The notes: generated from the sequence alone by a model not told the origin. A DNA stretch of 63,353 nucleotides, filler included, from Choristocarpus tenellus KU-1152 (GCA_964200185.2; 10 parts of 10 records of this genome joined end to end with filler, not necessarily neighbours in it); one strand, 5' to 3'; numbered from the whole stretch's first letter, positions 1-63,353 are shown. Numbers and translations: made by a program.

Positions 1-21
1 CCCCCCCAGATACTTTGAGCC
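1..21. mobile_element. End of family-B MITE (CCCCCCCAGATACTTTGAGCC), truncated by window start
   Basis: Identical to the terminus at 40981-41001; reverse complement of the GGCTCAAAGTATCTGGGG-type TIR. Confidence 0.75.
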
Positions 22-430
22 AGTTGCCACGGATCTCATCTAACCCTAACCCTAACTTGCAGGTGCACAAAGGAGCGAGTTGTTCCTAACGGTAACCATG
101 TGGCTACTGAGAGCTGTGCTCACCGCTGTCGTGTGAGGTATTATTAGAAAGAACTGTAAGTCTTCCTAGTACTTTCATCTTTTTATTTTTTTGCTTGTCC
201 AGAACAGTGGGCTGGCATTTGGGGCAAGCAAAGAGCCAGATTTTGAAAAGAAAATTCTGTGTGTGAATGGATACAGGATGAAGAGTGTGGGTAAGGCGTT
301 TTTGTTGTATGGAACAAAAGGCTACTTATGTGTGAGACACCTTGAGAGGTGTTGACACCGAGGAGAGACTTCTTAGACATTTCTTTGTGATGCATAGGGT
401 AGGAAATAATTCTGTCTACAGTGTTGATAA

Positions 431-691
431 GAGTGGAAGTATCTTCAGAGGGTACGAGTTTTTCCCTGTTTGTCCATTTGGGGGCTAGCTTCCCATGTTC
501 TTTTTAATGGTATTTTCCTAGTCCAAAATGTTTCCGAGTAGGTAAAATGTATACGTTATGAAAAGGTGTGTCCGGAGCAAGGGTATTGACACTTCCTAAC
601 AAACACGATAGCCAAAACTATATCAAAATTGCAACATTGGATTATGGTCCCCAAATGGACGCGGATCTAACCCTCTAAGATACTTTGGCTC
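431..691 (+). mobile_element. Family-A MITE (~260 bp), copy 1, probably intronic
   Basis: TIRs GAGTGGAAGTATCTTCAGAGGGT / ACCCTCTAAGATACTTTGGCTC; body aligns with copies at 29104, 35135, 39807 and 62817. Confidence 0.9.
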
Positions 692-706
692 TAAAATAGT
701 ACTTAC

Positions 707-3331
707 CATGCAAGAAGAGCAGGTCCTTGTGTGCGCTATAAGAAGAGGAACCTAGGAAAAGCAGTACAATGAAGCACTTACGCCTGCGTCGAGCGTGCCA
801 ATATTGTTTGATCATGTCCATAAGTGCTCCATCAAACCTTTCAATGGAATCATCCCCCAATTGCTCACCTGTGTACCAAAGCTGCGAAGCTTCATCCCTC
901 GTCCAGGATCAAATGCATACTCAGTGGTGGCCAATGTGGGTATCTTCGGCATGATGCTCATCTCTTTGCTTGTTGGAGGTGGGTCTAACACAGTTGCTTC
1001 ATCAGACCATTCAATCCAGACTCCTGCTGGTGAAATTCGCCTTTCATAGTCCCTTTGTCCTTCTGATTCTATCTCCCTCCCTTGCGCTGAACCCTTCCCC
1101 ATAATGGTTGAATTCAATAAGAACTTTCCGCTCTTCTCACCGCCTGAAGATAAACCTTGGGTATCGGCAGGTGGACCTACATCTCCCAGTGCGTCTGAAG
1201 TACCCTGGGCTGCCGTTGCTGTTGCCATGATAGTCGCTGGGGTCTCTATAGAGCACGCATGGTTACAGGATCCTTCCTCAAATCTAGGCTCTTCTTCAGC
1301 ACTGTGGTTGGATTCGAGGTCACTCTGCTTGCCTAGGAGTTCACCGTTTCTTTCTCTTGATGTCAAATGTTGATCTAGCTCACCCTCTCTATTTTTCTCT
1401 GGCAGATGGGATGCTTCTCTGAGAGAGCATTGCTTGATGTCCCTAGCGATTGCTGCATCACATACCTCGTGAGCCCGCATACTGGTGGAGGTATCCTCAC
1501 CTAAACCACCTGGAAATATCATATTACCTGCCCTCTGCCCGCGACCATTCTTTGGGTTTTCTATCTCATCTTTCTCATTCTCCCTACCTTCTTCTCGATA
1601 CACATCTTCGACTTGGAGTGTATCTCCCTTCAATAGCAGGTCCTTCTCATTACCTTCTGAAACATTTGGGTCCCAGTTATGTTGTTCTGAATGCCCTGCA
1701 ACACGAAGTGAGCAACCTTGTACTTTGAACCTATTTCCAGTCTTACTGACGTTGTCAGATGAGTGACCCTTGCCTACTTGATCCCCCTCTCCGGAATTAG
1801 TGCTTGTTGTCGCCTCTACCTCTTCAAATTCGTCACTCCCATAATCATCCTCTTCCCCATTCCACCCTTCTTCCGAACTGCCACAAATATCATTAGGAGT
1901 GGCGATTTGGGTGTCTTGCTCTGAGGCCATTGCAAGATCAGCAAAGGACAATACTTGAGTCCTTGCTGCATACTCATGTAGGGCTTCTTGATTTTGCTCA
2001 CCCATGTTAACCCGGGCAGAAGGTTCACCTGGAGCGGCACCTCTCATTGTATGAACCTCGCATGCCTTAGAGCTGGCATCCCGGTTGTTATCCCCATTCG
2101 TGACTGGACTTCCCGAGATATCCTCACTCAAGTAATCACCACTTCCAATGTCAAGGCTGACTTCGCAGTTAGGATCTTTTCTGTCTTTCTTGACCCATGG
2201 TAGCCCTGCTTCCTCATCATCAGTACTTCGGGTAGGTGTTGGACTGAAGTTCACACTCTCATCCTCCTGTAGTCCGGAAATGCAAAATTCTGGAACTGGG
2301 GAGGCGGGAATGTTTACTGCTAAACAAAGACTAGAACTTCTCAGTTGTGAGACCGCATCAGTGTTGCAATCTTTGGGGGACCACTCTTGTTTAGCATTGA
2401 CTGCTGGATGACTTGAATACGAGGATACATTTATTGGCGATTGAGACGACTTGAGACTCTCCAGGTAGGTCAGGTCTAGTCCCAGATCCTTGGCAGTAGG
2501 AAACTGTGTTGAGGAGCGTGTGTTGTTGAGATGTTTCATAGCGGTCTCTGTATCTATATCCTTTCGCCCCAACATATGCTTCCCCTTTGTGGTCGCAAGG
2601 TATCTGTCGTGTTCCGTCATGGCACCGAGCTCCTCTTCGCTACTCAGGGATACATCTATGTCGTCCTCATCAATGTATTTCCCTCTGGAACCACCTAACG
2701 TAGCACTCCTGTGGGATTCTACAGCAGATCCCGGGTGCTTACTCCCACCATCTTTATACTTGTTGAGGAAGCTCATCGCCTTGTCAATGGCTGATGTAGT
2801 GGATGGTCCGGAGTCTGAAGATAGCATTGATCGAGCTCGGTCCGTTGCTTTGTAAGGTGGTATTTTGTCAGTCTGTGCCTGCCCAGCAAAGAGTGATATA
2901 GGTGTGATTAAAACCTCTAAATTCAGAAAATAGCCTAGGCAAGGGGACTAGAGTATGAAGAAGTTCAATTGTAGAGAAGATATCGACATCCCTCACCATA
3001 AGAGATCTTCTCATGTGCCACGACCGCCACATGTAGTAGATTGAGCTTTGCACCATCAATCACGAACCTTCCCATTCCACTGAGAGTATCCATTAGAAAG
3101 TGATCCTTTAGAAGAAGTTGTGGGGATCTCGAATTTCTCCAGAGTGGGTGTCTTTGACTTCGATTTGATCGCTTGCCCAACAGCTAGTTTGCTCTTGTGT
3201 GGCTTGCGTTCCCCAGCCCGAAACCTGTATGCCTGGTCATCTCTGCTCATCAGGCTACTCTGATGCCCATCCCCCCCAAGCTCAAAGTTGTAATGGTCGT
3301 CCTCGGCCCCAGGTCCATTTAGAGCGAACAT
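707..3331 (-). CDS. Large, acidic, Ser-rich, probably disordered protein of unknown function; exons about 3331-3068, 2878-869, 751-707, likely continuing towards the contig start
   Basis: 671-codon ORF 812-2827 extends in frame to an AG acceptor at 2879; phase-0 junction AAG|GT at 3068; donors CAG|GTGAGC at 869 and ATG|GTAAGT at 707. No recognised domain. Confidence 0.7.
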
Positions 3332-3501
3332 CGCTGAAGTTCGTGGATGAACTACAAAGGACTGTGTCACTTGCAATTCTGTGGGTACACATTTCTAGTA
3401 TATGTCATACTTACTACGTTACACCTCTCGGAATCAAACGCCTATACCGGTTTTCGAAACCCTCTGATATATAGGAGTTTGTCTGACTGAAACCTCTAGT
3501 G

Positions 3502-6102
3502 ATGATCCAATCTAGCACCCTGACCAAGCTGTTGGTTACTCTGGTCCATGATAGGGAGGCTAGAATAAAAAATGAAGAAGATACAGAGGGAAGAGGATGC
3601 TCTCGTAACACGAGGAAAATTGCTCGAGTATTGTGGAAGCATCGGGAGTGTCTTAGGCGCCTTCCTTCCTTGGTGCGAACTCCATCACCACCTCAATCTG
3701 CCCAAGTCTCGGAACTGATGGAAAATTCATGTCTTCGATGCGAAAGGAAATGCAACAGGCGGAAGTGCATGGCGTGGTTGAGCCAGTCGAGGGAAACTGG
3801 TCGACATTTAGTGGCGGCATCCGATGTTCAACCTGGAGAGTTGATCCTTAGGGAATGGCCGTTTGCGTGGGCTGTGGAGAATTCTTCCATGGGGATCTTC
3901 TGCGCATACTGCTGTCACGAGGTACGTTCAAGCAAGGGATTGCCCTACCACATACATTGGCCTTTTCCCTGCTATTGATGTTGAACACAGATAAACTAAT
4001 CTGTGGTTGTTACCTTGTGCAGATTTTGGAGGAGCCGATTGGTTGTCCTGATTGCGGTGTGGTCACGTACTGCTCCACCGCATGTGCTTCGAAAGCTAAT
4101 ATGGCATGGCATAGTGATGAATGTCGGCGCAGAGCTAGCCATGGGCCAGAATTGGCACTCTCTGACCTCTCTATACATGCTCTTGTGGCGTTAAGGGCAT
4201 CTCGACGGATCCAACGAGGTGTCAAGAATGATCGAGACAAGCAGACCACAACTGTCGTGTCCTCTTCTTCCTGTGGGTGTGACAGGATCATACCCGGTTG
4301 TGAATCAAATCGAGTCTACATGGGAGGATTACATAGCGTGAACAAGTTGCAAGATCACCTTGGCGAAACATCTTCTGAGAGCCTTCGACTTTTGGAAACA
4401 GAGGCGGCGATAGCCGCAGTGGTGGCTTGTGACAGCACAAGGCAAAGTGCTGAAGAGGAAGGGAGGTCTATCGACTTTACTTCCTGTGAGGAGCTTGCAG
4501 CTGGCCTGGTCCACATAATTCGCAAGGCAAGATTTCACCTACGATTTTGTCTTCCGTCGGATGAGAGGTATACTATGCCCCAAACAGTGATGTAAACGAT
4601 AGACCTGTTGGAACCTACTGCAGGGTAGAAGGCATATTACCTCCTCTCCTTCCCCTGTTTTATGTGCATCTTTAGGTTTACCAAAGAAGGTGTAGAACTT
4701 CCTTTCAGCATAGCACATCCTCCTCAACTGAACACACTCTGAGTGCCTTCAGCTCTCCCCAACGATCAGGTCCGGACAAACGTGTTTGCGATCTCTGCTC
4801 TTAAAGTGTCGGATGATTCATCAAAGATTGCAAGCCTGACCCATATCAATGTTGCAGTTGGACTGTACCCAACAGCAGCAATGCTGAACCACTCCTGCCG
4901 CCCCAACACCCTGGCAAGGTTTGACGGCAATGAAATGGAAGTGGTGGCCACCCGTCCAATTGGCCAGGGCGAGCCACTCACAATATCATATGGCCCTTTG
5001 GCCTCCAAGGTGAATGCTCACAAGATGATACGCATATATATATTTTCTTTACTTCAGCCTTGAAGGTGAACATGTCCGTCCCCACTCTGAAAAATTGAAA
5101 TAGAGAGAGAGCATATTTGGAGGTTCGAAATATCTTGCCAAGTCTAGCACCACTGTTCAGAGAGTCAGGTGTGTTCATTTGCTTCTCCCAGCTGTTTCAT
5201 CAGGTACAAAGCCATGCAGACGTTGCCAAGAACGATTCAAGGGGGACAATAATATCGCCTTCGCATTTCCACCAACAACACACACACCCTTACGTCTTCT
5301 CGCCCCTTTGCTTCAGATCCCCTCTGTTGTACAGCGGCGGACTACTTTGCAAAATTCATACTTCTTCCACTGCCTCTGTCCTGCATGCATAGACGCAGAC
5401 CGAGAATCCTCACATGCTTCAGCAAGTTCCAAGGAGGTCGACCTGGCCTATACCACCACATCCCTTGCTTGCCGATCCAAAGGATGCCAAGGTGAACTTT
5501 GTGTTAGCAAGCACAAGTACCTGAGCAAAGGATGTAGGATGTGGTGTGCCCAATGTGGTGTCAACCTCAATCCATCAATAGCTGAGGCCCTGCTAACAGA
5601 GGTTGCTGAGGATGCCAAATCCTGGCAAAAGGCATTAAAGGAAACGGATTTAGTAGAGAAGGCAAACAGTTACAACCCTAGTAAGGAGGAAGGAATAGAA
5701 GGTAACCACGTAGAGCTTGCTCGCAAGAGAGCCCTGGATTTATCTACACAATGCCTCATGTGGCGCCAGAGCAAGCTTATTGGCACTGCGATGGGGCTAG
5801 CAAGGGCACATGATCTCATAGCCCGACTTCTTGCTGGGACTGGAGACTTTGCAGAGGCAGCATCCCACTGTGAGGAAGCTGTGAGGATTCTTGAGAAGAA
5901 ATACTCACAGGGAGATGTCGAGCTTGGTCAGGAGATGTTTAAGCTGGCCGGGTTGTACTTCAATGCAGGACTCCTAAGTCGCTGCTTTGGGGCATGCCAA
6001 CAGGCGAAGGGTTCCCTCACTGTGTGCCTACAAGCTGATGACCCCCAGCTGCAAGAGCTCCAAGACATGGAGCACTGTTGTCGGCAACAGCTCTCTTTGT
6101 GA
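3502..6102 (+). CDS. SMYD-family SET and MYND domain lysine methyltransferase (SMYD4-like); exons 3502-3921, 4023-4526, 4770-5009, 5317-6102
   Basis: Split SET (GRHLVAASDVQPGELILREWP ... VRTNVF ... LNHSCRPN ... ISYG), MYND finger (CAYC..C..CGVVTYCSTAC..WH..EC), post-SET FHCLCPAC, helical TPR-like C-terminus; all junctions are phase 0. Confidence 0.9.
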
Positions 6103-6416
6103 AGCATGGTGTTCTGATCCCCTTGGAACACTGCATTGAAAGAGTTTAATTGTCTCAAAACCAACCACTACAGTGATGCTATAGCAGTGCCTATTTATGG
6201 CTTTTTGTCGTGTACAAGACAATGATTTGTGTTCCACCGAAGGTGTTCTGTATGTGTTTAGAAATTGTGCTGTGCCTTGATGTGCACCACGAAGGCGGTG
6301 TGTGTTCTCAAATTGCACTGTTTACATTTATGAAGCCCTATGTGTTGCAATATATGTTGATAAGCAATGAACTCGCATTGATGTATTCTAGTGTGTACAC
6401 TCCAAGTATAGTTTGT

Positions 6417-6573
6417 GACTCAAATTATCTGGGGGGGGTAGCGGCTGTCCATTTGAGGCCATTTTTTTTAATGTCGCAAATGTTGGGTGATTTGGTTGCA
6501 TACGTTGGATGGACAATGTAAGTGCACTTTTCCTGGTTATGGACCAAATGGACACCCTGGTGTAGACCCCCCT
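6417..6573 (-). mobile_element. Family-B MITE, truncated at contig end
   Basis: GACTCAAATTATCTGGGGGGGG...GTCCATTT at one end and CCAAATGGACACCCTGGTGTAGACCCC at the other; aligns with 52806-52985. Confidence 0.85.
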
Positions 6574-6673
6574 NNNNNNNNNNNNNNNNNNNNNNNNNNN
6601 NNNNNNNNNNNNNNNNNTTAATTAATTAANNNNNNNNNNNNNNNNNNNNNNNNNNNNNNNNNNNNNNNNNNNN
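6574..6673. other. Artificial contig spacer N44-TTAATTAATTAA-N44 (also at 18477-18576, 23086-23185, 26233-26332, 32059-32158, 40843-40942, 47938-48037, 51794-51893, 57026-57125)
   Basis: Nine 100-nt N blocks with a central 12-mer that gives stops in all six frames. Confidence 0.97.
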
Positions 6674-9656
6674 ACCATGCAGCTGGTGAAGCGGGCTCTG
6701 GCCTCCGGATACACAGCCCTGGCTGTGACTGTTGATACCCCTGTACTTGGACGCCGTGAGGCTGACATGCGTAACCGTTTCAAGCTGCCAGTGCACCTCA
6801 CCATGGGCAACTTCATCTCCGCTGGGGGGGCCCATGCTGAGGGTACCAAGGATGGTGGCAATGACTCGGTGTGTACATACAAGTTAATGGATTATGGATT
6901 CATTACTGAGCATGTAGTGGAGCTTGAGGAGGTGTTGTGTTCAGTCAAAGTGTACAGAAAGGGTGGCAGCAGATTTGGCGGGGGCAATCTGTTTTTTGTT
7001 TTTGTTTTTTTACCTGGGATGTAAGTTGTGTGGAAAACACGAGACCACCTTTTACCACTTTTCTGAATCGTTTTGTTGCAAAGAGGCCTGCCTTAACAAT
7101 ATTGTTGTCAGGGATTCGTGAGTAGTGTGCTGGGTGTCATCATCACCCTTGTCTGCGTTTGATGCCTGGATGGGGATGGTGTGGCCTCTGGTGCCTTGAA
7201 TAGGAATATAGAGTACCACTGTAGATGAGCCACCAGAGCCTTCAATTCAACGGAGCACCTTACCATTGCACCATATGTGTTGTGTATTGTCATCATCTTT
7301 AACAGGGTCTGGCGGCGTATGTGGCAAGCCTGATCGACAGGACCATCAACTGGGAGGATATCAAGTGGCTGCGTACCATCTGTGGCAACATGAAGGTACA
7401 AGGCAGTCTAGTTTGTACCTTAAAATTTTTGCCTACGCAAGTGTCATCTTTTTTTTCTCCTCTTGTAGGTCTTGCCAGTAGATATCTAAGTAGATAAGCA
7501 CCATCTTGTAATATTATGTTACATAATAATGTTGGCTTGCAATTATGACCTGCAGGAGTCTTGAGTGTATTATTTATTTATTTATTTTTGAAGGAATGAG
7601 AACAGATGCAGATCTTTTCTTGTGCTTTCTGCTGTTGGAGGTTCAGACTTCTGTATCATTGTTGAAATTAATTTGAAGGTTAGGATGTGCATATGCATCC
7701 TTAGGTATGGGATTGTCTTCGAGAGATTGAAGTATGGGATTTGAAAGAGTTTGCATTTTTCTACTTGACTTCGCTGTTCACCAGAGCAGGCATGTATGTG
7801 TCTGTGTGTCTGTGAACAATAGTTGATGTTCTTCAACTACTTGATGTCCTACCAAATTTGGAGGGGTGGTTGTGGGCATGAGTAGTTGTGTTGTGTGGTT
7901 AATCCCTAATGTTCATGCTGTGTATGGGCTGCGGACAGGGTGATCAGATACAGTTACGGTTCTGTTTTTGATCAGAACAATAGATGAGGTGAAACAAAAC
8001 ACAAGTGGTACATGCATGCACAGATAATAATCTTAGCGGATGATACTGTAATGGACATTTACAATCCACATCCGTTAATGTCGTCTGTTTAAGAGTAGTT
8101 GATGGATGGTGGACACTGGTGGTGCTGTTTTGTGGTGGAACACTCAGTCCTCCTTGATTGCTTTGCATCCTGCTTACAGATTGTTGTCAAGGGTGTCATC
8201 ACAGCAGAGGATGCATCAGAGGCTGTCCGAAACGGTGTGGATGGTATTTGGATCTCCAACCACGGTGCCCGCCAGCTGGACACCACTCCAGCTACTATTG
8301 AGGCCCTTCCTGAGGTATGGAAAGGCCTTGGGGGAAAAGGGTAGATAGAACTGGATAAAGTAGTTTGACTACGAGGGTTTTTTGTTCTGGCTTGTGTTCA
8401 AGCCTGGGGTGTGATGTGGTGTCTCCTGCTGTTGACGATGGATGGGTATCACTTGTCTGTGGGGTGATAAAAGGACTTTAGAAATTCGTACAGGGAATAG
8501 ATACGTGTTTATATGCTAGACAAGTGAAAAAGATTCCCTCTTTTGCCGTGGTGTGATTGAAAGCATGACGTCTGTGACCATTAACAACCAGGGAGCGGTA
8601 GGGATTCGATTGGTGCTGCTCACAACCTTGCATTCATCTTAACCCCAATGGTACAACGTTATAAATGTTGAAGCTCTGTTATACTTTGTAATAATATATT
8701 CAGTGGATTGGGAATGCTGGGGGAATAAATCTGTGCAGGTCACCATCACAGTCCTTTTTGAGTTGCTACAATAATAGCCCCTGCCCACCCCCCATTTCCC
8801 CCTGGTTGCTTCTCTGACCTTTCAGATTGTCCGTGCAGTGAACGGACGCTGTGAGGTATACCTTGATGGAGGTATCTGCCGAGGCACAGATGTCTTTAAG
8901 GCTATTGCCTTGGGGGCAAAGGCTGTGTTCATCGGCCGTCCAGTCCTTTGGGGGCTTGTCCACAGCGTAAGTGGGTCCAACATAAAACCAGGGTGCAATG
9001 ACTGTTGTGAGGATGAGTTTGCCCACCTTTACACTCTTTGGCTGTGTGAATAAATAATGATATATGTGATACTTACTTGATACTGATTGGTTTTCTGAGA
9101 GGGGGGTTGAAGCTTCTCATTACACTCGTTTGTGTGTGCTTCTCATGGCATGAAATTGGTTCACTATTGGCGAAGTGGATTGAGACCATGGAGGGTAAAG
9201 ATAAGAGCTAATTAATTGCAAGGTGGAACAATTCATTTTCCCACGCTCTTATCCCTGTATCATTGCTCAATCCCAAGGATGGGAAGTTGGAATGCATACA
9301 TGCGTGTTGAGCTATGTATTATTCCTAGCTCTTACCAATTTGGTCCTCTACATCTTCTTTGGAACAACCAGAATTATTGCCAAGGTGTAAGAGCTGAAAC
9401 TGGTGTCATGAAAACATGCACTCAATGGTACATAGTTGAAAAAGTCATGTACATACTTTTTTGTTAACAATTTTTTTTTTCCTCCTTCCACATGCTGTAT
9501 ATCTGACATACACAGGGAGAAGAAGGAGTCAGCAATGTCCTAAAGCTCCTGAATGATGAGTTGACCATGGCGCTGCAGCTGACAGGGTGCACACGCATCA
9601 CCTCTGCAAGCCGGTCTATGGTAACACATCAGTCCTCCTACTACTCCAAGCTCTGA
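6674..9656 (+). CDS. GOX: Peroxisomal FMN-dependent (S)-2-hydroxy-acid/glycolate oxidase, 5'-truncated; exons <6674-6868, 7306-7395, 8180-8314, 8826-8966, 9516-9656
   Basis: Motifs [31 protein letters not shown], DGGxx[12 protein letters not shown]; GT-AG introns, all phase 0; C-terminal SKL* (PTS1). Confidence 0.95.
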
Positions 9657-12600
9657 GAATTTTTTTGCTCAGGACATTAAAGGGTAGTCTCAACTCTTCA
9701 TTATTCAGGATGAGCAAACTCTGGTTTGATCATGACTCAGACTTCATTCCCTTTGTTTTTCTTAGATGTCTGGGGCGTATGTTGGTTTGATTTCCTTGCC
9801 TTGTACCTTGGCACTATGATTTCTACAGACAAGGTGTGGTGTGGGGACTTGGAACTTGCAAAGGGCGTTGTCTGGGGGTTGATTGAGTAAAAGGGGTAGA
9901 GGAAGATAGTAAGGGCTTTAGTTTTGTACAAGGCATATGATGCGATGTGTTGTGCAGCTCAGTTGAGTTGAACCTGTTTGGGTGATGGAGAGCCTTTTTG
10001 TTGCTGGTTGACTGGAGTTGTGCAATAAATGTGTACCAGGGGCATGGGATTCTAAGTCTGAATCAGAGGAGGGGGTAGATGTTTTTCATAAATTGTCATA
10101 ATACGAATGCATTTCAACAGGGAGAATGTGGAACGTGTTCACAGATCAGGAAGGGGCTGACTGGAAGTTGTCAGCTCAGTGCAGGGTCGCTGTGAGACAT
10201 TTGTGTGTAACATCGAAACCTGTATTTACCTGTTTGTCCACCTCTGTTAGAAAGCATCAACTAGTCAAGGTATGTGATATGCAAAGCCCATGAGAGTCGT
10301 AGTATGGGTATGATGGCGATGGAACTTTACTGCCGTTGCCATTAAAACTTGAGGGTGTGGTGTTGCATTTTGATGTCAGTGACTGGTATGGTTTAGACAG
10401 TGGTCTTGAGTGTCTCATGGTCAAAACATGTTTTAGAGGGGTAGGTGGAGTCCCCAAGAGGGGTCATGCATGAGATGCATTGGCATTAGATCTTGGTGGT
10501 TTGGGGAGGTCATGACTCCGATGTTATACTCTGGAGTATATACTGGAGGCAAAAAGCTAAAGCCTCAACTTGCAGATGCCTGCCACGTGTTAGTTAATAA
10601 GCAAATGCATACATTAAGCATTGGTTCATTCGTAAGTCATGGAAAAGTCCAAAATGACAATTGAGAGATAATTGCCCCAGTACAACAGGGAAGTGCAACT
10701 ATGAAGCAACTGACATGTCATGTAATGGGTATCAAAGGGAAAGGCATCATTGATGCACAGCATGAACAGCGTCTATTTATTTTTGAGAACAGCTTGCACG
10801 TCAAATTGTGAAGGCTTTAACACAGTTTTTCTGCGAGAGAAACAAGTAGGGTTGGCATCGTCCAGTTCTTTGTCTTGTGAACTAAGAGGTTTCGTGAAAT
10901 AAAATTTCAATCAGTTCAGTCCTCGATGCTTAATCGTGATTAAGCGCCTGGGTCATAGCTTACGGTCAGTGACCAGCGTAGTTGTAAGACAACAAAGCTT
11001 CCATCAAGGTGTTCCAGAGCCCTCCTACAGTTGGACAAATAACAACAAATGGAGGGTAATATCGTTTTGTGCATGTACGAGCCTGTCAGCGTGTGCGATA
11101 CAGACAGGAAGTTGCAGAGGGGTGCGTGCAGGATACTCCGATAGAAAGATAATGGATCTTAAGAAATTCGTGATCACGTATTATTTAACACCACATAAAA
11201 CAATTTAGATAATGGGTATGTAAGCTAATAATATTTATCTTCCCAGGAACCATGATGAATCAGAGATGGGGGTGGTAACCATTGGGTTCCTCGTGAGAAC
11301 TAGGCCTAGTTCGACATGTCAACGCCACCAATCCATCAAGAACAACCCTAGCTCACGTCAAATGAAGAGTCACAATCTGATACGCGATGAACACATGCAA
11401 AATGTTCGAGGGCATCATAATACATATATATGCGATTAAGAGTTGGTAGCGCGTATTGAGACCTATATCATCTATACGACTTCGTCCTTTCCTAAACTGA
11501 ATTTCGTGACCTCTTTCTGAAGGGAATGTAGACAATTATCACCAATACTACTACTGTTGTGTGTGGTGAAAGGCATAATAAGGGGGGGTGTATGTAATTT
11601 ATCACTGCATGAGAAAGAATGCATTGAGAATGTAACTAAATGAATAAGTGGTTACTACATCCATTTCTGGTTCTGTTCTTCTGGTGGTGGTACTACCGTA
11701 GTGAGTTGTCAAGAATACACACAACAAACACAGCCTCTCCCTGTAATTCAATCTTAATACAGCCACCTAAATCAATAAAAAATAACCAACAGCGGTATCC
11801 CTGTACTGTATGTAGTCGTATCTCTATACTTACTAGTATTAATACTTGCATAGAATTCACTACTGTTACTGCTTCAAGAAGAAACACGGTCTACCATAAC
11901 ATTACTGTGAAGCGCATACTACATGCTGCATGTAGCCAGAGGTTTGCTGGACACGCAGTAGGTGCCCAGGTATATTATTGGGATGCCTCATTCATATATA
12001 TTTGCTTTTTTTCTGTACACTATCTTATTCTGTTTGTATTTGCATTTTTAGGGTTAGGGTTGGAATCATTAACAATATGAATGTGGGTGCCCCTATAAAC
12101 CTGGACAACGCGTGCCCAGTAAACCTCCCCCTGGCATACACTATCAGGTTCATCACTATTGTTCTCTCTTGTCATGGTCACTACTGTGTGCACTTTTCTT
12201 CTAGTTAGTTAAGAACTTTCCAGCCTGAAGTCTGGTTCAAAGCGATAATAGATACAAAAAAATGCTTGATGTAGTTACTGTTATGAATCAAACCGAGAGG
12301 TAGATCCCAATAAAGGGAATAAAGATGTCGTCTTGTAGTATTGTAGAAAGAGCCTTCGCTTTAGTGCGGTATGACATTGTGTGTGAAAAGAGGGAAAACA
12401 ATTTTGAGTACTCTAATGTGCTCGTAATAAGTAATAAAATAGAGTGTATTGCACAGAGTAAGATGGCTTGAAATGAAAAAGTGTTCGAACTTGTCTACCT
12501 CTCAACTCATTTGGCCTTGTGACAATGCTGCATCAACGTCTTATGATGCGAATGATAAGCAAGCATGCCCACTGTCTAGCTTAAAGTACATTCCAAGGTA

Positions 12601-12739
12601 TCACTCATCGTGTACAGGGTCGTGTTACCTGGAAATCCACGTCAATTTTCCGTTCATCTAGGTAGAATGAAATGTTACTATCCTCAAGTCCAACCTCCCA
12701 TACCAGACTTGAATGAACTGGATGTTTGTTTCTGGGAAA

Positions 12740-13560
12740 ACCATTACCATGACCAGGTGTAGATCATCAAATATCTCAACCCATTATTGGACAGTACACT
12801 ATTGATAGCATTGTTGGACATAGACCTGGTCCTGGTCGTCATTCGTCCACAAATGCTATATATCGCCTTCATCTTTGTGGCTATGGGCCGTCTTGTGCTC
12901 AACACAAAAGAACAGAACAGATCCCACAATGCCATGAGATGATTGCAGCCTATCTTGTTTCAGTAAATGGATTGGATAACCAATAAAATACTCGTCCCAA
13001 ACGCTGTTGACTTGAGAATTAATATTTACTGTGACCATATTCCTTTGCGTAGTCTGTGTATCATGCATTGCCGTAATAATGTAACCTATCGCTTCAGTAA
13101 AGAGATTATTGCATGTATATGTGGTACAGATCCTCACCAATTTCTATTTAAGCATGTTTGTTTTTCTTACTTGTGTGTCTTGGCCCATATCTCGTGTTAC
13201 CCATATATCACAATCCTTTGCATAGGTTGACCATCTACTTTAGACAAATTGTTTGTATATCATTTTGTCACAGATGGGTAGAGTCTATCGTTTTGTTAAG
13301 AGATTCGATAACTGGTAACAGATGTCAGTTAACGTGTATTCACAACCAGCTCTGAGTTGACATCTCGTGTTTACCTGGTTTACAAATGCTTGCAAATAGA
13401 CTACGTGTATGTTGGTGGCATTTAAATAAATGGATAATAAAATTAATTTAATATCTCAGCTCTCCTCGTTTGCATGAGTGGACACATGTGGTGGTAAAGA
13501 TATGGTATCACGGGGCACATTAGCAACCGTTTGCTAGAGGTGGCTGTTTATTGCATCATG
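12740..13560 (-). pseudogene. Possible heavily decayed non-LTR retrotransposon 3' end
   Basis: Broken CPxx...HLFKC zinc-knuckle-like peptide near 13380-13490 and an LW-containing downstream fragment; many stops. Confidence 0.2.
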
Positions 13561-14082
13561 TCAGATTTTCATGAAATGGAAGTGCTGATCATTATGAAAT
13601 TACTAACCCCATCAAAATCAGGTATTCAAGTCTATCACTAGGTAAGTGATAGAGACTTCAGGTGAGTCATATTTGTTCTTTGTTTTCGAGTGGCATGATC
13701 CCCCCGACATGATGTATTGACCGTATGGTCACCTCGTATCGTTTTTGAGAGTTGAGCCACCAAGATCGTACATCCAAGTTGTTCACTTGGAATATTGTAG
13801 TCGTTGTGAGCAATATTTCCAATCTTTGTCAGAATGTGAGGAAGGAGAATATGTGTGCACATATTGTATCATTGATCTCGTTGTCTGCTCTGTTGATATT
13901 GATCATGAAACATGCGCTTGTGTTTTCACGCATCGTAGTGTTGATCAAAATAATCTCATAACACTTGTGTAGCAACGTCAGATCACAAACACTTGTCAAA
14001 CAGTTTATTGGCATCGTACAGCGTTTGCTCCTCATATAGCCAATCTGAGTATCCCCCATTTATACAAGATACAAGAGACCTA

Positions 14083-14285
14083 GTGCTGACCACATCTACC
14101 TCTCCCCTCGTATTCAGGCTGATCATATTACTGATCACATGCGCTCAGACCTTGACCATGAAGTTGGTCGATACTGACCTCATCCATCAACCTCACTCGT
14201 ATTTAGGCTGACTGGTATGCTGATCCCATATGCTGATCACATATTTGTAGACCGCGGGAGTTTGATTGGTATGCTGACCACATAC
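14083..14285 (+). repeat. Cluster of degenerate (TG)CTGA(C/T)CACAT motifs
   Basis: About seven variants (tgctgaccacat, gctgatcatat, ctgatcacat, ctgacctcat, gctgatcccat...) within 200 bp. Confidence 0.6.
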
Positions 14286-15353
14286 CATCAACCTTCAACG
14301 AATTATGTCCATCAGATATTCATTGCCTCATTTATATTACACTCTATTAATTCAAAGTGAAGTGTAATATAATAATGCAATAGTGTACCATCAATCACAC
14401 CTGTTTCCCATTTTGCTTCCAGAGCTCACTTTTTGGTCGACTTGAAGCATATTTAGATGCCTTCAAGGCCGATCAGAAGGGGAGATGATGAGAAAAGCAG
14501 GTTTGTTATTATTCTGTTATTGCTGTATGCCACATACTGTTACACCTATTGAGGTTTCCTTGTCAGGAATCCCTGATTCTAGTGGAGGATCTTGTGAAGT
14601 GTGGAATATCAAGAGATCAATCCCATAAGTAGTGGACATCTCTTCAGCCAGAGATGTCACACATCAAAGATTCTCTTTGTCATCAAGTCTTGACATTCTG
14701 ATAATCCCCCTCTCTTAAGACCCTCATCACTCCATAATTTCGTGCAAGTCCTTGCAGTCTTACACTTGTCCAAACTCAACCTTGTCCTCTTGGTTACGGT
14801 TCGTCTTGGTTCGTCTTACCCAGTGATTCTCTCCACCACCCTAGCCCTCACTCAGCGTGCTTGGAATTAAAGAGATAGAATTGTGTTATAATGCTATATT
14901 CACCTCTACATGAGGTTGGATCTCTGTTTGTGTACATGCATGGGTCATACTGCATATGTACTCGACTTGAATATTAATAGCCCACACAACCCAGTAGGTT
15001 TTAGTGCTGGAGACACCTTACATCTATGATACTCAACAACTTTACAGTAGCACCAGATTGTTTTTTTCAATGTGATTTGTAAAAATCGTACTCTTTTTCA
15101 TCTCCCCCGAGCACTGGGGCTCTTGAATGACACCGACAGTAAGGGAGTGGTGAGGTTGCAGTGCGAAGGCATCCTGCTGGTCTATTGTATTTCTTATGCT
15201 GTGGACTATGTACATACCTAAAATGTTGGTTTTGGATGCATTCACAGAAACAATGGCAACAGCTGCGGAATAATTGCTACACACACTAGCTCAAAATTCT
15301 GAGACTCATGCTTTCTGGAGTGTTCTTAACCCTCCTTTGCTCTCTCACTTTCC

Positions 15354-17350
15354 TTACTTCTGAGCAACTTCTGGATCTCTCGTTATGCACCTGAACTCCC
15401 TACTCTGGAGTGCACTTTTGCCCCCAGTATATTTTGCACGGTATCCTTTTCCCACCTTTCTTCCACCCTTGACCGATGATGACATATGACAGATCTCATC
15501 ACACACATTCGATAGATCTCTTTCCACTGTCTCACTTTTAGTTTGCATTGCAATCTTCCTACGCATTATCTCTATTGAGGGAGTATAGGAAGGAATATTA
15601 TTGGTGATGCAGCAATTTCATGACTGCAGTCCTTCTAACAAAGAAAAAAATGTATATCACCATCACCCTTGACTTAGCCTCTCCAGCTTTGACCGCGCAT
15701 ATTTTATTGCGCTGGCAATCTTCCGTAGTGCAGAACTTGATGTGGGGCTCACAATACTCCCTCCTTCGCAGTGGACCTTACTCTCTCCTTCTGTACCTAC
15801 CTTTGGCATGGTCTCAGATACTGCCATGCAAGTACAAAATGGAAAATATGTGGATGAGAGACCAGTACTGGTATTCTCCACTAGTTTTGGAGGGGCATAG
15901 ATGCCTGTCATATCCCCTTGTCCCACACCCTTTGAGGAAGGGTGTGACTCAGTACTCTGTGCAGCCATCACCCTACTCCTATCTTTTAGGTCCTCATTGC
16001 AGTTGTCCTCCTTCTTTACCTGCACAAGGAGACATCTCAACAAATGAGTTAAATATATTTATTGTCTAGATTGGGGAAAGAGCTGTGGTTAACATTTCTT
16101 CATTTGTGCTCGTTGGTGGGGGAGGGAAAGACAGCGTTACCGTCTGAGTCTTCCAAGGCCTTTGCACAATATACCCAAGCATTGCTCTAACTCAAGCATA
16201 GGCCCCCTGCATGCGATATATATATATATACTATTCACAGGATGAAGACGAATCAAACAAAACAAGAAGTGAAATATTTGTCTTAAGATTGCTGTCCCTC
16301 CTGCGAGCCTTATAGTACTATGCTGTGTGACTGCTTTTCTGTGTCTTTTCACTCTTATCCGTGTGCTCGTACTATTGTAGCCCTTCTTCGCTCATAACTA
16401 TACTGGGACCAGAGGCTCTCCTTCTACATTGCAAAGGTTGGTCTCTAGACTTCTGTCAGAGCATGAGATGGGGGCCTCATAGAAATAGAGCAAAATCGCA
16501 ACCGATGTTCGACGGCAGCTGTCGTATTTCGGGGTAGTCTTTCGCGAGATTTATTAACATCATCGTCCCTAGCCCTTAGAATGGCATCCTGCCTCAGTGG
16601 CTGGGTCCAAGGATTGAGACTACGCCAAACTCTACAAAGAGTTGCCCAAAAAGAGGGCAATGGGCTGGGGGAGTGAATGTCGTAGTGTCCTGGGCTCACC
16701 GTTATTGAATCCATCTCGGTGCCGTTGCCGTATGACCGAACTTTATCAAGTGCCTTTGGACGTTCAAGGGAGTGAGGACGTGCGCCTGTGGGGCGTCGCG
16801 GTGTCTTCAAGTCAGCCGCACTATCTATGGAGGATCTGGCAGAGGATTCTGCGCTTGAGTCTCCTTCAAGAGCCCCCCCTGTAGTCCGTACACCATCAAT
16901 GTGTTGGGGATGCAGAAGAGGCGAGGTCTGAGCAGCATGGCCACCACCTGGGAATGATAACACATTGACAGTCAGCATCGCCCCATCGACCTCACGGTCC
17001 ACCCTTTGGGTGGGAGAAGCTTGCACCACGCCATTCTCTTCTTGCCATTCTCGGAAGTGCATATGCTCCGCTCCAATCGTGATACCTCCTATGGAAGGGT
17101 TTCTCTGGAAGATGGGCGTAGAGTGCGCTAGACCAGATTTGTTCGGTGGTCGCCAAGCTGTTTCCTTCCTGACAGTAATAGTTGTAGCTGCGATACGCTG
17201 ACGCAAAAATAAGTTCTCCTCAGTGCTGATATCGCCATCCGAGGCTGATATTGATGTCCTCCGTCTTTCTTCGGTGTCTTCTTCGTTTTGATCATAATAT
17301 GCATTCTCCATCCTGCACCAGGCATTGGGAGGAACAGTACGTATTCCCAA
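15354..17350 (-). CDS. Unknown, probably disordered protein; main exon about 16445-17350 with possible further exons near 15666-16020 and 15356-15572
   Basis: 301-codon GC/CpG-richer ORF with Ser/Arg/Pro-rich composition; downstream ORFs have plausible splice sites, but their linkage is uncertain. Confidence 0.5.
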
Positions 17351-18295
17351 CCCCGAGTATCATATAGGTCCACAAATGCTCAAGAGTTCTCTCATTTTCC
17401 TCCTTCGGTTCCTCACTCTTTCTCGTTAGGGATATTCCCCAAAAGCAACTATTGTTTTTGATTATTAAGACTTGCGGGAACCAGCCACTTCCTTAATCCG
17501 GTTACAACAAACACGTTAGTCCCATCTAATGAATATGGTGTATTAGTAGTGAACTACAAAATGAATGGAAGTTACACTATTTTAATATTATTATCTTGTG
17601 GAAGTGTTAAAGGTGCCAGCCAGTTCTCTGCTCAAGGAGGCAATCACAATCACCGGAGTGAACTCTTCCACCTCAGAGGGTGAGACCGAGTTTCAAAGGT
17701 CTTGGCTCAACATCTCAGAACAGATGAGGAAATCCATAACAGAACACACACCTCAAACACAACAAATTTTCCCGAATGACTGAGCAACGTCACAGCAAAG
17801 AAATGGATCAGTCAGAATCGGAATGTCCCTTCGCTCTGACAGTCCATTAGGCTGTTTGGTCAAATCCGGATCTTATGGGTGTGGTTGGTTTAATGGACTG
17901 GTCGGTATGGGTGAGCTCAAATGACGCGGTTGGCGCGCGCAATTGTATATGACCGCGCGTCTTATGCACAAGTGTGTGTGTCGGAGATCCCAAAAAAGGA
18001 ACCTGTCCCTGACAATTTTGATATTTTGTGAAACAAATGGAAACAAGCCGACATGTTCTTGATAATGAAGGGGAGTGGGAATACCCATACACAAGAGGCA
18101 AGGAAAATAAAGAATAGACAAGTCAAGAGGGAGAGGAATCCCTACGAAGATCACTATGGAAAGGAGTTAACAAGTGGTAAGTGTATGAGGTTTTTTTTGC
18201 AAGGTTCCCTCAAGCAACCCGCTCATACTTCAAGTAGATGTTACCTTCAACATCCAAGGACAAACGTCATATGAATATCAGATTCTTTAAGAATA

Positions 18296-18476
18296 GTTAC
18301 CTTCAGGGTATACCTTCTTTAGAGGATGGCTCTCATAATTATACTCATTTCTAACCTACCTGTATCTCCAATATGGTCATGTTTACTGTGGGATATTCTC
18401 CAACCTATGTGGGAAGCATGTTTGTCTGTTATTATACCGTTATTGCCGTATGTCATATACCGTTATACCGTGGTAC
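18296..18476 (+). repeat. Dispersed repeat (family D) with GGTATACC core, followed by ATACCGT motifs
   Basis: GTTACCTTCAGGGTATACCTTCT (18296-18318) is the exact reverse complement of 56973-56995; similarity extends to GGCTCTCA. Confidence 0.7.
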
Positions 18477-18944
18477 NNNNNNNNNNNNNNNNNNNNNNNN
18501 NNNNNNNNNNNNNNNNNNNNTTAATTAATTAANNNNNNNNNNNNNNNNNNNNNNNNNNNNNNNNNNNNNNNNNNNNCCCCCCCCCCCCCCTGTAATCTTT
18601 CTCTCCTCGCCCCCTCCCTGAATTGTTTTTTCTGTATTTTCAATCACAAGCAGGGGTGCCATATCCATTACAGCCCAAACATCTCTGGGTCAACAATTTC
18701 GAGGGTTTTGAGGCCAACCAGATGTTGGGGGATTGGCGGAGCGGTATGGCGTTGTGAGGTATACGTCCAATAAACGTAAGATTCTGCTGCTGACATTATT
18801 CTCTACATTATTTGATTCTTTCAAAGTTGGCCATACCATTCCACTAACGCTGATAATTTTTATGTTATATTTGGTACCCCATTCACTAGAAACATTTGCA
18901 TCCCCCAGACAGAGTCTTGCATTCATTCAGAACTGATAACATCC

Positions 18945-18976
<32 letters not shown>

Positions 18977-19708
18977 ACCCCCACAACACACCCCCCAACC
19001 GAGAGGAAAAAAACTTCTACTCCCCCTCTCTCTTCTCCCTCTTTTTTTTTNNNNNNNNNNCCCCCCTCCCCCCCCCCTCCCTGCCCAAACCCAGATAGAC
19101 GCCTCCTGAATGGAGGGAAATACTCTTTGTTAATCCTCCTTCCCTTCCACCATCTTTTCTTTATGGAGGCTCCATTCAAGAGCTGAACAGAGACGAAAGA
19201 CACTTACCCTTCACCTAATTTACAAGCATCTCAGACCTCTACTGTTGTTGTGAATGACTAAAAAGGAAGACTTGACCTTCAAACCCACGTCGTGCATATC
19301 AAAGCCACTGTGCACTGGCACAAAATTTGGAATACCTGCAGGAGGCTTTTGGTCTCGTATAATTTACCCCCTTCCCTATCTCACCATATCATCAACAGGG
19401 AGTGTGTTAGATACCGTGGCAAGCTTGGTATTTACCTGGAACTAGTTTGTGCCACTGAGGGGGGGGAAGCTAACTTCCATCTCTTGTGGAGATACTGCGA
19501 TAGAATATTATCAAGTTGGCTCAATAAAATAAATAAAACTCGACTTGAACAAAAAATAATGCTGGCGTACATCCTGTTCAAGATCCACTTCTTTTTTTTT
19601 TAGACCGGAACAAAAAATAAAAACATTACGGTACGAAAGACAGCTAGTCCGGGGATAGTTCCACAATAACTAACTCTTTCAATGCTACAATTGAGTGAAT
19701 CCGCCAAA

Positions 19709-19869
19709 ACAACAACGATAGTAATAATAATAATAATAATAATAACAGTAACAATAACAACAGCAATAATAATAATAACTGTAACAATAACAACAGCAAT
19801 AACAATAACAACAGTAACAATAACAACAGCAATAATAATAACAAAAATAACAAAAAAAAAGAAAAAAAA
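19709..19869 (+). repeat. Compound AAT/AAC/AGC trinucleotide microsatellite
   Basis: (AAT)n interleaved with AACAGT/AACAGC units. Confidence 0.9.
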
Positions 19870-21357
19870 ACTCTCGGGAATGTGAAGGCAGGCCAAATCG
19901 ATTTAATTTAACAAGGCAGCTGCGAGAGCAAGTCCATACCCCCGTGAGATGTACATGCGCACCACAACTCAGTGGGGTTGGGGAACCAACAGGGTACACA
20001 TACTAGGGTACACAATCCTTCCCAAGGTATTAAATTAAATTCGTCTGTGCCTACCGTGGAGGAAGATATATATATTTTTTTCTGCGGGGCTTGGTAATGG
20101 TTCTCTCTTTTTCTTTTTTTATTGAACATCTTTGATTTTTTTTTTTTTTTTTTTTTTTTAACTTTTTGGCTTTTTTTTTTCTTTTTTTGATTTTTTATTC
20201 CATGTGAGAGGACGTTGGGGAGGGGGGGGATTATTTGGTGGTATGAACGCTGGCGCTATTTTATTCCTATTATCGATTTATCATCACAGGTGAGAGAACG
20301 TTGAGAAGGGTGCGAATGATGTGCAGGACAGACCCTCCAAGTTGTTCGTTGAGAGTTTAGTGGAAGCTTGACAGGGTAGTAATAGTCAACTGGTTTGAAA
20401 ATTTATCTGTTGGGCTAAGCGCTCTCTCCGTGGAAATACTCTTTGGTCTTGGTGGTTGATATATTCTGATCTGCGGATCATTCGCAGAAGGTTTATCGGA
20501 CTTTGGGGTCCACATCATTGGGCGTCCAAATTGGACGAGTAAGAAATGATCCAACCGGCTGTACTTGATCCCTGTTTTCCTCTTGTTTGTTTGTTTGTTT
20601 TTTTCTAAAAGAGGCAAGCAGTGGTCTCGTGCAGGTGAAATAAGGGTCATATCTTCGCGCGGGAAGGATGCAAAAAGATATTTCCTAACAACATCATTTT
20701 GGCTAAGGCCTGTATCTGAGTATCTCCCCGTAGTGATGATTTCGCTTGAAGTTGGTAACATCTGATAGTTGCATATATATTCAGTCATTGATGGTAGATA
20801 TCAGCATCAAGGAAGTTGTGCAGATGGAAAGAGCTGTGAATCGTACGAGCATAATCATTACACTTCATTCAACTGAAGTATGAACAATGGCAAGATCAAA
20901 GGGTTGTCTTCCATCTCTCTCTCTCTCTCTCTCTCAATTTTGTGCATAACACTTGGTGCATTACTCCAACTCAATCTAATATTCTGTTACAATCACTTGG
21001 TCCAAAAGAGAGTGCACTGAATTTTCTTCAAGTCAATTAAATTAATACTATACAAGAGCTTGGATAAATCACAACACCACAAATGTGTCACATATCATGG
21101 TGGCTAGAGTGGCAGGGTGGAAATGCCAGGGAAAAAGGTGGAATGTTCTCAGCAGGAAAAAGCAATGCACTTCGCACACGTGAACCTTGAGCCTGAGTCC
21201 AGTTTTTTTTATTCACTCAACCCCCCCCCCCATTTTTTACACGCTTTACTCCTCCACCTCCCCATGTTCCCCCCAAAATGTGATGACCCTGCATAACAAT
21301 ACACACCAAAGACACTGTTAACCCCCTCTCCCCACTGGTGTGCTCATTTTTGCCCAC

Positions 21358-23085
21358 CTGCAAACATAGGCGATGCCGGACATTTACCATACCATGCAGC
21401 TTGTGAATAGAGCAGTAATATCCCACAGTCTTCTCCTGCCCCCGCCTGCTGTACCCAGACATTCGTTTGCACCCTTTGTGCAGGCAAGTTGTTCGGCGGG
21501 CAGCAATTTTTGACCCCTCTTCCTTGCAACCCACACTGTAGTTCAGCATAGTTGTTCATATTTGGAGTATAGACAAGGGGGGAGGGGGCAAGCTTGTGAT
21601 CAAGCCAGTTCCCAAGGAGATGAGCAAGATAATGCTGCACTCAGACATAGAAAACCGTACAGAGAATGTCCTACAGATGAGGGTGAGTATCCCGAGTTGG
21701 TATCGGAGTTGGTGGTGAAATGGCATTGGATTGGCTCATTGAGAAGTGTTCATTGTGCTTGAGAGCTGTACACTGTATGAAGATACACATACAGGATACA
21801 AAGATATGGGAACCTCACACCCTCACACACACACACACAATCATGGCAATGAAGTAAGAAGACTATTAAATAGACTGTACGTGTTCCATTGGCTACCCTA
21901 CCAAACCACATGTTAGTTAATGCCTTTCAGTATGCCACAGGGATAGTTAGCTCGTAGACCAGTGCTCTACTGCGAAGAATGTAGAAGCCCTTCAAATGGA
22001 GGAAGTGCAAGGAACAGAAATATTACAAAAGTAAGATTGGACCAGGGTATTTTCAAGGGGAAGTTTCTGTGGTGATATGAATAAAAGTAAACACAAGTCC
22101 TTACATTAAGTAGAAAACTGTCTGTTAAAGAGTTTATACTATGGTTTCTGAACACAACGAACAACTCAACGGTTTTCAGTTAGCTTAGCAGGCGAGATAA
22201 CTGTAACTATGTGAGCATAGGGGTAAAATTATTGTCACACACCTTTTCTTGGCCCGTGTATCCGCCTCAGGCCCCACCCAGGTCTGGGGATTCCTCCCTC
22301 CTACCCTCGAACCAAATTGTCCCTGGACTTGGACATCCACCATCCCCACCTGTTTGTGCTCTGAGCAAAAGATAGGCTCACCCTCAGTGTTGGTCCCAAA
22401 CCTGTGGGACAAGTGGTAGCGGATCAGATATTTTAAAAGTGAAGTTCTGATTGCGAGAATATTGTGATAGGAGGAAATGTTTCGGTCCCCAAGGGTGTGT
22501 GAGCTGTGGGTGGTTGTGTGTTTAGTAGGTGAGAAAAGGAAAGCAGGTGCATGAACAGAAACTGAGCTAATTTCTTCTGATTGAGTAGATAATACGGAGG
22601 GAAAATACATTTTTTGATCAGTGCAACATAAAAATGAAATAATTTTTAGTAAGTTTAGAGGTAAATGTAACAAGAAGAGGCAATTACTGTGTGAGATAAA
22701 GGGAGGAGAGTGATACCTGGCTGGCTTCTGGCAATTGGGTTTCTGGCAGCCTGGGTTTCTTAATGCCCTGCCATTGGACGTTGGTCGGGGGCTAACTTCC
22801 ACTTGTGAGTTGCCTTCACCCTCGTACACTGGCCATGCGCAAGAACCTGGGAATGAGCCAACTGTATGCGGTTGAAATTGGGAGTAATAGTTGCCATTGA
22901 CTGCACTGTGGGGATTAAAAACCGCTCCCAATGGGAATGAGGGGCCAACGAACCCCCCCCCTTCCCTTATATTGTTGGTTCCCCCAGCCCCAGATTCACC
23001 GGTAGGGTAGTCCATATGGGAATCAGCCTCGAACTTGGTAGAAGAAGCACATATCCCCATCACGTTGGTGTCCCGTGCCGCCATG
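21358..23085 (-). CDS. EsV-1-7 cysteine-rich repeat protein, partial; exons about 23084-22717, 22401-22243, 21535-21358
   Basis: Repeats GCQKPNCQKPAR|FGTNTEGEPIFCSEHKQVGMVDV and CLHKGCKRMSGY...YYCSIHKLHGMVNVRHRLC match the CxxxGCxxxxxFG...FCxxHKxxGMVDV pattern; junction phases are compatible. Confidence 0.8.
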
Positions 23086-23221
23086 NNNNNNNNNNNNNNN
23101 NNNNNNNNNNNNNNNNNNNNNNNNNNNNNTTAATTAATTAANNNNNNNNNNNNNNNNNNNNNNNNNNNNNNNNNNNNNNNNNNNNACGATATGGATGGCA
23201 TTACTACTACACCTACCTACT

Positions 23222-23268
23222 GGGTCAAAGTATCTGGGGGGGGGGGGTGCCGGCGTCCATTTTTGACC
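23222..23268 (+). mobile_element. Isolated end of a family-C MITE
   Basis: GGGTCAAAGTATCTG12..CGGCGTCCATTTT, matching the end at 51897. Confidence 0.7.
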
Positions 23269-23441
23269 ACTACTTACTGTACTGCAGATTCATTACTGTC
23301 ACTCCAAATATCTCATCAGCTAGATTTGTTTGGGTGTGAATCAATATGATGTGCTCTTTTTTACTATGTTCTCGACAACCTGGCACAAACAACTTGTGTG
23401 TACCTCTATTTCTAGAAATAAATAAGAAATATACACTGTAA

Positions 23442-23699
23442 ATATCAACACACTTAAGAGGGTAGGAGTTTTGCCCTGTTTGTCTGTTTGGGGCTTGGAT
23501 TCCCTTGGGTTTCTTATCGCCTTTTTCGGTTTTCTGTGTGAACACAGTTACCTAAAATGTGTATGACTATGAAAGGTGTGTCCAGAGCAAGGGTATTGAC
23601 ACTTGCTAAAAAACACGATAGCCAAAATCCATCAAATTCGCAACATTGGATTTACAATCCCGAACGGACGCGCCCCTACCCTCTTAAGTGCTTTGGGTC
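23442..23699 (+). mobile_element. Family-A MITE, divergent subfamily copy
   Basis: CACTTAAGAGGGTAG / CTACCCTCTTAAGTG inverted ends; internal TTGACACTT..AACACGATAGCCAAAA block. Confidence 0.85.
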
Positions 23700-24570
23700 T
23701 AGAGAAGAAATTTATGGTACAATTTACACACTTGTTCGTACAGAAAAGGGCATCTTCAAGTTCTAAACTTAATCCGTGTCATTTTTTGTTGGCACTTAGG
23801 TGCAGGTATGGGAGGTAGAGTTTTGCATGTGAGAGGGCAGTTGCAAGCCAGAGAACATCCACCACTTTGGGCTGTACCCCAAAGAGTTATCCTTAGATAG
23901 TGCATAAGGTGATCACCTCAAAATAGTTGGCTGGCAAGAAATCGAACTCCTCATTCCTATGTAGGAAACACAAAATCTGACTCAGAGGGGAAGCAAATGA
24001 AGCTTAGAGATATACTTCACACCTTTTTAGTCGAAGTCAACCGCCTCTCTCCTCACTCATTGATTCACTCCACGGTAGTAGTGTTGTGAACCAAAAAAGT
24101 ACTTATGAGCGTAATTTTACATTGATGACATTTTTTTTTTTTTAATCGAAGCGTACACTCAGCGCAAAAATCGAGACGCACGAGTCGTTGAGATCTGCGA
24201 GCAGAGCACTTAGCACGCATTTCGTGCGAAAAAACTCGATCGAAAAACCTCTCTCCTCGTCCCACCTCTCCTCCTCCTCATCCTGCATTGCAATCATTCT
24301 TGTGTGCTCCACTGTCTTGAAGGCCTCCTTGGCTCTCTTCTTTGCCTCGTGTTCCCTCATCTTCACGAGAGACAGTGGGGAGATTGTCCACAAGCGGGCG
24401 AGCTCAGCCAAGGACTAAGGGCAAAATGGGGGTATGAACACAATTTTTTTGGATAGATAACTATTATCTAGAGAGTACTTAGAATCATTTGCCCTTCTGG
24501 AGTTTTTTGCAATGTGCAGTATCCGTAAGGGTTTCATCTCTTTTTCACTAGTGGAAATTTAGAAGGCAAG

Positions 24571-24753
24571 GGCTCAAACTTTCTGGGGGAGGGGGGGGGT
24601 GTTTGCACCAGGGTGTCCATTCGGGACCTGACCAGGAGAAGTGCACTTACATTTTGCATCCGATGCATGCAACTAAATTCACCCAAAAATCGCGACAGGA
24701 AAAAATGGGCCCCAAATGGTCAGCCGCCACCCCTCTCCAGATACTTAGAAACC
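24571..24753 (+). mobile_element. Family-B MITE, complete but diverged
   Basis: G-run + CACCAGGGTGTCCATT ... AAGTGCACTTAC ... CCAAATGG...CCAGATACTT. Confidence 0.85.
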
Positions 24754-25257
24754 GCAACAATTGACAGTCATGACAATAATCCTTTCTTCAAGTGTAAGCA
24801 CTAATCATCAACATTAGGGAAATGCAGAAATACAAGGAGTGGACAGTGAAATAACATTGGGGTTAGGGTTAGAGTGATTCTTGGACCAGTATTTCTTGCT
24901 CTTACTCCTTGTGTGTATCATTGCACCAAATGTATAGTGCCAAATATATCATTCACTATCCCACAATGTGTAAATAGCACAAAACACAAACCCTTACTTG
25001 ATACAATCCTTACGTGCTTCTGGACCAAAGTCTGTTTTAGGAGGTGTCTCCGAAAGACATGGAGGGGTGCATGAAAAGAGCTTCCATGTAATCAAGAATG
25101 TGAATGATTGAAAGGAACTCTAGAATGGTTCTGATTGGTTCACCGCTGTTATGAAACAATGCGCTTGGTGCCGTAGTACGTGCACCACAATTTCCTGCGT
25201 TCTGGTTGGCTAGTAGTGTTAACTTTAAGATTCCCAACCAGTATTTTACGCGCACTT

Positions 25258-25396
25258 ACACAAACACACACAGACACACACACAGAGACACACTCACAAA
25301 TACACAGATTCCCACACAGGAACACACACAAGAACACACAGGCACACACACACACAGAGACACAGACACAGACACAGACACAGACACAGACACACA
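25258..25396 (+). repeat. (CA)n / (GACACA)n compound microsatellite
   Basis: Direct inspection. Confidence 0.9.
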
Positions 25397-25654
25397 CCAT
25401 GTTGGAGATACTAAAGGCATATTGAATATTAATTAGGGTTAGGAATCAGGGGACTATTTCAGAGTAGATTGTAATGCATAACTGTTCCAGTATAGACATG
25501 CGCACACAATCTCGGAGATGATTCTACTCTGGCAGTTTTTGAGAGTCAGGTTTGTGATGCAAGAGTGTGAGTAGTCTTTCCATTTTCTTGTCATGATGTG
25601 GACAATTTACTAATTTATTCCATTTATGTAAGAGGTCTGCCGATATCGTTAGCG

Positions 25655-25944
25655 GATTCAATGCTTTTAGGAGGGTAGGAGTTTCCCCCTGTTTGCCTGT
25701 TTGGGGCTTGGCTTCCCACAGGTTTCTTATGCCCTTTTTTCGGTTTTCTGTGTAAACACAGTTACGTTATCCGAAACATTTCAGAGTAGATATAATTTAT
25801 AATGCATACAACTATGAAAGATGCGGCCAGAGCAAGGATATTGACACTTACTACCAAGCACGATAGCCAAAACTCATCCAAATCGCAACATTGGATTCAT
25901 GACCCCAATTGGACGTGGCCCTACTCTCTTAAATTCCCTGGGTC
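25655..25944 (+). mobile_element. Family-A MITE, divergent subfamily copy
   Basis: Aligns with 23442-23699; flanks AGCG/AGAG. Confidence 0.8.
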
Positions 25945-26165
25945 AGAGCAGTGAATCGAAAGCATTCAAAGGCAGAAGTTAAATCAACTAATGAAATCTC
26001 ACTATATATATATATATAATGTACTTACACTTATTGATTACTATTGATAGCGTAAACAGAACGCACGAGTTTTTGGCTCACTGCACGCCTTTTTGTGCGA
26101 TTACTAATTCCTCGAAATTCCGAGAATACCCCTTGTTTCACGGTTTTGAATATTGGCAATCTGAT

Positions 26166-26232
26166 GACCCAAAGTATCTGGGGGGAGGGGGGAGGTCCAC
26201 ACCAGGGTGTCCATTTGGCCCCAAACCAGGAA
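26166..26232 (+). mobile_element. Family-B MITE left end, truncated at contig end
   Basis: GACCCAAAGTATCTGGGG...CACCAGGGTGTCCATTTGG. Confidence 0.85.
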
Positions 26233-26479
26233 NNNNNNNNNNNNNNNNNNNNNNNNNNNNNNNNNNNNNNNNNNNNTTAATTAATTAANNNNNNNNNNNN
26301 NNNNNNNNNNNNNNNNNNNNNNNNNNNNNNNNCGCGAGAAATTTTTACGCGCGCGGCAAACTTGCGTGAATATCTCTGGGATTTTGTGCCAAATCGCCCG
26401 AATGTACAAAATCTTATTTTTGAGCATGTCGGAAAAGCGGTACAAAATGGGATTTGGTAGATAATAGTTGGCATAAAAT

Positions 26480-28772
26480 CGGGGTAGGTACTGTAAGTTC
26501 ATATCGCCAGAGGGCGAATCCGTTAGGGTCGGCGGGAATACTAGCTGGATCAGAGGAACCGGCTACGACTGGAAGGAAGTTCAAGACCATGTTAGCCAAT
26601 GTGGTTGATAATGGCAAGGTGAGATTGAATGCTTTCGAAACGTGGAGTTTTGATTCAGGTGTTTCCAACAGTGTAACGGAAGACTCATAGTAAATGTATG
26701 ACTTCACCAAATGTCCACAAGACCACAACATGACCGTGGCTGATGGCATATCACTACCCATTATGGGGTATGGCAAGATTGATTTAAATCTCAATCTTGG
26801 CCGTGATGAGAGGGTGCATGTTTCTCTGACGTCTGTTGCATTTGTCCCGAAAGTAGCTTTCAATCTCCTCCCTTCACATTCTGCTAGTAGGGCTAAGGAA
26901 GTGAATATCAAATGGATTGATGATGCGCATCATATCCGTGAGGGGGAGGGTTTCCCCCTCGTTTTCAAGTGGAATGGTTTGTTGTTGAATGATGTTTGGG
27001 TGGAGGCCGTATTACCCCCTGGACGCAGGGCTATAGACACTAAATGGATTCACAAGGGCAAGACTAACAAATTTGGTGAGTAGTTAGATACAAGGCACGT
27101 TTGGTAGCAAAAGGTTTTCGACAGATTGAGGGTTTGGATTATCAAGATACCTTTGCACCAACACCGTCCCCTGCATCTTTGAAAAGGGTTTTAGCTTTAG
27201 CTGCAGACAAGGATTGGGAATTGAAACATTGGGATGTAAAACAAGCTTTGATACAAGCAGATACAAATGAAGAGATTTTTGTACGTCTATGTGATGGTTG
27301 TGGTAAATAGTCTGGAAAGATTGTACGTTTGATCAAGGCACTTTATGGCACCAAACAGGCAAGCAGAGAGTTTAATCATCTGTTGGTGCACGTTTTGGAA
27401 AAGTGTGGTTTTGAGCAATGCAAAGCAGATCCTTGTGTGTTACACACTATAAGAGATGGCGTTGTTTGTGCTGTGATAGCCCCCCACGTAGATGATCTAT
27501 TGGTAGCTGGTAAAATTGATGTTTTGATTTGGGTTCGCTCTAGGATCAAGGAGCAGTTTTCCATAGAAGACTTTGGTGATCTTGAGTATTATATGGGTTG
27601 TGAAATTTCATGCGACAGAACTGCACGGACTGTCACCATCAGTCAGACTAGGTACATTCAGAGTGTTTGTCAAAGATTTGGTATGGATGGGGCAAAGAAG
27701 AGGTCGGTACCCCATCATCTCTCAAGGACTCTAGACAAGAGTGAGAATCATCCAAGTGTTGATGAAAATACACCATACAGAGAGGCAGTAGGTAGTTTGA
27801 TGTGGGCATCTGTTATGATCAGGCTTGATATTGCAAATGCAGTTCGTGAAGTTGCCAAGTGCAGTAGCAATCCCAAAGTCACACATTGATGTGCAGTGAA
27901 ATGCATTTTAGCATATTTGAATACATGTCCCAGTGTTGGATTGAGTTTTGGTTTTTATACTGAGTGTGAGTTGAGTGCGTGAGCTGATGCTAGTTATGCT
28001 GGAGACTGGAATGATCGTAGATCAGTGACTGGAGGTGCAATTATGTTTGCAGGAGGAACAATATCTTGGATGTCAAAGGTACAAAGAGTTGTAGCTCTGT
28101 CTTCCACAGAGAGTGAATACATAGTTCCTAGTAGTGTGGCACAGGAATTACTTTTCTTGAGAAGTGTTTTTGAGTTTATTCAACCACAGTTTCCTAGGCG
28201 TTGCATTGATATGTTTGAGTACAACGATGGTGCATGCAAACTAGTACGAAATGCCACGAGCTCTACTAGAACAAAGCACATCGATGTCCGACATCATTTT
28301 CTGAGGGATTTATCTAGAAAAGGAGAGATTCGTGTTGTTTTTGTTGGTACTGCAAATCAGAGGGCAGATGTATTGACCAAGAAATTTCCCAGTCCGAGTT
28401 TTTAGACAAATAAAGTTTTTGATGAACATGTGACACAACATGTGTGTTTTATTTTTTTGTCGTGATTGTTTGAGAGTTAACACTTGTTTTCAGCAAGGGG
28501 AGGATGTTGAATAACCTAATGTTATTCTTACGTTGTCTGTGCTGATCCAAGTAAACAACATAGCTTATGTGTACGTTGATCTCTAGTTTAGTACAAGACA
28601 AGGTAGTAACGTACACAGCGATATGTTATGGTGAGATAGTGGGACATTAGTGGGACAATAGCATCAAGTGGACAATACCCTACGGATAATAAATGATTCA
28701 ATGCATGCTTTACCATGTAATTCAACTGCTAGCTTTCGGCGATGAGCCTTACGTGCGCCTAACTCTTCAACA
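26480..28772 (+). mobile_element. Decayed Ty1/Copia LTR retrotransposon: protease, RT, RNase H, PPT and 3' LTR; integrase absent
   Basis: WSFDSGVS (protease); KARLVAKGF, WDVKQA, LYGTKQA, ADPC, HVDDLL (RT); ADASYA, ALSSTESEY, TKHIDVRHHF, ADVLTK (RNase H); several stops and frameshifts. Confidence 0.93.
28505..28772 (+). repeat. 3' LTR (268 bp) of the Copia element
   Basis: Follows the PPT AAGGGGAGGA; begins TGTTGA and ends TCAACA. Confidence 0.8.
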
Positions 28773-29103
28773 TTGTTGAAGGTTGGGAAATTTCATCGTT
28801 CGATTTGGATACGAATATTGCCTTCTGTGTCAGTTTCTTGGCTTTTGTAACGAGGCTCACCTTTCGCTTGTTCTTGTGCTTGTTGGTTGTCCCTGTATCA
28901 CCCTAGTCATCATCATCACTGCCAGAGTTGGAATTGGGTTCCCCAGGCACGTAAGTGGCTAGAAGGAAATCGTCTCTCGTGACATTCTTAGCCCGTTGTT
29001 GAGTATACTTGACCTTGATCATTTTCTCTTTTGTGGCCCCATTGGGAGCAGTGGAGGCCTAGCCCTGAGGAGAAGGCCACCACAGGGCTTACAAAATGAA
29101 CAG

Positions 29104-29362
29104 GAGTGAAAGTATCTTAGAGGGTACCAGTTTTGCCCTGTTTGTCAATTTGGGGCTTGGCTTCCCATGAGTTCTCTCATGACAATTTCATACTCCAAAT
29201 TATTTTTGAGTAGATAAAATGTATACGTTATGAAAAGATGTTTCCGAAACAAAGATGTTGACACATACTAACAAACACGATAGCCAAAATTACATCAAAA
29301 TTACAACATTGGATTTTGGCCCCCAAATTGACGCGGCCCTACCCTCCAAGATACTTTGACTC
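29104..29362 (+). mobile_element. Family-A MITE
   Basis: GAGTGAAAGTATCTTAGAGGGT / ACCCTCCAAGATACTTTGACTC. Confidence 0.92.
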
Positions 29363-32036
29363 AAGGTTTGTGTTGGCCAGGAAGACTTGTTAATTACTAA
29401 GTTAGAATCCATGGTAACTGTTTTTCAGGTATTGGGGTTTGGAGTAAGGGATCTGTGTTGGTGTGTATGGAAGTTTTTGTGTTGAAATTCAGTGGAATTG
29501 TTGCGTGATTTCTCGGTGCTGAACATCACCTTGATCTCTTCACCGATCTTTAGTTCTAATTCTGCCTCGACATTTGGGGTGTATGTGTCCACGAGCTACC
29601 GTGGTATTGAGGGAGTCGACCAATCAAGACCACTATATTCACTGAATTCAAAGCAAGCGGGACACCAGCAACCAAAAATAGCACAATATCATTTTAGACC
29701 AATAGTGTACCTCTCTACAAATATCACATTGCCCAACTCCATTGGTCATGGTGCAGTAACCCTCCTTAGAGTGCAAATTGCTGTCTGCATTTTGGAATCC
29801 TCCTCCCTCAATCCCACAAGATAGACAGCAAAGGGGTCACTGCGCACTTCTCTAGCCTTCCCACGCTAGTGTCCCGTGGAACGAACCTGGTTCTTTGACA
29901 CCGACTCCAACATCAGTTCATGGTATTGCTCCAGAGCCAGTTTAACGAGATTAACATGTTGAAACCTGAAGCGACGGGGAATCGTGTGAGGCTCATAACC
30001 TGTTGAAACCTGAATCGAATGCATAGTACATGTAAACAAAATGCGTAGACTACGAGCGATGAGGAATCATGGTGTTGCAAAGCCCCGATGAGTGATATGC
30101 GTAGTCTATGTTATGGATAGGTGTAATTGTGCTGTATAGCATTGACGTTTTTATTATTTGTAACTGAGGTCATTGATCTCTCGGTCAAGAATGATGCGAT
30201 GTGAATTCAGTATTCTTTCATGAGATACTCAACGAAAGAAGTCCATGCTCTGTGGAGAGGCTTGTTATCTTGGCTGGCAAGGGTTTCCGCGGATGGTTTT
30301 AACTCTGATTATATTACATCCAAGTGTGTGTTTTATAGATAGTTGTCAGAGTGGCTTTGGTGCAATTTTAGGGATCAGTGACAGTCACGAAACAAATAGT
30401 AATCATCAATGTACAACTGTCATCTTCTGCTGATAAGAAGAAAGAGTAAAAGAAAAACAAGCACAACAAAAATTGAACCAATATGTGATGCAACTCAAGT
30501 GACGTACACTATACTATACTATTTGAGTGGAACGTAGAGCGACTGTTCTGTACTAGTGAAAGTATAATCCAGCACGTAACAGACCAATCAACAGTCAGTG
30601 TTGACTGGTGGAACTGTATCCTATCAAGGAACAATCAGATGAGTAGCCTATGTATAACCATAACATCGATACATTCTGTTGAACTGTTGATGAGTGATAC
30701 ACATTGCTTCTTCCACAGCACAATGTTTGCTGACACCCTCAGTAGGTCGGATTGATCTGGGCACCAAGAGTGTGTGGCAAAACGACCATTTCCATACGAC
30801 CCATTGAAGGATCCACTAGGCTTCTCGATGCTGCCAACCCTTGACGGTTGCAATATTCCAACAATAATCCTCCCCAACAAACCTGAAAGTAGAAATGATC
30901 AGAAAACCTAGAACAATTTTTCCTAACCCCACTAAATCCTTTCATGTTAAATATGCCATGTCACGCTTCATACCTACATGATGATACACGTGGTACAACA
31001 TGGTTTTTGTCACACTTTCGCATCTGTACCTCGAGACACGCGAGCAGCAGACTTGCTCCGCATGCATGTTATGTACGCATGCACTTGGCATCAATAGATC
31101 CAAAAATAATCGATACAACTAAACGAACAAAAGAACAGAGAGGTTTCACACCTTACAAGGCGATTAAAAGCATCATATGTGGGAATTCTCCATGCCTGCT
31201 ATCATACTTCATATGTCATACATGCTTCGATAGATAGTTATCATCTTAGACAAAAATTGGTTCTAAGGAACCCATTGACAATTATGCAATTGCCTACGAA
31301 ACCAATTGTTGGGATCACCCCACACAAACCTGAATAATTTTCCAATCCGCAAATAAATATCTTTTCGACACAGTTGATTGGATAACTTATGTTCAAAGTG
31401 CTACAGTATTTCCATCTGTACAACTAGCACAAAAGCTTGGTTGCGGTGGATGCTTCCTCTTCAAAGTAGCTTCCACTTTGTTGAAAGCTCTCATCTAAGA
31501 GATGTAATCCTCAATTAGTTTGAGAAAAATCATGAACTCAATCTTTGGTCTAAAAGAGCTGCGTGTAAAGGTGAGGTAAGTATCAACGAAGCTGAGAGTT
31601 CTGCTTTGATTGAAGACAATCGTTTTTTTGTGCAGAGTGGAAGGAAATAGTTAACAACCAAAGGTCCAGTGAAACAGAGGATCAAGAAAGACACTACTAA
31701 CCTCTGAGTGGGTATGTAGCATTGGTTTGGATTGGCGGAAACATAGCTAAGTGTGAGGTCAACAGGAAATGCTGCCCTTGTGCTGCACCTGGCAGGCAGG
31801 AGGCTTGTCACAATCTTGGATGCAGTGTTTCTGAGTGCCTATGGAAAGGAAAAACGGCCGCTCATCCACATGACAAAATGGTCCTCAATTTGGTCCAAGC
31901 TCTTTGAATCTCCTGGCCCTCAATGACCCAGGATGTTGCCTACCTCAGCCTCTTGCAACTTGCTCTCATATTTTAGAAACGACTCAAGATAGGTTGAACA
32001 TGCCCTTAAACCAAGCTCCTTCATGTTGTGCATGAT

Positions 32037-32058
32037 GACCCAAAGTATCTGGGAGGGG
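32037..32058 (+). mobile_element. Family-B MITE left end at contig break
   Basis: TGAT|GACCCAAAGTATCTGGGAGGGG. Confidence 0.75.
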
Positions 32059-32158
32059 NNNNNNNNNNNNNNNNNNNNNNNNNNNNNNNNNNNNNNNNNN
32101 NNTTAATTAATTAANNNNNNNNNNNNNNNNNNNNNNNNNNNNNNNNNNNNNNNNNNNN

Positions 32159-35100
32159 GCGACAGGTATTCATGCCCAAAGTGCTCCATCACGCATATGG
32201 GCGAATGTGCCTACGTGGAGATTATAGGCGACGAGGGGCACAAGGATCGATTATGTATCAATTGCCCCATGGCACAGGAGGGCAGCGAAGGGTCTGGATC
32301 GGTGGGGAAGGAAGCAGCGGGTCGGGGCAGGGGCAGGGGCAAGGGTAAGGGTAAGGGTAAGGGTAAACGTAACGCAAGGAGCGCGGGCGGGTCACCCACC
32401 AGACAAAGCCTTTTACGTCCCCCCTCACCAAGTAAAACGGGGGACGTGGAGAAGTGCATGTGGGTCTTGGCGTGGTTGCACATTATACGGACGTACAAGT
32501 CGTCTCTGCGTGTTTGTTTTCGCATTGGTTTGCACGTGGGTCTTGGCTGCTTGTACATCATGTGGATTGCTTGTCCTTTGTGCATTGGATGTGTCGTTTT
32601 TTTGGAGGTTTCCATGGGACATGGAACTTACATGGGTGTTTTTACGTCTACCCTCCTTGCTCGAGATGTATCTCATGGGTCTGGCGTTGTGGAGGTTGCG
32701 CCTTGACTTTTCGGGGATGCCGCCGAAATATTGTCAGGACCTCACTTAATGATACGATTGCCTGCACTGTTGTTTACGACGCTGTCCTTCTTGTCGTGCT
32801 GTCTGTATACCGTGTCGTGTATCATGATGTCCATCCAGGACTGAGAACACTGCACTACACGACCTTCGCCCTCTCGACCCCACGATACCCTTAGACGGCC
32901 TGAAAGAGTTCGAGTTCTGTAATGCGCCAAAGCTCGCCATAGTGTCCATTGCCGCCGAGCCAATACTCCTCAACGACAACGAGGCGACCAATGAACACTT
33001 GCGCCAGGTGGTTATGTGCTTGCAGATGAAGCTACATCCTCAGGGCACAATCGCGCTATTTGTGCCCCAGCCGTGGGCCTTGCACTTACACCGCCTACAC
33101 GGTGAGTTTGGGAGTTCGCCAGCACTGAAATACGGGGTATATTGCTGGAGACTATTGCAATCCGCCATGGCCGTTATCAGTCCGTTCGTGTGCTGATCGA
33201 ATATTGTGCGGTCGTTCAGGAGATGCGGATTATGTCGTGTGTCTCTCTTTTTCACTTTCCCCATATCCTTTCATGTTCTTCGTACATTGCATTTCCTTTT
33301 CTTTTTTTTTGTGTCTCTTGCTCTTTCCCCCGGGTCGTTCGTAGTTCTTTGTTTCATTGTACGTGAATCGCATGCTCTAGTGTTAACTTGTCTCCACTAC
33401 ACAATTTTTGACGTCTTTCCTTCTACTACAGAATTTCCTATAGTTTGCATTTTTTTTTCTTCCATTTGTTATTTGCCTTGCGTTCCACAAGAACAGGACT
33501 ATTATAATGTTAGTGGTAATGAGATTTCATGAATATCTACGACAACTACTTGTGTGATGTCACTGTCGAGTTTGACGCATGCCGGACCCACGCGCTCGCT
33601 CCCGCCTTCTCTTCGTTCAGGGGCTCTTATGGCCTCGAAGGCGGCCTTGGTTGTGGAGGATTATCCCCTGCTTATAATATACAAGACGAGGGGGGGGGGG
33701 CGCCCTCTCTCAGGCACGGATAACCATCTCAGATCTTGCCAGGACATGATTCTTCTCGCGCACAACGATGGGACAGAGTTCACATGCAACAAGAGAGTCA
33801 CCGTCGACCAGATCTTTGGCCACGGGCGTCGGGCGTATCCTCCGGTGCTCCAAACCATGTATGACGTCGAATACCAAGGTGCTGCAACGGACATCCCTAT
33901 GAGGGCCCTCCACTTCCTCGTTAACAGGTTCGTTAATAACGTCACGCACACCCTTCTTCACGGTAGCAGCGACTTTTTTTGTACAGGTGTAGAACATCGT
34001 TAAACAGTAACACAACAGGCTGGGTGACGATGCAGGGGCGTCAAACCACACCGCGAGTGACCTTCCCCGAATCAGTATATGTTAAGCATCTGTTTGCACC
34101 AAGAGTGTGTTGCTCTGTGTCGATAGGTTACTCTTCGATGTGTGATATGATGAATCCGTGCGCAATACAACGTATGTACTCTTTGAGATATAATTGACGA
34201 ACTGCCCTCCTATGATAGGTACACGAATGCTGGGGACACCATTGTCTCCTTCAGCGCAGAGAGGCACAATGTGGTGGAGGCGGCCCTTGAACGGAGCAGG
34301 AGGGTGGAGGTGTTCGTGTCCAACGCGGCATTCAAGGACGAGGTGAAAGAGAAGATGAAGATCTCCTTCGCCCAAGCCTACAAGGACGGCAAGTGGAAGG
34401 TAAGAAGGGTGTGCTGGCTTTTTTCCCATTGCTTTCCAACTTGTTGTCTGTCTTATTCTCCTATGGATAGGTCTCGGGCGTGTGATTGTTGTAGTGATGT
34501 TTCCTTGTCGATATTTATACGTTGTTCACACGGTGCACGTGGTTACGCATGCCACAAACGGAAATCGCGAGACCCCAAGACTTTGTGTGTACGCATGCCA
34601 CAAATGTGCTGCAGTACACCTCAAGATCTTGAACCAACGCCGGAATAACCTCAACGTACATGACGAAACCTTATCGCATGGCAAAACACTTTAATGCCAC
34701 ATGGTTGGGCTGTTCATATGTACGCATGTAACGTTGCAGGTATCCACGTCTCTCGTTCAAGAACGCGTGATAGGCCCTTCCTGCCTGCCGGAAGCCTTGG
34801 GGCAGACCCTCGTCCCAATTGAGACGCATCGATGTTTTGCTGAGGCCGTCAATCCTCAGGGAAAGGCGATGGGACACGATGAGGCGACCATTTTCGTTGC
34901 AAAGGCGGTGGCGACGGACTTCGGCTACCAGATCGAGGTGAATGTGGTATAGAATGCACTTTGTTACATATTTTGTGAAGATCAAATGGCAGAGTCAACA
35001 TCTTGGCACGCAGAATAAGCTCTTTTTTTAATTCCAGAGTCCGAACCTATCTAATGCACCACCCAAATACGTCGCTTAGAAAACTATGGGTCTTGGCGGG

Positions 35101-36299
35101 TAAAAGAGTATTTGATCCGTTGTGTCCTCAACGCGAGCCAAAGTATCTTTAAAGGGTACGACTGCGTCCATTTGGGGGCCAAAACCCAATGTTGTGATTT
35201 TGATGTTGTTTTGGCTATCGTGTTTGTTAGGAAGTGTCAATATGTTTGTTCCAGACACACCTCTTCATAACGTATACAATTTACCTACTCCCAAACATTT
35301 CAGAGTTGATAGAACATCATAAAAAAAAAAACGTGAAGCCAAGCACCAAATGGACAAACAGGGCAAGACTCGTGTACCCTCCAAGATACTTTCACTCACG
35401 TTTGCCACAATAAGGTTGACGTTTTTGCACCACCTTCGGATGAGATTACCTCCAAAAAGCATTACATTCATGAATGACCGAACTCTGCCCCCCCCCCCAA
35501 CCCTACCGCCGTCTTTGTCTTCCACAATGCTCAGCCACGTGTAAGCTCGTCCTCAAATCCTGCAGAAATGGCCTTATTCCCGCTTGAAGGGAAAGACTAC
35601 AAGATCGGCGGAAATGACCTCCCTGCGTGGGGTGATCTCCAAGTGTGCAACTCTCGATCGGAGGCCTTCAGTTCGATCTCTCTTGAAGACCAAGAAAAAC
35701 AGTGCATTCGGCTGCTTCATGTGGCCAACAACAGACAACTCAAGCGCATGCTTTTGCCTGGAATGGAGGTGTGTGAGCCGCACGCAGAGCTCTACTTGCG
35801 CGTGGCAGCCACTTGCCCTCTGTACTACATGCGTTGGACCGAGAAAGGAGACGACGCAAACATTGAATTCACATCACAAGTTCCGCAGAGCGGAAGCCGT
35901 GACCAGGTCCTCCTCCCCTTCTCCCAGATTGGCCACGGGCAGATGTTCGTCACGCCCATAGTTGGGAGGGTGTGCAAACCCCGGGCAAAGGATGACACCA
36001 GATCACCATTCAACGTGCTCCCGGGTCTTACGGTAGTGCGTTCTCGTGGGTTCGAAGTGATGGATTCGGACTCGAACTTGACACCAATGACCACTAGAAA
36101 GCGCAAGTGTCCCTCTTCCGGCACGGGTGGAAAGGGAAAAGGTCGTGAGGTATGCAGGGGCGCCGGTGATTCTGGCATGGAAGACAAGCCGGAGTATGTC
36201 AGCGACGTGGAGGAGGATGAGGAAGAAACGGATGATGAAGAAACGGATGATGAAGTGTGTATGATAGAGGAGGGTGATCGGGATGATGAAATGGAGTAA
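32159..36299 (+). CDS. 5'-truncated multidomain chromatin protein: PHD-like Zn finger + degenerate beta-class N6A/N4C DNA methyltransferase-like domain + degenerate SET-like domain + acidic tail; exons <32159-32453, 32839-33101, 33621-33927, 34219-34399, 34740-34937, 35535-36299
   Basis: Six exons join through GT-AG introns (phases 2,1,2,0,0) into about 668 stop-free codons. Motifs: CPKCSITHMGEC...LCINC; LHPQGTIALF; LIIYK...QDMILL; IPMRALHFLVNRYTNAGDTIVSF...VVEAALERSRRV; IEPRVSSSSNPAEMALF...WGDL...CPLYYM...ANIEF. The gene model is better supported than the domain calls. Confidence 0.75.
35135..35397 (-). mobile_element. Family-A MITE in intron 5 of the MTase/SET-like gene
   Basis: GAGCCAAAGTATCTT...AAGATACTTTCACTC, flanks ACGC/ACGT. 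Confidence 0.92.
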
Positions 36300-38397
36300 G
36301 AAGAGAATCGGGACGGGGGGTGGGAAGTAGGGAGGGGGGGGGGGGGAGAGGCGGGCGGGCGCACACGTTGGCAAAGTAATGATTGACCAATGGCAAACAG
36401 AGCATACGGAAGTGTTTTTTTGTTGATGATGCCTCGTTCGTGTGTCTGTTAAACTTCTGGTAACATGCTTACCAGAGTTGGCGCCTATTTTGCTTCTTGC
36501 GGTGGCAGGGGGAGGGGTACAACGAATGAGCAGCAAATTGATAAAGCTGGTGTTTTTTTTTTTTCTAACCATATTTTTGCTCTGGCCTGTTGTCGCCCTA
36601 TTCTCCCTGTTGTTTCTCTTGCGATATGTGACAAGTCCAACAAGTTTCCCGAAAATATAGATAAATGCAGATCGGAGTATCTGACAGGGGGTGGGAGGGG
36701 GTGCAGATTGCAACAAACGATAATTCGGACAAGACTGAGATATATTCATAGAATAAGGTCGATCATCATATATAATCTCAATACTTACATGCGCTCAGTG
36801 GTAGCTTCTTCTTCTACTTGGTGATGATAGCAATAATTGATAAACAATTTAATAATATGGTAAAATAACACTTCTCTTCTTCTTCTCACTCAGTCGACCA
36901 TCCATAATGACAATGAAACGCCGCCTCGAAAGAAACTACATCGAAGTACTATTTTTTTGTACCACCTCCACCATCAACAGTCAAACGACTCCACCGACGG
37001 CACTAATTATTCAAGCAAGCAATCCAACGCAGGGCATACATGTGCACGGCGATCAAATGAAATCATTGCCGCCCCCCACACACTGTCCTACTACCACCTT
37101 CGGCATGGATTCCCATTCAAAAAGTGGCACTTAAAAAGTGCCGCAACATTTTCAAAAAAATATGTATGGGCACTTTCTGCGCACCATTTTGGGTAAAATC
37201 CATCCTCCATTTTGCCGAGACGCTGTTATTTGAACTAGTTGCTTAAAGGTCATTTCTTCTTCATACATATAAATACATGAAGGAAAGAAAAAAATACTGT
37301 TTTTACAGATGTATAATTTTACTTTTTAGCCCCACAACATCATACACATACTATTAGTATAGGAATTGACAGAAACATTCCACAAACATAACAAATATTT
37401 TCGACCATCAGAAAAATTGTATGTAATAAGAAAACTAGGGTGGTGTCAGGGAAAAAATATTGAATCGGTTGTGTTCTCCACAAATAAATGCAACAACATT
37501 GAAAAGTATGGTTCCTACCAGTCCTTCAACATGCAGATGTTTGGTATGATGGAGGGTGGGAGAATGAAGATCCAGATGATGTGAGACATGTTGTGAGACA
37601 TGCATACAAACTACTCATTACTCATTACTTCCTTCTTGCGTATGTATATATATATTTGGGTTGGGCACTGCCTATTAAGCACGGTCTGTGTTTGTGCCTT
37701 ATTTTCTTATTACATGCGTACATCGCATGTCTGCATGTGATCGATGCCAAGAAAGTGGTGAAGTGGGAAACTGAAAAAAAATAGTACATGAATAATGTAT
37801 CCACTAATAGTATCTTGTAGTTGTTATCAAGGGTATAAAAAAGTACGGTTTGAACTCTCAACGAAGAAACACTACGCGCTTCAAGAGTGTAAGAGTTTTT
37901 TCCACTCCACTTCTTGTGAATACTTTTTTTTTTTTTGAACGCAAGCGTATTTTATTCTGGTGAATGTCTTGTTAATACTATTGGAGTTCGAATTTATGAT
38001 GCGACCTTCTGCCTATCGATTTACGCACTGGATTTGTAGTCCACTATAGAGGTCCTGGCCGACGCCTATCTTCTATCATCTGGAGTATGCACAAGCTCCA
38101 CACAAAATATTCCCTGTCCTTTTAACACCGCTGGGTCGTTTTCTGTATCATATCATCAACTTGCTTTTGTTTGGAATTGAGCTCTGTAGATGACTACTCT
38201 GATTACATGTGACATTTCACTAAGTGAATCTATCAGCAAACTCAAGTCATGAGGAGATGACAAACGGACATAACCTCAAAAAGCTCCCATTAAGAGGCGA
38301 GATGCACTAACCAGCCACTTCAGTGTTGTCTTCCCCTACATCACCACCTGGGCCCTAATCTTGGCCTCGTATGGCATACTGTGTGATGCATCCCTTG

Positions 38398-40470
38398 TCA
38401 TTCCTCTGGTCCTGTCTGGGACTGCATGGCAGAATAGAACCTACGAAGGGACACAACCACCTCTCCAAAACTGGAGGGGCGTATCACACGCTGGGAGATC
38501 CACCTAGGAAGCAGTCCAATTACCTGTAGTATTGTTCAAAGCCATGGGGGAAAGTGACGTTTGACTGTATGGACCTGAAGGCAATGGGCAGTGCATCATA
38601 TGTATGTTCGTAGAGCAGAGGGTATTGAAGTAGGGTATGTAGTACAACACACTATTGAAGGATATACGAAACGCGATGGGGGGTTGAGGACAGCACACTC
38701 CTCGCCTATCCACTCAAGCTCTACTGGAATCCCCAAAAAAAGAAAAAAAAAGATATTGAACCAAGAGAGTAAATGAACATAGAGGGCGCCGGGCTTCTAC
38801 TTCATGGTCGGTCTTATGGAGGCTTCTAGTTATTTTCATTATAGTAGTATACCATCATAATAAATACTGTAAATGGGACAGAGTATGGAACAAAATATTT
38901 TCTCACAACTCATTTCTTTTCGATGAAAAACACCATACGACTTAGGGAACACCCCCCGCTTGTCGTCACGACAATGATTGGTGTTTGTATCTTGTCCCAG
39001 CCGTAAAAAAAAAAAGGTCTACTCACGTGGTTGTCGCCATATCGCTGGTCCACCAGAAGGATACTGGAGTAGTCCTTAGCATGCCTGATGGAGCGACCAA
39101 TGGATTGGTTCACTGCTCGCATGCAAATATTCTGGTAGAACTCCCTGCCAGCACGGCCTCGACTGGAGAATTGGGTATGAAAAGGCAAGTAATGGGGTCT
39201 TACTCTCTTAGGACAATGCCACAGCAATTCACCAAAACCCTAGGATTGGGATAGCGTTTCAACTTTGCCAATTAAATATGGTGTATCGGGTTGAGCATTC
39301 TTGGACGAACTTCAGTCAATGTCTGCACCCAAACTGCCTCCAAATTTTTGAACACTCATGTTTACACCATGCTATCACAACATGTAGACAATAGAGGATA
39401 TCATTGTGTGTGTGTGTGTGTTTAGTTTGAAACATTTTCTCATGAACATTTCCTCAGATACTAAAGAGGTCTACAACTGAGAATAACTACTCCAGAGGAT
39501 AGCGTATGTACCCGATAGATAGACTCTGGGGACTTCTCTCATTTTCAGACTGTTCTCATAGTTCTCATAGTATGCCTGTCTAAAACCGCATCATAGTCTT
39601 CTGTGCTTCAGCAAAGCATGATAAATAATACAACGTACTGTTGTGATTTAGGAAGGCGTTCATTCCAAGCAAGACTCAATCTCTTGTTATCTTGATAAAA
39701 TTCTCCACTCTCCCCCCCGTGGGCAACATCAGGGTCTTTGTCCGATTTTCATTTTGAAGCCAGTTTTTCTTCCTTTACATTTCATCCATATTTCTATTGA
39801 TGAAGTGAGTGAAAGCATCTTAGAGGGTGACGAGTTTTGACCTGTTTGTCCGTTTGGGGCTTGACTTACCACCATTTTTTTTTAATAACATTTTCCTACT
39901 CCGAAAAGTTTCGGAGTAGGTAAAATGTGTACATTTTAGAGTAGGTATGAAAAGGTGTGTCCATCCAGAACAAGGATAATGACACCTCCTAACAAACACA
40001 ATAGCCAGAATTACGTCAAAATTTCAGCATTGGATTTTGACCCCCAAAATGGACGCGGCTCTACCCTCTAAGATACTTCGACTCAAGCGTTAAGTTGGAC
40101 TGTTGATCTCCATTGTTTGAGACATTTCGACAGAATCCAGCAACTATCCTACACGAATTTGTTAGCTGAATTTTGCACATATTTGTCAGCGTCTTTATAA
40201 TGAAACTCTGGGTACCTCTTGTTTACTTTGACTCTCTGTGAAATGCCAGGTATGTAACAAAAGTACTGCGAAACCAACAAAAAATGGACCATTGATATTA
40301 TCACTACTAAATCTCCAGTGCTACCATATGGCGCTAGACGGACTAACCGCCCATTACAACCTAAAGTGCAGGAGTACCTGTCCGGATTTGTCGCGTCCAG
40401 GTAGTCCATCTTCTGCCTCAGCTCTGGATCGCGCTTATCTGGATAGGGCAGGCCAACCATGACAACACAC
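38398..40470 (-). CDS. DDX11: DDX11/Chl1 (XPD-family Fe-S DNA helicase), C-terminal exons 40470-40378, 39162-39027, 38523-38398
   Basis: [20 protein letters not shown]; [31 protein letters not shown] (motif VI); LPRWI...FG; junctions are in phase. Confidence 0.9.
39807..40084 (+). mobile_element. Family-A MITE in a DDX11 intron
   Basis: GAGTGAAAGCATCTTAGAGGGT / ACCCTCTAAGATACTTCGACTC, flanks AAGT/AAGC. Confidence 0.92.
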
Positions 40471-40942
40471 CTACAGAGGATGAGAAAAGGAGTAAGAAAA
40501 AAAGATAATAATAATAATAATAATAGTCGTGATGGAGCAACAAGATCGAAGAGTTAGGGACGAGCTATAAAAAGAAAAAATACTTTATTCTCTCTGCTTT
40601 GCGTTTATTTTAACCACAAAAGGAGGAGATAACCCACCTACTTCTCACTTTCTGACTCAGGTGCACTACCTGAACATCCACACAATGGTGTTGACAAAGG
40701 AGATTTTCATTTGCCACAAATAGCAGCATAGTGTTTCTATACTTTGCTACTGTGACAAAATAGGAAAGAACAATAACAAGTCACACATGACAATCATCCG
40801 TGTGTGGGGAGGGGGAGGGGGTGGAGAGATGTAGCACCCACANNNNNNNNNNNNNNNNNNNNNNNNNNNNNNNNNNNNNNNNNNNNTTAATTAATTAANN
40901 NNNNNNNNNNNNNNNNNNNNNNNNNNNNNNNNNNNNNNNNNN

Positions 40943-41001
40943 GCCTGAATGGACACCCTGGTGTAGCCCCCCCCCCTCCCCCCCCCCAGATACTTTGAGC
41001 C
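40943..41001 (-). mobile_element. Family-B MITE end at contig start
   Basis: ATGGACACCCTGGTGTAG-C-run-AGATACTTTGAGCC. Confidence 0.85.
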
Positions 41002-42000
41002 ACGAAAACTCCAACTAGAGAGGACAACTTGGGAGTATTCCATCTAGCCAGTAGCGATGCCTTCTCCATTAAGACGAAGCACACTCCTGCACAATACCAC
41101 TTCTGAAGGAGTTAGCAGCCGAATGACTAAAAATTAAACTCGTGGGGATAAGACTCAACTGGTTGAATACGGACAAAGTTCATCAGACGACGCCTCTTCA
41201 GGGAACTCCATAGTGCGGTTCATAGTCTAAACGGACGAGATTGGATTTCTTTGATGGGGGTTGGTTTCTTAGAATTAACACCAGAATATCCTCCCCACGG
41301 ATACATAAGAAGTTATAGAAGTACTGGAAGTGGCATTGAACACATCAGCAACACCCGCTGAATTCATATGGTGATGCACAGAGAAATAGTGTATGTCAAG
41401 GTCTCTTCAGCAACATATCTTGACATAGAATTGATGTACCATTGGATGACAGTTTCCTCTCATAGACTGGGCGCCTACGTTGGTACGTTGACAGTGCATC
41501 TATGGGTAACTGAGTGTTTAAGTATCCAGACTAACCCTCTCTCTCTCTCTCTCTCTCTCTCTGCTGCAGCTATCAGGACAACAATGTAACTTACCAATTA
41601 CAGCTGCATCTACTACATCTAACACAGGCCGGTGCTTATCCTGGGAGAGGGGAAAGTGTATAATGTCCTGTACCACTTTTACTTATAAGCAATACAGGCA
41701 AATATTTGATTTTGCCGCCCATACAAAGGAACTGCACAGGATGTTTCTAAGAAAACAAGGAAAAAGTGCCACTTCCTATTATATAGATCCAATTTCATCC
41801 ATGGAGTAGTCAATGTGTGTGAGTGCATGTGTGTATCAATCAAAACCCCAAAAGATATTTTTTGTAGCCATGTGTACTCTTTCACACCCATCACTATTCA
41901 AATCACAGACCCTGTACAGTCTATACTGCGTAGTACTCCGAATATATATGTATACATGTCATGTATTTCTCATTGTGTGCAATATTTGTTACGACTTCAG

Positions 42001-43667
42001 GCCATCATGGAACACAAGGTTCAGGTCCTCGTCAATAATGTTGCAGATTCCGCTGGGACCCTCCTCTCATCCTCACCTGCGACGCGAACCCCAGGGAGGG
42101 GGTTGAGGAAGGGGAGTGGAGGAAAGCGGGGCGGGGGGGAGGGGGGCGTTGGCACTGCCAGGGGCTTGGCTGGAGGAGGCGTTGAAGGGAAGGGAGGGGG
42201 GATACAGAGTGGGGTAGAGAAAAGGGCGGAAGAGGCAAGCAGGGCACTCAGCAAAGACGTTGACCAGCTGCAAAGGTGATGAAGCATGTCGAGTTGGTGT
42301 GGTTCAGGTGGTTTCTGAGGGGGTGGTAAAGGATGGCGATGGGGTGCAATTGTGTCACGAAAAAGAAATCGATTTGTATATTTGCTTTGTAATACTCTTG
42401 AAGGTTTGTTTCGCTATGTATGTACTACTGTGCGTAATGTACAAGTTATGCGATATATGCTAGAGGTCCACTGTATCAGGAAAGGTATGAACACTGCAGT
42501 ATGCAGTTATCACAAAATTTTCAACCAAGTCAAGTCAAGGCAATGAAAGACAGAAAGCCAGGGATCTCCAAGATGGTAGAATGTGTGTGTGAAAGTGAGC
42601 TTGTAAGAGTTTTCTTGTTAGAGGTATGGCCAGGATAGGTTAGTGGAGAACTTGGGAAACTGACAGTAAGCCAGCAGTGGAAGAGGGGATAAAGAAAGTC
42701 AGAAGGGATAAGAAGGTTTGGGGAAGGGCGGGTAGATTGCCTTTCCTGTAGGCTTGTAGAGCATTGTGCCAATAATTTCTTACCCTATTTGTGCCAGTAA
42801 AATTCTATCTGCAAATAGTAGTGGTATGGACCCCTCTAATTGAAATCCTAGAGTCGATTTAAGCACTTGAGAGGTCAGATAAAGGACATGTAGAAAACTT
42901 CACAGCAAGTGCAGGTCCAATTGATTGTTGTTGATGCTTCATTTGCGTGTAGTTGGTCAAAATAATGTATGTCTAGCAAGTGAAACCTTGTTGAACCAAA
43001 AACACACCGAAATGATGTGAATAAGGCAGTGTAAAGCTCGACAGCATTCATCTTCATGTTCACCATCCGCAGCCAACAAATCAAGTGAGTCAGAAGTGTA
43101 GTTGTACATCATCTCATAAGCTAATGTTCAGCGTGGAAACAACAGGAGATGGGACGTGTTTGTAGAGATGATAGAGGATATGTTGTTCAGGGCGGTACAT
43201 GACACCCCTTGCCACAGCTAATACCTTAGTGGCAGTTCATGACCCCCCTCATTCTCCTGTGACAGGCATTTCTCGTTCCTCTTTCCCCACCCCACCTCGC
43301 CCTTCCATGATTTCAAAGTATATTTTTCCTGAGGCTATTTTTCTTCCCCTACTATTTAGCAGAAGTTCCTGCTACTTTGCTCTCCACTGGTCTTCCGCCT
43401 TACAATCCTTTCACTGTGCACATCCACCTTGATAGGCTTGTGCAAGCTGCTATCACAGCCCTGAACCTCGCTGCTGAGGAAGATCGAAGGCGCCACCTTC
43501 AAACTAAACGACGGGGCGGGGGAGCTAGGCAAGTAGAGACTCCAGCCTCTACCAAATGTTCCTGCACCCCCTCATCATCGTCATCTTGCTCATCCCGGTC
43601 TCATGTAACCCAGGCTTCAATCCCAGGGTCAACTGACACCTTCGAACAGAAGAGCTCTCGCTGCTAG
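42001..43667 (+). CDS. 3' exons (42001-42275, 43436-43667) of an unknown Gly-rich/coiled-coil protein
   Basis: TTCAG|GCC acceptor, AG|GTGATG donor, TAG|G acceptor; the in-frame join reads DVDQLQR|LVQAAITALN. Confidence 0.55.
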
Positions 43668-46149
43668 ACAGTCTGTTGAGCACACCTCACATGTGCATCA
43701 CACCCCATAAAGTCAACACAGCATGCACATAGCAATGGCAAGTGGCAGGGGTGGGTTGATTGAGAACGTGTTGAAAAGGAATGGGAGGTGTAGTTGCATT
43801 GAATGCAGCAGGACTTGTCAGAAAGCTGCTCTCCCACATTGCAGGTGATGAAAGGTCAAGGTATACATTGTCGAACATAGTGCAATATCTCAAAAGCACC
43901 CACCCACAATGTCAGAATTCCTAGAGCTGTCTTCATATACTTACCCCTTACACTTTAGTGACGTGACGGAGAGGATGATGTTTGCAAGTACTACCTAGAG
44001 CTCTAGCATGTACATATGAAGGTGTTCATTTAAGACAGGCAGGTCACCAAAGAGATGACAACCGTGCATGATAAGTTCCTAAAATCTTCTGTTATCAAAA
44101 GGTAATCCCACCTGTCTGCTGTGTAAGAAGCGTAGATCCCTAGCGAGAATGTCATCACCCACGCTTAAACCAGCAAGTTTGTTGTACACTTGTTGCCTTT
44201 TCCAATCCCGATTTCAAAGGATGCAGTCGTATCCTCCTCAGAGGTCCGGGTTTGAACTATCCTATAGCCCTTCTCAAGCAATCAATAGCTCGAGGACAAT
44301 TGAGTTGCAAAAATGACAGTTGACACAACTCTTCCATCTTGATGAAGTGGTGCACAGTCGGCTATTCGACCTGTACATCAGGTCACAAGTTGAGATATTC
44401 GACCCATTAGCGTTTGTACTCGTGTGTGGTATGTTCTGTATTGGATTGATTGCACAAACATATTTCAGTTAGACCTGAAAGATCTCTTCTTCCACCCCAC
44501 GGAATCCAATCCCACCAGGGAGTGCAATGGATACTGTTTGGCTGAACTTTTGGAAGTCCAGCTACTGCAGATATTTGCTCATTTGTTATCAGCAGAGACT
44601 GAGCTCTTTGTCACATGTTTGTCTGTTTAGTTGAGTGTTACGACTTGATGTTGTCAGTACATTCCTGACTTTTTGTGGAATTTATAGCGTGGTGATGAAT
44701 TAAAGTCAACATGTAGAAACAACGTAGGAAATGAGGATAGATTTGTCACATGGACACTCTCGTGTGGATATCTTGCCATGCCTATTAGGGTGCCTAATTG
44801 TGTAGCATGTTGATTTTTCAAGCACAAAACATGTGCATCATATCAAGAAGGAGGTGATTTGCTTGGATGCCACCTGTGCCCCTTAACCCCCCACCCTTCT
44901 TCCTGCTGTACTACATATATACTTCTTGTGATTTGCTGCAATTAAAAACTTAAGTCTTTGTGATTTCTAAGCGTAGAGGAGTGTATCTGTGCTCCAGGTG
45001 TGAAGATGCAATGATAATTTTTAAAACATCACTGCCTGGAAAATGAATGTCCTTCCCACTAAAGGAACACAACAATAAATTGCTCTATGGGCATCACTGC
45101 ATGATTGCGGGTGTATCTGTGTAGTAGCAATGCTGCCCAATTGGTGATGCACTCCAAACCTTCTCAAAAAAATAGTATATGTGGTCGCATTCCAGTTGCA
45201 GCACAATGGTAGGGCACAATGGCTGTATCCCCTCAATTCTGACAACAATACTGTCTCTGTTTTATTGATATATTTACAATGTTTCTAATCATAACCATAT
45301 CCTCCTGCTATTCACTATATTTAATGTTAGCCAGATGATTAATGCTTGGTTTTTTGAGCTGTACCTACCACTAAAAAAATTCTTCGACTCTCCCTCTCCA
45401 AAAAATGTGAGTAAAATTAATATATCAAGACAACCTACTCTAGGTCTTGAGTATGCACCAAGCCTACAGAAATTGCAAGGAATTTAGCATTTGCAAGCAA
45501 AGTGATACTGGAAGTACTCATACTACAACATGATCAGTGTTGCCAGGAAGGACTACCAAAAATACAATGATATCTTACGCTGACTGGCGTAGTGCTGTAC
45601 AAGAGCATTTGCCATTTGGGTGAACTCTTACAATAATGGGTGACCAATTTCAAGTTGGTAATTATGAGGTTCGGCATCCTTCTACAATGTGCCATGAACT
45701 TGTTGGTTGAGAACATATCGTCTCATCCCAGTGTCCTATCCACCTATTGGGTTGTTGTCTGTTATCATCTCAAGACCAGGTTGCCTCACGAATGTATATC
45801 CATATCGATGAGAAAGCAGGCCGTTCCTCAGGTGAAGTTACGAGCATTCCCACCTCAGTTTCTTGTAGAGTGCATGGGGTGAAGTACATAGTAAAAGGTC
45901 AATTGTGAAACACACTTTCAGGACATACTGCAGTCTTGAGGAATGGTGCCCAGTATGTACCTTGATTATGACTGAACACAAGAAAGTCATTGCTGAGTAC
46001 AAAGCACTTGGGAGTAGTAACTTGTGGCATCCATATATTTGAGCATGGATGTGTACTCTATGCAAGTACGTATCTACAACTACTCTGGAGCATATCCCTC
46101 CCACCTCTTGCTCCTGAGCCCATTACGAACGACAAACAGCTCAACTTAC

Positions 46150-46285
46150 CTTCAAAGGAGCTACACTCGCGTGGAATGGTCAGGGTATCACCCATCATGA
46201 CCAAGTGCACCATCCCATCAAAAAGATATTCATCCCATGGTGTACTCCCTCCCCCACACATGACTTCCCATATAATCACCCCAAA
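46150..46285 (-). pseudogene. Isolated protein kinase (TKL/Tyr-kinase-like) subdomain IX-X exon
   Basis: FGVIIWEVMCGGGSTPWDEY...GDTLTIP, bounded by TTGCAG| and |GTAAGT; other kinase subdomains not found intact. Confidence 0.6.
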
Positions 46286-47358
46286 CTGCAAGGAGCGGGA
46301 TCACATGGTGATGCGGGCATGGAAAGGTGGTCAGAATCGTTGTGCAAGTGTCGTTAGGAAAGAGATAAGTAGCTCGGCATGATGCCTTTCAAAGTATATG
46401 CGGAAATGTGAGAGAACTTGCACCACCAGCAGAGATTTTGTTGGTATTAATGGAGAAACTTTATTTTTCATTAGTGGGTACACAGGAATGCTGTGAAGTA
46501 ACTCTGTGTGAAAGACTCTCAACGTATATTTTGCTCAGGAATGTACATGCCATAACTTCAGCGTATGAGATGCATCTTTGAGATTTGACTACTTTGTTCT
46601 GAGTATCATACACAACATGATTGGCAAATAGCATTTTGCATGAATATGGATAAGAACTAACCATGTCATTCCCACCTTGGGTAATACAGGCTTCAAGTGT
46701 AGAAAAGGTGTAGAACACGAGATATCATTTCGAAGCCATTAGAGTCGATCATTGACAGAGCCATTCGAAAGTGATTGACACGTCAAAACATTGACATAAA
46801 TGTCTGGGGAAATTCAACCAATCACAAGAAGTATGAACCACAGCTAACTTCGGACGAAGATTTAGATCCAATAAAAATATGTGCTGAAAGTAATGTGTTT
46901 AGATCGGAATTGTCGCCACATACATGCCTTCAACTTCTCAACAGAACAATACATGGTCCAGGAATCAAACTGGAGATAAAGAAAATAATCAGAATTGTGC
47001 ATCGCATACACCTCACATATAATGCAGTCTTACTTTACAAATTCGGGACTGCATGCTCCTTGACGCCTCAGATAATGTTCCATAAGCCTCCACATCGGAT
47101 ACACCACGGCTGTAAAAAAATAACCACAATAAACGAGCCTCGTCTAAACCCTACAGGCTTGTGGATTAAAGATACAAATCCCATTGTGGTAAGATTGCGG
47201 AGCACTTTGTAACAAAGAGGCACAACGCATCATCAAAGATAAGAAGAAAGCACTGAACAGGGCATGTGACAGAAATGTGTAACAGAGAATTGTGAAGAAA
47301 TACACAAACAAGTGACAGTTATTGTAATACTCCTTATGTCCCCCATAAGTCTGGGCCA

Positions 47359-47735
47359 TTACGTTGTAGCTCTTCGGGATGACCTCCATTACAAAACGGA
47401 CCTTTGTGTTGGATTCCTTGGAATATTTTACATTAAAAACTATGTCCCACCTATTTGAAACCTTCAAACCACCAATCCAGGGCTGCCACAGAGGCCACTT
47501 GGTCTACTTCCGACTGACCTGGCCAACCCGCCCTCCCACTGCTGGTATGTTACGTTGTAGCTCTTCGGGATGACCTCCATTACAAAACGGACCTTTGTGT
47601 TGGATTCCTTGGAATATTTTACATTAAAAACTATGTCTCGCCTTTATTCGACACCTTCAACCCACCAATCCAGGGCTGCCACGGAGGCCACTCGGTCTAC
47701 TTCCGACTGATCTAGCCAACCCACCCTCCCATTGC
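47359..47735 (+). repeat. Tandem duplication, unit about 191 bp x2
   Basis: TTACGTTGTAGCTCTTCGGGATGACCTCC... at 47359 and about 47550. Confidence 0.9.
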
Positions 47736-48037
47736 CTTTTTTTGGTCCCAGTGTTCTCTACCTCGAAATCATTCCCCCCCGGTGCCCTTAACACCTGATT
47801 GTACCTCTTAAACAGACTCTGCCACGCCCTCCCAAGAGCGTGTCTGCGTCGTACACATGGAACATGCTTGAAACCCCCCTACAAGTTCATCAACAGTGCC
47901 GTAACGCTCCGCCCAAACCCTGCTCTTCAATGTTGCANNNNNNNNNNNNNNNNNNNNNNNNNNNNNNNNNNNNNNNNNNNNTTAATTAATTAANNNNNNN
48001 NNNNNNNNNNNNNNNNNNNNNNNNNNNNNNNNNNNNN

Positions 48038-48318
48038 GGGTCCTTAGAAGACAGCCAGGTCAGGTTACGTGTAGTAACTATTGCACCGGTCGAAATAAGA
48101 ACACAGTACGCATCACGGGCGTGATTGATCTCCGGCCCTAGGTAAGAACACCAGTTACTTGTGTAAAGTTGTGTATCCTGGTGGCGTGTTTAGCCTTTTG
48201 ACAGAAGTGTAGCCATGGCGAGATTCGCTCCCACGAGAGTAGCGTTTGATAGAGTACTAGTAAGTTGACTGACTACCTGCTCGGTAGACAGCGGTTTGCT
48301 AGTCTTCTAGCAACTACA
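48038..48318. mobile_element. Possible LTR 3' portion
   Basis: CpG-rich block at contig start that ends in ...ACTACA with an abrupt compositional change. Confidence 0.3.
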
Positions 48319-50039
48319 TGTTAAAACATAGGCTACATTCGATATGCTATGATACGATACAGTATCGTCAGTCCATACTTGACGTTAATTTGTCCATTGC
48401 AATGGTTGATATTCCCACTTACATCATTAGCTCATTAGTTCATCATCACTTACTCAACCACTGTCAGAACATCACACTACATAGGAAGCATGAGAACATT
48501 CACTACCTATCATACATGCATACTATGTGCCATAGTAGTTACCTTCCATCTGGATTCAACCTTGCTTTCTCGTTTCTTCCTCGTTTTACTTCTTCCTTCT
48601 CACACAAGTTGTTAGTCTCATACCATGTGTTGATCATTGTTTTTGCTTGACGGGCATTGACCCCTTATAAGACATCCTATACACTCTGCAATACATACCA
48701 GACACGCTCCAGGATGCAATATAATCAGAGTTTAAAGCATCCTTCGAAACCCTTCTCAGCCAAGGTGACAACCCTCTTCACAGAGGGTGAATTTCTTCAT
48801 TTGAGTTTCTCAATGATTGACCACACACTTTCTATCAATCATAGTCCGCTTGAATAAAACATGCCACAGACGTACCAGTACACATTTCACTTCAACCAAA
48901 GTCTGATTGAGTAAAACATCCCTTCAGACGCACCAGACCGAACCCGCTGGTGTCTTGTTGCATTATGACACACGCCTGTCTCTAAGCGTGTTAATCACAG
49001 CACAACAAAACATACCTTCACATCGAACATTTTCTGATTGAGTAAACAAGTCATCCGACCTATCAGAACAAATTCATCAGTGCTTTGTCGCGCTATGATC
49101 CTCTTCACCATAAACCAGACATATCACAACAATGCACAACTTATACGAAATCAGGTTTCAACACAGAAGAGTCGACGTCACACAGGACGAGGCTGGAGAT
49201 ATCGACCTAACCCACCCTGGGCCTAGAGATGTCGATCTCACCCAAGAGGGGAATGGAAGAGATGTCGATTGTGGAGGATCGATGTTTGAGGCTACTACAT
49301 CAGTGGAGGATGCTGAAGCGAAGAGTACGCTTCCACCTAAGGGGGTTGAAGTGAATGCCACAGTCTCAGGGGGGATAGCTGGGGGAGGGGGACCACCCCA
49401 AAGATAGCTCCGGCAGTTATTGGTCCAGGGGGGCCAACAAGTATGACTGTAGCATCAGAGTCCCCACACATGGATTTAGGGAGAGATTAATGCCTGAGGA
49501 TGTTCAACCAGGTCCAGGTGGGACTGTGGACGAGTCCAGTCAAGGTGCTGCTCAGAAAGTTCTACTAAGTCCTATGGCAACAGGGAATGCTCGTTTGGAG
49601 AGCTGTCATTGGTGATGTGGACCCACTGTAACAGCAGGGGAGTATGAGGAAGAAGATACTGCGACATGTGGATCCCAATAGTGACCTTCCACCTGAACCA
49701 GGAGAACTATTGGAGGAATTAGGTGGAGATGACACTGTCGAATTTTTTCAAGTCCACAGGTACCTAGAAATGAGCGGGAATTGGGACTGGAGCCAGTGAG
49801 ATCTGATGGAGTATTAGATACAGGCATGGGGAATGTGTGAATCAGAAGTCGCAGCTGGGGAGTGTGGGAAATACCTTGATACTGAGACTTTCTGATCACA
49901 ACGGAGACCCTACATCTGAGCCAAGTGAGAGACAACTGAGGTATGAGCAGAGACTGGGAGGTCTGCTTGGTGGGAAAGATAGACTCCTCCCACCAGAACC
50001 CAAGAAAATGCGAGAGACAATGGAATTGGAGGAGTGACC

Positions 50040-51720
50040 CTTGTGGAAAGGGATCGTGGATGAGAAAATGGGCATAGACAGCAGACATTCAAATACCCAG
50101 TTTGCTTACCCATTAAATAGCGACAATGTTTTCGATCGAGGCAGATTGATGGTAAAGGGAGAGTGCAGGGGTCGAAGGCGGGACTAGGACAGCTGGAAGG
50201 ACAAAGAAGGTGGAGCAGGAGGGGCCTGTTCTAGACGTCTACAGATCAAGGGCTGATGTCAGAGGAACCGGGGGCTGGCTATGCCGTGGATGTCATCAAG
50301 GAAATTAATAAGTTCCCGGTGGTGAATTTGGGTGGAGTGATCAAATTCATGGGATGTAGGATCAGGAGGAACAGGAAAACTGAGTCATCTGTGGTGGACT
50401 AAGCTTTGCTGCTAGAGAGTTGGCATTTTGTGTTGAGAATCCAAGTTTGTCTGATTGGTTGAATGCTAGGAGAGTGATTGGGTATCTCTTGGGTACTTTA
50501 GATCATGGCATTACTTTTGGAGACTTTGGATCGTATTGGAACGAACCAAGGGATCAGTAAATTGGCTATACAGATGCTGATTATGCAAACTACAAGGATA
50601 GCAGATTGTCTAACCTGGTGGTGTTGTGATGTTTGGGGGTTGATGTGTTGATAGGTGATCTAGGAAGTAGAAAATGGTTACGCTGCCTACTGCTCAGGCT
50701 GAGTAGGTTGCACTGTGTGAGTTGGGGAAAGAGGTTATGTTCCTCAAGCAAGGGCACATGTTCATGCAACCACATTGTAAGGATTACTCGGTATCTTTGT
50801 TTGAGGATAATGATTGCTCAGATGATCTGGACAGTAGGGGAGTGTGGATACAAGTACCTCGCCCCATTGATGGCCACAAGGTACTTGGGACAAAGAAGGG
50901 TTCGACCGAGGCAGATAGATGGCAAAGGGAGAGTGCAGAGGTCCAAGGTGGGAGTAGGATTCCTGGAAGGGGAAGATTTGCTGGAGCTGGGATTGGAGTG
51001 ATCTGAGGCAGATCCGTGTTTGTTCAGATTGATTGTGTATGGTAAGGCTATGATAATAATGATTGTTCATGTTGGTCACATACTGATGGCAGAGGAACCA
51101 GGGACTGGCTATGCTGCGGGTGTCATCGAGGGACTAAATATGAAGTTCCTGGTGATGAATTTGGGAGAGGTGACCAAATTCATGGGATGCAGGATAAGGT
51201 GGAACAGGAAAACTAAGAGACTTGAGGTGGACCAGAGTTTGCAATTGGAGGGTTGGCATTTTGTGTGGAGAATTTAAGTTGGTCGGATTAATTGAGTGCT
51301 AAGAGTGAAATCGTGTATCTGCTAGATACTAAAGAGCTTGGCATTACCTTTGGAGATTGGGGTTGTATGGGAATGGACCAAGTAATCAGTTATTTAGCTA
51401 TACAGATGCTGATTATGCAGACTGCAAGGACAGTAGACTGTCGATTTCTGGTGGCGTTGTTATATGATGTGTTGATTTGGTGATTGTTTGAAGTTCCACA
51501 AGAAGTTCAAAGCAGGGAATATGTCAAGGTTATGCTTTAAATTCATGTGGGAAAATACTTACTAAGGAAACAACCAATTGTTAATAATTAGACTGTCGAT
51601 GGAAACTGTTGGGTAACTGTTGGAAAACTGGATAGTTGATAGTACTCTTTTATTGAGTGACTAAGAGAACAATATCCAGGTTGTTGCAGTATCATAAGAA
51701 TCCTGGAAAAGGAATGTTGT
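50040..51720 (+). mobile_element. Highly decayed Copia RT/RNase H remnants, two related blocks
   Basis: EADPCLF..IVHVG..LGEVTKFMGCRI..VDQ and GYTDADYA-like sequences; blocks at about 50137-50650 and 50907-51480 are homologous. Confidence 0.75.
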
Positions 51721-51729
51721 AGCGAGTAA

Positions 51730-51793
51730 TAGCCAAAGTATCTTAGAGGGTAGAGCCGCGTCCATTTGGGGGCCAAAATCCAATGTTGCGATT
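51730..51793 (-). mobile_element. Family-A MITE end at contig break
   Basis: AGCCAAAGTATCTTAGAGGGTAGAGCCGCGTCCATTTGG. Confidence 0.88.
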
Positions 51794-51896
51794 NNNNNNN
51801 NNNNNNNNNNNNNNNNNNNNNNNNNNNNNNNNNNNNNTTAATTAATTAANNNNNNNNNNNNNNNNNNNNNNNNNNNNNNNNNNNNNNNNNNNNGGA

Positions 51897-52082
51897 GGGT
51901 CAAAGTATCTTGGGGGGGGGGGGGGGTCGGCGTCCGTTTTTCACCCTTTTTTCGATTTTCACTTTTTTGGTGTGATTTTGTCGCACGTGTCGGATTGGCA
52001 ATGCCAGCAAAAAAAATAGTTGTTTGACCGAAACGGACGCCCCCTCACAAACCACACACACACACCCCAGATACTTTGACCC
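51897..52082 (+). mobile_element. Family-C MITE, complete
   Basis: TIR GGGTCAAAGTATCT / AGATACTTTGACCC, with inner GGCGTCCGTTT / AAACGGACGCC. Confidence 0.88.
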
Positions 52083-52805
52083 AGGTTGTGGTATATTGTT
52101 GATCATAGAGAGGAGTTGTTGATATCGGCACTCCTCCTGCATGATAGGGATATGGAGGGCATGGTCCACACTCAGCCAGGGAGAATCTTGACCATATTCC
52201 GTCATCAGCTTCTGCCCCACAAGATGGTGCAGTTGTGTTGATTGGAACAAAACAGTACATAGCTCTTTGTGTTGAACCCACCTCTATGGCTGCATTGAGC
52301 ATCTTAGACATTTCTGCCACCGATGCCCTCTCCTCCTCAGACTTGAAATGCTCAGGTCTGGGTGGCAACGGCACGTCGACTTCCAATTACCTTCCTCGCG
52401 TGCATGTGGTGGGAGGGCTTGAATCTTGAGATGCTGCACAAGCGCTGCCCCGCTGCCACTCTTCTCACAAGTGGAGTATGTAACTCTAGCTTTAACGTAT
52501 GTGTCATACCTCATCCCGGGTCGTAGTTGGCTGTAGCCCCAGATTGTTGAGGAATTTCTCCATTTCCCCTTGTGACCACAGGCATTCAAAGTACAGGTGT
52601 TGACAAGCAAGGCAAGTATGAGGTAATTTCTCAAGGTCAACAGCTGATGGTGACTAGACATCAAAGAACTGCCCTCATTTGCATTGATGGGCATCTTACA
52701 AGAAGTAGGGTAGAAGGTCATACTAATCAATTGTCGGTTTGTGTAAGTCATGCACTCAGATGAGATGGCTGATGAACAAGTTGTTGGTATCATTTTGTGT
52801 GTGAT

Positions 52806-52985
52806 GACCCAAAGTATCCGAGGGTGGGGGGGGTCTACACCAGGGTGTCCATTTGGTCCATCAGGAGTAAAAGCGTACTTAAATTATCCATCCGACGTAT
52901 GCAACCAAATCACCCCCAAAAAATGCGTCATTCAAAATTTGGCCCCAATTGGATAGCGGCCACCCCCCTCCAGATACTTCGAGCC
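52806..52985 (+). mobile_element. Family-B MITE, complete, with a perfect TGAT TSD
   Basis: TGAT|GACCCAAAGTATC...GATACTTCGAGCC|TGAT. Confidence 0.9.
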
Positions 52986-54299
52986 TGATGAGGATACCAG
53001 CATCTAAGATTTGCTCGAATCTGCTACTATATACACAAGACGGTATCTTCTTTTCAAAATTCCACTGTGTCGACATTTTTTCCTGTGTGACTCGTCTCTC
53101 CCTGTCCATCCCCAAACAAAAACCTCACATCGACTAAAGTCTACTTTGATATAACGTGATTACCAACACACATGCACCACTTCAGGTACATGTGTGCTGC
53201 TCTGCTGCATCACCAAACAACAATAGTACACACCATCCTCACTCACACACACACACCCCTATGACCCCCCCTAAAAAAAGGTTTCACTTTCTAAACTCTG
53301 CTATACAGTCTGCTTGTGATGGCCTGTGCCTTTCCCTTCTTGTGGCTCTCTCTTCTAGTTGTCTGTTTGCATGTATATTCTAATATATATATTTATTTTA
53401 TTCTCTGGACTCTCCTCTTGTTACCGCCCCTAACTCCACCACCGCCTATTACAAGCCTTCACCATTCACACGTCGCACAGAAACAAGCTTTCGACAACTA
53501 GTGGCTGGGTACCACCATCAACCAACCAGGGTAGAGCAAACACGTGTCACTGCCCACTGAGTTGTCAGGGCAGCGTCAGGAAGTAGCTCTAGCACCACAT
53601 CCCCGTGAACAGTGGAGTCCAGGACCGGCTATCCTGAGTATTGCAATGGCGTTGAGGGGTTGGGGGTCACCCTGGAAAAGCAGTATGTACGTGAAAATAT
53701 CGTTTTCTTTTCCTCTTGGCCATTTTGACTCCAATAGTATGACAATCTAAGTAGTACGCCAAGGGTCCATACACATCCCTCGCACACACTGAACAATCCC
53801 ACTCCAGGCTACTGTGTAAGAATCTACTTCTGTTATCCAGAGTTGAAGTAAATTTTAGAGCTCACAAAACTCACTCTAGAATATTGGTATGGAGATAAAA
53901 GTCTACTAAAGAAATATGGAGTTATTGAATCATATACCGAGGCTACCACACCACAACAATACTTGCCGCGCTGGTCCAGTCACCCAGCTTCACCTGTAGG
54001 TTCCAAGTAATGCCTACTACTCTGGAGTGTTTTGAAGTAGAACGAAAGGGTAGCTGTATTAGTAGTATGCAACACCTTCATTACACGAAAAAATAATGTC
54101 TGTGAAGAGAGTTCTAACACGACCAAGGGGGAAAGGTATACCTCCACAAATATTTCACCACCATTCGTATAGGTACAGACCCACTACGAAGCCACAAACA
54201 GAATGTCACCCTGTAGATTTCTTAGCTCATCCCTCGTACAAACAATCATCCTCTCTCCTCAACACACCTCAGAAGGCCACGGTGGTGTGCGAAATCCAC

Positions 54300-56540
54300 C
54301 CCCAAGGCTAGGCACACCACTGAGCTTCTGCCTGGATCCATAGTGGGCAGAAGTCTCCAGGATCACCTGGAAGTCCTCCACAATATCACGGTCTCTCTTC
54401 CTGAAGTCCAGGTTGGCGGGGTCAGTAGGGGGTCGAAAGGTATTTTGTTGCCCTGTATGATTCTGTGTGGTCACCGCTGCTTGTGCCGCGGCAGCAAGTG
54501 CAGCTTGTACCTGAGTGATTCAGCGACCGAGTAGGAATTAGATATTGTTATGGCATCAACGTATCGTGTTAGCTTGGTGGTGCAACGTACAGGCCAATCG
54601 ATCGATTTAGGTATTGCTTCTCTATACCATGACCGAATTTTGGTAGATACTAATGTAATGTAGCAGATACTGCATTGACTGACCCGTGCGGCCTCCTCTG
54701 CTTGCTTGAGGAGCTTGGTCTTCTCCATCTCCACCTTTATTGCCGTGGCCCTCTCAATGGCAGCCCTCCACACTATGTGGGTGGAGGCGATGTAAGCACT
54801 GAGCTTTCTTGCACACTCAGCCTCTTGTGCTGCTTTGACCCTCTTCCTCCTCGCCTCGGTCTCTGCAGCTCGCACAACTGCGGCCTTCCACACCCTATCG
54901 GCGTGAGCAATATATGCTAGTCGGGCCTGGTGCAGCGCCAACCTCTGCCGCTCTGCCTCCTCCTCTGCTCGCTGCTGCTTCCGCAGCTCCTCTCTCTCCC
55001 TCCCGAACAGCTTCCTCCACCCTCTGGGAGACTCTTCAATGACTTCACGGCGCATACCCATATACCTGTTCCTAACCCCGGCTCCTGCTTCTGGGAATGA
55101 ACAGGCAGCGTATCTTGTTTTGTGTGTCACTTAATTAGCAGGGCGAATGTTCATTGCATCTATTCCTTGGTATTTTGCCTGACACCGCATTGCTATTTCT
55201 GGACCTCTGTGGTGTATATATTGTGTATATATACATAGAGAGTGGTAACTATTTGGACGATTGGGATCATACGCTCCCACTCTTAATCAACAGTAGTGAG
55301 GTCAATAGGATTGGGACACTCAAGAGTTGGAGTTGTGGAGCTGTGATGGCATTCTTGGCTAAGGCTCTTATGGGGGTAGAGCAGATTTCACATGCAAAGG
55401 GGTGACTATTTCCCATTCTCTCGAGGCTTACTGTGGGGGAATCTACCCATATGTACGGCTGGTATGTGCATCATGAGCAAAATCACACTTACCTAGAAAA
55501 CTGTTGGATCGACCAGGAAGAGCACCCCTTGATGCCACCGAAGCATGGGCCCGTTGGGTGTGTGACGAAACTGTGTAGACTAGAGCCCCACCTGCGTTCC
55601 ACGTCAAGGAAGGGACTGCTGCCCATACTCCTACCCCCTGAACCCTCTGTGGCGTGTTACTGGGTGCTGCAGCTAGGGGGACGACTTGCGAATTGACTCC
55701 ATTCCTCGAAAATTGTGTTACTACGGTGTCTTTCACCTCCTCTCCTGTCCTCTGTTGTACGGCCATCATGGGGAGCGGCGATGAGGGCGGTGGGGAAGAG
55801 AGGTGAGCAAGGACTGAGTGGTGAATAGTGGCGCTTTGTTGTACGTGTGGTGGGAGCAAGACGGATGGGAAGGTATTGTCGGAATCCCAAAGCGTGACTG
55901 AATAACACAGTGTGTGGAGTGATACAAATCACTTTTACTGAGAGTCCCTACATGGTGACTAGAGCTATTCGGTAAGAGTTCCATTCTTGATGCCGACGTC
56001 AAGATCGCCGTGTTGCTACACAACAATCGTCCCACCAAACTTGGCCCTATGATCCCACAACCCGGTCCTTGTCTGGTTTGTCGGATGGGCACTGGTACTC
56101 GAGCAGGTATATGTACCCCTTTGGGTGCCTCCACCTCCCGTGGTACGGGCGGGAAGTTCCCCTCGAGTCGAAACCCTCCAACAGCCTGCCAGTGACCTGA
56201 CCTCCAAAACCATTGGAACTAAACCAGCCACGTCGGTCTGACTGTGGTTTGATTTTACAACTCACTCGACTAGTTCCTCCCACTGCACCACGCGCACCCC
56301 CCGAGATGGTTCCTTGATGGTTACCGCCTGTGCTCGAGGCATGCCTCGAATGCCCACTTGGGTTGTTCACTCCGTTAGACAATGTCCACCTTCCCGGTCC
56401 CCCGCGTTTCTTGGGGGGCTCGTTACAATCCATAGGAACAGCAGCAGATCGTCGGTTTCCGCCTCCTGCTTCCGACGTTTGTGCCTCAACGTTGTTGATA
56501 TGCTGTCGTCACGAGAACCTGAGCCTAATCTTCGTTGGGG
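54300..56540 (-). pseudogene. Unknown gene or pseudogene: coiled-coil ORF (54471-55130) plus upstream fragments, one weakly Tudor-like
   Basis: E/R/A-rich helical ORF with internal repeat AYIAxxxxVWxAAxxRA; the 56047-56433 ORF has VTGRLL..F...YHG...YLLEY; stops lie between the pieces. Confidence 0.4.
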
Positions 56541-56955
56541 GTAGAAGAGAATATGATGGTGAAGGGACGGACGGTTATACCTTGGGCTGTTGATGTGTGT
56601 ATGTTGAATTTTATGTGTGGTCGTATCAAATTTATCACCAAATAGTGTTTGTGCGATTTTCTGAACTTCGGTCGGATCCTATCGTAATCCATGTTGTGGA
56701 TTGGTTTGTGAATAGGTATGTCGCTCCTATGTTTGTGAAACTGGTTGTTAGTTGACTTCCCACAAGAAAAAGAAGCAATCTACTCACCACTGCGAAATGA
56801 ACTCGTCATACACGAAACACCAATCACATTAGCACCCAAATGGATGAAGTCATGTTTGGTGGGTTGTATTTACTCATCTACTATATTCGTTCATATTGTA
56901 TTACGTAGGTGTTATTATATTTTTGAGGATGAACCTCATCAATACACATGACTTG

Positions 56956-57025
56956 TGAGAGCCATATTCCACAGAAGGTATACCCTGAAGGTAACCTATC
57001 TTGAACATCATGTATAAGGTATACC
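56956..57025 (-). repeat. Second copy of dispersed repeat family D at a contig end
   Basis: Inverted match to 18296-18335. Confidence 0.7.
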
Positions 57026-60000
57026 NNNNNNNNNNNNNNNNNNNNNNNNNNNNNNNNNNNNNNNNNNNNTTAATTAATTAANNNNNNNNNNNNNNNNNNN
57101 NNNNNNNNNNNNNNNNNNNNNNNNNCCACTATCTCTGCAAGGAGTCCCTCAGCTAGCCCAAGGAAACTGCCAAGGAAGGAGGATGGAGGGGGGGGAGGGA
57201 GGGGGATATGAGAATAAAGTCAAGAAAAGGCAGCAGTTGCATGTAATGCAGGAGGTGTACACCCAACTTGATAATATAAATGTACATATTTTATATATTA
57301 TTTACTCTCCTCCAAATAGACGTATCATTATTTTTGGAGGATAGAACATTGGAGTGCAGACTGAGAAAGAGAGAGAGGATACTTACCTTCTGCCCAATAC
57401 GATTCGGAGCGTGCACAGAAACCCTGAGTGAATCTTCTCAAAACAGTGACACACACCATGTGTGTACTCCTCCCAACAGTCACTTTCATCTACTTTCTCT
57501 TTTCATGTTGTGTATTTTGCAGTCCAACATGTAACCCCCCCAAAAAAATATATAGTCTACATTATAGTCTCTCCCCCCTCCCCACTCTCACCAACCCCTC
57601 TTCCCCTTCTGATTTTGTATTGTTATACCACAATATGAACTCCCCAAATAGATAACCTCATTTCTCTCACCACTAGAGGAGGGTTCCTGTGACGCAGCAT
57701 CATAGATCAAAATCAACCACTTGCCATCCAGGCAGAAAGAGACCACACCCAAACCCAATAGAACAGACACCTCCATCTCCACCACCCCTCACACAGACAC
57801 ACTTCCTCAAACAAGATTCTTAGCTCAACCCCCAAGTCTCCTCAGGAACCCTCCTTCTTCTGTTGCTGTAAGGGCAGCAGCACCCTTCTGTGCTGGTTAC
57901 ACATGCTGGACATAGTACCATCACACACACACACCCCGGCCTCTCTCTCTCTCTGCTCATATACACGCCTCCATATTGTCTGACGCACCTGTAGTATGAA
58001 CACCCACAGTAAATGAGTTAGTTTAAAAAACCAGGCTTCTTGCCATGCTATCTTCATGAGTACTTGGACCATAGACCAAATGTCTAGTATAACAAGAGTG
58101 ATCTTTCCCTCCCCCTCCCCTGTCAAGCAGTGAAAAGATAGTGACTGAATGGAGCTATCAGTATTGTGTTTTTGGTGAATAAAGCTTAAACAAAACAGGA
58201 AGGAGGAAGTATTGAGGGATACAAGTAGAATAGAAACTCAAGGCGGATTGACTGAAGATGCCTGAGGTCTCAATGACAATGAACAAAAATTCAATGGCCA
58301 ACAGACTGATAGGCAACAAGGTAGACTAGGTAAAGATTGCCTCCATGGACAAGTTTCGCTCACTCCATTTTGACCAATTGCTTACAATAATAACATACAC
58401 AACCAATCTTCTGAGCAGTGCTGGGGAACATCATTGTTACTTAACCCCCCCATCCCCCCACCTCTCCATGTCAGAATAACATTGCATTGAATACCATCTC
58501 CCCAACATAGTGCAGTCCAAAGACAAAGACATCTACCACTACACCATACACACAATGAAATTGCTCACAATACCACAACAGTCATCTTTCCTCCTCCATC
58601 ACTATTTTCAAATCACTACTAAGCTTTTCCCTTTCCAACACAAACAAAGAGTCATTCCATAAACAATAGGTGAAGGCTACATACTAGCTCACTCACTCCC
58701 TTTCCTACCCAGGCAACACTTCACAATGGCATCCATAATTCCTCTGCTACACATCTGAACAGGATTGCAGTCAACAATACACAACCCTAACCCTAACCCA
58801 ATTCACCTCTACACCAAAACAGTACCGTACAACTGTCTCCAACAACCAGAGGTGCTGCATTTATTGGCCCTCAAACACAAAATATTAGCAAAGAAGGGTC
58901 ATGTCAGTCATGCAGGGGACATAGACAGGGTTAGGGCTTACTAGACAATACAGTATGACCATTAAAGAAATGTTCACAGTGTGTTGGGTTATACCTTACA
59001 CCATCAGGGATGTACCCTATATTGTCATGAGGACCCATTAGCCCCCCCAAATTGGGTAAACATTACCTCATCCCTGATATATTGTGAAAACAGTGACCCA
59101 ACACATTGTGGAACCCTAACACTACAAATAGTTAATCCCAGTACCATTACCTTTAATGCAACCCTAGCCCCAATTTCTTGGAATGTTACTGCATGGTGTT
59201 CTGTGTGTGTGGAAGTGTGAAGTGTGCCAGGGTCTCAATGCACAGAGCAATGGACAACAACCATATCATGGTTGTGCCTGGGATGCCAATACATAGTAGC
59301 ACTACCCCACCAGCAGTCATTTTTCCTGAGAAAGAAGGTTCTTCCACAAAGTCACTCCCACCCTCATTGTCATATTTAAGACTCACCGGTTTCTCCTTGC
59401 AATAGTAGATTCAAGTAGAGCTGCCAACAGAGTGCTAAAGTGGTCGACATTTTGTTCATACAGTAATTTCACAATCACCATTCTAAAATACACACATATC
59501 AAGACCAAGTGCCTTCCTCATACTCTCCTCTCTCTGCACCTCTAACTGGATAATATTTCTAACTTTAAGGACACTACAAAAAATATAAAAATGGAAACAT
59601 GAGAAAGTGAACATCTAAAAATCTGTAGTAGCTCTTACATCCCCACAGATGGGTCCTACTACAAAATATGCAGGTTCAACTTTCTTCAAGGCAATAACAA
59701 AACATCACACTGTAGTGTTGGTAGAAATAAAAAATAGTAGACATGTTAATAGCCACTTAGATATACAACTCAGTATATCCTACATCCATCTTGGAAAGAA
59801 ATGAAAACAAACCTAACCCTTACCCTAGACACTCTTATCTCCAAAATACGAGGAGAACAAGCAACCACAACTGCTCTCTTAATGCCTCCGCAATTTGATA
59901 AAGCCCTTACCTTGTTTTTACACCTCTCAACATGGTTGCCACTCTTTTCACAATCACAGAATCCCTATGCCAACCAAACAACTGTCTAATCTAACCCTAA

Positions 60001-60390
60001 CCCTGAGCAGGCAGGTAGAGTACCAAAAGACTGAGAAATAGATATACATAAATATACACATATATACGTTTTTGGGAGGAGTCCCATCCTATCTGTACCC
60101 AGTTGAAGAGAAAGTGAATGTTGAGGGCAGAGTGGATACAGTCTGCCAAAACATCCAACATGCTGAGCACAGTAACCTGGATACCAAGGTGCAGTTGGTT
60201 AGGGAGGAAGGCAGTCCTATTCATATGGTAGAGGAACAACAGTAAGTGGGTGACACAGGTGCACAGCTGTGTCCACAGTAGAAGAGAAGGCCTGCAAGGC
60301 AATCTCCAACCTCACATTCAAGTCTAAGGTCAATGGTATCCTTCAACATACAACCTGGTCCACAAAAGACAAAGCAAAGCACCTCCTGCA

Positions 60391-60684
60391 CCGTCAGTCA
60401 AATCACAGTCATACAGTGACCCGATCCAATCCAATCAACACTATGATATCTCCATGGAATTTCGCCTGCAATGCTTCAATGCAGACAAGAAGGCGCTGCT
60501 GACTGTCTTGCAACAGCTCTTCTACATTGAAGCATTGCAGCGAAAATCCATAGACTTGGTGTAGTGTTGATCCGATCGGATCTTACAGCACCTTGTCTGC
60601 ATTGAAGCATTGCAGAGAAATCTCAATGAGTTGGGGTAGTGTTGATCGGATCGGGTCACCATCTGACTGTGACGTAGCTGACAG
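60391..60684. mobile_element. Fold-back element with ~100-bp imperfect inverted arms
   Basis: 60466-60489 is the exact reverse complement of 60592-60615; similarity extends outwards to CCGTCAG / CTGACAG. Confidence 0.75.
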
Positions 60685-61479
60685 TACATGGGACGCTTTG
60701 CTTACTCTTCTGTGAACTGCATCGCACATTCAGATATACTAGTCACCATACACTTGATTGCAAGATTGGATTGCGCTTCCCCTCTTTCGTGGCCACACCT
60801 ACACATCCGGGCTGACAGTCATCCGGCTTTGCGTACAGTGCTGCTTTTCTACCGCTTAGAACGAATGATCAAGGTGCGTCAAATGGCTGCGCATGGGTGC
60901 CCACCGTACCCATATTCTCATCGAATGACTGGAATCCGAGGGAGGTTATCGAGGCTTCCAACCTATCCATCCCCACCATACTTGACTTAATGGTATCCTT
61001 AGAGGTGGGTCCTTCACCTTCAACATCACCTTTAAGACTGTTCGTGACCACCACGACCTCTGACGCTTGGGCTTCCATACTCCGGTGTCTGGATGAGACA
61101 TGTTGGGTAGGTGGTGGGGTTGATACCTAACACCAAGGGTCCTGGACCGAAGAGAAGAAAGGCCGACTACACACCATGCTTGTCACTCACTCTCTCTCCC
61201 TCCCTCTTCAATCTCTATCGGTTGTGGGCAACGAAGGGTCGGTAGATGGTGAGGGTTTGCCTGCATGTATAGGAATGTCTGCAACAAGAAACTGAAATGT
61301 TGCAACTATTAAACGCAGTCTGGTTTCGATCTTTTCTCTCACCTGTGCAGCACAAGTGACCTGGGTGATTTTCCATTTGAATGCTGTTCAATGAAGTTAG
61401 GTGTCATGCCTTCACCGAACTTTGTGGCCAAACTTCCACATCCACATTGGTAATGAGCCTTCCCACATCCATTTCACCG

Positions 61480-61873
61480 CACCAATTCCATATAGGGACT
61501 ACAAATGAGAATCCTCAATCCAATGCTGTGATGGATATCTTACAGGAGCGAATGACGCTATACGTTCGTACTCCTAGCACCAATTCCATGTAGGGACTGC
61601 ACCTGAGCATCCTCAATCTAATGCCGTCATGGATACCTTAACGGAGCGAATGAAGAGATACGTTCGTACTCCTAGCACCAATTCCATGTAGGGACTGCAC
61701 CTGAGCATCCTCAATCCAATGCCGTCATGGATACCTTCCCGGAGCGAATGAAGCCATACGCTCGTATTCCTCGCACCAATTCCATGTAGGGACTGCACCT
61801 GAGCATCCTCAATCCAATGCCGTCATGGATACCTTCCCAGAGCGAATGAAGCCATACGCTCGTATTCCTAGCA
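61480..61873 (+). repeat. Tandem repeat, 98-bp unit x4
   Basis: CACCAATTCCAT.TAGGGACT recurs at 61480, 61578, 61676 and 61774. Confidence 0.93.
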
Positions 61874-62816
61874 GGGTGTATCCCTGATTGATGCACTTAA
61901 TACCAGTTGTTATTGAAACATGTTATGGAAGGAAAGAATCACCATGGAAGGCCTCCCCACGCTTCCAACGCACCGTATCGCGAATCACTTGCAAATAGAA
62001 TACACCTCCAAATATATGCCTCCTCGTGTGTCTTGCGCGCTAGAGGAACAAATCTTCTTGTCGGTTTCTCCGTGATTCAAACCTCACGCACTCAATACAG
62101 AAGGGGCTAAATGGTTCAGAAACTCCTGGGGAATTTGAAAAAAACACAGATCTTGGAGGATGCGGGGAGATCGCATCGTAGTGGTACGGAATTCGTACAC
62201 ACTCCCAACCACGCATCACTTTCATTTCATGTAGTAACAACCAACGAGTGTAAGCGTCAGTAGCTCTAACAAACGAGTGAGGTTGGCAGAGCATCCAGAG
62301 AACATAAAAATATATCAACAACATATTCAGCCATCGGGTTTCATCGCATGACTTAGGCGCACCTCTCCTAGCCTCTGTTTTTGGACGTATTGATCAGGTT
62401 AGAGTTGGACACCGTGTTGAACCCAATCGAGATTCGATAGATTCGATCGTTCGGTAACCCGAAACTTGAGTGAGTTTGAAAACTCGAAGTCGAAGCAGAC
62501 GGTAATCAGAGGGCGAGAGGCGTCTATTCCATAACATCTTCAGTCTATATTACTCTTCGACTTGAATGTAACACATACATATGATTGGTTGTCGATAAAG
62601 GCATTCATTCTCATATTGTTGTATCGATGTGCTTGGATGGAACGAGACCTCGCCTCACTGTTTACAACTCTATAAATTTATTATATTGACTGATTATCAC
62701 ATACTTTACTTTCCCTGCCTAGTGTTTCCAACCCCAACATAAAATGTCTCATCCACCCTCAAGCATTTAATTGTGTCACCTACACATCTTCCCTCCCATG
62801 CACATAGGTAAACAAC

Positions 62817-63069
62817 GAGCCAAAGTATGTTGGAGGTTAGAGCCGCGTCCATTGGGGGTCCAAAATCAAATGTTGCGATTTGGATGTAATTTTGGCTATC
62901 ATGTTAGTTAGGAAGTGTCAGTATCTTGTTCCGGACACACCTTTTCATAACATACACATTTTAACTACTCCTAAATATTTTGAAGTAGGAAAATGTCATA
63001 AAAATCCCAAGGGAATCCAAGCGCTAAATGGACAGAGCAAAACTCGTACCCTCTAATATATTTTCACTC
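62817..63069 (-). mobile_element. Family-A MITE with a perfect CAAC TSD
   Basis: CAAC|GAGCCAAAGTATG...TTTTCACTC|CAAC. Confidence 0.9.
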
Positions 63070-63274
63070 CAACATATATTTACTCCACTCCATCCTCCCA
63101 CCAATTCATTTTTGACCAAAGGAAAACAGTCCATGCCAGCAGTAGTACATCGTGCTATTCTCCACAGATAAAATACCTCCAAACCTGGATACTCAACAAC
63201 AGCCATAGACCAAGCACCACATCTGACAAACCAGCAGGAACACTAAGGTACAAATTGCTCTATCTGATGATGAG

Positions 63275-63353
63275 GACCCAAAGTATCTGGGGGGGTGGGA
63301 GGGGTCTACACAAGGGTGTCCATTTTGGACCAAAATCGGGAAAAGTGCAGTTG
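63275..63353 (+). mobile_element. Family-B MITE left part, truncated by window end
   Basis: GACCCAAAGTATCTGGGG...AGGGTGTCCATTTT...AAAAGTGCA. Confidence 0.85.

Follow-up and report, generated by a model that had tools for sequence, protein, structure and literature searches.

Introduction

Accessory genes bearing methyltransferase domains are already known from algal transposons (PMC12477816; bioRxiv 10.1101/2025.02.11.637652). Sola1-1_Ec32 of Ectocarpus is a 21.5 kb element with AACCG-CGGTT termini and a 4-bp target-site duplication (TSD), and a gene on its opposite strand encodes a protein of 1104 amino acids with a ParB-like region and an N4C/N6A methyltransferase (MTase), for which methylation was predicted (Dinatale et al. 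2025, PMC12477816). The red-algal gene PAG2, described in the Bostrychia genome preprint, is a transposon accessory gene that combines PF01555 with SET (Petroll et al., bioRxiv 10.1101/2025.02.11.637652). Inactive MTase domains have been described in DIRS1 elements and in fungal clade-4 proteins (PMC4738411). According to one report, brown algae have no DNA methyltransferase other than DNMT2 (PMC13076208), and a recent survey of 6mA does not mention them (PMC12695648). Published work has assumed that the MTase-like cargo of giant algal transposons methylates the element.

Here we describe a gene from Choristocarpus tenellus KU-1152 (GCA_964200185.2), contained in a stretch of 63,353 nucleotides, filler included, in which ten pieces of the genome are joined end to end (the window). 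A preliminary description had read it as an intact gene fusing a PHD-like finger, a degenerate amino-MTase, and a degenerate SET domain; the transposon context, the copy number, and the 5' truncation of the gene were missed. We consider it probable that the gene encodes a non-catalytic accessory factor of a Sola-1 transposon, which would bind DNA and chromatin.

Results

Gene structure and splicing

The gene comprises six exons on the + strand of the window (32166-36299; Table 1), which join into 2008 nt, or 668 codons past a leading phase base. There was no internal stop in the spliced frame, the split codons did not form stops, all five introns were of the GT..AG type, and all phases matched, in exact agreement with the six exons and about 668 stop-free codons first proposed. 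The GC content was 54-58% in the exons and 43-49% in the introns. The gene was not intact, however. An acceptor AG is located at 32164-32165, directly before the first window exon, and the C. tenellus paralogue L012 carries intron sequence upstream of its matching first exon, indicating that the first window exon is internal and that the gene is cut at its 5' end by the edge of the piece. Relatives extend in the 5' direction by several further exons. The window holds the 3' part of the gene, and the missing upstream part should encode a further 400 residues or so. The window exons were searched singly, and tests that required several exons used the annotated natural homologues P0057, P0059, P0008, and P0009.

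Table 1. Features of the gene and its 3' surroundings in the window
Feature	Position	Strand	Content
Exon 1 (coding, internal; first exon of the piece)	32166..32459	+	Last six ligands of a putative C4HC3 PHD-like finger, then RG/KG-rich basic linker
Exon 2	32839..33101	+	Predicted beta-class amino-MTase fold begins; motif IV site is SIAAEP, not DPPY
Exon 3	33621..33927	+	Middle of predicted MTase fold and target-recognition region
Exon 4	34219..34399	+	Predicted MTase fold, SAM-binding half; motif I site is SFSAERH, not FxGxG
Exon 5	34740..34937	+	Putative pre-SET-like helical segment and SET strand 1
Exon 6 (last exon)	35535..36299	+	Putative degenerate SET/PR-like domain, followed by a basic stretch, an acidic tail, and the TAA stop
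MITE, about 270 bp (not gene sequence)	35126..35397	.	Inserted in intron 5 of the window copy only
3' UTR and putative right terminal region of the transposon	36300..37227	+	Ends ...GCTGTT at 37227

Three public sequencing runs contained the stretch, namely, run X1 and two DNA-like runs. In X1, depth was strongly concentrated on the exons, and X1 was the only one of the three with joints at the proposed borders; it is RNA-like by exon enrichment and is not recorded as RNA. GT..AG-type joints were detected for four of the five junctions (32459>32839, about 33099/33101>33620/33621, 33927>34219, and 34399>34740). The X1 contigs stem from family members that are 80-99% alike and not provably from the window copy, so these joints establish splicing for the family rather than for the window copy itself. 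The join of exons 5 and 6 was absent among the listed X1 joints and was present in the NCBI gene models of the C. tenellus paralogues P0008 and P0009. The same six exons, in unchanged order, were found at locus L001 of Ectocarpus sp. CCAP 1310/34.

Relatives, copy number, and selection

The closest protein relatives were named as C. tenellus (84-90% identity), followed by Ectocarpus, Ascophyllum, Scytosiphon, and Hapterophycus, and brown algae accounted for all of the named relatives. Exon 3 had 45 relatives at E<=0.001, none of them prokaryotic by the available names. Three C. tenellus paralogues (L011-L013) were 81-86% identical to the window at the nucleotide level, introns included. In the two DNA-like runs, 12,000-15,000 contigs, 80-99% alike, covered both exons and introns. 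The summed contig depth was thousands to tens of thousands over the gene and 4-20 past about 37230, and a unique flank contig begins at 37200. The family is a repeat that includes its introns; its copy number would lie between some hundreds and one or two thousand, a crude figure because summed contig depth is not an exact count. A single-copy host gene was rejected on the basis of read depth and paralogues.

One MITE family is common to the window and the C. tenellus paralogues. The MITE in intron 5 is absent at this site in L011-L013; it has terminal inverted repeats (TIRs) of about 24 nt and very high depth, and a second, inverted copy is located at 39805-40085.

Homologous exons in the same order were present at the Ectocarpus loci L001, L003, and L007 and at the loci L005, L006, L008-L010, and L014 of an assembly that is 98.8% identical to Ascophyllum nodosum (hereafter, Ascophyllum-type). 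The dN/dS ratio per exon was 0.31-0.37 against Ectocarpus, the purifying range rather than that of a neutrally decaying copy, and 0.38-0.60 against the paralogues. Changes private to the window copy comprised 18 synonymous and 15 non-synonymous ones and no stops over 411 codons; with an expected synonymous share of 0.23-0.29, this corresponds to a p of 1e-4 to 2e-3 and a dN/dS of 0.26-0.35. In contrast, paralogue L012 looked neutral, with private changes of 2:10 (synonymous:non-synonymous) and a stop. The substitution pattern shows that purifying selection has acted on the predicted protein, with a dN/dS of about 0.3, and the lineage of the window copy was evidently functional until recently. 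Some C. tenellus paralogues carry stops, a frameshift, or MITE insertions, and damage of this kind in many copies is what would be expected if the gene were a neutral passenger, that is, a captured gene fragment of no use to the element. This explanation is hardly credible and is largely refuted by the dN/dS of about 0.3; moreover, the exon structure is kept from Choristocarpus to Ectocarpus and Ascophyllum, and spliced transcripts exist.

Transposon context

The right end of the window copy is the CTGTT at 37227, which coincides with the drop in depth. The same terminal CTGTT was found in L001, L003, L005, L006, L009, and L014. Ascophyllum-type copies have 13-16 kb in common at 98-99% identity with sharp ends, and the complete relatives among them form an element of about 17.8 kb with AACAG-CTGTT termini. 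Imperfect TIRs of about 720 bp with these termini were present in L005, L009, and L010, the TIRs of the Ascophyllum-type element contain 129-bp repeats, and 4-bp TSDs (ACTG and CTTA) were detected in two complete relative copies. A Helitron, considered because of a CTAG at 37234, does not fit the shared CTGTT end or the TIRs and 4-bp TSDs of the relatives and was rejected.

In the relatives, L003 and L005/L010 among them, a transposase gene (DUF7869, E 5e-21) is arranged head-to-head with the cargo gene, and its zinc motif and catalytic-core motifs match those of the published Sola1-1_Ec32 transposase by inspection. The transposase recurs upstream in L003, in L005/L006, and, by eye, in L007. 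A Ulp1/C48 gene downstream in L007 was considered as KDZ cargo; the upstream part of L007 has a Sola-type zinc motif instead. We infer from the relatives that the window gene is the cargo of a giant cut-and-paste transposon of the Sola-1 type. The piece includes the right end of the window copy, and the positions of the left end and the transposase fall outside it. In the relatives, transcription of the cargo gene and that of the transposase gene diverge from a central region common to both, and the window copy would be arranged in the same way.

The head-to-head linkage is constant in three divergent subfamilies, and the 129-bp repeats could be binding sites. Both observations would suit a structural partner of the transposase rather than an anti-silencing factor; comparable to the Myb/SANT protein of Harbinger elements, such a partner would help to assemble the transpososome or to choose insertion sites. 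We regard such a role as distinctly unlikely. Most described Sola-1 elements move on transposase alone, and the related red-algal cargo hops between transposon superfamilies, which fits a chromatin role that is independent of the transposase.

N-terminal region and PHD-like finger

The N-terminal region of the homologues gave a weak match to KorB (E 0.038), and a ParB-like match was not reproduced in further profile searches of this region. We term the region ParB-like on the basis of the literature and this weak KorB match. Exon 1 of the window contains C-x2-C-x3-H-x3-C-x16-C-x2-C, which corresponds to the six rear ligands of the C4HC3 order and is conserved in L001, L005, and L012. In L001 and L005, the first C-x2-C pair is encoded one exon further upstream, and all eight ligands are present across two exons. 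The ligand set of the PHD-like finger first noted from part of its ligands is complete in these relatives once the upstream-exon ligands are counted, with a histidine spacing of x3-H-x3 as compared with the usual x4-H-x2 of PHD fingers. The half finger in the window exon had no Pfam match, and the finger is missing from the Ectocarpus P0057 subfamily.

Methyltransferase-like domain

Residues 487-740 of P0057, which correspond to the region of exons 2-4, were compared with Atlas structures, and the ten best structures all belonged to PF01555 (TM 0.63-0.66, about 210 residues). With a low-confidence model of the MTase region (pLDDT 59), Foldseek ranked M1.MboII and M1.HpyAVI first (E 0.014-0.05) and returned no match at E<=0.001; the only long structural alignments (147-188 aa) were to beta-class MTases, including the rotifer N4CMT. 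The Pfam search of the window exons and natural homologues gave no PF01555 match, and searches of PHROGs and PDB sequences with single exons and natural homologues gave nothing informative. Taken together, the structural comparisons support the beta-class amino-MTase (N6_N4_Mtase) fold that had been predicted for exons 2-4.

The loss of the catalytic and SAM-binding motifs extends to the whole family. Neither a DPPY-type motif IV, (D/S/N)PP(Y/F/W), nor a motif I of the form FxGxG was present in any homologue examined (7+7 homologous stretches). The residues at the motif IV site vary across the family (SIAAE, SIGAE, DLTRE, and NVGAF), as do those at the motif I site (SFSAE, SLSAE, LFGAE, and GIGVE).

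The preliminary description had suggested that the protein could be an inactive, METTL14-like partner of an active amino-MTase and that it would point to an uncharacterised 6mA/4mC-chromatin system of the host. Beta-class MTases often dimerize, inactive partners are known in MT-A70 clades and fungal clade 4 (PMC4738411), and the protein has chromatin-reader-like domains. However, the gene is the cargo of a transposon and most of its copies are decaying, brown algae are reported without DNA methyltransferases except DNMT2 (PMC13076208), and no relative retaining DPPY or FxGxG was found among the 45 relatives of exon 3 or the loci examined. We therefore regard a partner of this type, and the host system it would imply, as very unlikely.

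SET-like domain

As for the region of exons 5-6, 35 of the 50 best structural matches of the P0059 model (pLDDT 55) were SET or PR domains, with Z scores of 3.0-4.7, all under 8. These matches aligned over 90-134 residues, whereas the others among the best 50 aligned over 64 residues or fewer. Atlas features called SET at 0.80, and ten of ten named matches were SET. In contrast, Foldseek against PDB and BFVD and the Atlas structure search gave nothing significant, and Pfam and PDB-profile searches of the region were negative. A SET-like fold is thus likely, not proven; the proposed SET domain stands at the level of the fold with moderate support, and the low Z scores and the negative Foldseek and profile searches leave it at that level. 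In a profile comparison, the MTase-like and SET-like domains were unrelated to each other.

The NHS motif, noted earlier as absent, was not conserved in the alignment, and neither were GxG and ELxxxY with its terminal tyrosine. Loss of NHS alone does not imply inactivity because PRDM9 is active without this motif. In the aligned homologues, the canonical motifs for catalysis and SAM binding are missing from both predicted folds.

One of the two folds of the same transposon cargo might still be an enzyme with a non-canonical site, acting on DNA or RNA of the element, on a histone, or on another protein. Both folds are of full length and under selection, PR domains, to which the activity of PRDM9 without NHS is relevant, are among the top SET-like matches, and published work predicts methylation for both Sola1-1_Ec32 and PAG2. 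On the other hand, the residues at motif IV (SIAA, DLTR, and NVGA) and motif I (SFSAE, LFGAE, and GIGVE) differ between subfamilies, and neither a glycine motif nor a C-terminal tyrosine is conserved in the SET-like alignment. Residual enzyme activity appears unlikely to us.

Discussion

A non-catalytic binding factor carried by the transposon is, in our opinion, the best explanation of these results. The gene would have originated when a prokaryote-type beta-class amino-MTase was joined to a SET-like domain; both folds would then have lost their catalytic motifs, and the protein would have been retained by selection as a non-catalytic helper. The N-terminal ParB-like region and the groove of the MTase fold may bind the element's own DNA, and the PHD-like finger, the basic linker, the SET-like fold, and the acidic tail may engage nucleosomes. 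By such binding, the protein would help the element to be expressed, excised, or inserted despite silencing by the host.

To our knowledge, DNA methylation and PRC2 have been lost in brown algae. A bolder and rather doubtful version of the binding-factor reading is that brown-algal Sola-1 elements have kept a double pseudo-enzyme, consisting of a dead amino-MTase and a dead SET domain with ParB-like and PHD-like parts, since the earliest brown-algal split, and that it is a factor that counters silencing or targets chromatin in a sequence-specific way, in a lineage without these two systems. If this were true, the protein would be the first such factor beyond the VANDAL elements of plants, and it would explain the expansion of the family to about a thousand copies here.

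The family-wide motif loss, the C4HC3 finger, the SET-like end in a brown-algal version, and the purifying selection are new here. In our literature search, whose coverage was incomplete, no paper was found that reports the brown-algal cargo as catalytically degenerate or with SET-like or PHD-like parts. For these brown-algal families at least, the motif loss under selection makes a binding function, in place of a new DNA mark, the question to ask.

The proposed role resembles that of VANC of the VANDAL elements, an element-encoded accessory protein that acts on the chromatin of its own element; however, VANC is an unrelated protein of plants and counters 5mC, which brown algae lack. The N6A-MTase domains of DIRS1-type retrotransposons are another case in which a mobile element retains a degenerate adenine-MTase fold (PMC4738411), although they belong to the PCIF1-like MTase group, are part of a retroelement polyprotein, and have no SET or PHD. 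The beta-class amino-MTases (M.RsrI, M1.MboII, CcrM, M1.HpyAVI, and the rotifer N4CMT) share the predicted fold and the motif order, whereas the window family has no DPPY/SPPY or FxGxG and is a multi-domain, intron-containing transposon gene.

A close counterpart by description is the accessory gene of Sola1-1_Ec32. As judged from the relatives of the window gene, both belong to giant Sola-1 elements with AAC-type termini, a 4-bp TSD, and a long imperfect TIR, and both run antiparallel to the transposase and encode about 1100 amino acids with an N4C/N6A-type MTase domain. The two were compared by description, and the published account of Sola1-1_Ec32 makes no reference to lost motifs, to a PHD-like finger, or to a SET-like end. 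The termini also differ, being AACAG-CTGTT in the relatives of the window element and AACCG-CGGTT in Sola1-1_Ec32. PAG2 is likewise a transposon accessory gene that combines PF01555 DNA methylase and SET domains; however, its PF01555 and PF00856 were found by InterPro, whereas the window exons have no Pfam match, its ParB-like domain is on the separate gene PAG3, and its carriers are Plavaka, Zisupton, and Mutator elements. With the brown-algal gene added, the MTase and SET architecture of transposon cargo would reach from red to brown algae.

Derivatives and neighbours of the Sola-1-type elements

Contig depth at the right end of the window transposon (window:36900-37200) was 5-10 times that of the element body, suggesting that this family has long TIRs and many non-autonomous derivatives sharing a common end. 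Among the Ascophyllum-type elements, the internally deleted copy at L009 retained both ends and the TSD intact, and its TIRs contained a pair of 129-bp repeats.

Features within and beside the element copies
Feature	Location	Strand	Domain match
MITE copy	window:35126-35397		
MITE copy	window:39805-40085		
MITE copy	L011:1282-1539 (C. tenellus paralogue)		
MITE copy	L012:1660-1919 (C. tenellus paralogue)		
Helicase C-terminal domain exon	window:38910-39227	minus	Helicase_C_2, E 9e-15
Helicase C-terminal domain exon	window:40149-40460	minus	Helicase_C_2, E 0.011
Internally deleted Ascophyllum-type element, 12.8 kb	L009:3051-15865		
1.9-kb insertion within accessory gene of A. nodosum copy	L014:5580-7448		
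EsV-1-7 domain genes	L006:17061-18125		
Peptidase_C48 gene, downstream of Ectocarpus accessory-gene homologue	L007:20883-24195		
244-bp palindromic stretch, upstream part of Ectocarpus accessory gene	L001:2774-3014		

An abundant MITE of about 270 bp, with TIRs of about 24 nt and TCA/TGA ends, had inserted independently into three copies of the window transposon's family (intron 5, exon 5, and intron 2), and a further insertion lay in the helicase intron in the window. From its probable 3-bp target, this MITE looks to be a putative Harbinger-like element. The two helicase exons belong to a host XPD/DDX11/RTEL-type gene oriented towards the right end of the window transposon, which may sit either 3' of this gene or within one of its introns. 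At L006, the EsV-1-7 domain genes were located outside the element, about 4 kb beyond its right end.

In Ectocarpus, the palindrome at L001 is possibly an assembly artefact, and the Peptidase_C48 gene at L007 may be either a host SENP8-like gene or transposon cargo.
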